Below, one piece after another: positions 1-64,000 of a stretch of 64,000 nucleotides of DNA. A program made the translations under genes and the position numbers. The DNA is from Roseibacillus sp. Lineage in GTDB: Bacteria > Verrucomicrobiota > Verrucomicrobiia > Verrucomicrobiales > Akkermansiaceae. Location of the stretch: NCBI GenBank assembly GCA_051251855.1, contig JBPOGI010000001.1, positions 1,440,001 to 1,504,000 of the forward strand, given 5' to 3'. The stretch's first letter is position 1; the number at the start of each line of letters is the position of its first letter. The notes below the pieces were generated by a model. It saw only the letters and a list, made by a program, of their open reading frames with translations. It did not search any database and had not been told where the DNA came from.

Positions 1-590
1 CCGCCCTTGCGCAGGTCCTTCAAATACTCCCAATCCACGAGGTGAACCTTGGTCACCTTGCCATCAGCCAACTCCGAAACCTCAATCACCTCTTCATGGT
101 AATCCTGAGCAGCGTCGCTGACCTTACCCTCATAGATTTGCAGCGCACCCCGCTTCTCAGTCAGCTGGGTCACCCCTGCCGCGACCATCAGGAATACGAT
201 GGAAAAGTGGGAAAGTAGAATACCGATTTTCTGTGGTGATTTGCGAAAGCGAATCAATCCTCCCAATGTCAGATTGATGGTAAAGAGAACACAGAGCCAA
301 AATCCACTCAGCATCGGAAAGTAGATCTTAATCGGAACCAAGGCTCCGTCTTCCTGCCAAGGCTTTCCAATCTCGGGAAAAAAGAAGAGTTCTTTCCAAT
401 TAAAGTATTTATCCATCATCGGCTTCAAGCCGTTGACGGTCTGCTCCAAGGTCGCAAACCAAGTGATGACGAAAAGACCTAACAGAAGAAAGGTCGCCAA
501 CTGCATACTCGCCAAAAAGTTGACAACTTTCCCTAGTGGGCCCGCTTCTTTTTTGAAGCTCTTCTGCGGTGATGTTGATTGATTCTCCAT
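1..590 (-). CDS. ResB/Ccs1-like cytochrome c biogenesis membrane protein (5' part; runs off the window edge)
   Basis: Not in the ORF track. Own translation from ATG at 590: MENQSTSPQKSFKKEAGPLGKVVNFLASMQLATFLLLGLFVITWFATLEQ...KIGILLSHFSIVFLMVAAGVTQ...GALQIYEG. The N-terminal TM helices with 'LAS..LA...T..Q' and a conserved His in TM3 are typical of ResB. Confidence 0.75.
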   Translation of the reverse strand, partial: MENQSTSPQKSFKKEAGPLGKVVNFLASMQLATFLLLGLFVITWFATLEQTVNGLKPMMDKYFNWKELFFFPEIGKPWQEDGALVPIKIYFPMLSGFWLCVLFTINLTLGGLIRFRKSPQKIGILLSHFSIVFLMVAAGVTQLTEKRGALQIYEGKVSDAAQDYHEEVIEVSELADGKVTKVHLVDWEYLKDLRKG

Positions 591-665
591 TGAGAAAGAT
601 GAAAGTTAAAAGGTCCCGATTGAGATAGATTTCCGCCTTCTTACGCAAGGAAAGCGAGAGGTCGT

Positions 666-1325
666 TCAATTCCGCTGCAATGAAGCCACGAATTTGATGA
701 ATTGTTCACGGCGGCTCGCAATTTCTGCTTCAGCGCCAATCATCTTAACCGTGACCAAACGGCCCTCGTTTTCGACAATCGCACCCAAAAGAGCCTGCCC
801 ATCTTTTCCTGGCCGTCCCATTCCGGGCTCGTAGCGCCCTGCGGTCTCCACGAGATAACCTTTCTTCCCTATGAAATCCAGCTGACCCATTTCAGTAAGG
901 GACTTCGTTGCCGATCCAAACTGACGGAACCAGCGGTCTACATTGGGCTGAATTCCGCCTCCTACCACACTCAGATAGACCTCCCCCTGCGTTTCTCCTT
1001 CGCCAAAAGTGAGATTCACATCTCGCATCGGCTTCTTCTCGGCCACCTTCCAATCCGCCGCAGGCATTTGGTAGGTCCAAGGAGAAGAGCTCTTGGCATC
1101 TCCCTCTCCACCATCGATCTTCTGTCCTGAACCTTCAATCTGAGCAAGAATCTCAGGTGGTAAAAACTGCTCCGCACTCGTTGCATTCACCGCTGGTTCC
1201 TCATCGTGAGTGGTCAACACCCGTGTCTGACTGATATCAACTTCAGCTGGCTGCTTACGGCAACTTACCGAGACGAGACCCAACAAAAGGGCTGGAACAA
1301 GAACGATTGTCTTCATCGGGCGCAC
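666..1325 (-). CDS. Hypothetical lipoprotein, upstream of and co-oriented with the ResB-like gene
   Basis: Signal peptide ending LVSVSC (lipobox-like); 'NVDRWFRQFG' and 'VKMIG' motifs. Confidence 0.7.
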   Translation of the reverse strand: MRPMKTIVLVPALLLGLVSVSCRKQPAEVDISQTRVLTTHDEEPAVNATSAEQFLPPEILAQIEGSGQKIDGGEGDAKSSSPWTYQMPAADWKVAEKKPMRDVNLTFGEGETQGEVYLSVVGGGIQPNVDRWFRQFGSATKSLTEMGQLDFIGKKGYLVETAGRYEPGMGRPGKDGQALLGAIVENEGRLVTVKMIGAEAEIASRREQFIKFVASLQRN

Positions 1326-1445
1326 TAGTAACCCCTCTTACCGTTTCGCGCAAGCTCCACTCTCGCGACTCATTTCATGAAATCCATATCACCTAAGAAT
1401 GGTTTTCATGAGCTTCAAGACGATTAGCGAAAGAAAAGCCATCCA

Positions 1446-2915
1446 CTACCGATCTAACGCTACCGTTTCCAATTCCTTACCCGCGGGATCAACCATTCGG
1501 AAGACGACCTGAGGTCCGCCGCTATCTTTACTGAAAGCCAACTCTCCAAAAGCCCAAGTAGGCCCTGCATAGCCGAAAAGTTGCTCTTCCTTATTCGCGC
1601 CAAAAGCACTCGGCCCCGGCACGCCACCCATTCCAGCAATTTCGAGTTCATGAATGACTCCTCCATCCGCTCGCGGAATGGCAATCGCCCTCGCTCCATG
1701 ACGATCTCCTGAAATCAGAATCACCTTCGAGTCCTTCTTGCCGTCGATCAGCTGGAAAATCTTTTCCCGCCCCTCCGTATCCCACGTTCCCCAGCTGTCT
1801 TTGCCAGCAGAAATATTATCGCTCCACATCGTACCTCCACTGATGAGGATGTAAGGAGACGTAGAATCCTCAATCTGCTTCTTCAGCCACTCCATTTGTT
1901 CGTCACCCAAAAACGAATTCAGCTTTCCTCGACTCTCGTTAACGCGGCAGGATCGAGTATCGAGAGCAATGTAATGAATCGGTCCCATTTGGGTCTGAAA
2001 GTAGATCCCCTCCCGTTCGATCTCGCGCTCGGGGTTGTTCCATTGTTTTTTCCAAGAACGACGTAAGCCATCGACATCAATCGGCTTCTTCCCGTTCGTG
2101 AACCTTCCCGAGGTATCATTTCCCCAGTAATCGTGATCATCCCAAGTCGCCGTCACCGGCACATAGGCGGTCAATCCCCGCCATGGCGGAGAAAGGTCAC
2201 GTAGAAGGTAATCTGCATCGATAAGACCAAAATCATCCTTCCTGCCATCGACAGCTGAATCTCCGCAAACCAACATCGCTCGATTTCCTCGCTCCCGAAT
2301 GAGCCGCATCAGCTCCGGTCGATACATCCCGACCTTGTGATAGCAGGTTCCGAACGCGATTTTGAACGGCTTCTCCGAAAGCTCATGAGGAAGCGTTACA
2401 AAGCTCCCCTCTCCCAAAACCTGCTTCTTCGAGTCCACGACTTGGTAACGGTATTCGGTATCCGGTAAGAGTCCCTCACAAGCGACCGAGAAACAACGCG
2501 CCGCTTCTTTTGGAGAAAATATCTGATGCTCACCTTTACCTTTCCAAACCACCACCTTCACCGAATCGGACTCCGGCAAGTTCATCCACACGGCAACACT
2601 CGTCGCAGTAACATCGCCCAACATCGGCCCGCCCAGTGTCCCACGCTCAAATTTTTGGCAAACCTCAGCGACCTCGCGGTCACGATCCTTCCCCACCATG
2701 GCCGCCCGGCAAGCCTTGTAAAAGTCCTGCATCTCCTGAGGCTGAGTCGTGTATTGATTCATGATCCGCAGGTCAATTTCGAGGCTCCCGATATGCGCAT
2801 CCTTCAACGAAACAATGCCTGACTCGTCAGTGACCCCAGCCCGCCCCACCAGCGTTCCGCCAACCGTTGCCGCCGTCAGCATTAGGAACTCTCTTCTCTC
2901 AAGGTTCTTCTTCAT
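1446..2915 (-). CDS. phoD: Alkaline phosphatase D (PhoD) family protein, Tat-exported
   Basis: Tat signal ERREFL; AFGTC, CGD, TWDDHD, LDTR and SGDRH metallophosphoesterase motifs. Confidence 0.85.
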   Translation of the reverse strand: MKKNLERREFLMLTAATVGGTLVGRAGVTDESGIVSLKDAHIGSLEIDLRIMNQYTTQPQEMQDFYKACRAAMVGKDRDREVAEVCQKFERGTLGGPMLGDVTATSVAVWMNLPESDSVKVVVWKGKGEHQIFSPKEAARCFSVACEGLLPDTEYRYQVVDSKKQVLGEGSFVTLPHELSEKPFKIAFGTCYHKVGMYRPELMRLIRERGNRAMLVCGDSAVDGRKDDFGLIDADYLLRDLSPPWRGLTAYVPVTATWDDHDYWGNDTSGRFTNGKKPIDVDGLRRSWKKQWNNPEREIEREGIYFQTQMGPIHYIALDTRSCRVNESRGKLNSFLGDEQMEWLKKQIEDSTSPYILISGGTMWSDNISAGKDSWGTWDTEGREKIFQLIDGKKDSKVILISGDRHGARAIAIPRADGGVIHELEIAGMGGVPGPSAFGANKEEQLFGYAGPTWAFGELAFSKDSGGPQVVFRMVDPAGKELETVALDR

Positions 2916-2966
2916 ATTCTGCGTTTGATAGCACTGAGAACAACTTGGGTCTCAACTCTCTTCTTT

Positions 2967-4307
2967 CTACAGCAACTTCGCAAAAGCCTTCAACGACTTG
3001 CGCCCCACCATTGCATAAAGAATATCACCAACCTCCAAGACATCATCCCGTCCCGGAACCTCCGCTTGGAGCCCACGTTGACGACCGACGAGCACCACTC
3101 CTGGAGGCCATTTGACTTCACTTACCGGCTTTCCCGCCAAGGCTGACTTGCTCTCAATCCGAGTCTCAATCACTTGCCCCGGCCCCAACTTTTTCACCAC
3201 GTGATATTTTTCCGAGGTCAGATAGCGCTCAATATCCCGCCGCGTTGCCTCCCGTGGACTTACCGCCGCAACCACTCCAAAGTGTCGACCACTACTTCCA
3301 ATCGCTCGCGCATAGTCTGCTCGGTGAATAATAGTCAGACAATTCTTCACCCCAATATTGTTCGCCTGAAGACACGTCATCACGTTATCCTCGTCGCTCG
3401 TACTCGTAGCCACAAAGAAGTCTGCGTCCCCGACTTGCTCGTCCTCCAATTCGGCCAACACCGTGGCATCGACATTGATGACCGTGGTGTTCGCCAAGCG
3501 ATCCGCCAGCTCCAAGCAACGAGCTTCATCCTCCTCAAAGATGCGCACCTTACAATCCCAGCTCTCTAACATCTGAGCCAAAGAAAAACCGTATTCACCA
3601 CCACCAAAAATCACCACCTTCAAGCCCTCGAGGCCTCCATCCGTTTTCTGAAGATTTGCCGCCAGCTTCCGCAGCCGACGAGGCTCGCCAAAAATAGTCG
3701 CAATGTCCCCCGCCTCCAAAATACTGTCCGCATTGGGAATCGTGTGGGTATCCTCTCGGGAGATAGCCGCAATTCGGGTACGCTCAGGCAACTTCACTTC
3801 GCGCAGGGGCTTACCCACCACCCCACTTTTCGCATGAACCCTCACTTGCTGAAGTTCGATCTTCCCCTGAGCCAATTCTTCCACGGTGAGGGAGTCAGGA
3901 TTACGAATAAACTTCGCCAACTCAATCGCAGTGAGTCGCTCAGAACTAAAGAGGTGGTCGATATTAAAGTGCCCCCGATAATCGAACAACCACTCTTCCC
4001 GCTGAAGCCCCGGATGCACTCGAGCAATCACCCGTTCCACACCCATCGCCTTTGCCATCGAGGCACTCATTAAGTTGGCATTATTACTACTCGTCAGACC
4101 GAGAAACAGGTCGCAATCCCCCACATTCGCCTGCGCCAGCGCGTTCACCGAGTTGCCATCCCCTCTCACCACATTTGCATCAATGGTCTGCTCCAACTCT
4201 TCCGCTAACTTGCTATCAACCTCGATCACCGATAGCGCATGTAACTTTGACAACTCCTGCGAAAGGTGGCGTCCGATTTCACCGGCTCCTACAATGATGA
4301 TATTCAT
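2967..4307 (-). CDS. trkA: Trk potassium uptake system regulatory subunit (two RCK N/C repeats)
   Basis: 446 aa; IIIVGAGEIG and IFGGGEYG Rossmann motifs; duplicated TrkA_N/TrkA_C architecture. Confidence 0.93.
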   Translation of the reverse strand: MNIIIVGAGEIGRHLSQELSKLHALSVIEVDSKLAEELEQTIDANVVRGDGNSVNALAQANVGDCDLFLGLTSSNNANLMSASMAKAMGVERVIARVHPGLQREEWLFDYRGHFNIDHLFSSERLTAIELAKFIRNPDSLTVEELAQGKIELQQVRVHAKSGVVGKPLREVKLPERTRIAAISREDTHTIPNADSILEAGDIATIFGEPRRLRKLAANLQKTDGGLEGLKVVIFGGGEYGFSLAQMLESWDCKVRIFEEDEARCLELADRLANTTVINVDATVLAELEDEQVGDADFFVATSTSDEDNVMTCLQANNIGVKNCLTIIHRADYARAIGSSGRHFGVVAAVSPREATRRDIERYLTSEKYHVVKKLGPGQVIETRIESKSALAGKPVSEVKWPPGVVLVGRQRGLQAEVPGRDDVLEVGDILYAMVGRKSLKAFAKLL

Positions 4308-4361
4308 AATCTGGGAATGCCGAACAAGCGGCGAACAAAGGCAAGGAAACGCTATTGAGGA

Positions 4362-5726
4362 CTATTTTCCGATGCAAAACTGGCTAAAAATACTCCCCAA
4401 AATTTCATCTGTATCAATCCGACCAGCAACCTCGCCCACGGCCTGCAGGGCCTCGCGCAAGGGTAAGCTAACGAACTCTGGCTCTTCGCCCGACGCCAGC
4501 ATCTGCCGAGCTTCAGACAAAGCCTCTTCCGCTCGTCTCAAACAATCTTGATGCCGCGCATTAATCGCAATCAGCGCACCTCCCGAATTCTCCGACAACC
4601 CTCCCCCAAGACGATCTGCCACTTCCTGTCGCAACACCTTCACTCCCTGCTCTTCTCTTACAGAAATCCTCACCGCCTCGGTCCCGTCCCAAGAATCGTC
4701 CTCGCCCAAATCCACTTTATTAAGAACCAAAAGCGCACTCTCGGACAACCGTTCTTCTTTTGGCCGGGAGACATCTACAAGCTCAAGAATCAGGTCCGCA
4801 TCCTCCATCCGCCGCCTCGCGCGCGCCATTCCCTCTTTCTCAATCACGCTTCCCTCATCACGCAGACCCGCGGTATCGATCAACCGCACCGGAAAACCAT
4901 CAAAATCTAACACCTCCTCCACAGTATCTCGAGTGGTCCCCGCCTCCTCGCTCACAATAGCGCGTTCATAGCCTAACAAGGCATTGAGCAAACTCGACTT
5001 TCCAGCATTGGGAGCGCCAATAATAGCAACGCGCGCTCCCTCGCGTAACAGACGACCTCTTTTCGCGGTCCCTAATAGCGAACTAATCGAGGTTTCTAAT
5101 TTCTTAAACGACAACTCCAAAGCCGACCCCGTCTCCGGTGAAATATCCTCCTCCGGAAAATCAATGTAAGCCTCCACATGTGCGGTCAGATTAATAATTT
5201 CCTCTCGAACCACCGCGACAGCATCACCCAAACTACCCGACAGTTGCTCGCGGGCCGCCTTCGCTGCCAAATCTGTCTGGGCCGAAATCAGGTCCATCAC
5301 CGCTTCCGCCTGAGTCAGGTCCAGCTTACTATTGAGAAAAGCCCGCAAGCTGAACTCCCCCGCCTCGGCCAAGCGAGCGCCACACTCCAAACAACGTTCT
5401 AACACCCTACGCGTGACATGGATTCCGCCATGGCCACTAATCTCCACCACATCCTCCCCCGTATAACTGCGAGGATTCCGGTATGCGACGACAAGAACAT
5501 CATCGATTGAGTGCCCCTCTTCATCAAGAACATCATCTCGAAAGGTCAGCCGAGGGGTGAGCGTCTCACTGCGAAACCGCTTTAACAACCGCTCGGCGAC
5601 TTTAAACACCCCGGGCCCGGACATTCGGACCAACGACACTGCCCCAACTCCAGGTGGACTCGCTATCGCCGCGATGACGTCGCTGCTACTCACTTGCGTT
5701 CTCTTTCCAATTGCCTCGCTCGCCAC
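4362..5726 (-). CDS. mnmE: tRNA uridine-5-carboxymethylaminomethyl(34) synthesis GTPase
   Basis: SYTGEDVVE, GAPNAGKSS, GTTRD, DTAGLR and C-terminal FCIGK. Confidence 0.97.
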   Translation of the reverse strand: MASEAIGKRTQVSSSDVIAAIASPPGVGAVSLVRMSGPGVFKVAERLLKRFRSETLTPRLTFRDDVLDEEGHSIDDVLVVAYRNPRSYTGEDVVEISGHGGIHVTRRVLERCLECGARLAEAGEFSLRAFLNSKLDLTQAEAVMDLISAQTDLAAKAAREQLSGSLGDAVAVVREEIINLTAHVEAYIDFPEEDISPETGSALELSFKKLETSISSLLGTAKRGRLLREGARVAIIGAPNAGKSSLLNALLGYERAIVSEEAGTTRDTVEEVLDFDGFPVRLIDTAGLRDEGSVIEKEGMARARRRMEDADLILELVDVSRPKEERLSESALLVLNKVDLGEDDSWDGTEAVRISVREEQGVKVLRQEVADRLGGGLSENSGGALIAINARHQDCLRRAEEALSEARQMLASGEEPEFVSLPLREALQAVGEVAGRIDTDEILGSIFSQFCIGK

Positions 5727-6936
5727 CTAAATCAAGGAACTCCCAGCAAATGAGTTCACCCATCTGCAGCGATGGCTTTGGATCGTTTGACCAAACCAAG
5801 CTCACAGTCGCATTTCGAACAGGGGCCTTCACCACAATACGGTCACGCCACTTCAGAGAAGCCATAGCTCGGCCCAATTCGCTATCGTCCTTTACCAAGA
5901 CCTTGGCATAGTCGCTACTGTTCGCAGGGTCGCTAAACCGAAATACAGAGAACCCTTCTTTATCTCGTCCGTCCAAATCCACATCCTCTTGCACAAAGAC
6001 GCGGAAAATTCCTCGAGCTCCAGCTTCAGGATTATTTACAAACTGGTCTAGAAGACGAAATTTAGTTTGGCCATAAGTTTGCCAATCCAACTTAAGGCCC
6101 TCTGGAGTCTTCGCGAAAAACGCCATCACCTTCAAAGGACGATCCACAAAATTGTTCACCGCGGCTTCGGATACCAACCATTGATCTGGTTCTTCTATAC
6201 CATAACGCACTCGCAAAGGAGGGATGGGCCGGAAGAAGTTTCGAATCGTAAACTGCTCAGGCCGGTTATAGGTCATCAGAAAAATCCCCCGCTTGGTGTC
6301 GCTATCGCTAAGAGCTACTGGACTGAAAATACTCACGGGCGTACGAAACCCATCTTCCTCGAACTTCGAGTAGACAGACGCCATCTCGGCCTCGTTACTC
6401 GTTCCCCTAATGGTCCACTTAGCCCTCTCCTCAATCGTCTCAGCCTCTAGAAACCCTTGTAAAACAGTCTCAGCTTCTTCAATCCAACCTCGGGTCCGAT
6501 AGGCATTATCCTTCCTCTCTTCAGGACTCAGTGAGAGGCCGGCAGAAGGCTCCTCTTGAGCAACCTTCTTCTTGTCAGAAGAAAGAACCACCATTGCCGC
6601 CGCAGCAGCCAAAAGTAAAACTGCTCCAATCGAGGCAATGACAATAATCAACTTCCCTTTCCCCTGGCCTTGGCTTGGCTCACTTGGAGGGCTCCCTTGG
6701 GTAGCTGCCACGGGCTCAGGATTCTTGGGCTCAGGATTCTCGGCCACAGCCTTCACTGCTTGCTGAGGACGTGCCGCAGGCTCCACAAGAGGAGCTTGCG
6801 CTTCCAACGCTGGCGAAGTCACAAGCTCTCCGCATTTAGGACATGGGGCCGTCGTAGGCGGAAGATTGACCGGCACTTGGATGCCAGTTGCGCAATGCTT
6901 GCACTGGAACGTTCGAGTGGAATTGACTTCAGACAT
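5686..6936 (-). CDS. Hypothetical membrane-anchored protein with N-terminal zinc ribbon
   Basis: CKHC...CPKC, Pro-rich linker, one TM helix, C-terminal globular domain; overlaps the mnmE start. Confidence 0.75.
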   Translation of the reverse strand: MSEVNSTRTFQCKHCATGIQVPVNLPPTTAPCPKCGELVTSPALEAQAPLVEPAARPQQAVKAVAENPEPKNPEPVAATQGSPPSEPSQGQGKGKLIIVIASIGAVLLLAAAAAMVVLSSDKKKVAQEEPSAGLSLSPEERKDNAYRTRGWIEEAETVLQGFLEAETIEERAKWTIRGTSNEAEMASVYSKFEEDGFRTPVSIFSPVALSDSDTKRGIFLMTYNRPEQFTIRNFFRPIPPLRVRYGIEEPDQWLVSEAAVNNFVDRPLKVMAFFAKTPEGLKLDWQTYGQTKFRLLDQFVNNPEAGARGIFRVFVQEDVDLDGRDKEGFSVFRFSDPANSSDYAKVLVKDDSELGRAMASLKWRDRIVVKAPVRNATVSLVWSNDPKPSLQMGELICWEFLDLGGERGNWKENASE

Positions 6937-6953
6937 AATGAAATTCGGAGAAA

Positions 6954-8051
6954 TTAGTGGGCTGCTAAAACATCACGAAGGACCGAGAGGCAACGTTCGT
7001 TCTCAGCAGGAGTCCCTACCGAAATACGAACCCATCCGGGGAGCTTGTAACCACGCATAGCTCTCACAATCACTCCCTGCTTCAGCATTTCGCTAAAGAC
7101 GCGGTCGCCATCTCCCACCTTGACCAAGACAAAGTTCGCATGACTCGGAACATACTCGAGGCCCATTTCCCCGAAAGTCTTCTCGAACAAATCCCGCCCA
7201 ATTTTGTTGTTATCAACAGTTGCTTGAATGTGAGCCGTATCCGCTATCGAGGCCAAAGCCGCCATCTGAGCGAGTTCGTTGGTATTAAAGGGTTGCCGCG
7301 CCTTTTGTAGAATCCCAGCTAGAGATACCGGAGCCATACCATAGCCAATGCGCAGACCAGCCAATCCTTGAGCCTTGGAGAAGGTGCGCATCACCACCAC
7401 ATTGCGCCCCTCCTTGACATATTGAATGGTATCAGGCGCATCCTCTAAAAACTCGTAATAAGCCTCATCGAAAACCGCGATGACATGCTCAGGAAGTTTA
7501 TTCAAAAAGCGCTCAATTTCCTCAGCCCCGACTAACGTCCCCGTCGGATTATTTGGATTGGCTACAAAAACAAGCCGAGTCTTATCAGTCACAGCGTCCG
7601 CCATAGCATCGAGATCATGCACAAATCCTGGGTCAGGAACCTCCACATATTTGGCCCCAAACAACGTTGCCATCAGCTTATAGACAACAAAGGCATGCTC
7701 CGCCGCAATCAAGGCCGCTCCCTCATTCAAAAAACAGTGGCACAGCAACTCGATGATTTCGTTCGAGCCATTGCCAAGAACAATATTCTCCATCTTCAAC
7801 CCATGCTTCTCAGCCAACGCCGAACGCAAGCGCACCCCGCCACCATCGGGATAGATATGCATATGCCGAGCCGCATCAGCCATCGCCTGCTGCGCCATGG
7901 GAGAGGGGCCTAACGGATTCTCATTACTCGCCAACTTCACAATCTCGGCAGGATTTAATCCCAATTCGAGGGCGGTCTCCTCAATCGGTTTTCCTGGCTC
8001 GTAAGCGACAAGATCGCACACAAATCGATTAGCGTATTGCTCTAAAGACAT
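6954..8051 (-). CDS. hisC: Histidinol-phosphate aminotransferase
   Basis: KLASNENPLG, NPNNPTG, DEAY, RTFSKAQGLAGLRIGY PLP motifs; start moved to ATG 8051 (MSLEQYAN). Confidence 0.93.
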   Translation of the reverse strand: MSLEQYANRFVCDLVAYEPGKPIEETALELGLNPAEIVKLASNENPLGPSPMAQQAMADAARHMHIYPDGGGVRLRSALAEKHGLKMENIVLGNGSNEIIELLCHCFLNEGAALIAAEHAFVVYKLMATLFGAKYVEVPDPGFVHDLDAMADAVTDKTRLVFVANPNNPTGTLVGAEEIERFLNKLPEHVIAVFDEAYYEFLEDAPDTIQYVKEGRNVVVMRTFSKAQGLAGLRIGYGMAPVSLAGILQKARQPFNTNELAQMAALASIADTAHIQATVDNNKIGRDLFEKTFGEMGLEYVPSHANFVLVKVGDGDRVFSEMLKQGVIVRAMRGYKLPGWVRISVGTPAENERCLSVLRDVLAAH

Positions 8052-8211
8052 CTCCGGCAGCTTCCACCTTGCCTGACAGAAACTCAAATCCCAATTCCGC
8101 CAGTTCTCAAAACACCTTTCCAACCTCCACTAGCCTACTGCGCCCTCCTCTCCAAACCCTGTCTCGTTTTCTGTTTGGCGCTCATGCCTAACACGTCCAT
8201 CCTCCTTTCCT

Positions 8212-10365
8212 GTGGAATTCCCTGAAAACTTTCTCTTTGGAGTCGCCAATGCTGACCATCAGGTAGAAGCCTACGATCCTGAGCGAGAAGACGTTTGGGA
8301 CCTTTGGGAACGAAGCCAAAACCTCACTCCACGTAAAAAGGCCGTCGATTTCTGGAATCGTTATCCCGAGGACATCGACCGAGCAGCGGATTTAGGCAGC
8401 AAAGTCTTCCGGTTTTCGATTGCTTGGGCCCGCGTTCAACCCTCAGAGAACGAATGGGATCAGACAGCCCTCGACCACTATCGTGACCTTGCTGAATACA
8501 TCCGCAGCAAAGGAATGAAGGTCATGGTCACCCTCGTTCACTTCGCTTGGCCGGTTTGGGTAGAAAAACGAGGAGGACTCATCGGCGAAGACTTTCCCGA
8601 CCTATTTGCGGACTACGGCGAAAAGATGGCCGACCTTCTTGGCGACATCACAGACTATTGGATCACCTTCAACGAGCCCACCCAGCTCGTCTACGGTTTC
8701 ATCAAGCCTTGGTGGCAGAACAACTACTACATGCCGCCAGGCCTCCCCGAAGGCACCGGAGCCAGCGGCGAAGCCGAAGCCATCGGCAAGCTCGTCTACA
8801 ACCTCTTCCTCTCCCACGCGCGAGCACGCGTCCGCATCAAAGGCCTCTTTCCCAACACCAAGGTCGGCACCAATCCGCTCGTCACCGGATTCCCCCCTTG
8901 GCTCCAAAGCATTCTCGATAACCAGGCACACTCCCCGTGGCTCCTCAAGGCCACCTATCGCTTCAGCATGGCCGAACCACTCGTCGCAGGCAAAAGCAAA
9001 GTCGACATGGTCATCGGTGGGCTCAGCCAAGAAAGCCATGACAATCTGAGCTACAGCGACCCCTACGTCACCACAGGCAAGGCTATCATGGTGACTCGTG
9101 AGAAGGACGCTCAGGACATTGAAGCTCTCGCCGAAAGCAACGTTGGCTTCGTGGGACCATCCGCCGACCGAGGCCTCGCCGCGACCCATCTCCCCGAAAC
9201 CTGCCAGCTACAGCCTTTCGAAAACTATCGCGATGGCCGCGAAGCTCTCAAAGAAGGAAAAATCACCGCCCTTTATGGCGACGCCCTTCTCCTTCTTCCT
9301 GCTCAATTCAAGCAAAGAGACGACTTCCGCTTTCTCCTAGAGGACATCACCCGCGAGACCCATTCCGTCGGCCTACCCCTCGGTCACCCCGGTCTCATTT
9401 CCGTCGTCAACAACACCATTGACGACTTTAGTTGCGAAGTCTTCGGAGCCTGCACCCCCACTCGCCCTGAGGAACCCGTCAAGGATCCCGTTCCGCCTGT
9501 ATCCTTGGCCGACTTTTTCGCCAACGACTCTCTCCCCGGACCTCGCAAGATCATCGAAGGCGAAGGTCTCCGACGCATTCGCCGTCGAGGTTTTCTCAAA
9601 GTGGGCATCCGAGACGACCTCCCGGGAATCTGCGAAACTTGCCCCGAGCCAGGGGTCGAGGTTCAACTCGCCAAAGCCGTCGCCAAAGCCATCTTCGATG
9701 ATGAAGATAAAATCGAATTCGTGATTCTGAACCACGAAAAACCTCTCAAGGTTCTCGAAACCAAAGCCAGTAAACTTAACCTACTCTGGCGCTTTGCCGG
9801 AGCAGCCGGACTCATCGCCAACTCCAATTGGTGGTATCTCGGCATTCGCGGCAAACTCCCCAAAGGCCTATGCCCACCCGAGGCCCACCAAGCCCAAGAC
9901 TTCGTCGGTATGGACTACTACTGGGGTCTGCCCACCAGTAAGCTTCATCGATTCAACAGCCTCGTCGAAGCAGGCGAAGGACGTTTTCTCAACGCTCCCG
10001 TCTGGCCCGAAGGGATGGGACACGCCATGCGACGCTATCATCGCTGGTTTCCTAATCAGGAAATCATGGTCGTCGAGAACGGCTGCGTCCCCCTCGCCGA
10101 TGGCGTCACCCGCAAAGAATACCTCCGTGTCCACCTCGAAGAAGTAGCCAAAGTCTGTGCCGAAGGCGTGCCCGTCAGTGCCTATCTTTGCTGGTCACTC
10201 ACTTCTAATCGTGAGTGGGGTCACGCCTTCAATCATCAAACCGACTTTGGCCTTTACCACGTAGGCTTGGACACCGATCCCGAGCTCAAACGTAAAGCCA
10301 CTCCCGAAGTTGAATACTACCGAAACTTCATCGCGGAGCATCAAGCTAAGAAGACTCAACGATAG
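8212..10365 (+). CDS. Glycoside hydrolase family 1 with an inserted family-3 substrate-binding (SBP_bac_3-like) domain
   Basis: GH1 motifs FPENFLFG..HQVE, RFSIAWAR, TFNEP (E155), DFVGMDYY, VVENG (E622), WSLTSNREW, FGL; SBP-like segments at aa ~256-404 and ~453-518. Confidence 0.88.
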   Translation: MEFPENFLFGVANADHQVEAYDPEREDVWDLWERSQNLTPRKKAVDFWNRYPEDIDRAADLGSKVFRFSIAWARVQPSENEWDQTALDHYRDLAEYIRSKGMKVMVTLVHFAWPVWVEKRGGLIGEDFPDLFADYGEKMADLLGDITDYWITFNEPTQLVYGFIKPWWQNNYYMPPGLPEGTGASGEAEAIGKLVYNLFLSHARARVRIKGLFPNTKVGTNPLVTGFPPWLQSILDNQAHSPWLLKATYRFSMAEPLVAGKSKVDMVIGGLSQESHDNLSYSDPYVTTGKAIMVTREKDAQDIEALAESNVGFVGPSADRGLAATHLPETCQLQPFENYRDGREALKEGKITALYGDALLLLPAQFKQRDDFRFLLEDITRETHSVGLPLGHPGLISVVNNTIDDFSCEVFGACTPTRPEEPVKDPVPPVSLADFFANDSLPGPRKIIEGEGLRRIRRRGFLKVGIRDDLPGICETCPEPGVEVQLAKAVAKAIFDDEDKIEFVILNHEKPLKVLETKASKLNLLWRFAGAAGLIANSNWWYLGIRGKLPKGLCPPEAHQAQDFVGMDYYWGLPTSKLHRFNSLVEAGEGRFLNAPVWPEGMGHAMRRYHRWFPNQEIMVVENGCVPLADGVTRKEYLRVHLEEVAKVCAEGVPVSAYLCWSLTSNREWGHAFNHQTDFGLYHVGLDTDPELKRKATPEVEYYRNFIAEHQAKKTQR

Positions 10366-10407
10366 AACCCCAGTCGACTCTACGTTACTCATAGACAAGC
10401 ACTTGAA

Positions 10408-11958
10408 ATGAAAAAACTTCTTATCCTCTTACTCCTAGCCGGCTCCTTGGCTGCCGAGAAGAAGCCCAACATCGTCTTCTTCCTCGTCGACGACCTCGGG
10501 ATCAACGACCTCTCGGGCGAAGGCTCGACCTACTACGAGACTCCTCATATTGACCAACTTGCCAAAGAATCCGTCCGTTTCACCAACGGCTATTCCACCT
10601 GCCAAGTCTGCTCTCCATCCCGCGCCTCCCTTCTCACTGGAAAGTATCCTCCACGCATCGGCATCACCGATTGGATCGGAGCCGCTACCGGCAAAAAGTG
10701 GAAGCGTAACGACAAAGTCCTACCAGCTCCCAATGCGAGTAAGCTCTCCACTGAGGAATACACTCTCGCCGAGGCCCTCGCCGATGGCGGTTATGCGACC
10801 TGGTTTCTCGGCAAGTGGCATGTCGGCGGCGAAGGCTCCCACCCCGAAGACCACGGCTTCCAAGTCAACATCGGCGGACACCATCGTGGTTCCCCTCCTG
10901 GAGGCTTCTTCGCCCCCTTTAACAATCCCAAGATCAACAACGACCCTCCAGCAGGAACATCCCTTCCCCTTTGGCTCGCCGACCAAACTTCCGAACTCAT
11001 CACCACTCATCAAAAGGAGAGCGCTGAACAACCCTTCCTTGCCTATCTCTCCTTCTACTCCGTCCACGGCCCCATCCAAACCACTCCGGAACTCTGGAAA
11101 AAGTATCAACAAAAGGCCGCAACCTCCTCTCATCAAGGAGACCGCTTCGCTGTCGACCGCACCCTGCCCGTGCGCCAAGTGCAGGACTGCCCCATCTACG
11201 CCGGCATGATGGAAGCCCTCGACCAAGCCGTCGGCAAAGTGCTCAACACTCTTAGCGAACTCCAACTTGAGAACGACACCATCGTCATTTTCACCGGCGA
11301 CAACGGCGGCGTCACCAGCGGAGACGCCTTCGCCACCGCCGCTCTTCCCCTGCGCGGTGGCAAAGGTCGCCAATGGGAAGGTGGCCTGCGCGCGCCCTAC
11401 TACCTCAAAGTCCCCGGCACCAAACCCACCAACATCGACATCCCAGCAACTGGCACCGACTTCTACCCCACTCTCCTCGACCTCGCCGGTCTCGACGCAC
11501 AACCCGAGCAACATCTTGACGGACTCTCTCTCAAGCCACTTCTCGAAGGCTCAAAACTTAAAGAGCGCCCCCTCTTCTGGCATTACCCTCACTACGGCAA
11601 CCAAGGCGGCGAGCCCTCCTCCATCCTCCGACAAGGGGATTGGAAGCTCATTCAATACTTCGAAGACAACCGTCTCGAACTCTATCACCTCCCCTCCGAC
11701 ATCGGTGAACAAAAGGACGTATCCAACGAAAACGCTGAAATCGTAGCAACCATGCTCACCACCCTAGAAAGCCTTCAAGAGGAAACCGGAGCTCTCATTC
11801 CCGAGAAAGACCCTCGCTTCGCTCCCGCAAAGAAAAAGTTGCAACTCGAACAGCTTCACACCGTCAAGAAATCCCAACTCGAGAAGCAGCACGCCCGCTT
11901 TCTCGACCCTGACTTCAAACCCAACAAAACTTGGTGGGGCTCTCTCCCAATCGACTAA
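10408..11958 (+). CDS. Formylglycine-dependent (S1) sulfatase, secreted
   Basis: Signal peptide; KPNIVFFLVDDLG, CSPSRASLLTG, GKWH. Confidence 0.95.
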   Translation: MKKLLILLLLAGSLAAEKKPNIVFFLVDDLGINDLSGEGSTYYETPHIDQLAKESVRFTNGYSTCQVCSPSRASLLTGKYPPRIGITDWIGAATGKKWKRNDKVLPAPNASKLSTEEYTLAEALADGGYATWFLGKWHVGGEGSHPEDHGFQVNIGGHHRGSPPGGFFAPFNNPKINNDPPAGTSLPLWLADQTSELITTHQKESAEQPFLAYLSFYSVHGPIQTTPELWKKYQQKAATSSHQGDRFAVDRTLPVRQVQDCPIYAGMMEALDQAVGKVLNTLSELQLENDTIVIFTGDNGGVTSGDAFATAALPLRGGKGRQWEGGLRAPYYLKVPGTKPTNIDIPATGTDFYPTLLDLAGLDAQPEQHLDGLSLKPLLEGSKLKERPLFWHYPHYGNQGGEPSSILRQGDWKLIQYFEDNRLELYHLPSDIGEQKDVSNENAEIVATMLTTLESLQEETGALIPEKDPRFAPAKKKLQLEQLHTVKKSQLEKQHARFLDPDFKPNKTWWGSLPID

Positions 11959-11985
11959 GCCTTCTGTTTGACGAAAAAATTGATC

Positions 11986-12804
11986 ATGAAAACTCTCTTC
12001 TTCCTCCTCGTCCTCACCAGCGTTGCTTCTGCCTTCAAATATCCGCCAAAGCTCAAAGACGCCCGCAGCGAAGTCTATCGCACCATCGACGAGCTCGAGC
12101 TCAAGGTCCACATTCTCGGCGAAACCGATCCCAAGAACCCCAAGCCAGCCATCGTCTTCTTTTTCGGAGGGGGCTGGAACGGCGGCTCCCCTGAGCAGTT
12201 CGCAAAACAGGGACACCACCTCGCTGAGCGCGGCATGATTGCCATTCTCGCCGACTATCGCGTCAAATCACGCAACAAAGTCAAACCCGTTGAATGCGTC
12301 AAAGACGCCAAAGCCTGTCTCGCCTGGGTTCGTGAAAACTCAAAGCGCCTCGGCATCGTTCCCGACAAAATCTGCGCCGCCGGAGGCTCTGCCGGGGGCC
12401 ATCTCGCCGCGGCTACAGGCACCCTCACGGGCTTCGGAAACCACGAGCGCCCCAATGCCATGATTCTTTTCAATCCCGGCGCCCAAATGGCCGACTACGG
12501 CGAATTTATCATGAAAGGCTTTGGAGAAGGCCGCGACCTCGGAGCGCCCGCCCTAAACTTCTGTCCCACCAACAACGTCGGTGAGCACACCCCTCCGACT
12601 CTCATTGTGCACGGAACCAAGGACAAAACCGTCCCGTTCTCTTCTGCTCAAGCATTCGAAGCCGCCATGAAGAAAGCCAACCGCCCCATCACCCTCATCG
12701 GCTACGAAGGACGCGGACACGGATTCTTCAACCGAGGCGAAGACTTCACCGCCACCCTCGCCGAAGCAGACAAATTCTTGGTCAAACTCGGCTGGATCAA
12801 GTAG
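11986..12804 (+). CDS. Alpha/beta hydrolase (HSL/BD-FAE-like esterase), secreted
   Basis: FFGGGW oxyanion loop, GGSAGG nucleophile, HGTKD and GHGF; ATG 11986 precedes a signal peptide. Confidence 0.88.
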   Translation: MKTLFFLLVLTSVASAFKYPPKLKDARSEVYRTIDELELKVHILGETDPKNPKPAIVFFFGGGWNGGSPEQFAKQGHHLAERGMIAILADYRVKSRNKVKPVECVKDAKACLAWVRENSKRLGIVPDKICAAGGSAGGHLAAATGTLTGFGNHERPNAMILFNPGAQMADYGEFIMKGFGEGRDLGAPALNFCPTNNVGEHTPPTLIVHGTKDKTVPFSSAQAFEAAMKKANRPITLIGYEGRGHGFFNRGEDFTATLAEADKFLVKLGWIK

Positions 12805-12850
12805 TTCAGTCTGGACTCTCCCGCCCGAATTCTGAATGGTCCCCCTCCTC

Positions 12851-13345
12851 ATGGACGACATTAAAATCACCATCCACACCAACAAGGGCGATATCAACAT
12901 CACCACCTTCCCCGATGACGCCCCCGTCACCGTAGCCTCGTTCCTTCACCTCGCCTCCAGCGGGTTTTACGATGGCCTCAAGTTTCACCGAGTGATCTCT
13001 AACTTCATGGTTCAAGGCGGTTGTCCACAAGGCTCCGGCACCGGTGGCCCAGGCTACAAGTTCGAGTGCGAATGCAAACCCAACCGTCGCCACGACAAGC
13101 CCGGCATCCTCTCCATGGCCAACGCAGGCCCCAACACCAACGGTTCCCAGTTTTTCATCACTCACGGACCGACTCCTCACCTCGATGGCAAGCACACCGT
13201 TTTTGGAGAGACCACCGAAGGCCAGGACGTGATCAACTCCATTCGTCAAAACGACACCATCAAGAACATCACCATCCACGGATCTACCGACGATCTTTTT
13301 GCCGCCCACGCCGATCGCATCGCCGATTGGAAGTCAGCTTCCTAG
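12851..13345 (+). CDS. Cyclophilin-type peptidyl-prolyl cis-trans isomerase
   Basis: [47 protein letters not shown]. Confidence 0.96.
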
Positions 13346-13365
13346 GAGCATCATTCCTTTTATCC

Positions 13366-13398
13366 GCCGAGGGTGCTTCACGCTCCCTCGGCTTTTTT
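13366..13398 (+). terminator. Rho-independent terminator after the cyclophilin gene
   Basis: GCCGAGGG...CCCTCGGC stem followed by TTTTTT. Confidence 0.75.
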
Positions 13399-13435
13399 GT
13401 GGTCATTTCGGGGAGAAAACGAGACCCTCCCCTTA

Positions 13436-14164
13436 TTGAAGGCCCTCTTTGCATTTCTGCTCTTCGCTTCGTGGTGCCCTGCCGCACCACCAGACGACTA
13501 CTATCAATCCGCCAAAGGGCTGCAGGGGGAAGCATTGCGTAATGCTCTCCATGACATCATCGACGACCACAGGTTCCTTAAATACGGCAATACCCGCGAA
13601 GCGATGGCTCTTCTTCATCAAGACCCGAAGAATCCAGCCAACCTCATTCAGATTTACACTCAACAATCTGTTCCCAAAGAAAAACCCGACCTCTGGAACC
13701 GAGAACATCTCTGGCCCCGCGCACGTGGCAACACCGACAAACGAGGCCCTGACGACACCGATCTTCACCACCTCTTTCCATCGAATTACAAAGTGAATGC
13801 CAACCGTGCGTCTCTTCTTTTCGATATCACCACCCCTCCGCGCCTCCCCAAGTTTTGGTCCATGGACGAAGACTCCTTCCAACCGCCAGCCGCAGTGGTC
13901 GGAGACATCGCCCGTGCGCTCTTTTACATGGCGGTCCGCTACGACGGATCAGACCGCCAGACCTCGAATCTCACCCTCGTCTTCAGCGACTTTAATGGAG
14001 CCGAGATGGGCCACCTAGAAACGCTCCTCAAGTGGCACCTCTCCGATCCTCCAGATGCCTTTGAAAAACGACGAAACCAACTCATCTTCGAAAAATTTCA
14101 AGGTAATCGTAACCCCTTTGTCGATCATCCCGAATTCGTAACCTCCATCTGGGCTCAGCCATAG
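13436..14164 (+). CDS. Secreted endonuclease I family (Bsn/EndA-like) nuclease
   Basis: WNREHLWP, DLHHLFP, GDIARALFYMAVRY, QGNRNPFVDHP; TTG 13436 gives a clean signal peptide (MKALFAFLL) downstream of the terminator. Confidence 0.88.
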   Translation: MKALFAFLLFASWCPAAPPDDYYQSAKGLQGEALRNALHDIIDDHRFLKYGNTREAMALLHQDPKNPANLIQIYTQQSVPKEKPDLWNREHLWPRARGNTDKRGPDDTDLHHLFPSNYKVNANRASLLFDITTPPRLPKFWSMDEDSFQPPAAVVGDIARALFYMAVRYDGSDRQTSNLTLVFSDFNGAEMGHLETLLKWHLSDPPDAFEKRRNQLIFEKFQGNRNPFVDHPEFVTSIWAQP

Positions 14165-14215
14165 AAAACCTGCGCCCTTCTCTCGGCATCAAAACGATGA
14201 TAGTCTGACCGAGTT

Positions 14216-14707
14216 ATGCGCAAAATCTTCCTTCTTTCGTTCCTTATCACCCTCACCAGTTGTGCCGACCGCACCCTCACGAAGGTCGAAGAAGTCAAAG
14301 AAAAGGCAGCCCCGACAACACCGGTCGTTCCTCAACCCGAACCAGCCGTTGAGGCACCCAAGCCAAAACCGAAGCTGATTGCCGGCAAGTACGTCGTAAA
14401 GTCGACTCAACGAGGGAAAATGTCGTGGTATTCAGTTAAAACAAATGGTGGCACTGTCACAGCCTCCGGCAAAAAATTCAGCAACTCGGGAGCGACCGCC
14501 GCTCACCGCACTCTCCGCTTCGGCACTAAAGTTCGCGTCACCAACCTCAGCAACGGACGTTCCGAAATTGTCACCATCACCGACCGTGGCCCCTTCATCA
14601 AAGGGCGCATCATCGACGTCTCCATCGGCACCGCGGGCAAGAGCAAACTTAACTTCGTCAACGCCGGGGTCGTCTCCTGCAAAGTCGAAGTGCTTGGCAC
14701 CCCTTAA
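14216..14707 (+). CDS. rlpA: RlpA-like lipoprotein (DPBB lytic transglycosylase)
   Basis: Lipobox LTSC; SWY, TASG, TAAHRTLRFGT, ITDRGPFIKGRIIDVS. Confidence 0.9.
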   Translation: MRKIFLLSFLITLTSCADRTLTKVEEVKEKAAPTTPVVPQPEPAVEAPKPKPKLIAGKYVVKSTQRGKMSWYSVKTNGGTVTASGKKFSNSGATAAHRTLRFGTKVRVTNLSNGRSEIVTITDRGPFIKGRIIDVSIGTAGKSKLNFVNAGVVSCKVEVLGTP

Positions 14708-14728
14708 GCGCAAGCATTCAAAGAAGCA

Positions 14729-15958
14729 CTACCCCCTTCGACTCTCCTGCAACAACGGGACAATCATCAAGGTCGCAATCGTCATCAGAATCGCCCCGAC
14801 CACCCCCACCACTTGTGGCGACAAGGCCGCTGCCACCGCAAACCCCAAAAAGGGAGCAGCCGTTCCTCGGCATCCAGTGAGAAAGGTATGAACGCTCATG
14901 TATTCCGCCACATGTTCCGCCTTCGCAAACTTCGTTACCCACAAGCTCCAAGCCACATTGCCACCCGCTTTCCCGATCCCGTGTAAAGCCAATCCCACAT
15001 AAAGAGTCCACACCTCGCCTCCGAGGAAAAATACTAATACCGCCGCAATAAAGAAGAGGTTGATCACGATACGCGTCACGAAAAAGTTCACGCGGTCGAA
15101 GATTAGTCCCCACAAAAAGACCGTAATCAAGAAGCAGGCTTCCGGAGTCGTCGTCGTAATGAGACTGACCTGATCTGCACCTAATCCATATCCGTAGGCC
15201 GGATTCGCCACGAACTCGACGAAGATCCCAAAGCAAATCAAATTGCCAAACCCCAAGACCATCCAAGCAATCAGAATCAACCGAAACTGACGGTCTCTCT
15301 TCACATGCTCGAAGGCATCGAACAATCGCACCCCTGCCGTCTTTCGCAGATGAATGGGCGTCATCGCCTGCACGCAAAATGCCATCAACAAGCAGCATAC
15401 GGCATAAACCTTCAAAAGCGCCGGAAAGCCCACCGGATTTTCGCGTAGCCAAAATCCAAAACTCAGTGCCGCTACAATGGCTGCCACTTTTCTCACAATC
15501 GCAGTCACAGCAAAGAGGCGTCCGCGATTCACATCAGGATAATGTCGTCGATAAATCTGCGAATACAGCGGCAACGAAAGCGTCAATCCCAACTGAGCGG
15601 CAGACAAACCAAACAGATACAGCAGCAAACTCCCCGGATTGAATGCCGCCACGAAAAAGCCTGCTGCCGCAAATACAGCAATGGCCGAAATGGCAATATT
15701 GATACTGCATCCAATACGCCGCACGAATTGGACCATGAACAGACTCAGCAAAAGCCCCACACTCGCAGAAGCCACCAACACCGCCTTCTCCATCTGGCTC
15801 GCGCTAAAGACGGACACCGCCAAAAACACAGCAAAGGTCGTTCCCACCGTTTCAATCACTCCCGCTGGGACCGACCGTAAAAGCTCAAGCCGAAAGGTAC
15901 GGCGATTCCACTCACTCTCGATCAGTGATGAAGGGGTTGGAGATTCCAGTTCAGCCAC
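14729..15958 (-). CDS. MFS transporter
   Basis: About 12 hydrophobic helices in 409 aa; YP..NRGRL loop motif. Confidence 0.8.
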   Translation of the reverse strand: MAELESPTPSSLIESEWNRRTFRLELLRSVPAGVIETVGTTFAVFLAVSVFSASQMEKAVLVASASVGLLLSLFMVQFVRRIGCSINIAISAIAVFAAAGFFVAAFNPGSLLLYLFGLSAAQLGLTLSLPLYSQIYRRHYPDVNRGRLFAVTAIVRKVAAIVAALSFGFWLRENPVGFPALLKVYAVCCLLMAFCVQAMTPIHLRKTAGVRLFDAFEHVKRDRQFRLILIAWMVLGFGNLICFGIFVEFVANPAYGYGLGADQVSLITTTTPEACFLITVFLWGLIFDRVNFFVTRIVINLFFIAAVLVFFLGGEVWTLYVGLALHGIGKAGGNVAWSLWVTKFAKAEHVAEYMSVHTFLTGCRGTAAPFLGFAVAAALSPQVVGVVGAILMTIATLMIVPLLQESRRG

Positions 15959-15967
15959 AGAAGGTTT

Positions 15968-16957
15968 CTAGCTCTTCGCCCGCTGCAAGACCAAGCTCCA
16001 GTCACAAAGGATTGTCACCATTAGAGAAGCAGCCCCCACATGAAGCACCTGAACCCAAGGAAAAATACCTACCTGAGCCATCACCAATCCCATCACCATC
16101 ATACTCAGCACCAAGCCCACCATCATTTTGGCTCTCACTTCCAGAATCCCCAGCTCTTTCGCCTTCCAAGCCAAGAACGCCATCAAAAGCACGATGAGCC
16201 ACGAAAAACTTCGATGGATCAAATAGATGCCACTTTGCTCCAGCTCCCAAATCCAATCCGCCCGTGCTTCACCCACATGAGACTTCGCCAACACATCGGT
16301 CATCTCCCTCACCTGCGTGCCCAGAATCCCCTCCAGCATCACCAACGCCATCATCCCCCAAACCCAAGGAGCGAGCTTCTTCCCCACCTTGAAGGGAACC
16401 TTGCCGCCTATTTCTCTGCGACAGTAGACCAAGATGAAAATCAACAAAAACGCGAGTGCCAAGTGAATCGTGATAATGCCCGGTTTCAACCCCGAATAGA
16501 CAATCATCGCCCCCATCACCGCATTAATCAGAACAATCACCAGAGAAGCCATCGAGAGTAATATCATCTTGTCACGGCTTTTTCCTCTCGGCAGAAAAAA
16601 CGAACAAATCACTGCGCCTAGAGAGAAGAACCCCACCGGCAGACTCACTAGGCGATTGATGAATTCTGTCCACGTATGAACAGGATTAAAACTCTCCAGA
16701 ATATGCTCCGGTGTTACCGTCGAAGGGTCCCGCCCCAGCCGAGCCGCTTTTTTCTCGAAGCGCTCATAGTTGATCTTATTCAGGTCTACCTGCTCCACCT
16801 TCCATGGCGGAATGAGCTGCCCCCAGCATTTCGGCCAATCAGGGCATCCCAAACCTGCTCCCGTCGCACGCACAATCGCTCCCACAAAGACCAAAAGCAC
16901 CACAAAAGCCAGCACCCCAGTCACCATTTTGCGAAACCACTTTTCCCCTCTCGTCAT
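15968..16957 (-). CDS. ctaA: COX15/CtaA family heme A synthase
   Basis: GAIVRATGAGLGCPDWPKC, EFINR, IHLA, IHR, VLHVG. Confidence 0.9.
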   Translation of the reverse strand: MTRGEKWFRKMVTGVLAFVVLLVFVGAIVRATGAGLGCPDWPKCWGQLIPPWKVEQVDLNKINYERFEKKAARLGRDPSTVTPEHILESFNPVHTWTEFINRLVSLPVGFFSLGAVICSFFLPRGKSRDKMILLSMASLVIVLINAVMGAMIVYSGLKPGIITIHLALAFLLIFILVYCRREIGGKVPFKVGKKLAPWVWGMMALVMLEGILGTQVREMTDVLAKSHVGEARADWIWELEQSGIYLIHRSFSWLIVLLMAFLAWKAKELGILEVRAKMMVGLVLSMMVMGLVMAQVGIFPWVQVLHVGAASLMVTILCDWSLVLQRAKS

Positions 16958-17025
16958 CTGCGGGGACTGTAGCCTGCCCTTCGTTTTCGTCTAGTCACGA
17001 GACCCATCTATTTTCCAAAGAAGCT

Positions 17026-18222
17026 TTAACCCTCCACTGGAGTCTCGGGCACTTGACCGTCAGCCTCTTTAACCGCCTCTTTCAACTCCTCGACACGTTC
17101 TTTAATACGAGCCTTATCCTCCTTACTCATCGCCACTGCAAGCCAACGGAAATCTTCACTATTCAACATCGCCACCTTGATCAACATCGTCAGCGGAACT
17201 GCCAACAGCATTCCCACGGGTCCCCAGAGCCAGCCCCAAAACATCACCGAGAGAATCACCATCAGGGTAGAAATACCAAATCGACTCCCCATCATCATCG
17301 GCTCCACAAAATTTCCCAAAAAGACGTTAATCGCGATATAGCCCGTTGCCACCGCCATCGCCTGGGGGCCACCACTAACGATCAATGCCAAAACTGTGGG
17401 AGGCACCCCCGCAATCACCGAACCCACCACTGGGATATAGTTTAGAAAGAAGGCCAGAATCCCCCAAAGGATAAAGAAGTCCAAATCCGCGACCCAACAG
17501 AGAAAGCCGGCCAAGAATCCCGTAATCAGACTAATCGCCGTCTTAATTCCTAAAAACCGCTGAATGTCGCGCGTAGCGCTAAAGAGTCGCTCGAAATCAG
17601 GGCCTTTGGCCTCACAAATCGCAGTCAATCTGCGACCATACATGCGCGCTTCGGTGAGCATGAAAATCGTCATCAACATTACAAAGAAGGCTGTTCCGAA
17701 GAAGGATGCTACTCGCCCTACCACGCCGGTTCCCAAGCTCCAGACCTGTTCAAAGTCAATTTGGTCCAACTGGTCGAGCGCCTTAGTGCGGAAATAGTTA
17801 TCCACGGTCTGCTGGGCATTCTCGAAACCTCGCTTATCAAGCTGATCCACAATGAAAAGCGACAGATCGAAAATCTTCTGGGTCATCAAGCTCTTGTAGG
17901 ACTGCGGATCGTTGAACCCGCTCCCTGCCCACTTGTCGCTGAAGTCGCCAATTAAAATCACCGCAATGACCACCACCCCCACAAGGAAGGCAAAATCAAC
18001 AAGCACCGTCAGCAAAACCGCCAACCAACGTGGCACCTTGTGATCGCGTAACCAATTGGTAATGGGGAAGGAAACAGTCGCGATGAAAAAGGCGAGAAGA
18101 ACCGGAACAAACACCCCTGCAGCCGCCTTCAATCCAGCAATCACAATCACGGCGCACGCAATCAGAAAGAGAAGCCTCAGCCCTCCACTTGCGTCTCCGT
18201 AACCCCCTTTATGCGAAATCAT
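17026..18222 (-). CDS. AI-2E family transporter
   Basis: LNYIPVVG, GNFVEPMMMG, WGWLWGPVGMLLAVPLT. Confidence 0.93.
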   Translation of the reverse strand: MISHKGGYGDASGGLRLLFLIACAVIVIAGLKAAAGVFVPVLLAFFIATVSFPITNWLRDHKVPRWLAVLLTVLVDFAFLVGVVVIAVILIGDFSDKWAGSGFNDPQSYKSLMTQKIFDLSLFIVDQLDKRGFENAQQTVDNYFRTKALDQLDQIDFEQVWSLGTGVVGRVASFFGTAFFVMLMTIFMLTEARMYGRRLTAICEAKGPDFERLFSATRDIQRFLGIKTAISLITGFLAGFLCWVADLDFFILWGILAFFLNYIPVVGSVIAGVPPTVLALIVSGGPQAMAVATGYIAINVFLGNFVEPMMMGSRFGISTLMVILSVMFWGWLWGPVGMLLAVPLTMLIKVAMLNSEDFRWLAVAMSKEDKARIKERVEELKEAVKEADGQVPETPVEG

Positions 18223-18338
18223 CGTTGTTCTCTAGAAATCCTATCTCATCTTGAACGATTTAACCAACGACTTCGTAGAGGAATTTTGTTCCGCAATCTC
18301 TCTCTCTTGCCTAGACCTCCCTTGTTGCCTCCTCTTTC

Positions 18339-19079
18339 ATGAAAATCGCCCGCCTCCCTGATGGCTCCCCCGAAGTCTTTCGAACCCTCCAAGGTGAAGG
18401 CCCCTCGATTGGCTCCCCCGCCGTATTTCTTCGATTATCGCTCTGCAACTTGCACTGTTCATGGTGCGATACCCCCTTTACTTGGAATTGGGAAGGAACG
18501 CCGTGGACACACCAAGACGAACGAAAATATCTCAAGAGCGACCAAATCATTGAACACTCCCCAACCGAAATCGCTGACGTTCTCCGAACCCACGCCCACC
18601 CCGGCGACCGCTTAGTCGTCACTGGCGGCGAACCTCTCCTGCAACAAAAAGAGCTTCGCGAACTTTTCCAGAATCTCTCCTCCGAATTCTCCGCCATCGA
18701 AATCGAAACCAATGGCACCCAGCGGCCCGACGATGTTCTCGACCAAGCCGCCACCCAATACAATGTCTCACCCAAGCTCGAGAACTCAGGGAACTCAGCC
18801 GATCTTCGTATCCAAGACTCCCCTCTTCAATTCTTCGCCCAATCGTCCAAGGCCTACTTCAAATTCGTTCTCACAAGTCAGGATGACCTCGCCGAAGTCC
18901 TCGATTTACAGAAACGATTCCAAATCCCTTCTCAACGCATTCTTCTCATGCCCGAAGGGCGCACCTCGGCCGCGCTCGCCGAAAACCGAAGCTGGATCGC
19001 GCAAGCTTGCCTCGAGCATGGGTTCCGCCTTACCGACCGCCTCCACGTTCAACTCTGGGGAGATGAGCGAGGCACCTAG
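18339..19079 (+). CDS. queE: 7-carboxy-7-deazaguanine synthase (radical SAM)
   Basis: EVFRTLQGEG, RLSLCNLHCSWCDT, TGGEPLLQ, IETNGT, VSPKL, RLHVQLWG. Confidence 0.9.
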   Translation: MKIARLPDGSPEVFRTLQGEGPSIGSPAVFLRLSLCNLHCSWCDTPFTWNWEGTPWTHQDERKYLKSDQIIEHSPTEIADVLRTHAHPGDRLVVTGGEPLLQQKELRELFQNLSSEFSAIEIETNGTQRPDDVLDQAATQYNVSPKLENSGNSADLRIQDSPLQFFAQSSKAYFKFVLTSQDDLAEVLDLQKRFQIPSQRILLMPEGRTSAALAENRSWIAQACLEHGFRLTDRLHVQLWGDERGT

Positions 19080-19175
19080 ATTTTGCGCTCAGACTCATCC
19101 CTTCCTCTGACAGACTCACCTCTTTCGCAGGCTGCCCAACTAGTAGCTAATCGAGACCGACTAATTCCAAGTGCT

Positions 19176-19520
19176 ATGCCCTACCTTCACGTCCAAACCA
19201 ACGCCAATCCCTCGGTTCCCGAACGCTCAGCTTTCCTCGACGCCGCCACTGATGCCGTCGCACGCGAATTGGGAAAAAACAAAGCTTACGTAATGGCCTG
19301 CATCGAGACCGGTCTCTCGCTCAACTTCAACAGCTCCGAAATCCCCGCCGCCTTTCTCGAGCTTAAAGTTCTTGGACTCGACTCCACAAAGAACCAAAAA
19401 CTTGCCACCGTCCTCTCCGACTTGGCGCGAGTCCATCTCCACGTTGACGAAGACCGCTGCTTTAGCCGCTTTGTCGATACTCCCCGAGGTCATTGGGGCC
19501 TAGGAAACGACGTATTCTAG
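19176..19520 (+). CDS. MIF/phenylpyruvate tautomerase family protein
   Basis: Start at ATG 19176 gives catalytic Pro-1 (M-PYLHVQTN); 114 aa; LGK..YVM and C-terminal WG.G..F. Confidence 0.85.
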   Translation: MPYLHVQTNANPSVPERSAFLDAATDAVARELGKNKAYVMACIETGLSLNFNSSEIPAAFLELKVLGLDSTKNQKLATVLSDLARVHLHVDEDRCFSRFVDTPRGHWGLGNDVF

Positions 19521-19610
19521 TGAAACCCTGACAAAACAGCCTCACATTTTCAAACAACCGTTTGAATAAAGAACGCTCCCTCATCGTTCCATGAATAACG
19601 AACCAAATCG

Positions 19611-20411
19611 ATGATGCTCAAAACGACCCTACTTTCCGTCCTCTTCGTTTCCCCCTTGGCCTGGGCCAAACCCACCTGGATGCAGGAGGTGAACCTCACC
19701 AAGATGGGTCCCCATCACAAAGCCCGTCCCATTCAGCTGACTTATGACCTCAGCTGGAACGGAAGTGTCACAGCTGGCCAAGCAACCATTCGCTTCGGCC
19801 ATCCCGATCCTCGTTATCCTAAGAACTACATTGCACAGTCTTTCGGTCAAACTACCGGATTCGCACGCAAGCTCTTTCCCTTCGACTTCAACTATACCTC
19901 GTTCCTTCGATCCACAAACTACCGCCCACAGGTTTTCGTTGCGGACGAAACAACGAAGAAGGAGCGAAAGCTCACCGACACCCGTTTCTCAGGTAAAGGC
20001 GTCACTTCCACAGAAAAGGAGACCGACCTCACTAAAGGAAAGACTGACACGTCCTCGTCCTCTTTTGCCTATCCCAGCGCACTTGGAGCCCACTCCGCTG
20101 TTCTCTGGGTGCGCTCCCTTGATATGAAACCCGGCGAGGAGGCGGTCTTCGTCGTGATGCCTTTCAAATCACCTTACCTCTGCAGAGTTAAACATCTCGG
20201 CAACGAGGTTCTCGCCTCTCGCCGAACCATCAAATACGACCTCAAGCTTCAGAAAATTAATAAGAAAACTTTGGAACTCAAAAACTACGACAAGGTCAAA
20301 AGCCTCGTTCTTTGGGTCTCTGATGACGCCGAAAGACTTCCCCTTGAATTTCGCTCCAAGGTCTTCATCGGCGATGTTCGCGCAGTACTGACCTCACGGT
20401 CATACGACTAG
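19611..20411 (+). CDS. DUF3108-like secreted protein
   Basis: Signal peptide; LTYDLSWNG..AG N-terminus and LWVSDDAERLP...FIGDVRAVL C-terminus. Confidence 0.75.
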   Translation: MMLKTTLLSVLFVSPLAWAKPTWMQEVNLTKMGPHHKARPIQLTYDLSWNGSVTAGQATIRFGHPDPRYPKNYIAQSFGQTTGFARKLFPFDFNYTSFLRSTNYRPQVFVADETTKKERKLTDTRFSGKGVTSTEKETDLTKGKTDTSSSSFAYPSALGAHSAVLWVRSLDMKPGEEAVFVVMPFKSPYLCRVKHLGNEVLASRRTIKYDLKLQKINKKTLELKNYDKVKSLVLWVSDDAERLPLEFRSKVFIGDVRAVLTSRSYD

Positions 20412-20507
20412 CAGAAGGGTTTTCACCGTGCTTAGTAGGATTTTCACGTATTCTCCCGCTATTTAGTCTGGTCAACTTATTGCTTATTAGTTAACAATCA
20501 TGAAGTA

Positions 20508-21704
20508 ATGCGCCTCCTAACTCCCCTTCTCTTCTCGGCTGGAACCCTTTCCGCTCTCGATATCCAGATCGACTACACCTACGACGGAAACAACTTCTTC
20601 GATACCCAAGACAAGAAAGACGCCATCGAAGCCGTCGCAAAGTTCTACGGTAATCTCATCCAAGACAACCTTCTGAGAATCGATAGCTCAGAATTTTCTT
20701 CCTCCTCCAAATGGGTGCCCCAGTTTTTCCACCCAGTGACCGGAAACAGCACTACCATAGCTGAAATCGTGGTTCCGGAAGATACCATCATCATTTACGT
20801 GGGCTCAAGGAACCTTCCAGGATCAACACGAGGAGTGGGTGGCCCCAATGGTTTTGCCACTGGCACAAGCGGCACTTCCTCGTGGATCGACCGACTCTTG
20901 GGTCGCGGTCAAGAAGGCGCGGAATTCCGATCATCCGAAGCTCACCTCAGAACTGATATCGGTATTTGGGGTGGTGCTATCTCCTTCGACGACGACTCCA
21001 CTTGGAATTTCTCACTCGATTCGAATCAATCCGGGGTTGAATTTTTAAAGATTGCTCTTCACGAGATGGGTCACGTCCTAGGTCTTGGACCCTCGGACCC
21101 CTGGGATAATCTCATTGATAGTGGAACCTTCACCGGGCCCGCTGCCACCGCCTCCAACGGTACCGCTCCTACTGCCGATGGCAGTCACTTTCAGTCAACA
21201 CTCTCGAGCCCTCTTTTCGGTTCCTTTGGTGTGACTCACGGCACCTCGCGTCCAGCACTTATGCTCCCCTCGAGCACCGACACAGGTAGCAACTTTGATG
21301 TCATCACCGACCTTGATCTCGCGGCCCTCATCGATATTGGTTGGGAAATTGCCATTCCTACTGACTTCGACACCAACAGCCTCTCGCCCTCTGGAGCGAG
21401 CTTCAGTTGGCCTTCCAACTCCTTTTGCTCCTACGAGCTAAGAAGAACCACCGACCTTGAAAGCTTTAGCGGAGGCAGCAGCCTCATCACTGGCGACGGC
21501 TCCGTCCAAAGTTGGAGCGATCCTTCTCCAGACTCTTCCGCAGCTTTCTATCAATTCACAGTGAGCTCTAACACCTCATTGTCAAAGTCACAGCCTACGG
21601 CTCAATCGAAAAAATCCGCCGCTCGCTCCGAAACATTCGAATCCATCGAAATGGCTCCTCGAGTCGCCACTGGCTGCTATTGCGACGATCCCGAGGGACA
21701 CTAG
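20508..21704 (+). CDS. Secreted zinc metallopeptidase (metzincin/matrixin-like)
   Basis: Signal peptide; HEMGHVLG, downstream GSHF and ALMLP Met-turn. Confidence 0.75.
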   Translation: MRLLTPLLFSAGTLSALDIQIDYTYDGNNFFDTQDKKDAIEAVAKFYGNLIQDNLLRIDSSEFSSSSKWVPQFFHPVTGNSTTIAEIVVPEDTIIIYVGSRNLPGSTRGVGGPNGFATGTSGTSSWIDRLLGRGQEGAEFRSSEAHLRTDIGIWGGAISFDDDSTWNFSLDSNQSGVEFLKIALHEMGHVLGLGPSDPWDNLIDSGTFTGPAATASNGTAPTADGSHFQSTLSSPLFGSFGVTHGTSRPALMLPSSTDTGSNFDVITDLDLAALIDIGWEIAIPTDFDTNSLSPSGASFSWPSNSFCSYELRRTTDLESFSGGSSLITGDGSVQSWSDPSPDSSAAFYQFTVSSNTSLSKSQPTAQSKKSAARSETFESIEMAPRVATGCYCDDPEGH

Positions 21705-21778
21705 TCAGCCTTCGAAACCCCGACATTATCGGGAAAAGTTGGCAAGATCTCGGCTGAACAAGCGTAGCCTCATCCTAC

Positions 21779-24067
21779 GTGTTTCGCCCTTTTATTTTAC
21801 CCGCCTTCCTAGGAACCCTTCTCCCCCTCTCTGGACTCGCTCTTCCGGATGAGATGGACGAGATTCTCGAGTTCTATTGCTACGACTGCCACGGCTACGG
21901 CAAAAAAGAGGGTGGAATTAAGCTCGATGAGCTCTCTCTCAAAGACGACCACGGAGACCTTTGGGAACGAATTTGGCGCAATGTCCGCACCGGAATGATG
22001 CCTCCCGCCGAGGGTGACCCTCTCGACGCCGACGAAAAGAAAGAGCTTCTCGACTGGCTGGAACGCAACCCTCTCAACATCGACCGCAACAACCCCGACC
22101 CCGGGCGCGTCACCGTTCGACGACACAATCGCTCCGAATACCAAGCAACCATCAAAGACCTCCTTGGTCTCGACTTCGACACCGCCGAGCACTTCCCTCC
22201 TGACGACACTGGATATGGCTTCGATACCATCGGCGATGTCCTCACCATCTCCCCCCTCCTTGCTGAACGCTACTTTGAATCCGCCAAATCCCTCATGGCG
22301 CAAGCCGTCACCGACAATGCAGCTTCCTTTCCAGAGCTCAGCATTTCGGCTCCTGACTTCATAGACCTGAACAACCCCAAGGACACAGGACGCTTTATCG
22401 AATTCAATCGTCCTCAAACAGTCACCGCCAAACGTCGACTAAAACAGGCTGGCGATTACGAAGTCACACTCACTTGCGCCGTCGAAGGCAGCTCTGAAGC
22501 CACCGACCAAACAGCTACCCTCATCATGGCCGTCGATGGCAAAGAGCTCGCTCGCAAGGATTTGGGCTGGGATTTCAGCAAGGGCCTAGAACTGAAAGCA
22601 CGCACTCAACTCGACGCCTCCGAACACACCTTCACCCTTCAACTTATTGCTGGAGAAAAGCCAAAACCCGGCCAAGGGGAACTCGGAGTCGCCGTCTCCT
22701 CCGTGAACATCAGTGGCCCAATGGGCTCACAAAGCAGGGAATATCCTTTAAGCTATCGCTACGTCATTGCATCAAGGCATCAGCCCCAACACAAAGAAGA
22801 ATGGCCTGTTAAAATGAAGGCCGCTATCTCAGCCTTTGGCGAGCGTGCTTGGCGTCGCCCCCTTCCCAAAGACTCCCTAAACAAACTTACCGACCTTGCC
22901 CTCGAAGCTGCCCGTCGCGAAGGCACCTTTGAAGCAGGCATCCGCCAAGCAGGCACCGCCATCCTTGCCTCACCACGCTTTCTACTTCGAACCGAAACTG
23001 CACAAGACAAAAAACCTAACGATAGCTATCCCCTTATCGACGATTGGTCTCTCGCTTCTCGCCTCTCCTACTTCCTCTGGAATTCCCTGCCCGATGACGA
23101 ACTACGAAGCCTCGCAGCAGCCGGTGATCTTCGAGCAAACCTCTCTCAACAAATCGAACGCATGCTACAAGATGCCAAGAGCGAGCGCTTTGTCGGAAAC
23201 TTCGTCGGCCAATGGTTACAAGCACGAGATGTCGAAAGCCAAGGAATGCGCCCCGAGGTCATTCTTGGAATTCGTTTTTCTGCAGGTCAACGCCTCTTCA
23301 ACAGTCGCCTCCGCCAAAACATGCGCGAAGAAACCGAAGCCCTCTTTCGTCATATCTTGGAAGAAAGAAAGGCTGCAGTCGAACTCATCTCGGCCGATTA
23401 CACCTTCCTCAACGAGCGCCTCGCCGACTTCTACCAAATCCAAGGTGTTCAAGGTGAAAACCTCCGGAAAGTTCAAGTCCCTAACAACCGAGGCGGCCTC
23501 CTTACCCAAGGAACTTTCCTCGTCGTCACTTCCAATCCAACTCGCACCTCTCCCGTCAAACGAGGCCTCTTTGTTTTAGATAATCTCCTTGGAACCCCTC
23601 CTCCTCCAGCTCCCCCCGATATCCCTGAACTCGAACAAGCCGGACACGGTAAAAAGAATCTCACCATGAAAGAGCGGATGGTCGAGCACCGCAAAAACCC
23701 CGATTGTCGTTCCTGCCATCAAAGGATGGACCCCATTGGCCTCGCCTTCGAAAACTTTACTGCCATCGGCACCTATCGCGACGAAGAAGACGGCCAAGCT
23801 ATCGAAACGGAAGGCGAACTCGTGACCGGAGAAAAATTTGCCAGTGTCGCCGACCTCAAACGAGTCCTAGCCACCGACCGTAAAGGCGACTTCCATCGCT
23901 GCCTTGCAGAAAAATTGCTCACTTACGCCCTCGGTCGCGGCATCGAATACTACGACGCCCCCGCCATCGACGAGATCGTCGCCCGCATGGAGAGCAACAA
24001 CGGCACCCTCCACGAAGCCATCTACGCCGTCATCGAGTCAGTGCCATTTCAAAGGAGACGTCCTTAG
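21779..24067 (+). CDS. Planctomycete-type cytochrome c protein (DUF1587/DUF1592/DUF1588/DUF1585 architecture)
   Basis: CYDCH and CRSCH heme motifs; RRHNRSEY, LASRLSYFLW.S.PD, TSPVKRG, LLTYALGR. Confidence 0.88.
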   Translation: MFRPFILPAFLGTLLPLSGLALPDEMDEILEFYCYDCHGYGKKEGGIKLDELSLKDDHGDLWERIWRNVRTGMMPPAEGDPLDADEKKELLDWLERNPLNIDRNNPDPGRVTVRRHNRSEYQATIKDLLGLDFDTAEHFPPDDTGYGFDTIGDVLTISPLLAERYFESAKSLMAQAVTDNAASFPELSISAPDFIDLNNPKDTGRFIEFNRPQTVTAKRRLKQAGDYEVTLTCAVEGSSEATDQTATLIMAVDGKELARKDLGWDFSKGLELKARTQLDASEHTFTLQLIAGEKPKPGQGELGVAVSSVNISGPMGSQSREYPLSYRYVIASRHQPQHKEEWPVKMKAAISAFGERAWRRPLPKDSLNKLTDLALEAARREGTFEAGIRQAGTAILASPRFLLRTETAQDKKPNDSYPLIDDWSLASRLSYFLWNSLPDDELRSLAAAGDLRANLSQQIERMLQDAKSERFVGNFVGQWLQARDVESQGMRPEVILGIRFSAGQRLFNSRLRQNMREETEALFRHILEERKAAVELISADYTFLNERLADFYQIQGVQGENLRKVQVPNNRGGLLTQGTFLVVTSNPTRTSPVKRGLFVLDNLLGTPPPPAPPDIPELEQAGHGKKNLTMKERMVEHRKNPDCRSCHQRMDPIGLAFENFTAIGTYRDEEDGQAIETEGELVTGEKFASVADLKRVLATDRKGDFHRCLAEKLLTYALGRGIEYYDAPAIDEIVARMESNNGTLHEAIYAVIESVPFQRRRP

Positions 24068-25257
24068 ATAGATCCTGAACCGATCGACAAACGCCAAAAA
24101 TATCGGTCGTTCGCTCCGGAGAAGGTAAGCGACTCAATTGCAGCCTCCCCTTCGTCAACTTCCTCGGTAGCCGTCTGAGGAGCGTTCATCCAACTTTCCA
24201 AGTCAGAACTTACCTCCCATCGGTAGCTATATCCCGACAACTCTAGATTTCTCACTTTTCGGTACCGTAATACCAAATTACCTCCTTCGATTTCGCTTTC
24301 AGAAAAAGGCTCGCTCTGCGTTGAGAGAGGGTCGGAATTACTCACAAACTCGACCAAGTTCGCATACCCATCCTGATCCGGATCAGCTTCCGGCCCACTC
24401 AATAAATCATCTCCAATTTGAGCGAGGCTAAATGATTCTAGCTGCCACTTTCCAAAGGTGAGTACATCACTCCCCAAGAATATTGCATCCGCGAATTGAG
24501 GAAAGTCTACGAACGGATTTCGATTTCCCTGACGCAAGAAACCAGCCGTCGTAGAAACCCCTTCATAGATTCCATCGTTGCGCGCTCTCTCCGCCGCCGT
24601 AGGTGGAAACATCCGATTCCAAGCCAACATCGTCGTCAGCACCCCCATTCGACAGGAACTCGCGTCAGGAACATCACCCAACTCCATATCGCCAGTTCCC
24701 GAATCACTTCCATCATACCTTACCACTACATACAGCACCGCTCTCGCTACCATTCCTTTATCTACATCATCAGGCTCCCACGAGTCGCTGTCATAGGTAT
24801 TTTCAGGCGACACCGAGTTCATTGTTCCTGACCCAGTCGTCTCATCGAAAAACTTGTTCCCCCGTGACGAATTCACCGAAGCATTACAGGGGTAAAGATT
24901 GTGCAAATCGGAATTATCAGGACCGCTATTCCCAATACAATAGGAGCGAGGCCATACATGCTCCCTATTCCAAACTGAAGCCCCCGATGACCCGAGATCA
25001 CCTTTGGGCATCGAAAAGTCCGAGTAAATGAGCTCAACATTAGCCGAGTTTTCAGGGTCCTCGAAGACCTCTCTCATCACCTCATCGGTCGAAGTGTAGG
25101 AAATCACGTTATGGTCGTCGATGATCTCATGCAGAGTCTGCTTCAACGCCAACCCCGTTAAGCCTTCAGCCGAGTCGTAGTAGCCCGCAGGGGCCGCCCC
25201 TTGAAGCATGCCCCCCTTGCACAGAAGCAACAAAAGAATGTTCAAACCACGGAGCAC
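24064..25257 (-). CDS. Secreted endonuclease I family nuclease with C-terminal beta module
   Basis: WNREHVWPRS, DLHNLYPC, NSSRGN, QGNRNPFVD; C-terminal DPDQDG...RYFWRL. Confidence 0.88.
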   Translation of the reverse strand: MLRGLNILLLLLCKGGMLQGAAPAGYYDSAEGLTGLALKQTLHEIIDDHNVISYTSTDEVMREVFEDPENSANVELIYSDFSMPKGDLGSSGASVWNREHVWPRSYCIGNSGPDNSDLHNLYPCNASVNSSRGNKFFDETTGSGTMNSVSPENTYDSDSWEPDDVDKGMVARAVLYVVVRYDGSDSGTGDMELGDVPDASSCRMGVLTTMLAWNRMFPPTAAERARNDGIYEGVSTTAGFLRQGNRNPFVDFPQFADAIFLGSDVLTFGKWQLESFSLAQIGDDLLSGPEADPDQDGYANLVEFVSNSDPLSTQSEPFSESEIEGGNLVLRYRKVRNLELSGYSYRWEVSSDLESWMNAPQTATEEVDEGEAAIESLTFSGANDRYFWRLSIGSGSI

Positions 25258-25347
25258 GCATGAACTTAGTGCCCACCAGCCTTGTGTCTAGCGACAAAGA
25301 CGCAGCCTTGACCCCATGTCCGTCACCCTTCAAAGAAGCCTTCGCAA

Positions 25348-26238
25348 ATGTCGTGGCTTCTTCTCACCGTCTTTTCCTCCGCCTTGCTAGGGCTCTACGA
25401 CTTTCTAAAGAAAATCGCCGTGCGCGACAACGCCGTCTTTCCCGTCCTTTTTGGAGGTATCTGTGCCGGAGGCCTCGTATGGCTGCCCTTCATCCTCTGG
25501 AGTATCCTCGCCCCCGAAAGCCTCCCCCATAACAGTCTCAACGTCACTGGTATCAGCGCCACCGAACACGGTCTTCTTCTCATCAAATCCATTATCGTCG
25601 TTGCCTCATGGATTTTTGGCTACTTAGGCTTGAAAGAGCTTCCCCTTTCCATCGCCACTCCCATTCGAGCCACCAGCCCTATCTGGACCATCACTTTCGC
25701 CCTTCTCATCTTTTCAGAGAGCCCGAGCCCCCGCCAATGGCTTGGCGTTGCCATTATTCTCGCCGCCTTTTTCCTCTTTTCCTTCGCTGGTCGTAAAGAG
25801 GGCATTCACTTTCACCGTAGCAGAGCAGTCTACCTCATCATCGCGGCCACCCTGTTAGGAGCCAGCTCATCTCTTTTCGACAAATACCTTCTCCAGACCG
25901 TCCAGCTCAACGCCACCGAAGTGCAGGCTTGGTTCTCTCTCTATTCCGTCCTTGCCATGCTTCCCGCCTTCTGTTGGTGGCTGCGACGTGCCGACCGCAA
26001 CCATTTCGAATTTCGATGGTCGATTCCTGCCATCGGAGTCACCTTACTGGCGGCCGATTGGCTCTACTTCACCGCCATCATCGATCCCGACGCCCTCATC
26101 TCCATCATCGCCCCCGTCCGCCGAGCCGCCACCGTGGTCTCCTTCACACTCGGCATCCTCATCCTCAAAGAGCCCTTCCGCCCCTCTAAAGGCTTTGCCG
26201 TTCTGGGAATTCTCATCGGAGTCTTCCTATTGGCTTAA
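25348..26238 (+). CDS. EamA/DMT family transporter
   Basis: About 10 TM helices in two repeats; 296 aa. Confidence 0.85.
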   Translation: MSWLLLTVFSSALLGLYDFLKKIAVRDNAVFPVLFGGICAGGLVWLPFILWSILAPESLPHNSLNVTGISATEHGLLLIKSIIVVASWIFGYLGLKELPLSIATPIRATSPIWTITFALLIFSESPSPRQWLGVAIILAAFFLFSFAGRKEGIHFHRSRAVYLIIAATLLGASSSLFDKYLLQTVQLNATEVQAWFSLYSVLAMLPAFCWWLRRADRNHFEFRWSIPAIGVTLLAADWLYFTAIIDPDALISIIAPVRRAATVVSFTLGILILKEPFRPSKGFAVLGILIGVFLLA

Positions 26239-26379
26239 ATTTGCCCCCAACACCTTCAGTTCTTCCCCGTCAGGCTCCGCCAGATAGCCAGACCATAAAT
26301 CATCCTCCCACTAATTGCTGTAACACAGTGTTGCTTCTTGACCTGCTAACCATGCAAAATACCATCATAAACGATATAC

Positions 26380-27006
26380 ATGAAAAACCTTTTACTCATT
26401 TTTTCCGCTACCATCACCGTCCTGCTTTCGTCATGTGCAACAGGACCCCCAATGGAGGACTCACGGGTTCAGAAGGCAAAAACAGAAGGTTTAGTCATTG
26501 TCCCCTCAAAGAGGGTAGCGCCCCGATTTAGTTTTGTCGGGACAACAGCTTTCCAAAATAAAAATGAGCCCATCAACGAGCCCGACTACTCCTTCAGTGA
26601 CCACCTCGCAACTCGGCTACGCGCGAAAGGCTACAAAGTTAGCGTCGGAGAAAGCTCCGAAACCCGCCTCAACCTCTTTTTGCGTGACAGTTATCCCTAT
26701 CAAGGAGACTTCATCTATGGAGTTGGTATCCACAAGCGCAGCCTTCTTGGCATGAGCGGACCTTACGTCGCTCATTGCAATGTCTTCGCGGACCTCACTG
26801 ATCCAGTCACGAAAAGCCGACGAGTCGACCACGTTAAAGTTTCACTACTCGAGGGTTCCAAGTATTTCTTGGGCAACACCCCTCTCAAACTCAAGAAAAA
26901 CACATGGGCTCAGTTTACCCCGGCTGAGAAAGAAACTCTTCGTCTCAGCTTAGAAGGTTACATACGGCAATGCGCCGACCACATCATTGAAAATCTCAAC
27001 CTCTAG
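26380..27006 (+). CDS. Hypothetical lipoprotein
   Basis: Lipobox LLSSC; no recognisable domain. Confidence 0.7.
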   Translation: MKNLLLIFSATITVLLSSCATGPPMEDSRVQKAKTEGLVIVPSKRVAPRFSFVGTTAFQNKNEPINEPDYSFSDHLATRLRAKGYKVSVGESSETRLNLFLRDSYPYQGDFIYGVGIHKRSLLGMSGPYVAHCNVFADLTDPVTKSRRVDHVKVSLLEGSKYFLGNTPLKLKKNTWAQFTPAEKETLRLSLEGYIRQCADHIIENLNL

Positions 27007-27048
27007 ACAGCGAAGCGTAGTTCTCGTTCGTCTCTAAGAACAAAGCCC

Positions 27049-28254
27049 TCACTCAAACAGAGGTCGTAAACAGGACTCCTTCAGAGTCGCCAGAATTTCA
27101 TAGGGTTCTTCCTCTAAGTTCTCACTTTTCCTATCTCCCTCCAGCACGGGTCTCAGAGTGCTAATGATAAAAGGCGCCTGCTCATACGTATCCAAGTCGA
27201 AGGTTTCGATTAGAACAGCATCGAGAAGTATCGCTCCAGATTCACTAGGCTCAATCAGTTCTCTCAACCATCCGAGAATGGTTGCGGTGGGTGACTGCTC
27301 GTCAAACCTCTCTCCCACGAACGCAAAGATGTCATCGCGCGTCGGCACGTTCATTAGCAGTGCGAGAAAGAAGCGATGTTCAGGATCCTCGATATAGTAC
27401 CGCAGCTGCGCAATGGTCTCCCTTCGAAGCCCTTCCTTCAAAGTCTCCGCCACCCCCATCGCCAATTCCCCATGCTTCTCTTGAAAGCACAACAAAGTAG
27501 GCTCCCACTCATCCAACTCCAGCAACCGCCCCATCGAGTGCTGGAGCACATGGAATCCCCGCTCGAAATCCAACCGCGCCACCATCTCCTCCACTCGCTG
27601 GCCATACTCCGGATGATCGAGCGTCTCTAACACCCCCAGCAACTGCTTGCGACGCATCGTCAAAGCGTCCTCACGCAGCGGATCAATTGCCACCCGTGGT
27701 GGCAAATAGTTAAACTGCGGGCCAGCGCCCTCATCATTGTGTGTGCGCACCACCATCGTCACCGAAGGAGTATCGAGGTGAAACAGCGAATGAATACATC
27801 CCTGCCCCGAAGAAATCGCAACAGTCCGTCCCGTTTCCAGCAACTCGACCTGCCTCATCTTCAAGTCGCCCACCTGCAAATGCGGAGTTACCGCCTGCGC
27901 ATTCGCGAAATCAAACTCAGCATGAATACTCGACCCATGCATCACATGAAACGCCCCCGAAAACGCGTGCTGATGAATATCGGTCGTACCATCCAACCAA
28001 AAAAGAACCTGAATATAGAAGCGCTCATGATTAAACGCCACCAACTCAGGCTGCCCGAACCCCGACTCGCTCTGCAGAGGTTGTTCGTCATTCAAGAGAA
28101 ACTCCCTCATCATTTCCTCAATCTCAACTTCCCCAGCCGGAGGCCACTCCTCAATAGCCACCCGAGCCACCTCAGGAAACGCCTCCAAAGAGAAGCTCAC
28201 CTCACGCCATCGTTCCAGCACCTGACTCCCTAGCGTATCAAAGTAAGAATTCAT
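27049..28254 (-). CDS. Hypothetical protein with cupin (3-His, thiol-dioxygenase-like) domain
   Basis: TDIHQHAFSGAFHVMHGS ... IHSLFH...SVTMVVR; long acidic helical C-terminal half. Confidence 0.6.
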   Translation of the reverse strand: MNSYFDTLGSQVLERWREVSFSLEAFPEVARVAIEEWPPAGEVEIEEMMREFLLNDEQPLQSESGFGQPELVAFNHERFYIQVLFWLDGTTDIHQHAFSGAFHVMHGSSIHAEFDFANAQAVTPHLQVGDLKMRQVELLETGRTVAISSGQGCIHSLFHLDTPSVTMVVRTHNDEGAGPQFNYLPPRVAIDPLREDALTMRRKQLLGVLETLDHPEYGQRVEEMVARLDFERGFHVLQHSMGRLLELDEWEPTLLCFQEKHGELAMGVAETLKEGLRRETIAQLRYYIEDPEHRFFLALLMNVPTRDDIFAFVGERFDEQSPTATILGWLRELIEPSESGAILLDAVLIETFDLDTYEQAPFIISTLRPVLEGDRKSENLEEEPYEILATLKESCLRPLFE

Positions 28255-28518
28255 AAAAGCAAAATCCTGCAGTCACTCCACGGCTTACCGCAAAACGTCT
28301 GACTTCAAAGAACTACCACTCTCACCCTTCGAATGGCAGAACCAAAACTCCCCCACCACCCACAACCACTGGAGTGTCGACGTCAGCCGCCGACACCTTT
28401 TGAGATTCGCAGATTTAACAAGCTTCGCGCTCAATTCCCACAAGGCCACTAAGAAGCACCGAAAGAAGATTCAGACTCCCTTCTCAGCTGGCTCCCTCCA
28501 ACCAGAGAACAATAGCCC

Positions 28519-28791
28519 CTATGTTCCATACTCCTTCAGAATCTTCTCCGTCTTCGCCTCCTCAACCCGATTAATAATACGATCATACTCGTGCTTATCA
28601 CGTAGGGTCTTAGAAACCGAAATCGTGCTACTCACCAAAAAGAAAACCCCCATCCCGAAATAGCCTTTGATCCAGAGGTCCAAGGGTAACATCACAATTC
28701 CGAGAACCATCGCACCCAGAGAAATCAAAAAGGACATTTTGGTGAAGGAAACCCAAGCACTCGAATCGGCATAAAGACGCGTTTGTTTCAT
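28519..28791 (-). CDS. YiaA/YiaB family inner membrane protein
   Basis: Two TM pairs, WIKGYFGMG, SKTLRDKHE; ATG at 28791. Confidence 0.85.
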   Translation of the reverse strand: MKQTRLYADSSAWVSFTKMSFLISLGAMVLGIVMLPLDLWIKGYFGMGVFFLVSSTISVSKTLRDKHEYDRIINRVEEAKTEKILKEYGT

Positions 28792-28946
28792 AACATCTCT
28801 ATTTACCCCGAAGAATGGCTCCCTCTTCATCGTTTCCATCTGCCAAATCATCGATTCAACTGATGTCAACTTACCCAGAAGCGTTCGAAGACCTTGAAGA
28901 CCTTGCTACCCTCAAACCAGTTCAAGCAGACACTCTCAATAAAGAA

Positions 28947-28976
28947 AAAAGCCTCAGCAAATTTGCTGAGGCTTTT
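28947..28976. terminator. Perfect 30-bp palindrome, bidirectional intrinsic terminator downstream of the tmRNA/tRNA 3' end
   Basis: AAAAGCCTCAGCAAA|TTTGCTGAGGCTTTT with A/T tails. Confidence 0.85.
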
Positions 28977-28983
28977 GAAAGAT

Positions 28984-29012
28984 TGGTGGAGGCGAGGGGG
29001 ATCGAACCCCTG
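28984..29012 (-). mobile_element. Isolated 3' fragment of tmRNA (ssrA) or tRNA-Ala; putative att site of an integrated element
   Basis: Minus strand reads CAGGGG-TTCGATC-CCCCT-CGCCTCC-A-CCA (T-arm, acceptor strand with U70, CCA). No matching 5' GGGGGCG at tRNA or tmRNA distance. Confidence 0.8.
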
Positions 29013-29127
29013 CTTGGGACTACGCGACACTGTGACACACCGTCAAATTATTGAATTCAAAGGAATTCGTTGGCTCAAACAATTCGTCGCAGGGTAGAAT
29101 TGAAGAATATCTTGAGAACATTTGTAG

Positions 29128-29673
29128 AACACTGGGGCAAGTGTTGGTCAAATACGAACATTTCTACCCTATGAGCTCATCCTTTCCCTTCCTCTTAATT
29201 CTTGGTTTAAATCTCCTCACACTCTCTGGCCTTTTACTTCCTCGGTCGTTTCACCCCTCGCTGTAGCAGACCTCGATTCTCGGGTTCACTCTCACTCCAA
29301 ACTGAAACGTCACCCCATTGTCAAAGCCCAAAAATGGAAGATAATCCTTGAGACCAACCCCACTCTTTCAACCACAGATATCGCTCACCATGAAAGACTT
29401 TCGAATTCTCGTATAAAGCAACTCCTGCGGATTACGAAGCTGGAACCTACCATTCAGAAATTTCTCGCTAACCTAACAGATCCAAAAGAAATCCGAGTCT
29501 TGAACGAATCGAAATTTCGACATTTTTACGAACTCACTCACCAAGAACAGGTCCATCAATTTACAAAGCTCGCTCAAGAAAACGGAATTACTGTCAATAC
29601 GTTTGAGCCCAATGGAGAATCTCAGAAGAACAGTTTCCCAGCAATACAGACAACCAAAGCCTTGCACGATTAG
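29128..29673 (+). pseudogene. Open frame lacking a canonical start; encodes a KorB/ParB-like HTH protein fragment
   Basis: Own translation: ...RHPIVKAQKWKIILETNPTLSTTDIAHHERLSNSRIKQLLRITKLEPTIQKFLANLTDPKEIRVLNESKFRHFYELTHQEQVHQF...; no ATG/GTG/TTG before the HTH. Confidence 0.5.
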
Positions 29674-29957
29674 ACCCATTCGATTCAGACCTGTCTCTAT
29701 TCTCAATAAATTGCTCTGACTACAATGGAGTAGAGACCTCAAAGTCAGAGACCGCTATGCAAAAAGCACGATCTCGCAGCAATGCTCGCTCGTTGACTAT
29801 CTGAAGGAATCTCTCCGTGAGATTTTGAATGGAATCGTAGTATTACAGATAAGGAAATACGCCGGACCACAAAGACCACTGGGATTGGATATTGCCACCC
29901 ACCCCCTTCTCTCTTTAGAAACGATTGTTAATCGATCGAAAAACATCTCTTTATCAA

Positions 29958-30422
29958 ATGAGCAAGCTCTCACTCAAAATCAACGGCAGCGACCATCAGG
30001 TCGAGGCCGACCCCGACACCCCGCTCTTGTGGGTTCTTCGCGATCACCTCGGACTCTGTGGCACCAAGTTTGGCTGCGGAGTCGGTCAGTGTGGAGCCTG
30101 CACCGTCCATCTTGATGGCACTCCGGCCCGCGCCTGCTCAGTCCCCGTGTCTGCCGTCGAAAAAGCCGAAGTCACCACCATCGAGGGCCTCGCCCCAGAA
30201 GCCACTCTCACTCCCCTGCAGCAAACTTGGTGCGACCTCGACGTCGCGCAATGCGGCTACTGCCAGGCGGGACAAATCATGAGCGCCGCCGCCCTCTTGA
30301 AAGCCAATCCCGACCCCGATGACGACGCCATCGACGAAGCGATGTCGGGCAACTTCTGCCGCTGTGCCACCTACAAGCGCATTCGCCAAGCCATCAAAAC
30401 CACCGCTACCGCCGCCAAATGA
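29958..30422 (+). CDS. (2Fe-2S)-binding subunit, isoquinoline 1-oxidoreductase alpha (IorA) family
   Basis: [40 protein letters not shown]. Confidence 0.93.
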
Positions 30423-32542
30423 AAACTTCTTCCCTTCCCCGTCGCGACTTTTTCAAGCTGACCTCGCTGGCAGGCGGCGGCTTTCTCCTCGGCCTTCCTG
30501 CCCACGCGGACACCACCCAACCGGGAGCCACATTTTCTCCTTCCGCCTTCATCAAAATCACCAGCCAGGGCGAAATCACTCTCATGGCCCACAAGCCCGA
30601 GATCGGCCAAGGAGTAAAAACCTCTCTTCCCATGATTCTTGCGGAAGAGCTCGAAGTCCCTTGGGAATCCGTCCAAGTCGAGCAAGCGCCCGTGGACCAA
30701 AAGACCTTCGGAGGCCAAGCAGCCGGGGGAAGCACCTCGACTCCCTCCAACTATGATCGTCTCCGCAAATTGGGGGCAGCCGCGCGCTATCTTCTTGTCG
30801 AAGCCGCCGCCCAAACTTGGAATACGGACGCCACCAAATGTATCGCTTCCGGTGCGGTGGTCACCCATCCCGACGGTCGCAGCCTCACATACGCGGAACT
30901 AGCGGAACCCGCTTCGAAGCTCTCACCACCTAAACCAAAGGACATAAAACTCAAGGACCCGGCCGATTTCAAAATCCTAGGACGACGGATTGGCGGAGTG
31001 GATAACGAAGCTATCGTCACTGGCGAGCCCCTCTTTGGCATCGACCAAAAGGTGGAGGGCATGAAATTCGCCAGCTATTTGCGCTGCCCCGTCTTCACCG
31101 GCAAAGTAAAGTCCGCCAACCTCGACGAAGTGAAAGCCCGCCCCGGCGTAAGTGACGCCTTCATCATCGAAGGCACCCAAAACCACTTTGGCCTTCTCCC
31201 CGGCATCGTGGTGCTTGCTAGCTCAACTTGGGAAGCAATGCAGGGCATGAAAGCGCTCAAGGTGGAGTGGGATTCCCCCCAAGTCGCCAACGACGATTCC
31301 GCTCAACTGACAGCTAGTGCAGTCGAAAAAAGCAAGGAGAGCCAAATCGACTTCGAACCTGACTTGGAATCCTTTTACGAATACCCACATGTGGCCCACA
31401 ACACTCTCGAACCCCAAAATTGCACTGCCGTTTTCAAAGACGGCAAGCTGGAAATGTGGGCTCCCACTCAGAATCCAGGCTCGGCGTTCAAGCAAATCCA
31501 ATCCGACCTCAAGCTACGCCAAGAAGATATCACCATCCACATGACTCGCATCGGCGGTGGATTTGGACGACGCCTCTTTGTGGACTTTATGGTGGAATGC
31601 GCCGCCATCGCGATGAAAGTGCCCGGAACTCCCATCAAGCTCACCTGGACCCGCGAACAAGACCTTGCCCACGACCTTTACCGGGCCGCTGGCTGGCATC
31701 GCTTTTCAGGCAAACTCGATGACGAAGGTCAAATCTCTCATTGGCACGATCACTTCGTCACCCTTGGGCTCAACACCGAATCCAAGCCAGGCAATGGAGC
31801 CAACATGCGCGCCACCGAGTTCCCTCACAATTTCGTTCCCGAATTCAAAATTGAACAAACCGTTCTCCCCACCAACATCCCCATGGGCTGGTGGCGCGCA
31901 CCCGGCTCCTGCGCTCTCGCCTTTGCTATCCAGGGCTTCATTGATGAACTCGCGGTCAAATCCGGACAAGATCCCGTCGCCTTCAAGCTGGCCCTCCTTG
32001 CCTCCAAAAAGAAAGGCAACTACGGCCACGAACGTATGGCCGGAGTGGTCAAACTTGCGGCAGAAAAAACAAACTGGGGTCAAAAACTTCCCCAAGGTCG
32101 CGGCCAAGGAATCGCCTTTCACTTCAGTCACCGTGGCTACGTCACGGTAGTCGCTGAAGTCGAAGTCTCGCCAGAAGGTGAGCTTACCATTCACCGCCTC
32201 ACCGCAGCAAGCGATGTGGGACCCATCATGAATCTCAGTGGAGCCGAGAACCAGGTGGAAGGCTCCATGCTGGACGGTCTCAGCACCGCTTGGTTCCAAA
32301 AAATGGATATCAAGAAAGGAGCGGTCACCAACACCAACTTCCCCTCCTACCCCGTGCTGCGCATGAACCAATCGCCGTCCGTGGATTGCCACTTCATCGA
32401 GTCCGACAACCCACCGACTGGTCTTGGCGAACCTGCCCTCCCTCCCACTGCCCCCGCAATCTGCAACGCCATTTTCGCTGCCTGCGGAGTGCGCGTTCGC
32501 AAACTCCCCATCCGCGACAACGATCTCTCTTGGAAAGCATGA
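30419..32542 (+). CDS. Molybdopterin-binding subunit, IorB/xanthine dehydrogenase family, with Tat-like signal
   Basis: RRDFFK, EIGQG, GGGFGRR, WRAPG, GLGEP; ATGA overlap with the IorA-family gene. Confidence 0.93.
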
Positions 32543-33489
32543 ATGACTGGCCACTCGTTCTCGGTTTCGCAAAGGAGCATCGAAACCAGCGACTTGCCCT
32601 CGCCACCCTTGTGGGGCGTGAAGGCTCGAGCTATCGCATGCCGGGCGCGCGCCTCCTCATTGCGGAAAGCGGCGAGTATTGTGGTTCACTCAGCGGCGGC
32701 TGCCTAGAAGAAGCCATCGCTTACCAAGCCCGGGAAGTGATTGCCACCGGAGTACCCCGCACCGACTACATCGACACCCGCCCGCACTTCGGTTGCCCGG
32801 GAGTGCTCGAAATCTTCACTGAACCTCTGCCCGACTTCGAGCTCCTAGATAAAATTGATTCTCAACTCCAAAAGCGTATCCCCTTCGCCCTCGCCACCGA
32901 CACACTCGGCACCAAAATCACCCCTGAACCCTCCGAAGAAGCGTTCATCGAACAAGTCACTCCACCCATCCGACTGATAGCTATCGGAGGAACCTCCGAT
33001 CTACTGCCCGTTTTTTCCTTTGCCCAAACGCTCGGCTGGCAAAGCCACCGCATCGTCCCAGACCCCCGACTCGCAGCCCAGTGCAACAGCAATTCAGGCG
33101 AGACAATATCCAGCCTCACGCCCAGCGAACTTCTCACTCAACTCCCCCCTGATTCACAAACTGCTGTTCTCGTGATGAGCCATCATCTCACGACCGACCT
33201 CGCCTATCTCAAAGAGCTTTTCCCTGCCAGCTACGGCTACCTCGGCCTCCTCGGTTCCAAACGTCGGCGAGAAACCCTCCTCAATGAACTCGGCGAACTC
33301 GACCTCTTAGGTGACACCGCCGCCATCGCCCGCTTTCACGCTCCCGTCGGACTCGACATTGGCGCCAGTCATCCTAACAGCATTGCCTTGGCCATTGTTG
33401 CCGAAATCCAAGCCGCTCTCTCCCAACGCCAAGGAGGCTTCCTGCGCGACCGCCTTCTCAACATCCACAGCATACCAAGCAGGTTGTGA
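32539..33489 (+). CDS. XdhC/CoxI family molybdoenzyme maturation factor
   Basis: GSSYRMPGA, GSLSGGCLE, YLGLLGSKRR, APVGLDIGA; ATG 32539 overlaps the upstream stop. Confidence 0.9.
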   Translation: MNDWPLVLGFAKEHRNQRLALATLVGREGSSYRMPGARLLIAESGEYCGSLSGGCLEEAIAYQAREVIATGVPRTDYIDTRPHFGCPGVLEIFTEPLPDFELLDKIDSQLQKRIPFALATDTLGTKITPEPSEEAFIEQVTPPIRLIAIGGTSDLLPVFSFAQTLGWQSHRIVPDPRLAAQCNSNSGETISSLTPSELLTQLPPDSQTAVLVMSHHLTTDLAYLKELFPASYGYLGLLGSKRRRETLLNELGELDLLGDTAAIARFHAPVGLDIGASHPNSIALAIVAEIQAALSQRQGGFLRDRLLNIHSIPSRL

Positions 33490-34070
33490 AAATCGCTGCC
33501 GTTATCCTCGCCGCTGGCAGCTCGCGTCGTTTTGGTCAGCCTAAAGCCCTCCTCGAATGGCAAGGCGAAACCCTCCTCCAACGAACTTGCCGTATCGCCC
33601 TCGAATCCGGCCACTCACCCATCCTCGTCGTTACCCAGCCCAACTCCGACGTCGAAATCCCCGACTACGCTCAAGCTCTTAGAAATCCCAAGCATCATGA
33701 AGGAATGGGGACTTCGCTCGCGCTCGCCGCCGAGTTTCTGAAATCCACCGACACCGACGCCTTCACCATTCTCTTCCCAGACCAACCCGCGATTACAGCC
33801 GACAACCTCCTTCAGCTTCAGAGCCAACTTTCCCCACCCCAGACAACCATCGTGCTCTCTGATAGCGGCCAATTTTTGGGCCCTCCCTCGGTCTTCGCCC
33901 GTGATCACTTTTCAGCACTCTCCGAACTCACTGGTGACCAAGGCGGTAAGAATTTGGCGAAAGACTTTCCCACCCAGACGCAATCGGTCTCAAATCCCGA
34001 AGCTTTGTGGGACATCGACACCCCAGAAATCTGGAAAAAATTCAAAGTTTCACAATCAAACTTTCCGTAA
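33486..34070 (+). CDS. Molybdenum cofactor cytidylyltransferase (MocA/YgfJ-like)
   Basis: ILAAGSSRRFGQPK, GMGTS, DQP, GDQGG, DIDTPE. Confidence 0.85.
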   Translation: MKIAAVILAAGSSRRFGQPKALLEWQGETLLQRTCRIALESGHSPILVVTQPNSDVEIPDYAQALRNPKHHEGMGTSLALAAEFLKSTDTDAFTILFPDQPAITADNLLQLQSQLSPPQTTIVLSDSGQFLGPPSVFARDHFSALSELTGDQGGKNLAKDFPTQTQSVSNPEALWDIDTPEIWKKFKVSQSNFP

Positions 34071-34115
34071 TTCTCTCCGTGAGTTTTCGCCCCATTCTGG
34101 AGTAGTTTTAAGAGA

Positions 34116-34667
34116 ATGACACCCAACGATCCAGACGCGGAAACCGAAGATCACTACGAGAGCTTCGTAAAGGTCTTCACTACGCACGAATTGGACCTTC
34201 GTCGCTTTATTCGCTCTCTGCTCCCCACCCAAACCGATGCCGACGACGTCCTCCAACAGACCGCGCTCGTGATTTGGCGTAAATTCGAGCAATACGACCC
34301 CGAAACTCACTTCATGAAATGGGCTTGTGTGATCGCCCGCTTCGAGGCTCTTGCCTATCGCCGCAAAATTGCTCGGGACCGCCTCGTATTTCGCGAAGAT
34401 ATTCTCGATTTGATGGCAGCTGAAGGAATGGATGAAATCGAAGAACGGAGTGCCGAGTCACGAGCGCTTGAGATTTGCCTCCGTGCCATGACCGAACAAC
34501 AGCGCAAATTCCTCACCCTCGCCTACACTTCTGGCATCAAAGTGAAAGAGATGGCGGAAGAGTCCGGCTCCACTGCCGCAGCCTACTACATGCGCCTCAA
34601 ACGCTTACGTTCCCAATTGCAGAAATGCGTGGAGAGAAAACTACTCACCCCCGAAGAACAAGCATGA
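34116..34667 (+). CDS. ECF sigma-70 factor (PVC type)
   Basis: DADDVLQQT.L.IWRKF, F.KWA..IAR; region 4 'YYMRLKRLR'. Confidence 0.92.
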   Translation: MTPNDPDAETEDHYESFVKVFTTHELDLRRFIRSLLPTQTDADDVLQQTALVIWRKFEQYDPETHFMKWACVIARFEALAYRRKIARDRLVFREDILDLMAAEGMDEIEERSAESRALEICLRAMTEQQRKFLTLAYTSGIKVKEMAEESGSTAAAYYMRLKRLRSQLQKCVERKLLTPEEQA

Positions 34668-36355
34668 AGACCAAAGGCTGGAATTCCCTTTCTCCCAAAA
34701 TAAAGGACTGCATCAATCAATATCTCGACGGCACTGTTTCCGCCGAGGACTTTGAGCGGCTTCAAGACGAGATGGCAGATTCAAAAAAACTGCGACGCGT
34801 CATGCGACAGTCTCTTGCATTGGATCAATTCCTCAGCGAGCGCGGCGACGAAGAAGCAAAACGTGCTTCTCTCGAAATATTTTCGCCTTGGTTGGAAGAG
34901 GAGGAAAAGAAACAAGCCCACAGCAAGGTCGTTCGCTTTTCTAACTTCTGGCCAGCCACTCTGGCAGCCTGCCTCGCTTTCGGATTGGGCCTTTTCTTGA
35001 TGAACCTCAGGAACACTCCTCTCACTCCCATTGCCTCCTACAGCCCGCTCAATAGTCAGAAAGAAAAGAACGTCGCCAACGGCTTTGCGGTCGTCAAGAG
35101 CCTCTTCGAAGCTCAATGGAGCAATCGACAATCCGCCATTCGGGAAGGTGACGCTCTGGGTGCTGAAACGATTGAGCTAGAGTCCGGGATTGCCCAAATC
35201 CAGTTCTACTCCGGAGCGACCATGACCTTGGAAGGCCCTGCCCGCATCACTTTGAAATCAGCTTGGGAGGCTTATTGCGAAAGTGGTGCCGTTCGCATGC
35301 GTGTTCCTCCCGCCGCACGTGGATTTCGCCTTAATGCACCTAAAACGCAAATCGTTGACCTAGGAACTGAATTCGGCTTCAAGGTCACCGATGGCCAAGG
35401 GCAAGTCGAGGTCTTCGATGGTGAGATTGCCCTCTCGCATAGTGGCGGCCAAGAGCAGATCCTCGAAGAAGGAGATGCTCTGAACCTCACCAGTAGCGGC
35501 TCTGCTCACAAAATTTTGAAAGGGACCGTTCAGTACCCTGATGCCGAGCGCTTTGGAAAGTTAGTGGCCCAGCAAGAATTAGTGGACTTCAAAAAGTGGC
35601 AGCAGCAGCGTGACGCCCTCGCTGCGGATGAGCGTGTGGCTGCCTATTTCACTTTTGAAAAAGAAAACGGAGTGGGCCTCTTTCCCAACTTGCGAAATGC
35701 CGGCAACCACAATCTTGATGCCGCTCCTATCCTCGCAAATAAAATTGCCGGTCGCTGGCCCCACCTCAAATCAGCCCTCGAATTCCGCCGGCCGGAAGCC
35801 CGTGTTCGCGTTAACATTACCGACAGTTTTGAAGGCTTCACCTTCATGAGCTGGGTTCGTATCGATAGCCTCGACCGACAATATAACGCCCTTTTCATGG
35901 CTGATGGGTATGAAACTGGCGAACCCCATTGGCAGATTCGCGACGATGGCTGCATGATGCTGTCGGTGATGGTCGATGACAGTCGTCGCAGCATCTACGA
36001 AAAAGATGTTTCTGGTTACCACTACGTCTATTTCTCGCCTCCCATGTGGGAACAGAAGATGAGCGGAAAATGGATTCACCTCACCTCAGTCTACAATCAC
36101 AAACAAGGTTACGTGGCCCACTTCGTCGATGGCATTCGAATTTCGGGACAAAAGATCGCGCCTGAATTCAAAGCTCCTTTCCTGAAAATTGGAAATGGAG
36201 AAATTGGAAACTGGGGCCATCCCAATCGGGCGGATGCCAACTATTCCATCCGCAGCATTAACGGCAGCATCGGCGAAATGACAATTTTTAAGAAAGCCCT
36301 TCGACCCAAAGAGATTCTCGAACTTTTCCGTAAAACCAGCGCCCTCCCCCAATAA
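34664..36355 (+). CDS. Anti-sigma factor with FecR-like and LamG-like domains
   Basis: N-terminal helical domain, one TM helix, LEGPA...IVDLGTEFG..V...VFDGEI (FecR), C-terminal LamG jellyroll; ATGA overlap with the sigma gene. Confidence 0.87.
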   Translation: MKTKGWNSLSPKIKDCINQYLDGTVSAEDFERLQDEMADSKKLRRVMRQSLALDQFLSERGDEEAKRASLEIFSPWLEEEEKKQAHSKVVRFSNFWPATLAACLAFGLGLFLMNLRNTPLTPIASYSPLNSQKEKNVANGFAVVKSLFEAQWSNRQSAIREGDALGAETIELESGIAQIQFYSGATMTLEGPARITLKSAWEAYCESGAVRMRVPPAARGFRLNAPKTQIVDLGTEFGFKVTDGQGQVEVFDGEIALSHSGGQEQILEEGDALNLTSSGSAHKILKGTVQYPDAERFGKLVAQQELVDFKKWQQQRDALAADERVAAYFTFEKENGVGLFPNLRNAGNHNLDAAPILANKIAGRWPHLKSALEFRRPEARVRVNITDSFEGFTFMSWVRIDSLDRQYNALFMADGYETGEPHWQIRDDGCMMLSVMVDDSRRSIYEKDVSGYHYVYFSPPMWEQKMSGKWIHLTSVYNHKQGYVAHFVDGIRISGQKIAPEFKAPFLKIGNGEIGNWGHPNRADANYSIRSINGSIGEMTIFKKALRPKEILELFRKTSALPQ

Positions 36356-36371
36356 CCTGATTTCAAACCTA

Positions 36372-39300
36372 ATGAACTTCAAAACTACTCTCCTAATCGC
36401 TTCCGTCCTTTCGTTGGGACAGGTCGGAGTCAATGCCCAGACTACTATCCTAGGTGGTGCAACCGGCAACGCCGACTTCGAAGCTTCCTCCCCTGCCAGT
36501 GGCCAAGTCCCCTACGACTCTACCAACAACTGGTTCAATGCCAGCGGAGCGGAGACCCTCAACTTTACCCACGACACCCAGATGAACGGAAGCTCTCAGT
36601 CCGCTTCGCGCGGGGGGATGCCTTTTAACAATCGAGCCCAAGTCAACGACACTGGATACACCATCACTGCGGCAGGAAAAGTCTTTACCCTGAGCTACGA
36701 TTTCGGCGCTGGAGGTGGTCTAGCAGGATGGAATGGCGACGAATTCTTGGACGCTTTTCTCTTCACTATTGCCGCCGGTGATACCGTCGATGGCGACCTC
36801 GTCGAAGGTAACTTTACCGAAACATTGGTCACCAATACCTACAACGTAGATCGTGCCAACGATGGTCAATGGACCACCCACACGGCACCTACATATTACA
36901 CCACTAGCGCAGCAGACGTCGGAAAAACCGTTTACTTGGGAATCAAATTTTCCCACGGCACCGGAAACATTCTCTACCCCCGGATCGATGTCATTCAATT
37001 GTCAGTAGTGACTCCGACCCCTCCTCCTTCATCCACCATTCTCGGAGGCTCCACAGGCAACGCCGATTTTGAGGCTTCTACTCCCGCAACCGGAGCTCTT
37101 CCCTTCTCTTCCACCACCAATTGGTTCAATGCCAGTGGCGCGGAAAGCACCAACTTTAGCAATGACTCCCAAACTGCTGGAAGCTCACAGCCCAATTCGC
37201 GCGGCGGGATGCCCTTCGATAACCGCATTCAAGTTAACAGCACGGGCTTTACCATTACTGCCGCCGACGAAGTCATCTCCTTGAGCTACGAATTCGGCGC
37301 CACCGGCTTGGACACCAACTGGACCGGTGATGAAGTGCACAACTCCTTCCTCTTCACCATCGCCAACGGTGATGTTGTCGACGGAGACCTCGTTGAGGCC
37401 GATTTCACGGAAGTCTTGACCACCGACAGTTACAGTATGGATCGGCCTAACAACGACTCATGGACCACTCGTTCGGTTCCCTATTTCTATATCACCACCG
37501 CAGCCGATATTGGAAAGACCCTCTATTTTGGAATGAAGTTCGATCAAGGCACAGGGCCTACCGTCTTTCCCCGTATTGACGTAATCAGCCTCACTATTGG
37601 AACGATTCCCCCACCACTCCCTGCGACAGGCTGGGATGAGTTTGTCACCCAATACGGTCTCACTGGCATTGGCACCGATGACTTTGATGGCGACGGTCAG
37701 GTTGACCTGCACGAGTTTGCCTTCGGAGGAAACCCTACCGATGCGAGTAGCCAGGGGGCCCAACCAGCCATCGAAATCGTTAATGCAGGCAATGAAGCTG
37801 CTTATCGAAATCTTGCTACCAATCACTCCGACCCAGGCATTAGCTATGTTACGGAGTGGAGCGAAGACCTCACCGCTACCATTTGGCAGCGGACTTGGGA
37901 TTCATCGAGCACGGCAGCGACCTCCGACCCTGATTTCAATGAGAAAACTCAGGAGATCTCCACCAGTGGGAAGCCACGGCTTTTTGCTCGCACAATGGTC
38001 ACTCAACCCGATAGACCTAATATTCTTCTCATTCTCGCGGACGATCTTGGTTACGCAGATGTTGGCTTCAACGGTTCCACCGACATCATCACCCCCGAGA
38101 TGGACGTCTTGGCCCAGGACGGCACCATCTTTTCTTCTGCCTACGTAGTACACCCCTTCTGCGGACCCAGCCGGATGGGACTCTTCACCGGCCGCTACCC
38201 GCATGAGTATGGCGGCCCCTTCAACCTCCCGCCTTACAGCTCCGGCGACTACCGCGATCAAGGCACTCCTACCAGCGAGACCCTCATCAGCACGGTGTTG
38301 AAGAATGGAGGCTACTCCACCGGTCTGATGGGCAAATGGCACCTCGGCCATGAACCGCAATCTCACCCCAATGTGAGGGGCTTTGACCATTTCTACGGAT
38401 TCCTGGGTGGCGGCATTCTCTATTTCGGCCCCTATCAAGCCAACAACGCTGCAGGCACGGTGTGGGACTACCGGATCTATCCGCAGGAGAATGGAGTCGA
38501 CGACACCTCGCTCACTGCCAACGATTACATGACCGATGTCCTCTCCCAAAAAGGCATCGATTTCATCAATGCCGAGGCTAGCAACGACGACCCCTTCTTT
38601 TTGATGATGTCCTACAACGCTCCGCATACGGTCCTAGCAGCCAAACAGGAAGACCTTGATGTATTCCCCACTCTCACTGGTGATCGTCAGACCTACGCAG
38701 CGATGGTCTACGCCCTCGACCGTGGCATCGGCGACATCGTCGATACGCTCAAAAGCACGGGTCAATACGACAACACCCTCATCATTTTCCTAAGCGACAA
38801 CGGAGGCCGCACCGACCAAGGAGCCAACAACAGTCCTCTCCGTGGAGCCAAGGGAGACACTTGGGAAGGTGGATTCCGTGTTCCCATGTTCATGCACTGG
38901 CCCAACCGAGTACCAGCTCAAACGACCTACACCCACCCGGTCTCTGCTCTCGATTTTTATCCTACCTTCGCGAGACTCGCTGGAGCAGCCATCCCCGCTG
39001 GCAAAGAGATCGACGGCAAAAATATTTGGGACGAAGTGCTCGCTGGCGAAAGTGCGCGTCCCGGCGAACTCATCTACGCACTGCGCCACCGTCCCGGCGC
39101 CACCAGCCAATACCATAGTGTTGGAGGCCGCATGGACCAATGGAAAGCCTACCGGGATCAGAATTCTTGGAGCCTTTACAATATCGAGACTGACATTGGC
39201 GAAACCACCGATGTCAGTGCACAGAACCCCACCATTCTCACCCAGATGATCGACGACATCGAAGCGTGGAGTAACAGCCACGTCCAACCCCTCTGGTGGG

Positions 39301-39374
39301 ACAATACTAGCCAAGAACAAGTCTGGAACGATAACAACATGCCGCTCTATGACCAAACCTTCTCTCACCCCTAA
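36372..39374 (+). CDS. Modular secreted sulfatase: two tandem ~195-aa N-terminal domains, internal DxDGDG module, C-terminal S1 sulfatase
   Basis: Signal peptide; duplicated TILGG.TGNADFEAS...PRIDVI; RPNILLILADDLG, CGPSR, GKWHLG. Confidence 0.9.
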   Translation: MNFKTTLLIASVLSLGQVGVNAQTTILGGATGNADFEASSPASGQVPYDSTNNWFNASGAETLNFTHDTQMNGSSQSASRGGMPFNNRAQVNDTGYTITAAGKVFTLSYDFGAGGGLAGWNGDEFLDAFLFTIAAGDTVDGDLVEGNFTETLVTNTYNVDRANDGQWTTHTAPTYYTTSAADVGKTVYLGIKFSHGTGNILYPRIDVIQLSVVTPTPPPSSTILGGSTGNADFEASTPATGALPFSSTTNWFNASGAESTNFSNDSQTAGSSQPNSRGGMPFDNRIQVNSTGFTITAADEVISLSYEFGATGLDTNWTGDEVHNSFLFTIANGDVVDGDLVEADFTEVLTTDSYSMDRPNNDSWTTRSVPYFYITTAADIGKTLYFGMKFDQGTGPTVFPRIDVISLTIGTIPPPLPATGWDEFVTQYGLTGIGTDDFDGDGQVDLHEFAFGGNPTDASSQGAQPAIEIVNAGNEAAYRNLATNHSDPGISYVTEWSEDLTATIWQRTWDSSSTAATSDPDFNEKTQEISTSGKPRLFARTMVTQPDRPNILLILADDLGYADVGFNGSTDIITPEMDVLAQDGTIFSSAYVVHPFCGPSRMGLFTGRYPHEYGGPFNLPPYSSGDYRDQGTPTSETLISTVLKNGGYSTGLMGKWHLGHEPQSHPNVRGFDHFYGFLGGGILYFGPYQANNAAGTVWDYRIYPQENGVDDTSLTANDYMTDVLSQKGIDFINAEASNDDPFFLMMSYNAPHTVLAAKQEDLDVFPTLTGDRQTYAAMVYALDRGIGDIVDTLKSTGQYDNTLIIFLSDNGGRTDQGANNSPLRGAKGDTWEGGFRVPMFMHWPNRVPAQTTYTHPVSALDFYPTFARLAGAAIPAGKEIDGKNIWDEVLAGESARPGELIYALRHRPGATSQYHSVGGRMDQWKAYRDQNSWSLYNIETDIGETTDVSAQNPTILTQMIDDIEAWSNSHVQPLWWDNTSQEQVWNDNNMPLYDQTFSHP

Positions 39375-39457
39375 TGAGAGTTCTTCAAGAGCCTCACCCT
39401 AAGATGAGTCTCGATAGCGTGAGAGGCGGATCTCCTCCCTTTCGTAGAAAATATAAC

Positions 39458-42202
39458 ATGCTCTCCAAACCTTTGTTCACCCACTTAGCTCTCATTTGGC
39501 TGACAGCTGGTGGCGACTTTGCGGGCGGACAAACCATCGATTTTGAGAGCCAAATTCAGCCCATCTTCGAAGAAAACTGCAGCGACTGCCATGGCGAGGA
39601 TAAGGTGAAATCGGGCTTTCGGGTCGATCAGCGACCCGTGATGCTCAAGGGAGGTGATTCCGGCCTCAAAGCAATCGTGCCGGGACAACCTGAAAAGAGC
39701 TTTTTGATGGAGGTGATTCAAAAGCCTGATGATCCAGACTATCAGATGCCCCCCAAGGGTGACCCCCTCGCTCCTGAACAAATCGCACTCATCAAACAGT
39801 GGATCGAGGAAGGTGCCCAGTGGCCTGGCCAAATGGAAGCCGTTCTCGACGATGGCTCCGACCACTGGTCCTTTCAAACTGTCGTTCGCCCCCAAATCCC
39901 CGGCGACTCTGCCCAGGTTATCGATGCCTTTCTAAATCGAAAACTCGCCGAAGCAGGAATCACACCTAACGAGCCTGCGACCCCTCCTGTCCTCCTCCGT
40001 CGCCTTGCAATCACCCTCACCGGCCTTCCTCCTACCTTTGAAGAAATCCAAGCTTTCGAAGAAGCCTACGCACAGGATGCCGAAAAAGCCTACTCCGACG
40101 CTGTCGAAAGATTACTGGCCTCTCCTCACTTCGGCGAGAGGTGGGCGCAACACTGGCTCGACGTCATTCGCTGGGCCGAGACCAATGGTTCGGAAGCCAA
40201 TCTCTATCGCAAGAATGCCCACGTCTATCGCGACTACGTGACTCGTTCTTTCAATGAGAACAAACCCTACCACCAGTTCATCATCGAACAACTCGCTGGC
40301 GACCAACTTGGCACTGGCGAAGCTACTGGATTCCTCGTGGCTGGACCTCACGTTCCTGCGGCTACCGTGGGTGCAGAAGCCACCGCCATCCGCCAAGCCC
40401 GCGCCGACCGCTTGGACGAGATGATCAACACCCTTGGCGCGTCTGTTCTTGGCGTCACCGTCAGCTGTGCTCGCTGCCACAATCACAAGTTCGACCCGAT
40501 CTCCATTCAGGACTATTACTCTCTTTCGGCGGTGCTACAGGGAGTCGAATTTGGCGCCCGATTTCCAGAGTACGATCAGGAACACCCCAAGAATAAAAGA
40601 GCTCGTGAAATTCGGGAACAGATGAAGCCTCTCCGCCAAGAGCTCTCTAGCGAAGTCGAATCCTGGGCCGAGAACTGGGGCGGCTTCACAGACTTCCATT
40701 TTCCGGCCACCACCACGAAGAAGGTTCGCTTGGAGTTCGCGCAAAACTCGGTACGGATAGACGAGCTGCAATTTTTCGGACCTCAGAATCCCCGAAAGAA
40801 TCTCGCCTTGGCCTCTGAGGGAACGACCGTCGTAGAGGACGAAACCCTCTCTGGCCCTAACTCAAGAGTGTGGAAGGTCAACGATGGTCAATTCGGCACC
40901 AAAGGCTGGAGTGCCAAAGCTCGAAAAGGTTCTCAAGGTCGACCCTGGATCGAAATAACTTTCCCCCAAGCAGTCAAAATCAACCGGCTACGATTCAGCT
41001 CAAACCGAGAATACTTTTTCGAGACCGATTATCTCACTAGCTATAAGCCCGGAGACTTTCCCGATTACATCCTCAAGGTCGAACAAGACGATGGGTCGTG
41101 GTCACCTTTGGGCAGCACCTCGGATACGGAGCAAGCCTTCAAGACCAATCCTACCCTTGGCCAAACCTTCCAGAAACTGCACGGTCAGATCACACGACTG
41201 CAGGAAGAAGGACCGCAGCCTAGCTTCGTTGGCCGCTTCGTCGAACCAGTCGTCACCAAGGTCCTCCTTCGTGGTAGCCCAGAAACTCCCCGGGATATCG
41301 TTCCTCCCGCTGGGTTCGAGATTATGGATGGAGATTTGGGTTTGGACAACAAGACTCCCGAGTCCGAGAGACGCCTAAAATATGCGCAATGGCTTGTTCG
41401 AAAAGAGCACCCCCTCACCTCTCGAGTGATGGTCAATCGCATTTGGCACCACATTTTCGGTTCGGGCATTGTAGCGACTGGGAGTGATTTCGGTCTCGCA
41501 GGAGCACCGCCAACCCACCCCGAGCTTCTGGACTGGTTGGCAGCCGAATTCATGAATCCCACTCAAAGCGAGCAAGACTGGTCTGTTAAAGACATGATTC
41601 GCCTCCTCGTCAAAAGTGATGCCTTCCGCCGCAGTAGCCACCCCAATCAAGACAGCCTCGCAAAAGACGGCCTTTCGCAACTCCTCTGGCGCTTTCCACC
41701 TCGTCGAGTCGAGGCGGAAGTCATCCGTGATAGTATCCTGCAAGCTTCCGGCAAACTCGATCCCACGCTTGGGGGCCGCAGCTTCCGAATTCACAACGTC
41801 AAAGCCACCTACGCCCAATGGCAGGTCGAGGACAACTACAGTTCCAAGACCTGGAGACGTATGCTCTATCAGGAAAGAATGCGTCGCGTAGACGACCAAA
41901 TATTCACCGCTTTTGACTTCCCTGACTGCGGCCAAGTGCGAGCCAAGCGTCCTGTTTCCACCACTCCCCTGCAAGCGCTCAACCTGATGAACAGTCCCTT
42001 CGTCGTCGACCAATCGAATCATCTCGCCCAACGTGCCATCGCCGAAAGTGGCGACGAAAAAGAAGTTCAAGTTCGTCGCGCTTTTCAACTCCTCCTCGCA
42101 CGCCAGCCGAGCTCGGACGAACTTGCCGCCACCAAAAACATAGACCTTCTTCTCGTCTGCCGCAGCCTCATCAATTCAAACGAATTTTCTTTCCTGCCAT
42201 GA
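39458..42202 (+). CDS. PSD1/planctomycete cytochrome c protein (DUF1549 + DUF1553)
   Basis: CSDCH, HWSF, FGERWAQHWLD, CARCHNHKFDPI, PTHPELLDWLA, TPLQALNLMN; start uncertain (39374-39458). Confidence 0.9.
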   Translation: MLSKPLFTHLALIWLTAGGDFAGGQTIDFESQIQPIFEENCSDCHGEDKVKSGFRVDQRPVMLKGGDSGLKAIVPGQPEKSFLMEVIQKPDDPDYQMPPKGDPLAPEQIALIKQWIEEGAQWPGQMEAVLDDGSDHWSFQTVVRPQIPGDSAQVIDAFLNRKLAEAGITPNEPATPPVLLRRLAITLTGLPPTFEEIQAFEEAYAQDAEKAYSDAVERLLASPHFGERWAQHWLDVIRWAETNGSEANLYRKNAHVYRDYVTRSFNENKPYHQFIIEQLAGDQLGTGEATGFLVAGPHVPAATVGAEATAIRQARADRLDEMINTLGASVLGVTVSCARCHNHKFDPISIQDYYSLSAVLQGVEFGARFPEYDQEHPKNKRAREIREQMKPLRQELSSEVESWAENWGGFTDFHFPATTTKKVRLEFAQNSVRIDELQFFGPQNPRKNLALASEGTTVVEDETLSGPNSRVWKVNDGQFGTKGWSAKARKGSQGRPWIEITFPQAVKINRLRFSSNREYFFETDYLTSYKPGDFPDYILKVEQDDGSWSPLGSTSDTEQAFKTNPTLGQTFQKLHGQITRLQEEGPQPSFVGRFVEPVVTKVLLRGSPETPRDIVPPAGFEIMDGDLGLDNKTPESERRLKYAQWLVRKEHPLTSRVMVNRIWHHIFGSGIVATGSDFGLAGAPPTHPELLDWLAAEFMNPTQSEQDWSVKDMIRLLVKSDAFRRSSHPNQDSLAKDGLSQLLWRFPPRRVEAEVIRDSILQASGKLDPTLGGRSFRIHNVKATYAQWQVEDNYSSKTWRRMLYQERMRRVDDQIFTAFDFPDCGQVRAKRPVSTTPLQALNLMNSPFVVDQSNHLAQRAIAESGDEKEVQVRRAFQLLLARQPSSDELAATKNIDLLLVCRSLINSNEFSFLP

Positions 42203-43794
42203 AAAAATTCTTCGTCCTTCTCGCCACCACGATCATTCCGCTCACCGCAGCGCAAAAGCCGAATGTGTTATTCATCGCCATCGATGATTTACGTCCCGAG
42301 CTCGGTTGCTATGGCTCCCCCATCGCGCAATCGCCCCACCTCGACAAGCTCGCTTCCGAGGGAATGCTCTTCAAACGCGCCTACTGCCAACAGGCCATCT
42401 GCCACCCCTCCCGCTCCAGCCTCCTCTCCGGACTGCGCCCCGAAAGCATGGGCATCGTCCACAACTACATCGCCTTTCGCGAGGGTAGTCCCGATGTCGT
42501 GACTCTACCTCAGCACTTTGCTGCCAACGGCTACGAGACTGTCTATTGTGGAAAAATTTTCCACGGCAAGTGGACAGACGACGAGAAATCGTGGACCCGC
42601 AAACCGCACCACAAAGGACTGGCCCCAGAAATAAAGAAGCCGCAAAAATTCGCTCTCGAAGAAAACAAGAAACTCCAAAACAAGCAGTTCAAAGCCATGT
42701 TCGAGAAGTATGGCGAAGCCGCTCGTCGTGGACTCTCAAGTGGACCGGCCTACGAGGCTGGCGATGTCCCGGACCACTTCTACCTCGATGGCTACAATAC
42801 AGAGCTCGCGGTCGCTACTCTGGCTGACATCGTGGCAGATGAAAATGAAAAGCCCTTCTTTCTCGCTCTCGGCTTCAGCAAGCCTCATCTCAATTGGATC
42901 GCGCCCAAGAGATACTGGGACCTCTACGACCGCGCGAACATCAAACTTGCCAAGCAAACAGAAGCTCCCCAGGGAGGTGCCGCGATGGGACTTCATGCCT
43001 CTTTTGAATTACGAGTGCGCGACCTCGTACCCAACTATGGCCCGTTTGAAGACCAGCTCTCCAAGACCCTTCTTCATTCCTATTATGCCTGTGTGAGCTA
43101 CGTGGATGCTCAAATCGGAAAAATGCTCACCGCTCTCGAGGAATCGGGTCAGCGCGAAAACACCATCATCGTGGTCTGGGGCGACCACGGCTGGCACCTC
43201 GGCGAAATGGGCATCTGGGGCAAGGCCACCAACTACGAAATCGGGACCCGCGTTCCCCTGCTCGCCTGGACTCCTAACATGAAAGCGCGAGGCCAAAAAA
43301 GTGAATCCTTGGTAGAACTGTTAGACCTCTACCCCACTCTCTGCGACCTCGCCGGTCTTCCGATTCCGGAAGTTCTCGAAGGAAAAAGCTTCGCTCCCAT
43401 CCTCGACGACCCAGCGGTTGAGATCAAAGAAGTCGCCATCAGTCAGTTCCCCAATCCTGCTCTGCGCGAATGGGCCGCCAATCCACTTTCCGAAGGGATG
43501 CGCGAAACTTTCTTCGGCCCTCTTATCCGTGACGTCGAGGCCCGTATCATCACGCAACAAGGAGAAAAATGGGACCGCGAATTCTTCGAAAACCATCTCA
43601 TGGGCTATGCCGTGCGCTCCGACCGCTTTCGTATGATTCTCTGGCGCGACATTCGCGACCGCAACGCCGAAGCTACCTTTGTCGAACTCTACGACCACCA
43701 GAACGACCCCACCGAGACCGTCAACGTAGCCTCCCAACACCCCGAAGTCATCGCCGACCTCACCCGTAAACTCAACCAGTCCTTCACCAAATGA
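42199..43794 (+). CDS. Sulfatase (iduronate-2-sulfatase-like subgroup)
   Basis: PNVLFIAIDDLRP, CHPSR, GKIFH, KPHL, WGDHGWHLGE. Confidence 0.93.
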   Translation: MKKFFVLLATTIIPLTAAQKPNVLFIAIDDLRPELGCYGSPIAQSPHLDKLASEGMLFKRAYCQQAICHPSRSSLLSGLRPESMGIVHNYIAFREGSPDVVTLPQHFAANGYETVYCGKIFHGKWTDDEKSWTRKPHHKGLAPEIKKPQKFALEENKKLQNKQFKAMFEKYGEAARRGLSSGPAYEAGDVPDHFYLDGYNTELAVATLADIVADENEKPFFLALGFSKPHLNWIAPKRYWDLYDRANIKLAKQTEAPQGGAAMGLHASFELRVRDLVPNYGPFEDQLSKTLLHSYYACVSYVDAQIGKMLTALEESGQRENTIIVVWGDHGWHLGEMGIWGKATNYEIGTRVPLLAWTPNMKARGQKSESLVELLDLYPTLCDLAGLPIPEVLEGKSFAPILDDPAVEIKEVAISQFPNPALREWAANPLSEGMRETFFGPLIRDVEARIITQQGEKWDREFFENHLMGYAVRSDRFRMILWRDIRDRNAEATFVELYDHQNDPTETVNVASQHPEVIADLTRKLNQSFTK

Positions 43795-45278
43795 ACGAAG
43801 CCGAAAACATCTCTGCTCACGGTCGGGAGCTCCTGAGCCGACGCAACTTCATGCGCAATGCTGGCTTTTCGCTGGGAGGCCTGGGTTTAGCTCAACTCTT
43901 GGCGAGCGATGACCCGCTCAACTTTTCCGGCAAACAACCTATCCGACCGAAACTGGATGCCGAGCAACCCTACGCTCCGCGCTCGCCTCACTTTGAGCCC
44001 AAGGCAAAGCGCGTCCTCATCATCTACTGTCCCGGCGCCGTCAGCCAGGTTGACACTTGGGACTACAAGCCCGCACTCACCAAATATCATGGCCAAAAGC
44101 CTCCCGGCATTCCCGCGGTCACCTTCGAAGGCCCCACCGGAAACATCGCCAAGCCCTTCTGGGATTTCAGGCCGCGTGGCGAATGCGGCAAGATGACCTC
44201 CGACCTCCTCCCTCACATGGGCAAACATGTGGACGAGTATTGTTTCATTCACTCTCTCACCACCCAGACCAGTGCCCACCCGCAGGGTGAGAACTTCTTC
44301 AACACCGGCTTCACCATGGAGGGCTTTCCTTCCTTTGGTTCTTGGGTCACCTACGCCCTTGGGTCCGCCAGCTCGGACTTGCCTGCTTTCGTCGCTATCA
44401 ACGATCCCCGTGGCATGGCCCGCTCGGGCAAGAACAACTTCGGCAACGGCTTCCTCCCCGCCGCTTTCCAAGGAACCGATTTCAACGCCAAGAACCCTCC
44501 CGCCAACTTGGCCCGTCCTTTCTCCATGTCTCACGCGGATGACAAGGCCACCAACGAACTCCTCAAGAAGCTCAACAACAAGCATCTCGAACTCTACCCC
44601 GGCGACTCAGATTTGGCTGCTCGTATCGCCAGCTACGAGCTCGCGGGACAGATGCAAACTTCGGTCCCTGAAATAATGGGGCTCGATAGCGAACCCGCCT
44701 CCATTCATGCCGAGTATGGCACCGATAGTGGCACCGTGCTCAAACGTGAATACGCCAAAAACTGCATTCTCGCCCGTCGTTTGTTAGAAAAAGGAGTGAG
44801 AGTGGTGCAACTTTTCAACGGTTCTGATCCTTCGGGCGGAAACGGGATCACGAACTGGGATTCCCATTCAAAAATCAAAGAGACCCATGCCATGCAGGCC
44901 GAAATCATGGACCAACCGACCGGAGCCCTCATCGGCGACCTCAAAAGACGCGGCTTACTCGAAGACACCCTCGTCGTTTGGTGCACCGAATTCGGACGCA
45001 TGCCCTTCTTGCAAGGAAACGGAACCGGACGCGACCACAACCCAGACTCCTTCACCTGCTTTCTAGCGGGAGCCGGGGTCAAAAAGGGCTTCAGCTTTGG
45101 AGAGAGCGACGAATTCGGCTTCAAGGCTGCAATCGAGCCCAAAGAAATTTACGATTTCAACGCCACCATCCTTCATCTCATGGGCCTCGATCACGAGCGT
45201 CTCAGCTATTATCACAACGGTCTCGAACGCCGCCTCACCAATGTTCACGGCCACGTCATCAAGGAAATGCTGGCATAG
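43791..45278 (+). CDS. DUF1501 family protein (Tat signal)
   Basis: SRRNFM, SQVDTWDYKP, ARRLLEKGVR, WDSH, EFGRMP, GRDHNP. Confidence 0.92.
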   Translation: MNEAENISAHGRELLSRRNFMRNAGFSLGGLGLAQLLASDDPLNFSGKQPIRPKLDAEQPYAPRSPHFEPKAKRVLIIYCPGAVSQVDTWDYKPALTKYHGQKPPGIPAVTFEGPTGNIAKPFWDFRPRGECGKMTSDLLPHMGKHVDEYCFIHSLTTQTSAHPQGENFFNTGFTMEGFPSFGSWVTYALGSASSDLPAFVAINDPRGMARSGKNNFGNGFLPAAFQGTDFNAKNPPANLARPFSMSHADDKATNELLKKLNNKHLELYPGDSDLAARIASYELAGQMQTSVPEIMGLDSEPASIHAEYGTDSGTVLKREYAKNCILARRLLEKGVRVVQLFNGSDPSGGNGITNWDSHSKIKETHAMQAEIMDQPTGALIGDLKRRGLLEDTLVVWCTEFGRMPFLQGNGTGRDHNPDSFTCFLAGAGVKKGFSFGESDEFGFKAAIEPKEIYDFNATILHLMGLDHERLSYYHNGLERRLTNVHGHVIKEMLA

Positions 45279-45353
45279 AGTCGACACTGGAAACATCAAT
45301 GCAGCGACAAACGCGTTTCTGCCTTTAGCCCGACTTTGTCGGGGCTAGAAGTC

Positions 45354-48300
45354 CTAATCTTCTGGCAAGGGCGTAGCCCGAACACGGAAGAAGCGCTTTT
45401 CATCACCATCTGCCGACACATCGGGGTAGGTTGCGTTTTCCAAGCCGCCACCGAGAGAAACTGCGGTCACTGAGTCCGTAGCCACGACATCCCAAGACTC
45501 CAAATCATCGCCGGCAACAAGCTCGTAGTTCACGTCAATGGTGTTTTCCGGTCGAGCCACAATCGCTGCTGGGTGAGTCTCCGCCATCTCATCCTCCCAC
45601 CAAACCAATGAAGCATCGATTCGGTCCGCCACTCTCGGATTCGTTCCAAAGGCATACTCCGAAAAGTTATTGCGACCATCGCCATCCGGATCCGCATCCG
45701 GCCCCGAAATCAACGCATCGTCACGCTCTTCAGAGGTAAAGTGGAAATTATCCCAACCATAGTAAGCCTGAGCAAGACTCGCATCTCCAGCTCCCGGACT
45801 CCCCTGCTCCGCTAAACCCATCCCCCAGGACTGCGGACTATCAAATTGGTCGTAGCTGAGACTTTCGACATCTCTCACCACCAACGAACGGCCATCGCCA
45901 TCGCTCGCAGGATACCAGCCATCCTTGTATTCAAAATCCAACACCACCTCACCAACCGGATCGAGCAATTGCAGACGCTCACCGCTGTTAGAAAGCTCTC
46001 CCAGATAGGGTCCCACCACATTGGCGGTCGCGGTCGGATAGCGAACCGAAAAAGCTGCTGGATTGCGGGCCAAGATAATCCGCTCTCCCACCGCCAAAGA
46101 AACATTGGGGAACTCAAACTCAATTCCTTCTCCAAAGTAACAGTCTTCCAGAGCAAGAACTGCGCCTCCAACATTCATCAATTCCAAATACTCAAAATCA
46201 CTCTCATTCACCCCTAACAAAGCCACTGATTCAGCCGCAGTCGGGTCGACAGGATGATACTGAAGTTCCGAAATCCGCAAACCCACTTGAGCTACCGTCG
46301 GATTGGCACCATAGCTAAAACTCGAAATCAATTGCCCGTCGGCATCCCGTAAACTGACGGTCTCACCCCGTGCCGAAAGCTGGCCCTTGTAGTTCCCCTG
46401 CAAGAACCGCTTTTGCCCCGCACGCGGGCCCGAACTGCGACTCCGAAATCCAAACACGTTCTTTGCCACATGCAGGAGCCCCCGATACTCTGCCGCAGTC
46501 GTGCCATTGCCTGCAGGAATGACCACTCCACCCTGAAAGGTATGTTCGATACCTCCGTCGAGCGTCCATCCCGAGATATCAACTGCGGTCGCGAGGTTAT
46601 TTCGCAAAATCACATACTCCGCTTCCTGCGTGCCTTCGGACGGCAGATAGTCCACACTATCAAAAGTCACCGATTGCGAACCCGCGATTTGAGGAGAGTT
46701 CGGAATTGGAGTCCCCCCCGAAAGGCCCTGTCGCTGCATGAGAGGACGATTCGAACTTTGGTCAAAAAGAAAGCTGCGACGTGGGACCAAAAAATCTGAA
46801 ATCACCCGCTCAACTTCTTCTCGTGGTCGATTGTCGAGAAAATCAGGAGGGTTTCCCCACCGCGCATGGTCCCGATCTCCATCGGTCAGCGGAGACGGAT
46901 TCGCCGGATTGGGATCAACCAAAGCCGCTAACTGGCGCATGCGCACCTGATAGGGGCTGTTCGCCTCTCCCGGAGCGCCCAAAATTTCATCCATCGCCGA
47001 GCGCAAGCGTCGAGTGATCATCTGCTGAAACTCAGGCGTCTCATACAAGAGATTATACAGCCGATTGTTAGAAATATTGCCTCGTAACCGAATATCCGAA
47101 ACCATGGCATCATTAAAATAGCCCCCCTGCCCATTGTCGCCATTCCACTTGTGCCCGTGACTCAAATCTACGTCCCACACCATTGGCCTCCAAAGACCAC
47201 TGCGATTAAGGTCATGGTAGAGATAGTAGTTCTTGTGACCGTGATCCATATCCGAGTTCACCTGCCGGGTGACGAGATAATTCACCGCAGCCGGAATATC
47301 GAGATAGTCATAAGCGTAGGTCCGTCGATTTGCGAGAGAACGATTTTCGTCCAATTGTGATGAGAAAAACTCCAAATCACTATTGCCTTCTTCCTGCCGG
47401 GTCTTTTTTTCCACATTCACCGTCGGAACCGAATCGTAGACTTTGTAGAGCGAGCCCTCGGGGTCGAACCCGTTTCGCTCCAACATCCGGTCATCGCCAT
47501 CTTCCATCAAATCCATAACACCGTGAAAGGCACCGTTGAGATGCACTCGAACCGGTTCACAAAAGTGGTCCGGCGTCCCCATCCATCGCCCAATCTCATG
47601 GCAAAAACTATTCCGCGTCTTGGTCTTGTCGGCGTAATTGCTCAGCAAGTTCAGGTCCTTCACCTTGCGCTCGCCATCTTTCCAATCAAAGCGGAAGCCA
47701 TCGTTTGAATCGAAGTCGTAACTCTTTTTGGCGAAAGTTCGTGATGACTGCCCATGAATCTTATGCCCGATGTTGTCGTAAAAATAGCCTCGATAAAGCA
47801 TCGATCCTCGGAACGGCTCGTTCACCGGCCCATCAGCAGGAGCGCCCGCCACGAACCAATCCATCACCTGCAACAGCGTATCGGCTTCATCGGTTCGTTC
47901 AGCAACAGTCCCCAAATATTCGGGCGAATCCAAAGGATCGCGAAAAGCAGGCCATTTCGAGAGATTGCCCTCCGCATCCTGAACCTCAAACCGCCAACGA
48001 AACATCTGGCCATGGGAAATCATATTGGTCGGCAAAAGCGCTGTGTAGACATCATCCCCAGACTCCGCATCAGGTGCCACGCCATCATCCTTCATGACCA
48101 CCGGAGCCAACTCCCCGGCATAGCCAATTCGCGCGATGGCCCGCACTTGAGAAATGACACTTCCAGTCTCTACCACCGTGGCCGAAACAGTCAAAGGCGG
48201 ACTCGAAGACTGCCCCGTAGGTCTGGGCACATCTGGGTCCTGCGGGCTCACTTCCGAGATGAGTGCTCCAGGAGTCACCTCTTGCAACAGAGACCCGGGA

Positions 48301-49361
48301 CTCGGCGTGTCGAGATATCCATACTCACCCGAATCCTGAAAGGCCGTTCCCACAATCTCAGGCAGGGCCAAAAAATCAGAGCTACCCGAAGTTCGGTTTA
48401 GCCCCTGAATTGCCAGTAAGTTCTCTCCCGCCACTAAATCTGAAACATCAAGAGCTGTCTCCGACCACTGCTCCCAATCATTTCTGTTCGCCCAAGACGT
48501 CGCTACCGAGTTGTAAGCCAAACTCGAAGGAGCCCTATGCTCGGCAACAGGATTTGCATCGCCATTAAAAAATGCCACCGCGCCATCTTCAAACTTCATC
48601 CGCAAAGTCAGCGAAGTGAAGAGAGACGGGTCACTCACCTCAAACTTCATCCTCAGCAAGACGGAAGTATTCACGTTTCTCATCTGCGACAGAATATCAG
48701 TCCCCACCAAACCATTGAGCCTCCCCATGGTGTCGTATCCGATTCCGGCTGCGCAAGAAGCCCATGCCGAATCATCAAAGGACGCACTCCGGTTCCAACC
48801 ATTGGCATTGCCATGCCCGAACTGACCCGCTCCGAAATTCGTTCCGGAATACTGATTGGCTGAAGAAGGAATGCGATAGCGACCGGGACTGCCTTGCGTC
48901 AACAAAGTGGTGGTAGTGACCTCCATTCCCCGTCCATAAGAAACGTCGCTGACCTGCTTCGGATACTCGGGCGAAAACTCCTGCACCACCTCCGGCAACC
49001 CATTAGAAGCGGCGGGTTGAAAGAGCCCGAGATACTCCCCCCCTCTCGAAAGCTTAAAATTCGAATGGAGCGGCTGCCCTGCCACACTGCGATTTTTTCC
49101 CGAAGCCCAAACCAACATCGTGCCTCCCGGCTCCAAAGTAGCGGCCGGAAAAGTCCACTTGGAGGGACTACCATCATCATCGGTCAGCCACCAGCCCTCC
49201 ATCTCAACAGCGGTGCTCCCGCTATTAAAAAGCTCAACCCAATCTTCCCTGTCTCCGTCTTCATCACGGATACCACCGTCGTTGTCAGCCAAAAACTCCG
49301 AGATCACGATTTGCCCAGGCAGGACCATCGCGGTGAGCAGAAGAAAAAATAGGGATTTCAT
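45354..49361 (-). CDS. Secreted lamin-tail domain / CotH kinase family protein
   Basis: Three LTD-like repeats (VISEFLADN..DWVELFN; EYVILRN; ISELQYHP..EYLELMN); CotH motifs HGQSS..KKSY, KNYYLY, WDVDLS; ATG 49361 gives a signal peptide. Confidence 0.87.
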   Translation of the reverse strand: MKSLFFLLLTAMVLPGQIVISEFLADNDGGIRDEDGDREDWVELFNSGSTAVEMEGWWLTDDDGSPSKWTFPAATLEPGGTMLVWASGKNRSVAGQPLHSNFKLSRGGEYLGLFQPAASNGLPEVVQEFSPEYPKQVSDVSYGRGMEVTTTTLLTQGSPGRYRIPSSANQYSGTNFGAGQFGHGNANGWNRSASFDDSAWASCAAGIGYDTMGRLNGLVGTDILSQMRNVNTSVLLRMKFEVSDPSLFTSLTLRMKFEDGAVAFFNGDANPVAEHRAPSSLAYNSVATSWANRNDWEQWSETALDVSDLVAGENLLAIQGLNRTSGSSDFLALPEIVGTAFQDSGEYGYLDTPSPGSLLQEVTPGALISEVSPQDPDVPRPTGQSSSPPLTVSATVVETGSVISQVRAIARIGYAGELAPVVMKDDGVAPDAESGDDVYTALLPTNMISHGQMFRWRFEVQDAEGNLSKWPAFRDPLDSPEYLGTVAERTDEADTLLQVMDWFVAGAPADGPVNEPFRGSMLYRGYFYDNIGHKIHGQSSRTFAKKSYDFDSNDGFRFDWKDGERKVKDLNLLSNYADKTKTRNSFCHEIGRWMGTPDHFCEPVRVHLNGAFHGVMDLMEDGDDRMLERNGFDPEGSLYKVYDSVPTVNVEKKTRQEEGNSDLEFFSSQLDENRSLANRRTYAYDYLDIPAAVNYLVTRQVNSDMDHGHKNYYLYHDLNRSGLWRPMVWDVDLSHGHKWNGDNGQGGYFNDAMVSDIRLRGNISNNRLYNLLYETPEFQQMITRRLRSAMDEILGAPGEANSPYQVRMRQLAALVDPNPANPSPLTDGDRDHARWGNPPDFLDNRPREEVERVISDFLVPRRSFLFDQSSNRPLMQRQGLSGGTPIPNSPQIAGSQSVTFDSVDYLPSEGTQEAEYVILRNNLATAVDISGWTLDGGIEHTFQGGVVIPAGNGTTAAEYRGLLHVAKNVFGFRSRSSGPRAGQKRFLQGNYKGQLSARGETVSLRDADGQLISSFSYGANPTVAQVGLRISELQYHPVDPTAAESVALLGVNESDFEYLELMNVGGAVLALEDCYFGEGIEFEFPNVSLAVGERIILARNPAAFSVRYPTATANVVGPYLGELSNSGERLQLLDPVGEVVLDFEYKDGWYPASDGDGRSLVVRDVESLSYDQFDSPQSWGMGLAEQGSPGAGDASLAQAYYGWDNFHFTSEERDDALISGPDADPDGDGRNNFSEYAFGTNPRVADRIDASLVWWEDEMAETHPAAIVARPENTIDVNYELVAGDDLESWDVVATDSVTAVSLGGGLENATYPDVSADGDEKRFFRVRATPLPED

Positions 49362-49528
49362 CGGCGGGTTGAGATACCTTCCCATGATAAAACACTGTCT
49401 GTGGACAAAAAACCTAACAATGGCGTTTTTCCACTCGGTCAATTCACGCACAAAAAATACGCAATCCAGCCACCTCAATCGACAATCCAAGCTGGTCTCA
49501 CCTCTCTGAGGAAGGCTTCATTGAGGAC

Positions 49529-51856
49529 ATGAAAGCCCACCTCCTTTTCACAGCTCTCCCACTCCTTCATTGTACGACGCTTTCCTTGCTAGCTGAAACA
49601 ATCGACTTCAGTGGTGATTGGAAATTCGAAAAAACGAAAGACGACGCCGATTGTTCCAATCCCGCTTTCGAAGACAGTCACTGGCAAGACGTGAGCCTTC
49701 CTCACACCGCCAATATTGAGCCCCTCGTGGTCAATGACCAATGGCAGGGCGTTTGTTGGTATCGCAAGTCTTTCGATGTTCCATCCGACAAAGCCGGAAA
49801 ACAAGTCTGGCTCGAATTCGAAGCCGCCATGAACGAATCGAGCTTTTGGCTCAATGGCGAAAAAGTTGCCGACCACTTGGGTGGCTACCTGCCCGTCGTC
49901 ATCGACATCAGCGACCAAGTCAAATTCGGCGAAAGCAACACCATCGCCGTTCGCCTCGACAACACCGACAACATCTACTCCGGCCCCAAGCCTCTCGAGC
50001 GTCTCGACTTCAACATGTATGGCGGCCTCTACCGGCACGCCCATCTCACTTACAAGGATCCCCTCCACATCACCCACCCCATTCTTGCCAACAAAGAAGC
50101 GAGCGGTGGCACCTTCCTCACTTTTCCGCAAGTCAGCGCCGAGCAGTCCCAAGTCAAAATCCAAACCCACCTCGCGAACAAGTCAAAGGACAATTCCTCC
50201 TTCCAAATTCGCCACCGCATTCTCTTCCAAGAGCAAGAAGCCGCCACGAGCAAAAAGGAAGACCTTGCTCTCGACTCCGGTCAAGATGCCGAATTTGAAG
50301 AAACCTTCACTCTCAATAATGCAGCCCTCTGGTCCCCGCAGTCTCCTAACCTCCATCACTTGGTCACCGAGGTCGTCGTCGATGGACAAGTTGTCGATAG
50401 CGAAACCACCCGCTTCGGCATTCGGCGCTTCGAGTTCCGCGAGGGCCACAAACTCTTCATCAACGGCGAGAAAACCTTCCTCCGCGGAGTCAATCGTCAT
50501 CAGGAATATCCCTTCGTTGGCTATGCCCTCTCGGACAACGCCCAGTATCGCGACGCCAAGAAAATCAAGGACGGCGGATTCGACTACGTTCGCCTTTCCC
50601 ACTACCCTCATTCGCCCGCCTTCATGGATGCCTGTGACGAGCTCGGCTTGATCACCATGAACGCCATCATGGGTTGGCAATACTTCCTCGAAGACGAACG
50701 CTTCCGCAACTACTGCTACCAGTCCACCCGCCATCTCATTCGTCGCGACCGCAATCGCGCTTCCGTTCTTTGCTGGGAGGCTTCCCTCAACGAGACCAAA
50801 GTTCCCGAGGACTTTCTGGAAGAACTCCATCGTCTCGTTCACGCCGAATTCCCCGGCGACTACGTCTACTCCGCCTCGTGGGACAACCATTGCCACGACA
50901 TTTTCCTGCAAGCACGCCAGCACCGTATTCTCCACAACTTCGAAGTAGACCTCTCCAAACCTTACTCCGTTTCCGAGTATGGCGACTGGGAATACTTTTC
51001 TAACAACGCAGGCTTTCATCAGGACAAAATGAGCAAATCCGAGCGCGCCGCCCTGAGCAGTCGCCAGCTCCGAAGCGCTGGCGAGAAGAAGCTCCACCTC
51101 CAAACCCACAACGTGCAGGAGTCCCACAACGACAACCTCACCACCTACGCCTTCTCCGATAGCTACTGGGTGATGTATGACTACAATCGCGGCTACTACG
51201 ACGACCTCGAAGCCTCCGGCCTGAGCGACATCTACCGTCTTCCTAAATTTGGCTACGACTTCTATCGCAGCCAGCGATCACCCGAGGAAGGGGTCATGGT
51301 CGATATTGCTAGTTTCTGGACCGAACAATCTCCCTTCGACGTCAAAGTCTACTCCAACTGCGACGAGGTCGAACTGGTAATCAACGACAAAACTGTGGCC
51401 CGCCAAAAGCCCGACACCGACGAAGATTGCACCAAACTTAATCACCCGCCCTTCACCTTTCTTTTCGAGGAATTCGAACCCGGCACCCTCACCGCGATTG
51501 CCTTCCGCGACGGAAAAGAAGTGGCCCGTGACAGCGTCACCACCCCGGGAAAAGCCACTCGTCTGGTCGCGTGGTTGGATGAAAGCGGCCGTCCTCCGCA
51601 GGCCGGAGTCAACGACGTGCTCTTCCTCCACCTTGCCGCCGTCGACGACCAAGCGGTCATCGTGCCCACTTTCACCAGCGAAATCGACCTCCAACTCGAA
51701 GGCGACGCCGAAGTCCTCAACGTGGGCCCCATCGTCGCCGAAGCAGGTGTCGCCACCGCCCTCCTGCGTATCGGCAGCGAACCGGGAGAAGTCCGTTTCA
51801 AGGCCAGCAGCAAAGAACTCACCATCATCGAATCCAATTTTCAAACCGGCAAGTAG
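49529..51856 (+). CDS. Glycoside hydrolase family 2 (beta-galactosidase-like), secreted
   Basis: WYRKSF, YGGLYR, LRGVNRHQ, VRLSHYP, RDRNRASVLCWEASLNE, VSEYG. Confidence 0.93.
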   Translation: MKAHLLFTALPLLHCTTLSLLAETIDFSGDWKFEKTKDDADCSNPAFEDSHWQDVSLPHTANIEPLVVNDQWQGVCWYRKSFDVPSDKAGKQVWLEFEAAMNESSFWLNGEKVADHLGGYLPVVIDISDQVKFGESNTIAVRLDNTDNIYSGPKPLERLDFNMYGGLYRHAHLTYKDPLHITHPILANKEASGGTFLTFPQVSAEQSQVKIQTHLANKSKDNSSFQIRHRILFQEQEAATSKKEDLALDSGQDAEFEETFTLNNAALWSPQSPNLHHLVTEVVVDGQVVDSETTRFGIRRFEFREGHKLFINGEKTFLRGVNRHQEYPFVGYALSDNAQYRDAKKIKDGGFDYVRLSHYPHSPAFMDACDELGLITMNAIMGWQYFLEDERFRNYCYQSTRHLIRRDRNRASVLCWEASLNETKVPEDFLEELHRLVHAEFPGDYVYSASWDNHCHDIFLQARQHRILHNFEVDLSKPYSVSEYGDWEYFSNNAGFHQDKMSKSERAALSSRQLRSAGEKKLHLQTHNVQESHNDNLTTYAFSDSYWVMYDYNRGYYDDLEASGLSDIYRLPKFGYDFYRSQRSPEEGVMVDIASFWTEQSPFDVKVYSNCDEVELVINDKTVARQKPDTDEDCTKLNHPPFTFLFEEFEPGTLTAIAFRDGKEVARDSVTTPGKATRLVAWLDESGRPPQAGVNDVLFLHLAAVDDQAVIVPTFTSEIDLQLEGDAEVLNVGPIVAEAGVATALLRIGSEPGEVRFKASSKELTIIESNFQTGK

Positions 51857-51865
51857 TCCTCAGTT

Positions 51866-53353
51866 ATGATTTTTCCAAAACTCCTCGCCACTCTCGTTCT
51901 CGTTGGCCAACTCGCCGCCAAACCCAACATCGTCTTCATCCTCGTAGACGATCTCGGTCACGCCGACGTGGGCTTCAACGGCTCCACCTACTACGAGACC
52001 CCTCACATCGATGCCTTGGCCAAAGAAGGCCTCATCGTAGACAACGCCTACATGTATCCCACTTGTTCGCCCTCGCGAACTTGTCTCGCCACCGGGAAGC
52101 AGTCCTTCCGCACCGGCGTCTACACCGTTCCGGTTTTGGAAAAGGGAGACGCCCAAGAGAACATCTTCTCCCGCTGGACGGTCGGCGAAGAACACCTCAT
52201 GTATTCCCAGCCCCTCGCGGAAGCAGGCTACAAGTCCATCCACATCGGCAAGTGGCATCTCGTGGGGCCCTATCCCAAGGAAGAATTGGCGATGGAGCAT
52301 CCCTTCCAAGAAAAGCTGACCCAACCCGATCCTTGGGACTTTAGCTGGGTACCTTACCACAAAGAGCATTGCGTGAAGTACTACCCCGAAGGCCGCGGCT
52401 ACCTCAAGAACGTGGCTGGAACCTATCGCGGCGACCCCGCTCTCGAAGTCGATGGCTACCACAACCCCACCGGCGGCTACTTCGCCCCCTTCAGCAATCC
52501 CTTCCTCGAACAAAAACCCGACGACGAGTGGCTCACCGATCGCCTCACTGACGACGCCATTGCCTTCATGGATGAACACAAGACAGGCCCCTTCTTCATC
52601 AATCTACACTACTACACCGTCCATCGCCCCGTGCGCGGACGGGATAAGGAACTCGTCGAAAAATATCTCAACAAACCCGGAGACCCCATCACCGGGCAAG
52701 GATTAACGAAAGGAAAGCGCGGACAAATCGAAGCAGAATACGCCACCATGATCGAGTCCCTCGATGACAACGTGGGACGCTTGGTCGCCTTCCTCGACGA
52801 GAACAACCTTCGCGAAGAGACCCTCATTATTTTCACTTCCGACAACGGACAAAACATCGGACCCAATAAAAAGCTCCGCGGAAAGAAAGGGCACATCTAC
52901 GAAGCCGGCATTCGCGTTCCTACCTGCTTCAACTGGCCCGGAAAAATCGCACCCCGTCACACCGAGACCGCGATCACCTGTCTCGACTTCTTTCCGACCT
53001 TCATGGATTTGGCCAAAATCGACTACGACGGCACTCTTGACGGACACTCGCTGAGAGAACTCTTCAACAAGGATCCCAAGCCCCTGCAAGAACGACCTCT
53101 CTTCTGGCACGTCGCCAGTCGCAACGTCCACGGACCGTGCTCCGTCATTCGCAAGGACAACCACAAACTCATCCAATACCTCATGGACGGAAAACTAGAG
53201 CTCTACGACCTCGTCAACGACGAAGCCGAGAAGAACAACCTTGCAGAGAAGAACCCAGAACTCGCGCAGTCCCTTCTGAACGAGCTGGAAGCCTGGAGAA
53301 AAGAGCACCAAGCTCCGCTTCCCCCCGGCTCCAAGTTGAACGAACTCGAATAG
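51866..53353 (+). CDS. S1 sulfatase, secreted
   Basis: KPNIVFILVDDLG, CSPSR, GKWHL, SDNG. Confidence 0.94.
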   Translation: MIFPKLLATLVLVGQLAAKPNIVFILVDDLGHADVGFNGSTYYETPHIDALAKEGLIVDNAYMYPTCSPSRTCLATGKQSFRTGVYTVPVLEKGDAQENIFSRWTVGEEHLMYSQPLAEAGYKSIHIGKWHLVGPYPKEELAMEHPFQEKLTQPDPWDFSWVPYHKEHCVKYYPEGRGYLKNVAGTYRGDPALEVDGYHNPTGGYFAPFSNPFLEQKPDDEWLTDRLTDDAIAFMDEHKTGPFFINLHYYTVHRPVRGRDKELVEKYLNKPGDPITGQGLTKGKRGQIEAEYATMIESLDDNVGRLVAFLDENNLREETLIIFTSDNGQNIGPNKKLRGKKGHIYEAGIRVPTCFNWPGKIAPRHTETAITCLDFFPTFMDLAKIDYDGTLDGHSLRELFNKDPKPLQERPLFWHVASRNVHGPCSVIRKDNHKLIQYLMDGKLELYDLVNDEAEKNNLAEKNPELAQSLLNELEAWRKEHQAPLPPGSKLNELE

Positions 53354-53525
53354 CTGTAACTCACGAACTTCCACGCCAATATCGACTCAGCGATTCCCTC
53401 TGCCTCCCCCTCGGAGGCTCGCAACATCTTCCTGATCAGCTTGCAGCAAGCGGACTCGGACCATCCCAATCGCGTATATTCCATGCGTAAATGGGTATTT
53501 CATCCTTCCACTCAATGGATTAGGG

Positions 53526-56500
53526 TTGAAACCCTTGAAAAACCCGTTTCCGGTTCCTCGCATTTGTTTTGGCCCCAGCCTGCTGACAATTTGTTGCTTC
53601 TCGCTCGCCGTTTCCCGCGCCGAGATCGTCAACTTTACGACTGTTGAGGGCTATGCCGACGGGAGCTTGAACGCCAACTCCAACTGGGACGCTTCCGACG
53701 CCTCCCAATCAACGGTCAATACCAGTGGCACGGGCACAGCCTCGGTCGCAGCCTATCGCGATGCCATTTTCTTACCTGCTCTCCCTATCGCTACAGGAGA
53801 CGTCTTCACCACTGCTATCGACTTCACCTTCACCGGTTCTACCGTTACCGATTACGGGGTTGCCAAGTTCAAGCCCTTCCTCGATGCCAGCTTCTATGCC
53901 TCGGATGCGAGTGGGGAACTGCTGAAGATCGGCTTTGCCCGCAGCGATCAAACCTATGCTCTCAACCTCCAGGCAAATTGGAGAAACGACATCGTTCCTC
54001 CTTTCACGACCGGAAACGCAGTGGTAGGCGGCATCTCCGCACCCAGCGTAGGAATCAATCGCGATGGTGATTTGGAAAGCGACCTCCTCCGACTCACCCT
54101 CGATCTCATTCGGGGCACCAGCGACACGGACTGGTCGTTGACTGCTACTCTCTCCAATCTCGCCAGTGGGAGCCCCATTCAAATCAGCCAACTAGTCGTC
54201 AGCGGCCTCACCTTTCCAACCACGGGAACCCTCGCCGCTGGTTTCGGAGGCGGCCAGAGCGATAACAACGCCAAGGTGAGCAACCGCCTCATTCATCGCT
54301 TTCAGTTTGAAAGAGAGTCCAACACTCCCCCTCCTCCTCCAGTTGATCCACCGCCTACCGGACCGGCGCCAGCGGACTTGAACCAAAACGGTATTCCAGA
54401 TCTTGCGGAACTCACCATTCCTCTCATTGCCCAGTATCCGCCTGCCGGGGACACCGACGGAGACGGGCAATCCAATGCCGATGAACTGGTGGCAGGGACC
54501 GACCCCTTTGATGCCGAATCCACTTTCGGCGAAGTCGCCTTAGCCTACCTGACAGGCACCCCCGACCAAGTGGACTTCACCTTCGCTACGGTGCCGGGAG
54601 TCCGCTACACCATCGAAATTTCCGAAACCCTGGCCGCGAATAGTTGGACCACTCTCACCCCCGAGGTGACTGCCTCCGAACAGGAAACCACCCTCTCCTA
54701 CGATCCGGCCACGCTGCCTATCACGGAAGCTCGTTGCTTTTTCAGGGCTGGGATTCTTCCATCACTCGACAGTGATTCCGATGGTCTCGAAGACGCCCTC
54801 GAACTGTATCTCGGTTTCGGAATCAATAGCGCCGCCAGTGTCCGCGCCGCCAGCGAAGGTGGAGACTATGCGCAACTCTATCAGCTGCTGCACGGGGCCA
54901 ATCCCAACGGTGGATTGATGAATGAAACCACCCCCGGAATTCCTTCGGAGGAGCAAGCCGCGCGCTTTCTCAACCAAGCCACCTTCGGAGCCACCCCTGA
55001 AAAAATCGACGCTCTTCGCCTTTTGGGAAACAATGCCTACGAGTTCTGGATTGACCAACAGTTGGCCCTCCCCGCGAATAGCTTCGCCAGCCCCTACCTC
55101 GACCTCACCAGTGCCCGCCGCCTAACAGACTACAATACCAACGACTGGGACCAGTTTGCACACAAAGTCGACTTTCAGAGCTATTGGGCCGACTACCTGG
55201 AAAATCTCCAAACCGTTTGGATGCGGCTGGCGCTCTTTGCCCCCGACGAACTTCGCCAACGGGTGGCTTGGGGACTGAGCCAAATCTTCGTAGCCGGCCC
55301 CGATTCCTTCTCCCATGCCAGAGGGCAGGCCGAGTGGTACGACACTTGTATCCGCAATGCCACCGGCAATTACCGTACCCTGCTTTTCGAGATCGCAGTC
55401 AATCCCTGGATGGGAATTTACCTCTCTCACGAAGGGAACGAGAAGGCGGACCCAAGCCTCAATCAGCTACCAGACGAGAACTTTGCCCGCGAAATCATGC
55501 AACTGTTCTCCATCGGTCTCTGGGAGCTGAACAACGACGGCACCCGCAGGCTCGACTTCAATAGCAAACCGATTCCGAGCTACACCAACGACGACATTAC
55601 CCAAGTGGCTCGGGTTTTCACGGGCTTGAAGCGTAATTTTTCAGAATTCGGAGGCAATTCGCAGGACATTTTTTCCACCGCGCCCATGCTGATGAAAGAC
55701 AATCTCCACGACAAGGGAGATACGGTTATGGTTGGAGTCTACGGGGTAGCGGAGAAGACCTTTTTACAGAGTCCCTTCTACACTCCCGCCTCGTTACCCG
55801 CTTTTGAGAATGACCCCGGACGCACGGGCATGGATGACGTCAATGACACCATCGATATTCTTTTCAACCATCCCAACACTCCCCCTTTCATCTCCAAACG
55901 ACTCATTCAACATCTGGTAACCTCCAATCCATCGCCTGATTACGTGGAACGGGTTGCGAATGTCTTTATCGACGACGGCACTGGGACGCGCGGAAATTTG
56001 GCTGCTGTTGTGAAAGGCATCTTCCTGGATGATGAGGCCCGTGGTGCTTCCGCCATGCTTGCCAGCAATAGTGGTCGCCTCAAAGCGCCCATGCTCCGGC
56101 TAACCAACCTGTGCCGTATATTTGAGGTCGGAATTGCTACTCCCTCCATAGACGACCTTTCTGGAATCCAAGCTTGGAACCCTTCCATGAGCGCGCTTCA
56201 GGAAGACTTCAAACAGGCTCCCCACCAATATCCCTCCGTCTTCAACTTTTATGAACCTGGCTACAGCCGACCCGGAGAAATCTCCGACAGTGAATTGGTG
56301 AGTCCGGAATTCCAGATTTTGGATTCCGCCTCCTCAATTACGCTTCCGAACCGAATCTGGCAATTTTTCTCCAACGGTCATCTGCACACCCCTCATCCCG
56401 ATGCCGCGGCCACCACTCCCAACACCGACTTTCAATTCTCGGTGCTCAGTACTTTCGCCGATGATACCGACGCCTTGTTAGACAAGCTCAACACCCTCCT

Positions 56501-56651
56501 TTGCCAAGGTCAAATGAAGGCTCTTTCCCGTAGTCAAATCGCGAGTGCCGTTGATGGAGCTTACCCCGCTAGTGCGGCAAACCGGGTGGATCGAATCAAG
56601 CTCGCAACCTACCTGGTCACTATCAGCCACGATGGCGCCGTCCTCAAATAA
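53526..56651 (+). CDS. DUF1800 family protein with N-terminal beta-domain and DxDGDG module
   Basis: AARFLNQATFG, LRQRVAWGLSQIFV, PDENFAREIMQLFSIGL, HPNTPPFISKRLIQHLVTSNPS, PSVFNFY. Confidence 0.9.
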   Translation: MKPLKNPFPVPRICFGPSLLTICCFSLAVSRAEIVNFTTVEGYADGSLNANSNWDASDASQSTVNTSGTGTASVAAYRDAIFLPALPIATGDVFTTAIDFTFTGSTVTDYGVAKFKPFLDASFYASDASGELLKIGFARSDQTYALNLQANWRNDIVPPFTTGNAVVGGISAPSVGINRDGDLESDLLRLTLDLIRGTSDTDWSLTATLSNLASGSPIQISQLVVSGLTFPTTGTLAAGFGGGQSDNNAKVSNRLIHRFQFERESNTPPPPPVDPPPTGPAPADLNQNGIPDLAELTIPLIAQYPPAGDTDGDGQSNADELVAGTDPFDAESTFGEVALAYLTGTPDQVDFTFATVPGVRYTIEISETLAANSWTTLTPEVTASEQETTLSYDPATLPITEARCFFRAGILPSLDSDSDGLEDALELYLGFGINSAASVRAASEGGDYAQLYQLLHGANPNGGLMNETTPGIPSEEQAARFLNQATFGATPEKIDALRLLGNNAYEFWIDQQLALPANSFASPYLDLTSARRLTDYNTNDWDQFAHKVDFQSYWADYLENLQTVWMRLALFAPDELRQRVAWGLSQIFVAGPDSFSHARGQAEWYDTCIRNATGNYRTLLFEIAVNPWMGIYLSHEGNEKADPSLNQLPDENFAREIMQLFSIGLWELNNDGTRRLDFNSKPIPSYTNDDITQVARVFTGLKRNFSEFGGNSQDIFSTAPMLMKDNLHDKGDTVMVGVYGVAEKTFLQSPFYTPASLPAFENDPGRTGMDDVNDTIDILFNHPNTPPFISKRLIQHLVTSNPSPDYVERVANVFIDDGTGTRGNLAAVVKGIFLDDEARGASAMLASNSGRLKAPMLRLTNLCRIFEVGIATPSIDDLSGIQAWNPSMSALQEDFKQAPHQYPSVFNFYEPGYSRPGEISDSELVSPEFQILDSASSITLPNRIWQFFSNGHLHTPHPDAAATTPNTDFQFSVLSTFADDTDALLDKLNTLLCQGQMKALSRSQIASAVDGAYPASAANRVDRIKLATYLVTISHDGAVLK

Positions 56652-56666
56652 ACTCTACTTCCCGCA

Positions 56667-58070
56667 ATGAAACGCCGCCAATTTCTCGGACACGCCAACT
56701 GTGCCGCCTTGGGTTCCCTCGGAACGATTAACACCTTGCTCAACCTTCGGCTCATCAACAATGCCATTGCAGCTCCAGCTGACCCGAACGACTACAAAGC
56801 CCTGGTGGTGATCATCCTCGGGGGAGGCAACGATGCCTTTAATATGCTGGTCCCTACCGAGACTTCCGAATACGCCAACTATGCGGCCATCCGCAGCAAT
56901 CTCGCCTTACCTTCGCCGGACCCGATGAACCCGGACGCGCTGCTCCCTCTCAACGTCAGCAACACCCCTGGACGCACCTTTGGCCTCCATAGCGCGATGC
57001 CGAACCTGCAAAGTCGATTCAACGAAGGCAACGCTGCTTTCCTGGCCAACGTGGGAGCCTTGGTGGAACCGACCACGGTTTCGCAATTTAATAACAAGTC
57101 GGTAGACCTACCTCGCTCACTCTTCTCCCATAATGACCAGCAAGACATCTGGGCCAGCACGAGCCCCTTGGAGACAACCAAGACTGGGTGGGCGGGGCGC
57201 CTGGCGGACAACATCATGTCCTGCAATCCGTCCAACAATGTCTCGATGAACATTTCCCTCGATGGAAACAACTTCGCGCTCGTGGGCGACACCTCTTTCT
57301 CCTACGCAATCACACCCGATGGCGCACCGGTGCTCAATGGCACCTCAGGCAACGCGATCGAACTGGCTCGTGGCGACACCGCCAAGTCGCTCGCCGAACA
57401 GCAGCAACGTGAACTCCTACGCAGAGCCTTCAACAACGAGAACAAGCGCGCTTTTGATATTTCCGAACTGTTCAACGATGCCGTCTCCGGGGCTTCGCTG
57501 GGGACCAACTTTGGTAATGCCGACATTGAAGAAAAGCTCGAAGCGGTGGCCAAGACTATCGCCTCCCGCTCAGCGCTTGGCCACAATCGCCAGATTTTTG
57601 CCGTTCCGACGGGAGGCTTCGACAACCACCCCGAACTCCTGAACAAGCAACGCACTCTTCTTGGTCGACTCGACAACGGACTCGATTCCTTTTGGAGCGC
57701 TCTCACCAATCTTGGTCTCACTAACGACGTCACCGTGATTACGGTCTCCGAGTTTGGGCGCACTTTGCGTTCCAATGGACAAGGGACCGATCATGCTTGG
57801 GGTAGCCATGCTCTCATGATGGGTGGGGCGGTAGATGGAGGGAAAATCTTTGGATCCTATCCAGACGACTCCGACTTGACGCTCGGTTCAGGCTTGGATG
57901 TGGGAAGCGGCAACGGCCGTATTTTGCCCACAACGTCTGTGGAAGAGTATTACGCCGAAGCCGCGCTCTGGATGGGCTTGCCATCGGGTCAGTTGGACGA
58001 AGTGCTTCCCAACCTTGACCGATTCTACAGCTATTCGGCGGCCAACCCGCCATTGGGATACTTACTCTGA
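56667..58070 (+). CDS. DUF1501 family protein (DUF1800 partner type, Tat signal)
   Basis: MKRRQFL, DYKALV..LGGGNDAFN, LFSHNDQQ, GGFDNH, SEFGRTL, GTDHAWG. Confidence 0.92.
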   Translation: MKRRQFLGHANCAALGSLGTINTLLNLRLINNAIAAPADPNDYKALVVIILGGGNDAFNMLVPTETSEYANYAAIRSNLALPSPDPMNPDALLPLNVSNTPGRTFGLHSAMPNLQSRFNEGNAAFLANVGALVEPTTVSQFNNKSVDLPRSLFSHNDQQDIWASTSPLETTKTGWAGRLADNIMSCNPSNNVSMNISLDGNNFALVGDTSFSYAITPDGAPVLNGTSGNAIELARGDTAKSLAEQQQRELLRRAFNNENKRAFDISELFNDAVSGASLGTNFGNADIEEKLEAVAKTIASRSALGHNRQIFAVPTGGFDNHPELLNKQRTLLGRLDNGLDSFWSALTNLGLTNDVTVITVSEFGRTLRSNGQGTDHAWGSHALMMGGAVDGGKIFGSYPDDSDLTLGSGLDVGSGNGRILPTTSVEEYYAEAALWMGLPSGQLDEVLPNLDRFYSYSAANPPLGYLL

Positions 58071-58077
58071 GTTTTTC

Positions 58078-58581
58078 ATGAAGAAGCTGCCTCTCATTCT
58101 TTTCTCAGCCGCTGGCGTGTTTTTTGCAATCACCCTCTTTCTTTGGAAAAAGGAGAAACCGTCACCTCCGCCGAATGACCTTCAGGCAGAAGAGAACTCG
58201 TCACTTCCTGAAGAAGTCGAAGAGACCAACCCCCAAATCTCCGGCTTCCTACGAAACTACGGTTCCCCCGACCTCCCTCCAGAAAACGACCTCTTGCTGT
58301 TAGGCGACTTGCTGGACCTGTTCCGCACCACTCTGAAGCAGGCAGACAGCCTCCCCACCAGCGGCAACAGGGAAATCGTGAAGGCTCTGCAGGGAAGCAA
58401 CGCCCATCGCGAAGTGTTCCTTCCCTCCGGTTTCACTTTTCTCGACAAACAGGGCCGGCTTCTTGATCGTTGGCAGACTCCACTCTACTTTCACTTCGTC
58501 TCCGCGAGGTCTCCCGAGATTCGTTCTGCGGGTCCGGACCTTCTCCTTTGGACCGAAGACGATCTTTCCAAACTCCCATGA
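58078..58581 (+). CDS. Membrane-anchored protein with a GspG/pseudopilin C-terminal-like motif
   Basis: N-terminal TM helix; LLDRWQTPLYF...IRSAGPD..LWTEDDL. Confidence 0.65.
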   Translation: MKKLPLILFSAAGVFFAITLFLWKKEKPSPPPNDLQAEENSSLPEEVEETNPQISGFLRNYGSPDLPPENDLLLLGDLLDLFRTTLKQADSLPTSGNREIVKALQGSNAHREVFLPSGFTFLDKQGRLLDRWQTPLYFHFVSARSPEIRSAGPDLLLWTEDDLSKLP

Positions 58582-59153
58582 CCAAACTCGTCCTAGCCAC
58601 TTCGCTCGCCCTCAGCACATTCGTACTCGGAGTCTCCCTCTATGACGAAACCATCGATGGCGATTTCTCCAACGACTACCTCAACCCCACTTCCCTGAAC
58701 CTGAAAACCGGCTCCAACCAGATTTCCGGCTCCCTGTTCGGAGCCAGCATAGATGTCGATCTCTTCACTTTTCGGCTGGGACCTGGAGAAGCCCTGAGTG
58801 CCATTCGGGTGCTGGAATTCTCGACCTTTGGAATAGGAGGAAGCTTTTTGGGAATGCAAAGCGGTACCCAGCTCTCAGCCAATCCGGCTCTGGGAAACGC
58901 CTTTCCAGACGCGGTAGGAGGACGAGTCTTCACTGCCGCTGATGCGGCCGTCGACCGAGATATTCTCCCATTCGTGGTCATGTTTCCTCCTTTCAACTCT
59001 GTTAATCCTCTCCCTGAGGGAGACTACGTGGTTTGGCTCAATGAGACCGGACAGCCCACTCAATACACCCTCGATTTCGTCGTTGTTCCGGAACCGTCGT
59101 CCCTAGTTCCTCTTGGCCTCAGCGTTTTTTTGTTTCGCCGATGGCGCAAATGA
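58578..59153 (+). CDS. PEP-CTERM sorting domain protein
   Basis: ATG 58578 with signal peptide; C-terminal VPEPSSLVPLGLSVFLFRRWRK. Confidence 0.88.
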   Translation: MTKLVLATSLALSTFVLGVSLYDETIDGDFSNDYLNPTSLNLKTGSNQISGSLFGASIDVDLFTFRLGPGEALSAIRVLEFSTFGIGGSFLGMQSGTQLSANPALGNAFPDAVGGRVFTAADAAVDRDILPFVVMFPPFNSVNPLPEGDYVVWLNETGQPTQYTLDFVVVPEPSSLVPLGLSVFLFRRWRK

Positions 59154-59259
59154 GAGGAACAAACGCTCATTTTGGTCAAATCGCGTATATCAGAAACGCA
59201 ATTGCCCCTATCTCTCGCCCCCTTTTTCGCAAAATCTTACGGGGTAAATCAAAAAAACC

Positions 59260-61365
59260 ATGAAACCAAAGCTATTTTTCCCATCAACATTGGTCGCCTT
59301 TTCCGTTCTTGGCCTCGCCTTCGCCGCAGCCAATCCTGTTGACTTCACTACCGGTTTCACCGTCGACACTCCTCTCGATGGCCAAAACGATTGGGTCACC
59401 GATGGAGGCGTCACCGTTAATAGCGCTGGCGCGACGGACAATGGCTTCAATTTTGGAATTCTCACGAGTGCCTCGGAAAGCCTCACCAAAGGAGGTTCGG
59501 TCACTTCCACCATCCAGTTCACCTACAGCGTGAATCCTGATGTCAATTCGACATCCCCCCTTCTCAACGTTGGATTCTTCAACAATTCCGATCCTGCCCT
59601 CGCGACAGGAGGCGATGCCGCTGTGCATGATCGACTTAATGCCTCCGTTGTTCGGATTGGTGACGGTCTCCGCATTCGCCTCTATCAGAACTGGGGTAAC
59701 CGAAGCCCAGCCGAAAATGGGGTCGATAATACCTTTGCGCAAACGGGTGGATCGAGTGGAATTGATACTGGACTCGACTCTAATGGAGCCGATCCCATGA
59801 GCATCGATGGCGATGAGGACCTCGACTCGGATGTGTTGGAACTTTCTCTCACCTTGACCGCAGGAGATGACGTCGATAGCTGGACCGCGGTAGCGACCCT
59901 TCGCAACGTGACTTCTGATTTTCTGATTCACACCCATACTCGAACCAACCTCTCGTTCGACGCCCTCGGAACGGCTCTCTATGGCGGCATCGGCTTTGGA
60001 CAAGGTGACGGCAACACTCAGACAACCAGTCGTACCATTTCGGACTTCAGCTTCGTCTCCACTCCTCTCGCCAGCGCGACCGAGTCGGTTGGCTTTATCG
60101 AATCAGAAAACTATTTCGATGGAAATCTCAACGCGAATGGTGACTGGTCCAGTGACGGGGACACATTGAGCGATGCTGCAGGAACCGGGATCGTGACTCT
60201 CGATGGATTCGACGATCACATTTATCAACCTCTCACCGGACTCCATATCGACGGTGCGACCTACCAAGCCTCCATCGATTTCACCTTCACTGATGATGCG
60301 ACCTACACTCCGCCGCTTGCACCCGGTGATCCGATTACCGACGTCAATCCGGCAAACAAGCCGATTCTCAACGTTGCGATTTTCAACCAAGGGAGCTCCA
60401 ATTCAACTTCGGCGGGTTTTGCAATCAGCTTCGCTGACCTCACCTCAAATGTGGTCACCATTGATACCACCACCGACCACGGCTTCGCGGCCGGGCAATC
60501 CGTTTTCGTGAAGGACGTCGACTTCCTAACAACCGATCCCAACGGAACCGTAGTCGTCACCTCGGTGCCAACGACCACCTCCTTCACCTACGCTCTTACC
60601 GGAGCAGATGAAGTTTACACACTCGACGGCAACTCCTACGCCTTCGACCCCAGCACTGCGACACCGCAACTCCGAGCTAGCATCGGGCGCGTTGGAGGCG
60701 ACTCCTATCGGGTCCAACTGCAATCTGGGTGGAATCGCTTTGCGACCAACGTTAACCCTCTCCCCTTCGTTGGTGGAGTGGAACAAGCCGTCGGAGCCCT
60801 CCAAGGCGCACCCATCCCTGCCCTAGACTTGGGGGTTGATCGCACCGCGGCAGTTCCCGCAGCAGGAGACCTCACCAGCGACAACCTACGTCTCAACCTG
60901 ACTCTCGCAGCTGGAGCAACGAACAATACTTGGGAGGCAACAATCGAGCTCTTCAATCTTGATAGTGCCACTCCTAGTGTCCCAATCGCGACCGAAGTCT
61001 ACCCCGACCTCACCAGCTTCACAGCGGAAGAGCTCTATGGAGGCTTCGGCGCTGGACAAAGCGACAATAACGTTAAGATCAGCAACCGCGATGTGGACAA
61101 CTTCAGCTTCGCGGTGACTTATCCCACCACCAGCCAACCGGTAGATATCGAAATCACTTCTTGCTCGTTCGATGGCTCGAATTTCACCGTTAACTTTACC
61201 GGAGCGGCCTCCTCGGACTTCAAGCTCACCTCTTCTCCCGACCTCGTCACCAGTTTCGGCGATACCGGCGAAACGACAACCACGGACGGCTCCGGTGTTG
61301 GCTCCTTTTCGTATGCAGTGACAGGCTCGCCCACTGAGAGTTTCTTCCGAGTAGAGGCCAACTAA
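59260..61365 (+). CDS. Secreted Thr/Asp/Gly-rich protein with two repeated beta-domains and C-terminal FFRV module
   Basis: Signal peptide; repeats ending GIGFGQGDGN..SR and GFGAGQSDNN..SNR; ends TESFFRVEAN. Confidence 0.8.
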   Translation: MKPKLFFPSTLVAFSVLGLAFAAANPVDFTTGFTVDTPLDGQNDWVTDGGVTVNSAGATDNGFNFGILTSASESLTKGGSVTSTIQFTYSVNPDVNSTSPLLNVGFFNNSDPALATGGDAAVHDRLNASVVRIGDGLRIRLYQNWGNRSPAENGVDNTFAQTGGSSGIDTGLDSNGADPMSIDGDEDLDSDVLELSLTLTAGDDVDSWTAVATLRNVTSDFLIHTHTRTNLSFDALGTALYGGIGFGQGDGNTQTTSRTISDFSFVSTPLASATESVGFIESENYFDGNLNANGDWSSDGDTLSDAAGTGIVTLDGFDDHIYQPLTGLHIDGATYQASIDFTFTDDATYTPPLAPGDPITDVNPANKPILNVAIFNQGSSNSTSAGFAISFADLTSNVVTIDTTTDHGFAAGQSVFVKDVDFLTTDPNGTVVVTSVPTTTSFTYALTGADEVYTLDGNSYAFDPSTATPQLRASIGRVGGDSYRVQLQSGWNRFATNVNPLPFVGGVEQAVGALQGAPIPALDLGVDRTAAVPAAGDLTSDNLRLNLTLAAGATNNTWEATIELFNLDSATPSVPIATEVYPDLTSFTAEELYGGFGAGQSDNNVKISNRDVDNFSFAVTYPTTSQPVDIEITSCSFDGSNFTVNFTGAASSDFKLTSSPDLVTSFGDTGETTTTDGSGVGSFSYAVTGSPTESFFRVEAN

Positions 61366-61448
61366 CAACCCTGAAGCTATCGAGGGAATTCTATCCTCAA
61401 CCGCGTATCTTAGGCCCTCGCTTTTTCAAAATCTCTTAAACAATTATC

Positions 61449-62288
61449 ATGCAAAAAAAACTCATCCTCAGCTACCTGTTCGCCGTATCCACCTCGGCAG
61501 GCATTGTGAGCGGAGCGAATATTCTCGTCGATTCCTTCACCGACACCAACGCGAACACCAACAATTTCGCCTACAATGGTCTCGGATGGCATTCGAAGAC
61601 GTTTTGGCAAGATGGCCCAACCGCCGATAGTCTCCAAGCTCGGCAAAACTTCGGCACCGATGGCGTAAATACCTTTGGGATTGCTCAAACGGTGTCTGTC
61701 GCCTCCTTAGGAATCGACGCAACCGACCTGACCTTAAGCTTCGATTGGACTCCCGATGCAACGGCAACCCAAGCGGTCTCCCTTGAACTCACCTATCAAC
61801 TCGTGGCTTGGGATACTGGTGGAGTCGCTCCAGATGCGGCAGATCCGATGTTCTATGGAATGAATTTCAATGGCACCACAATCGGAGGAGGCGTCAACTC
61901 ACCAATGCCAACGGGAACCATCGGGTTTGACCTCATCAGTGGAACCTTCAGCGACCCAGTCACGGTTAGTGGGGGAAGCCTCTTCGAGCATCCATCGACC
62001 GGTCAGCTTTTTCCCAATGGTCCCGTCGTTTCGAGCGCAGCAGGGGTCACGACCAGCTTCAGTCAAAGCTTCTCCTTGGATTTGGGAAGCAATTCGGTTC
62101 TCTCGGACTACGACTACGTTGGCGTTCGATTTTTCATCGGTGATGGCACCGCGAATGCCACAGACCCTGGAAATGATGGTGACGCCCTCATCTCCAACAT
62201 CTCACTGGACGCAGTCGCAGTTCCCGAACCCTCTGCAGCCCTGCTTTCTCTCTGTGCTCTTAGCCTTTTCTTGAGGCGCCGACGCTAA
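61449..62288 (+). CDS. PEP-CTERM sorting domain protein
   Basis: Signal peptide; C-terminal VPEPSAALLSLCALSLFLRRRR. Confidence 0.9.
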   Translation: MQKKLILSYLFAVSTSAGIVSGANILVDSFTDTNANTNNFAYNGLGWHSKTFWQDGPTADSLQARQNFGTDGVNTFGIAQTVSVASLGIDATDLTLSFDWTPDATATQAVSLELTYQLVAWDTGGVAPDAADPMFYGMNFNGTTIGGGVNSPMPTGTIGFDLISGTFSDPVTVSGGSLFEHPSTGQLFPNGPVVSSAAGVTTSFSQSFSLDLGSNSVLSDYDYVGVRFFIGDGTANATDPGNDGDALISNISLDAVAVPEPSAALLSLCALSLFLRRRR

Positions 62289-62316
62289 CCCCTCATCTTT
62301 TCGCAGGCAATCCCAC

Positions 62317-62350
62317 TAAAAATGCCATCCCAATTGGGATGGCATTTTTA
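62317..62350. terminator. Perfect 34-bp palindrome, intrinsic terminator
   Basis: TAAAAATGCCATCCCAA|TTGGGATGGCATTTTTA immediately after the PEP-CTERM gene. Confidence 0.85.
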
Positions 62351-62454
62351 CTTTCGGATGACGAAGCACCGAAAGAACAGTGACTAAATCCAAAGCATTT
62401 TTAAGCCATTCTAAATCTATTCTTGGTGCCCTCTCGTGCTATCATTTCCGCTCC

Positions 62455-63840
62455 ATGAGAAAAGTCCTTTCGTCTCTCCTGCTATCATTCTCGGTGTCAT
62501 TGGCATGGGCTGAAACCGAAATTAAGAAACCCAATATTCTCATGATCGCGATCGACGATCTCAATGATTGGGTTGGTTTTCTCGACGGGCATCCCCAAAC
62601 CCAGACGCCCAACATGGATCGTCTGGCGGCACAAGGAATGGTCTTCACCAACGCCCATTGCGCCGTCCCTTCTTGCAATCCCTCACGCTCGGCAATCATG
62701 AGCGGAATCGCTCCCTGGATATCTCACCTCTATTCCAATAATCAAGTGATGCGGGAAAGCCCCGTTCTCAAAGACGCCATCATGATGCCGAAATACTTCA
62801 GCAATCACGGCTACTTCTCACTCTCACGCGGCAAGATTTTTCACCACGCCGATATGGAGCAAGATTCCTGGGACCTTTGGAGCGACCAAAAGAAGGACAA
62901 AATCAAAGTCCCTAAAAATGAGCAAACCGACATGACTCCTTACGCGGCGGTCGAGGTTAAGGAGGCCCTCACCTTCGTTCAAAAACCGCAAATCTCGTGG
63001 ACCTCAACCCAGCAACCGAAGGAGCTTTCCAAAGACTACCAGAATGCCATCTGGGCCGCCCAATGGTTGACTGACCATGGAGAGAAAAAAGTGGAACAAC
63101 CCTTCTTCCTCGCCTGCGGAATCTTTCGTCCCCATCTCCCCTTCACCATTCCAGCGGAGTATTTCGAACGCATCAAGTTAGATAAGGTCACCCTCCCCCC
63201 CATCAAGGAAGACTACCAAGGCGTTCCCGCGGTCAAACCAACCACAGAGTATCAGGATGCCAAAGAGCGAGGTCTTCGCGAACAAGTCGTCTGGGCCTAT
63301 CTCGCCAGCATCGCCTACGCTGACGACTGCGTGGGCTGTATCCTCGACGCCTTGGAAGAAAGCCCTTACCGCGACAATACCATTGTCATTCTATGGAGCG
63401 ACCACGGATGGCATGTGGGAGAGAAACTTCGCTACAAAAAAACGACCCCGTGGGAACGAGCCACTCGATCACCGCTGATTATCAAGGCGCCCGGCCACTC
63501 CCCCGGACGCACCACGCGACCAGTAGGCCTCATCGACCTTTTCCCCACTCTCATCGACTTAGCCGACATCCCCGCGAAAGAAGAACTCTCTGGGCGTAGC
63601 CTCACTCCCCTGTTAAAAGACCCCGAGACGAAATGGGAGTTCCCCGCAATTACTCAAGTCGGTAAATCCAGCTACTCCATTCGCTCGGAGCGCTTTCGCT
63701 TCATCAAAAGTACTAAGCGGAACATCGAACTCTACGACTTAGAAACCGATCCGAGCGAATGGAATAACTTAGCCTCCGACCCGGCGCATGCCGAAGTACT
63801 CAAATCGCTCGATGCTCACCTCCCGAATTCGGAAAACTAA
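62455..63840 (+). CDS. Sulfatase (iduronate-2-sulfatase-like subgroup), secreted
   Basis: ATG 62455 with signal peptide; PNILMIAIDDLNDW, CNPSR, GKIFH, RPHLP, WSDHGWH. Confidence 0.93.
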   Translation: MRKVLSSLLLSFSVSLAWAETEIKKPNILMIAIDDLNDWVGFLDGHPQTQTPNMDRLAAQGMVFTNAHCAVPSCNPSRSAIMSGIAPWISHLYSNNQVMRESPVLKDAIMMPKYFSNHGYFSLSRGKIFHHADMEQDSWDLWSDQKKDKIKVPKNEQTDMTPYAAVEVKEALTFVQKPQISWTSTQQPKELSKDYQNAIWAAQWLTDHGEKKVEQPFFLACGIFRPHLPFTIPAEYFERIKLDKVTLPPIKEDYQGVPAVKPTTEYQDAKERGLREQVVWAYLASIAYADDCVGCILDALEESPYRDNTIVILWSDHGWHVGEKLRYKKTTPWERATRSPLIIKAPGHSPGRTTRPVGLIDLFPTLIDLADIPAKEELSGRSLTPLLKDPETKWEFPAITQVGKSSYSIRSERFRFIKSTKRNIELYDLETDPSEWNNLASDPAHAEVLKSLDAHLPNSEN

Positions 63841-64000
63841 CCACCTCACGATGCCGGTAGTCGCTTCGTCGGCACAAGCCGACAGCGCTCCCTGGGTATT
63901 GCGGACCAATAAAAAACTATCCTTCTTTCGGAAAGACAGCCCCAGCCTCCGCACGTATCCTAAAGAATCACGCAAACAACTTGCACCCAAATCCGCCAAA

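Follow-up and report, generated by a model that had tools for sequence, protein, structure and literature searches.

The gene located at positions 8212..10365 on the forward strand of the window, i.e., the whole stretch of 64,000 nucleotides of Roseibacillus sp. DNA analyzed in this study, encodes a GH1 beta-glycosidase that is interrupted by one complete, circularly permuted family-3 solute-binding protein (SBP) domain. The open reading frame (ORF) starts with GTG and encodes 717 aa, the stop codon being included in these coordinates. Its architecture is conserved, natural, and uncharacterised, and resembles that of engineered enzyme switches. Regarding its role, our preferred reading, at a probability of roughly 45%, is that the insert works as an accessory module binding a non-canonical ligand and is not a spacer. 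The ORF and all motifs quoted in the preliminary description of this DNA were found where that description had placed them.

The GH1 Catalytic Barrel

The Pfam model PF00232 (Glyco_hydro_1) matched the 717-aa protein in two stretches (175.2 bits at a cut-off of 22.6; E 2.1e-51), and each GH1 half passed the model when scanned separately. The enzyme is present as a single copy, and Pfam matched GH1 nowhere else in the genome. The N-terminal part (residues 1-251; 8212..8964, forward strand) comprises barrel strands 1-5 and the first helices past strand 5. Its residues 2-239 correspond to PF00232 model positions 4-237, and hhalign against a canonical Verrucomicrobial GH1 enzyme covered residues 1-222 with 100% probability. 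The C-terminal part (residues 557-717; 9880..10362, forward strand) comprises strands 6-8, is matched by Pfam from model position 335, and features the motif DFVGMDYY at residue 563; sequence comparison with the PDB assigned residues 557-693 to residues 267-398 of 4r27.

GH1 enzymes rely on a catalytic pair consisting of the acid/base Glu of the NEP motif after strand 4 and the nucleophile Glu of the ENG motif after strand 7. By motif position, the acid/base is Glu155 (codon 8674..8676, forward strand) within TFNEP (residues 152-156), and the nucleophile is Glu622 (codon 10075..10077, forward strand) within VVENG (ENG, residues 622-624). N154, E155, and E622 were invariant in all 31 sequences of the family alignment and in 9/9 sequences including distant clades. 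Both catalytic residues are present in the two halves flanking the insert, as had been claimed. The residues Q17, H110, N154, E155, Y569, Y570, E622, W661, E668, and W669, which we take to be the GH1 glycone-site set, were invariant in 31/31 family members.

The full-length AF2 model resembled GH1 structures (Foldseek E ~3e-18, target-normalised TM between 0.64 and 0.73) and featured the (beta/alpha)8 barrel fold. Since Foldseek with this model returned GH1 structures only and no SBP match, the insert was folded on its own. Canonical bacterial GH1 beta-glucosidases, of which 4r27 (BGL167), 8kap (SGR_2426), and 6z1h (an ancestral GH1) are the nearest solved ones by sequence, share the TIM-barrel halves, the NEP and ENG motifs, and the glycone-site residues with the protein studied, but are devoid of the ~260-aa insert.

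Most bacterial GH1 enzymes are cytoplasmic and lack a signal peptide, as does the 717-aa protein. Its sequence begins at the first GH1 strand, the maximum 19-residue Kyte-Doolittle mean was 1.14, and no signal peptide was detected; judged by these features, the GH1-SBP protein is cytoplasmic, in agreement with the location suggested earlier. The export signal and ABC-transporter partnership typical of an SBP were not found, the domain being internal to a protein without a signal peptide. With its catalytic residues intact, we take an active cytoplasmic retaining GH1 beta-glycosidase as the best explanation of the gene product.

The insert splits GH1 between barrel strand 5 and strand 6, falling between canonical GH1 positions ~239 and ~243 within the helical stretch joining the two strands. 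On the N-side, the junction can be placed only approximately in canonical numbering, since hhalign did not align the pre-insert residues 205-262 with canonical GH1 in a meaningful way. The post-insert helices (residues 521-556, NSNWWYLG..GKLP..LCP; 9772..9879, forward strand) are GH1-derived and do not belong to the SBP: in the hhalign comparison of residues 505-717 with canonical GH1, they align to positions ~240-272, FNSCWWSDPIFTGKYP. These helices represent the most conserved part of the protein, with a mean pairwise identity of 0.78.

The Circularly Permuted SBP Domain

The insert consists of two SBP segments, the order of which is reversed relative to the native domain. Segment 1 (residues 260-411; 8989..9444, forward strand), with KVDMVIGG at residue 263, represents the native C-terminal two-thirds and runs from lobe-1 strand 3 through a hinge, lobe 2, and a second hinge to the last lobe-1 strand and helix. 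Lobe 2 corresponds to residues 289-378 (9076..9345, forward strand), the part absent from natural short forms. Segment 2 (residues 451-520; 9562..9771, forward strand), with LRRIRRRG at residue 453, represents the native N-terminal third and contains strand 1, helix 1, strand 2, and helix 2 of lobe 1. The elements thus do not follow the native N-to-C order.

Sequence and profile searches against the PDB upheld the permutation proposed in the preliminary description. When the insert alone was compared with PDB sequences, residues 261-406 matched residues 67-217 of 4zv1 (E 2.4e-9), and residues 452-512 matched residues 36-99 of 1xt8 (E 4.9e-7), while 2yjp was matched by both pieces in reversed order. 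A profile built from 72 insert sequences retrieved 4zv1 at 1.5e-24, segment 1 being assigned to its residues 66-221. In 1xt8 (CjaA), profile positions 192-269 matched chain residues 25-105 (segment 2; E 7.4e-12) and positions 11-160 matched chain residues 105-255. The permutation breakpoint therefore lies at a single CjaA residue (1xt8 residue 105), where the two pieces abut exactly.

Fold prediction for the insert alone reached a pLDDT of 77.6 and a pTM of 0.75, with values of 85-94 for the pLDDT of segment 2. The structural neighbours of this model are family-3 SBPs (Foldseek, 4ymx at 3.7e-10; VIA-align, 2ia4 with Z 13.5, rmsd 3.3, and 151 residues aligned, model residues 12-162 corresponding to 2ia4 residues 83-242), and the model and its top matches in both programs display the two-lobed type II binding-protein fold. 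Foldseek and VIA-align, being sequential aligners, cover the native C-terminal two-thirds only, the remaining third having been assigned by sequence. The placement of segment 2 in lobe 1 is accordingly a prediction resting on sequence, pLDDT, and pTM rather than on a non-sequential superposition.

Of the HMMER results anticipated in the preliminary description, the split GH1 matches were obtained, but not two SBP matches in reversed model order. SBP_bac_3 gave no match to the whole 717-aa protein even at E <= 10 and a single stretch of 22.2 bits, below the cut-off of 26.4, with the insert alone; distant family members exceeded this cut-off (51-76 bits). Genome-wide, no Pfam SBP_bac_3 match was detected at E <= 0.001. 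The insert shares the two-lobed type II fold and the motifs VDxxIxG, SDPY, the Asp of (D)AxxxD, and the RRGxLxVG start with family-3 SBPs such as AncQR (4zv1), CjaA (1xt8), Peb1A (2v25), and GlnBP (1wdn). It differs from them in being permuted, enzyme-internal, and cytoplasmic, in the loss of the Arg and GST elements in its clade, and in having no ABC transporter nearby.

Distribution, Genomic Neighbourhood, and Origin

Among species-representative genomes, 371 candidate stretches were obtained, of which 367 encode a relative; the best 80 all originate from Verrucomicrobiota, including cultured isolates. A second phylum is suggested to contain members of the family as well. The single-ORF architecture was found in the isolates Roseibacillus persicicus, R. 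ishigakijimensis, Luteolibacter algae, L. marinus, and Haloferula sargassicola, as well as in dozens of independent metagenome-assembled genomes, and the insert itself was matched by 36 homologues. Within the same family, 66 of 300 genomes carry the architecture (own genus, 7/8; genus g3, 28/35), and long forms persist through many genera. With one exception of 467 aa, the best 120 relatives of the GH1 N-half have lengths of 600-763 aa, and the insert region is present in all of the 120 closest ones. An additional phylum-wide insert-profile search (3 of 401 genomes) scored at most six candidates per genome in a sample dominated by a genus without the gene, and was not used for distribution. 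A chimera created during assembly, of which the preliminary description would have taken a lack of homologues as a sign, or a fusion of two genes through a frameshift has a practically negligible probability: no evidence was found in its favour, the base composition is even along the whole gene, and the same ORF recurs in isolates and independently assembled genomes. This explanation is therefore regarded as refuted by the many relatives sharing the architecture.

The neighbourhood was compared across 76 of 80 related loci (L019, L050, L067, and L073 were left out, as no single GH1 ORF was called in them). No conserved neighbour pointing to a substrate or effector was detected, and no neighbour family occurred in more than 13 of the 76 loci, the most frequent one being an upstream LysM protein (13/76). 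A hisC-like aminotransferase, a sulfatase, and an esterase are common neighbours only in the three to five closest loci. Transporter genes were neither adjacent to the gene nor conserved in the 76 loci.

The permuted order may be explained by proteins containing SBP domains in tandem, such as P0048, named by its source as a Chloroflexia glutamate ABC-transporter binding protein, and GlnPQ (SBD1-SBD2, 6h30). In BLASTP, insert residues 10-252 aligned as one segment to residues 137-405 of P0048, across its repeat junction. P0048 is not taken as the donor, since the identity was only 25%. The insert profile is colinear with tandem-SBP proteins over profile positions 10-266, from the end of one repeat through the linker to the start of the next; the high ranks of these proteins in the profile search are inflated by their several repeats. 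In contrast to them, the insert represents one domain's worth of sequence embedded in GH1. This colinearity suggests an out-of-register repeat piece as the source. Most likely, such a piece of a tandem-SBP gene was captured into GH1; it would have comprised the final two-thirds of a repeat, the linker behind it, and the opening third of the repeat that follows. The PVSLADFF arm described below would be the former inter-repeat linker.

The Connector and its Predicted Docking Arm

The native C-terminus of the SBP is joined to its native N-terminus by a connector (residues 412-450; 9445..9561, forward strand) that is indeed Pro-rich, as previously described, with 8 Pro in 39 residues, low pLDDT, and a mean pairwise identity of 0.33. 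Cysteine motifs are located at residue 408 (CEVFGAC) and at residue 474 (CETCP). The metal or redox site formerly suggested for these Cys pairs fared poorly: among 77 sequences, C408 and C474 were each found in 7, C414 and C477 each in 36, and the site was rejected as a family feature because the cysteines are clade-specific.

Within the connector, the motif PPVSLADFF (residues 428-436; 9493..9519, forward strand) is conserved and represents a predicted docking arm. Docking was predicted with the insert (residues 252-515) as the partner of a barrel supplied in two pieces, residues 1-251 and 516-717. This prediction reached an ipSAE of 0.62 (0.58, 0.67, and 0.62 in individual runs), compared to 0.00 for the best control. 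Of 157 solved complexes, 116 attained the corresponding ipSAE mark, as did 2 of 215 mismatched pairs; these counts are only rough here, since the run used a separately built alignment and a three-chain cut, unlike the calibration of the tool. The runs shared at least 42% of contacts, with a partner pLDDT of at least 69. The sole confident interface connects insert residues 428-436 with barrel residues 28, 31-32, 35-37, 118-119, 171-172, and 175-181; in the three-chain prediction, the globular body of the insert made no confident contact with the barrel. According to the strand and helix order of the AF2 model, the contacted residues belong to loops after strands 1, 3, and 4, i.e., to the face bearing Q17, H110, and E155. 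The arm residues P429, S431, and L432 and their barrel contacts W32, P175, P176, and G177 are invariant or nearly invariant. The PVSLADFF arm is thus predicted to dock on the catalytic-face loops of the barrel. Distant clades do not possess the motif, so any mechanism involving the arm would be specific for this clade.

The Ligand Site and Lobe 2

In family-3 SBPs, an alpha-amino-acid site is formed by an Arg following a G-x-T motif, which holds the alpha-carboxylate of the ligand, a Ser/Thr motif of lobe 2, and the Asp in (D)AxxxD. Of this set, the 717-aa protein retains only Asp357, the residue binding the amino group of the ligand in canonical family members. Arg occupies the carboxylate position (the S275 region here) in just 2 of 58 scorable Verrucomicrobiales sequences, the loop bearing it is two residues shorter than in canonical SBPs, and the GST (Ser/Thr) motif of lobe 2 is replaced in this clade. 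The LTxTxER Arg, the GST, and the Asp are kept in 7/7 sequences of the distant clades. Several polar residues are widespread among 77 sequences (D265 in 75, Y285 in 75, K290 in 72, D357 in 74, R373 in 73, and H392 in 76), and little or no variation was seen at G356-D357, L327-P328, K290, and R373. Among 69 long forms, the mean pairwise identity amounts to 0.54 for lobe 2 and to 0.56-0.67 for the lobe-1 pieces, versus 0.33 for the linker; since lobe 2 and the lobe-1 pieces are more conserved than the linker, the module is counted as being under selection.

Lobe 2 is deleted in short forms, whose ORFs span 613-646 aa and match residues 1-286 and 378-710. One genus has them in five out of six genomes, a second genus in part of its genomes, and the corresponding gaps are seen in the alignment for P0032-P0036. 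As every catalytic residue is retained in these forms, the clamshell is not required for the basic enzyme function.

Possible Roles of the Insert

For a functional binding module, the following mechanism is proposed. The conserved PVSLADFF arm would anchor lobe 1 on the catalytic face of the barrel, lobe 2 would be left free to open and close, and an occupied, remodelled cleft would change how the aglycone side of the active site is reached or what is recognised there. As its ligand, the cleft would take a small molecule of a non-canonical kind (an effector or the substrate's aglycone end), and not a standard alpha-amino acid. We infer that ligand binding by the insert may in this way affect glycosidase activity; the conservation of the insert and the predicted arm contact count as indirect evidence for such gating. 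A more far-reaching version, in which the protein is a natural counterpart of engineered switches, with occupancy of the cleft by an effector or aglycone gating or re-specifying hydrolysis and the clamshell strapped to the active-site rim by the former linker, is unlikely, but is kept as a candidate.

A ligand site that has lost its Arg and GST, together with an SBP_bac_3 score under the threshold, is also what would be seen if the SBP bound nothing in this clade and persisted as a structural relic, with lobe 1 and the arm serving as a buttress or oligomerisation surface and lobe 2 being carried along. The deletion of lobe 2 with intact catalytic residues fits this explanation, as does the fact that conservation in the insert region peaks in a lobe-1 strand and the GH1-derived post-insert helices, and that the only confident predicted contact involves a linear motif and not the cleft. 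The relic is opposed by the identity of lobe 2 above that of the linker, by the (near) invariance of G356-D357, L327-P328, K290, and R373, by the retention of D357, the canonical amino-group binder, and by long forms being kept in many genera; it is considered a serious, if somewhat unlikely, explanation. Quite improbable, on the other hand, is a switch in which a free alpha-amino acid occupies the cleft as in GltI/Peb1A and clamshell closure toggles the glycosidase allosterically. The SBP fold and the Asp are retained, and since distant clades hold the full Arg/GST/Asp set, such a switch may apply to them. In the clade studied, it is opposed by the near-absence of the carboxylate-binding Arg, the shortened loop, the replaced lobe-2 motif, and the short forms without lobe 2. 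Furthermore, SBP closure does not obviously shift the native termini, both of which lie on lobe 1; both arm ends are thus located on lobe 1, and closure would not obviously move them.

Synthetic allosteric enzymes and biosensors are routinely built by inserting domains of binding proteins or permuting them circularly, and biosensors have reportedly been engineered by domain insertion in the periplasmic-binding-protein fold. Two precedents speak for an amino-acid switch. The natural one is MltF, a glycan-cleaving enzyme joined to an N-terminal regulatory domain which reportedly opens the catalytic site upon muropeptide binding and thus controls it allosterically (PMC10746161). In MltF, the binding domain is neither inserted nor permuted, and the enzyme is periplasmic with another catalytic fold; an MltF-titled chain (6hqh) was among the weak insert-profile matches (E 0.001). 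The engineered precedent is the XynA-XBP271 chimera, which combines a glycoside hydrolase with a periplasmic-binding-protein fold via domain insertion and reportedly gains ligand-dependent activity with ~3-fold stimulation by xylose (PMC4896006). Engineered switches are man-made and have the enzyme inserted into the binding protein, whereas here a permuted binding domain is inserted into the enzyme, with putative ligand dependence. In the literature searched, no paper on a natural conserved protein combining insertion and circular permutation of a binding-protein domain was found.

If the insert were only structural, the protein would still illustrate cleanly how a permuted domain can be inserted, albeit with modest interest. 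Capture of an out-of-register tandem-repeat piece would bear on how permuted domains arise. A natural comparison series is formed by the distant clades, in which the amino-acid site is intact, by this clade, in which it is remodelled, and by the genus without lobe 2. Since the enzyme is the sole GH1 member of the genome, the effect of the insert, whatever its nature, extends to the entire GH1 activity of the cell. If the binding-module reading is true, the GH1-SBP protein would show how evolution solves the problem of coupling binding to catalysis.

The GH1 Enzyme and Its Interrupted Barrel

The open reading frame at 8212–10365 (+ strand) starts with GTG and encodes a GH1 glycosidase of 717 aa, with no earlier ATG, GTG, or TTG start in its open frame. 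Because the N-terminus represents the first GH1 strand directly and no hydrophobic stretch occurs at any position (highest 19-residue Kyte–Doolittle mean 1.14), the product is, as judged from its sequence, a soluble cytoplasmic protein, in line with the preliminary description, which had noted no signal peptide and whose quoted motifs were all found where it had placed them. The anticipated split match to the Pfam model Glyco_hydro_1 was obtained in two stretches (E 2.1e-51), the N part covering model positions 4–237 and the C part 335–452, and in the PDB sequence search residues 3–157 and 557–693 aligned with GH1 structures, 4r27 among them. N154-E155 (acid/base) and E622 (nucleophile) were invariant in all 31 aligned members, six of the 36 matches having been omitted as fragments or near-duplicates. 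Q17, H110, Y569, Y570, W661, E668, and W669, which we take to be glycone-site residues, were also invariant in this alignment, and E155 and E622 likewise in a nine-sequence alignment including distant clades (remote relatives of the same architecture). The enzyme looks active. Pfam GH1 matches in the window's genome (95% complete) were confined to the two halves of this gene, and no SBP_bac_3 match was detected anywhere at E ≤ 0.001.

Profile–profile alignment to a canonical GH1 of the same order covered residues 1–222, up to strand 5, while hhalign of residues 505–717 placed the highly conserved post-insert helices (NSNWWYLG..GKLP) at canonical positions ~240–272 (FNSCWWSDPIFTGKYP). By these alignments, the solute-binding-protein (SBP) domain splits the helical stretch between strands 5 and 6 at about canonical position 240; segment 521–556 is, on alignment grounds, GH1-derived and outside the insert.

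A sulfatase gene with a signal peptide (10408–11958, +) lies directly downstream, a position kept in the five nearest loci (L002, L003, L004, L006, and L007) and not further out. On the minus strand, 5686–6936 encodes a 416-aa protein without a Pfam match, with a zinc-ribbon-like CxxC...CxxC N-terminus and, after it, a hydrophobic stretch; its gene shares 41 bases with the start of the MnmE gene and has conserved counterparts in L002 and L006. The 762-aa protein at 21779–24067 (+) carries the PSCyt1/PSD2-5/PSCyt3 domain set typical of Planctomycetes–Verrucomicrobia. Of 76 related loci, 13 (L014:7334–7942 and 12 others) carry a small LysM-domain protein gene directly upstream in the same orientation and eight an M23 peptidase gene downstream, counts that are too few for a functional link.

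A Permuted Family-3 Binding Protein

Scanned alone, residues 242–560 yielded two partial matches, reversed in order, to solved family-3 amino-acid-binding proteins, residues 261–406 corresponding to residues 67–217 of AncQR (4zv1; E 2.4e-9) and residues 452–512 to residues 36–99 of CjaA (1xt8; E 4.9e-7). With an insert profile of 72 sequences, made from the window and 71 of the 76 related loci after omission of two fragments and three short forms, the 4zv1 match rose to 1.5e-24, and the 1xt8 pieces met at a single residue (profile 192–269 with chain 25–105; profile 11–160 with chain 105–255), with no loss or duplication relative to 1xt8. The cut lies in lobe 1, between helix 2 and strand 3. 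In the AlphaFold2 model of the insert alone (pLDDT 77.6, pTM 0.75), the only disordered part was the Pro-rich connector (residues 412–450) joining the native C-terminus to the native N-terminus. Family-3 SBPs ranked on top in both Foldseek (4ymx, 3.7e-10) and an exhaustive VIA-align search (2ia4; Z 13.5, rmsd 3.3, 151 residues). Both methods align sequentially and reach no further than the native C-terminal two-thirds; for the beta-alpha-beta unit that would complete lobe 1, the assignment comes from sequence match, high pLDDT (85–94), and pTM. The permuted order and the two-lobed fold proposed in the preliminary description were thus both recovered, and it is near certain that the insert is a permuted family-3 SBP domain.

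Proteins with two to four tandem SBP_bac_3 repeats were matched colinearly by profile positions 10–266, and in BLASTP insert residues 10–252 aligned with residues 137–405 of the two-repeat protein P0048 in one segment over the repeat junction (25% identity). On the simplest reading, the permuted domain would be an out-of-register portion of a tandem repeat, in which case the connector (8 Pro in 39 residues) would be the former inter-repeat linker. Other fusions observed combine an FGE-sulfatase (sulfatase-modifying-factor-like) domain with four SBP_bac_3 repeats (P0049 and P0051, 1251–1323 aa) and a LysM domain with two SBP repeats (P0065).

Distribution of the Family

With scoring restricted to the insert, a search retrieved 36 proteins of about 610–760 aa with identities down to 28%, and in a scan of one genome per species a relative was encoded in 367 of 371 candidate stretches; homologues therefore share the architecture. 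The best 80 were all from Verrucomicrobiota and included the cultured isolates Roseibacillus persicicus, R. ishigakijimensis, Luteolibacter algae, L. marinus, and Haloferula sargassicola. An assembly chimera is excluded by this conservation across species-representative genomes and isolates. Within the window's own family, the gene was present in 66 of 300 genomes in a genus-wise pattern: 7/8 in its own genus, 28/35 in genus g3, 25/52 in g4, 5/6 in g189, and none of the 52 and 42 genomes of g2 and g192, respectively. Of the 120 proteins nearest to the GH1 N-half, all but a probable fragment of 467 aa measured 600–763 aa, and no close GH1 without the insert was found among them. Public pipelines label the relatives "family 1 glycosylhydrolase" or assign them both COG names, and no description of a GH1 with a permuted SBP insert was found in the literature searched.

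The ESM Atlas holds three GH1 + SBP_bac_3 clusters (176, 93, and 51 members); in the 93-member cluster the most frequent source is a different phylum, Vulcanimicrobiota, which is a lead only. Three relatives contain in-frame stops inside the match (G327:C23:558660–560801, two TAG; G627:C534:5572–7692, one TAG; G657:C148:18283–18636, one TAA) and may be decaying copies or sequencing errors. At locus L050 (8001–13005), omitted from the neighbourhood count, tblastn matches run about 3 kb past the gene, which points to either a broken copy or another related gene.

Binding Site and Connector Arm

Two residues are missing, compared with AncQR, from the loop that follows VDMVIGG, and this loop has no Arg at the carboxylate-binding position. 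Among the 58 of 77 Verrucomicrobiales sequences scorable by pattern, this Arg occurred in two, both short forms, the others carrying D (44), S, E, G, Q, or N. In the window's clade, whose binding site appears remodelled, the GST motif of lobe 2 is also replaced. Since all seven distant members aligned keep the Arg, a GST-like motif, and the Asp, and distant members score above the Pfam SBP_bac_3 cut-off, the ancestral insert probably bound an amino-acid-like ligand. Natural short forms of 607–646 aa (proteins P0032–P0036; loci L008, L012, and L018) lack lobe 2 (residues about 289–378; about 100 aa) and keep lobe 1, a SLADYF-type connector motif, and all catalytic residues; this form is fixed in g189 (5/6 genomes) and sporadic in another genus. 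The Cys pairs, earlier considered a possible metal or redox site, are confined to a Roseibacillus-like subgroup (C408 and C474 in 7/77 sequences).

Inside the connector, the motif PVSLADFF (residues 428–436, the arm) is conserved, with P429, S431, and L432 nearly invariant, and is absent from the distant clades. Complex prediction with controls, using barrel parts 1–251 and 516–717 and insert 252–515, gave an ipSAE of 0.62 (runs 0.58, 0.67, and 0.62) vs 0.00 for the best control, with contact agreement between runs of at least 42% and partner pLDDT of at least 69. The 0.62 mark was reached by 116/157 solved complexes and 2/215 mismatched pairs, counts that are only rough here, as the prediction ran on a custom alignment and on a protein cut into three chains. 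Residues 428–436 formed the sole confident interface, with barrel residues 28, 31–32, 35–37, 118–119, 171–172, and 175–181, which belong to loops after strands 1, 3, and 4 (AF2 topology) on the catalytic face with Q17, H110, and E155; the predicted contacts W32, P175, P176, and G177 are invariant. No confident contact of the globular SBP body with the barrel was predicted. As a lead, the connector may be more than a linker and dock on the catalytic-face loops.

Possible Function of the Insert

Our tentative reading, with a probability of roughly 0.45, is that the insert is an accessory binding module for a non-canonical ligand (an effector, or else the substrate's aglycone end) and that the arm would couple this module to the catalytic-face loops of the barrel. 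That the insert is instead a purely structural relic seems less likely, as lobe 2 is more conserved than the connector (mean pairwise identity 0.54 vs 0.33 in 69 long forms) and D357, K290, R373, and H392 are nearly invariant in the 77 Verrucomicrobiales sequences. The amino-acid-gated switch suggested in the preliminary description is, taken literally, improbable for the window protein: the missing Arg, the shorter loop, the replaced GST motif, and the loss of lobe 2 in short forms all argue against a canonical amino-acid site in this clade. Such a switch may be more likely in the distant clades.

In logic, MltF is the nearest natural counterpart: muropeptide binding to its N-terminal regulatory domain opens the catalytic site (PMC10746161). 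The nearest engineered one is the chimera XynA-XBP271, stimulated by xylose (PMC4896006); neither has a permuted domain within a GH1 barrel. Within the GH1–SBP family, three natural states can be compared directly: the amino-acid-type site kept in distant clades, the remodelled site of the window's clade, and the short forms without lobe 2.
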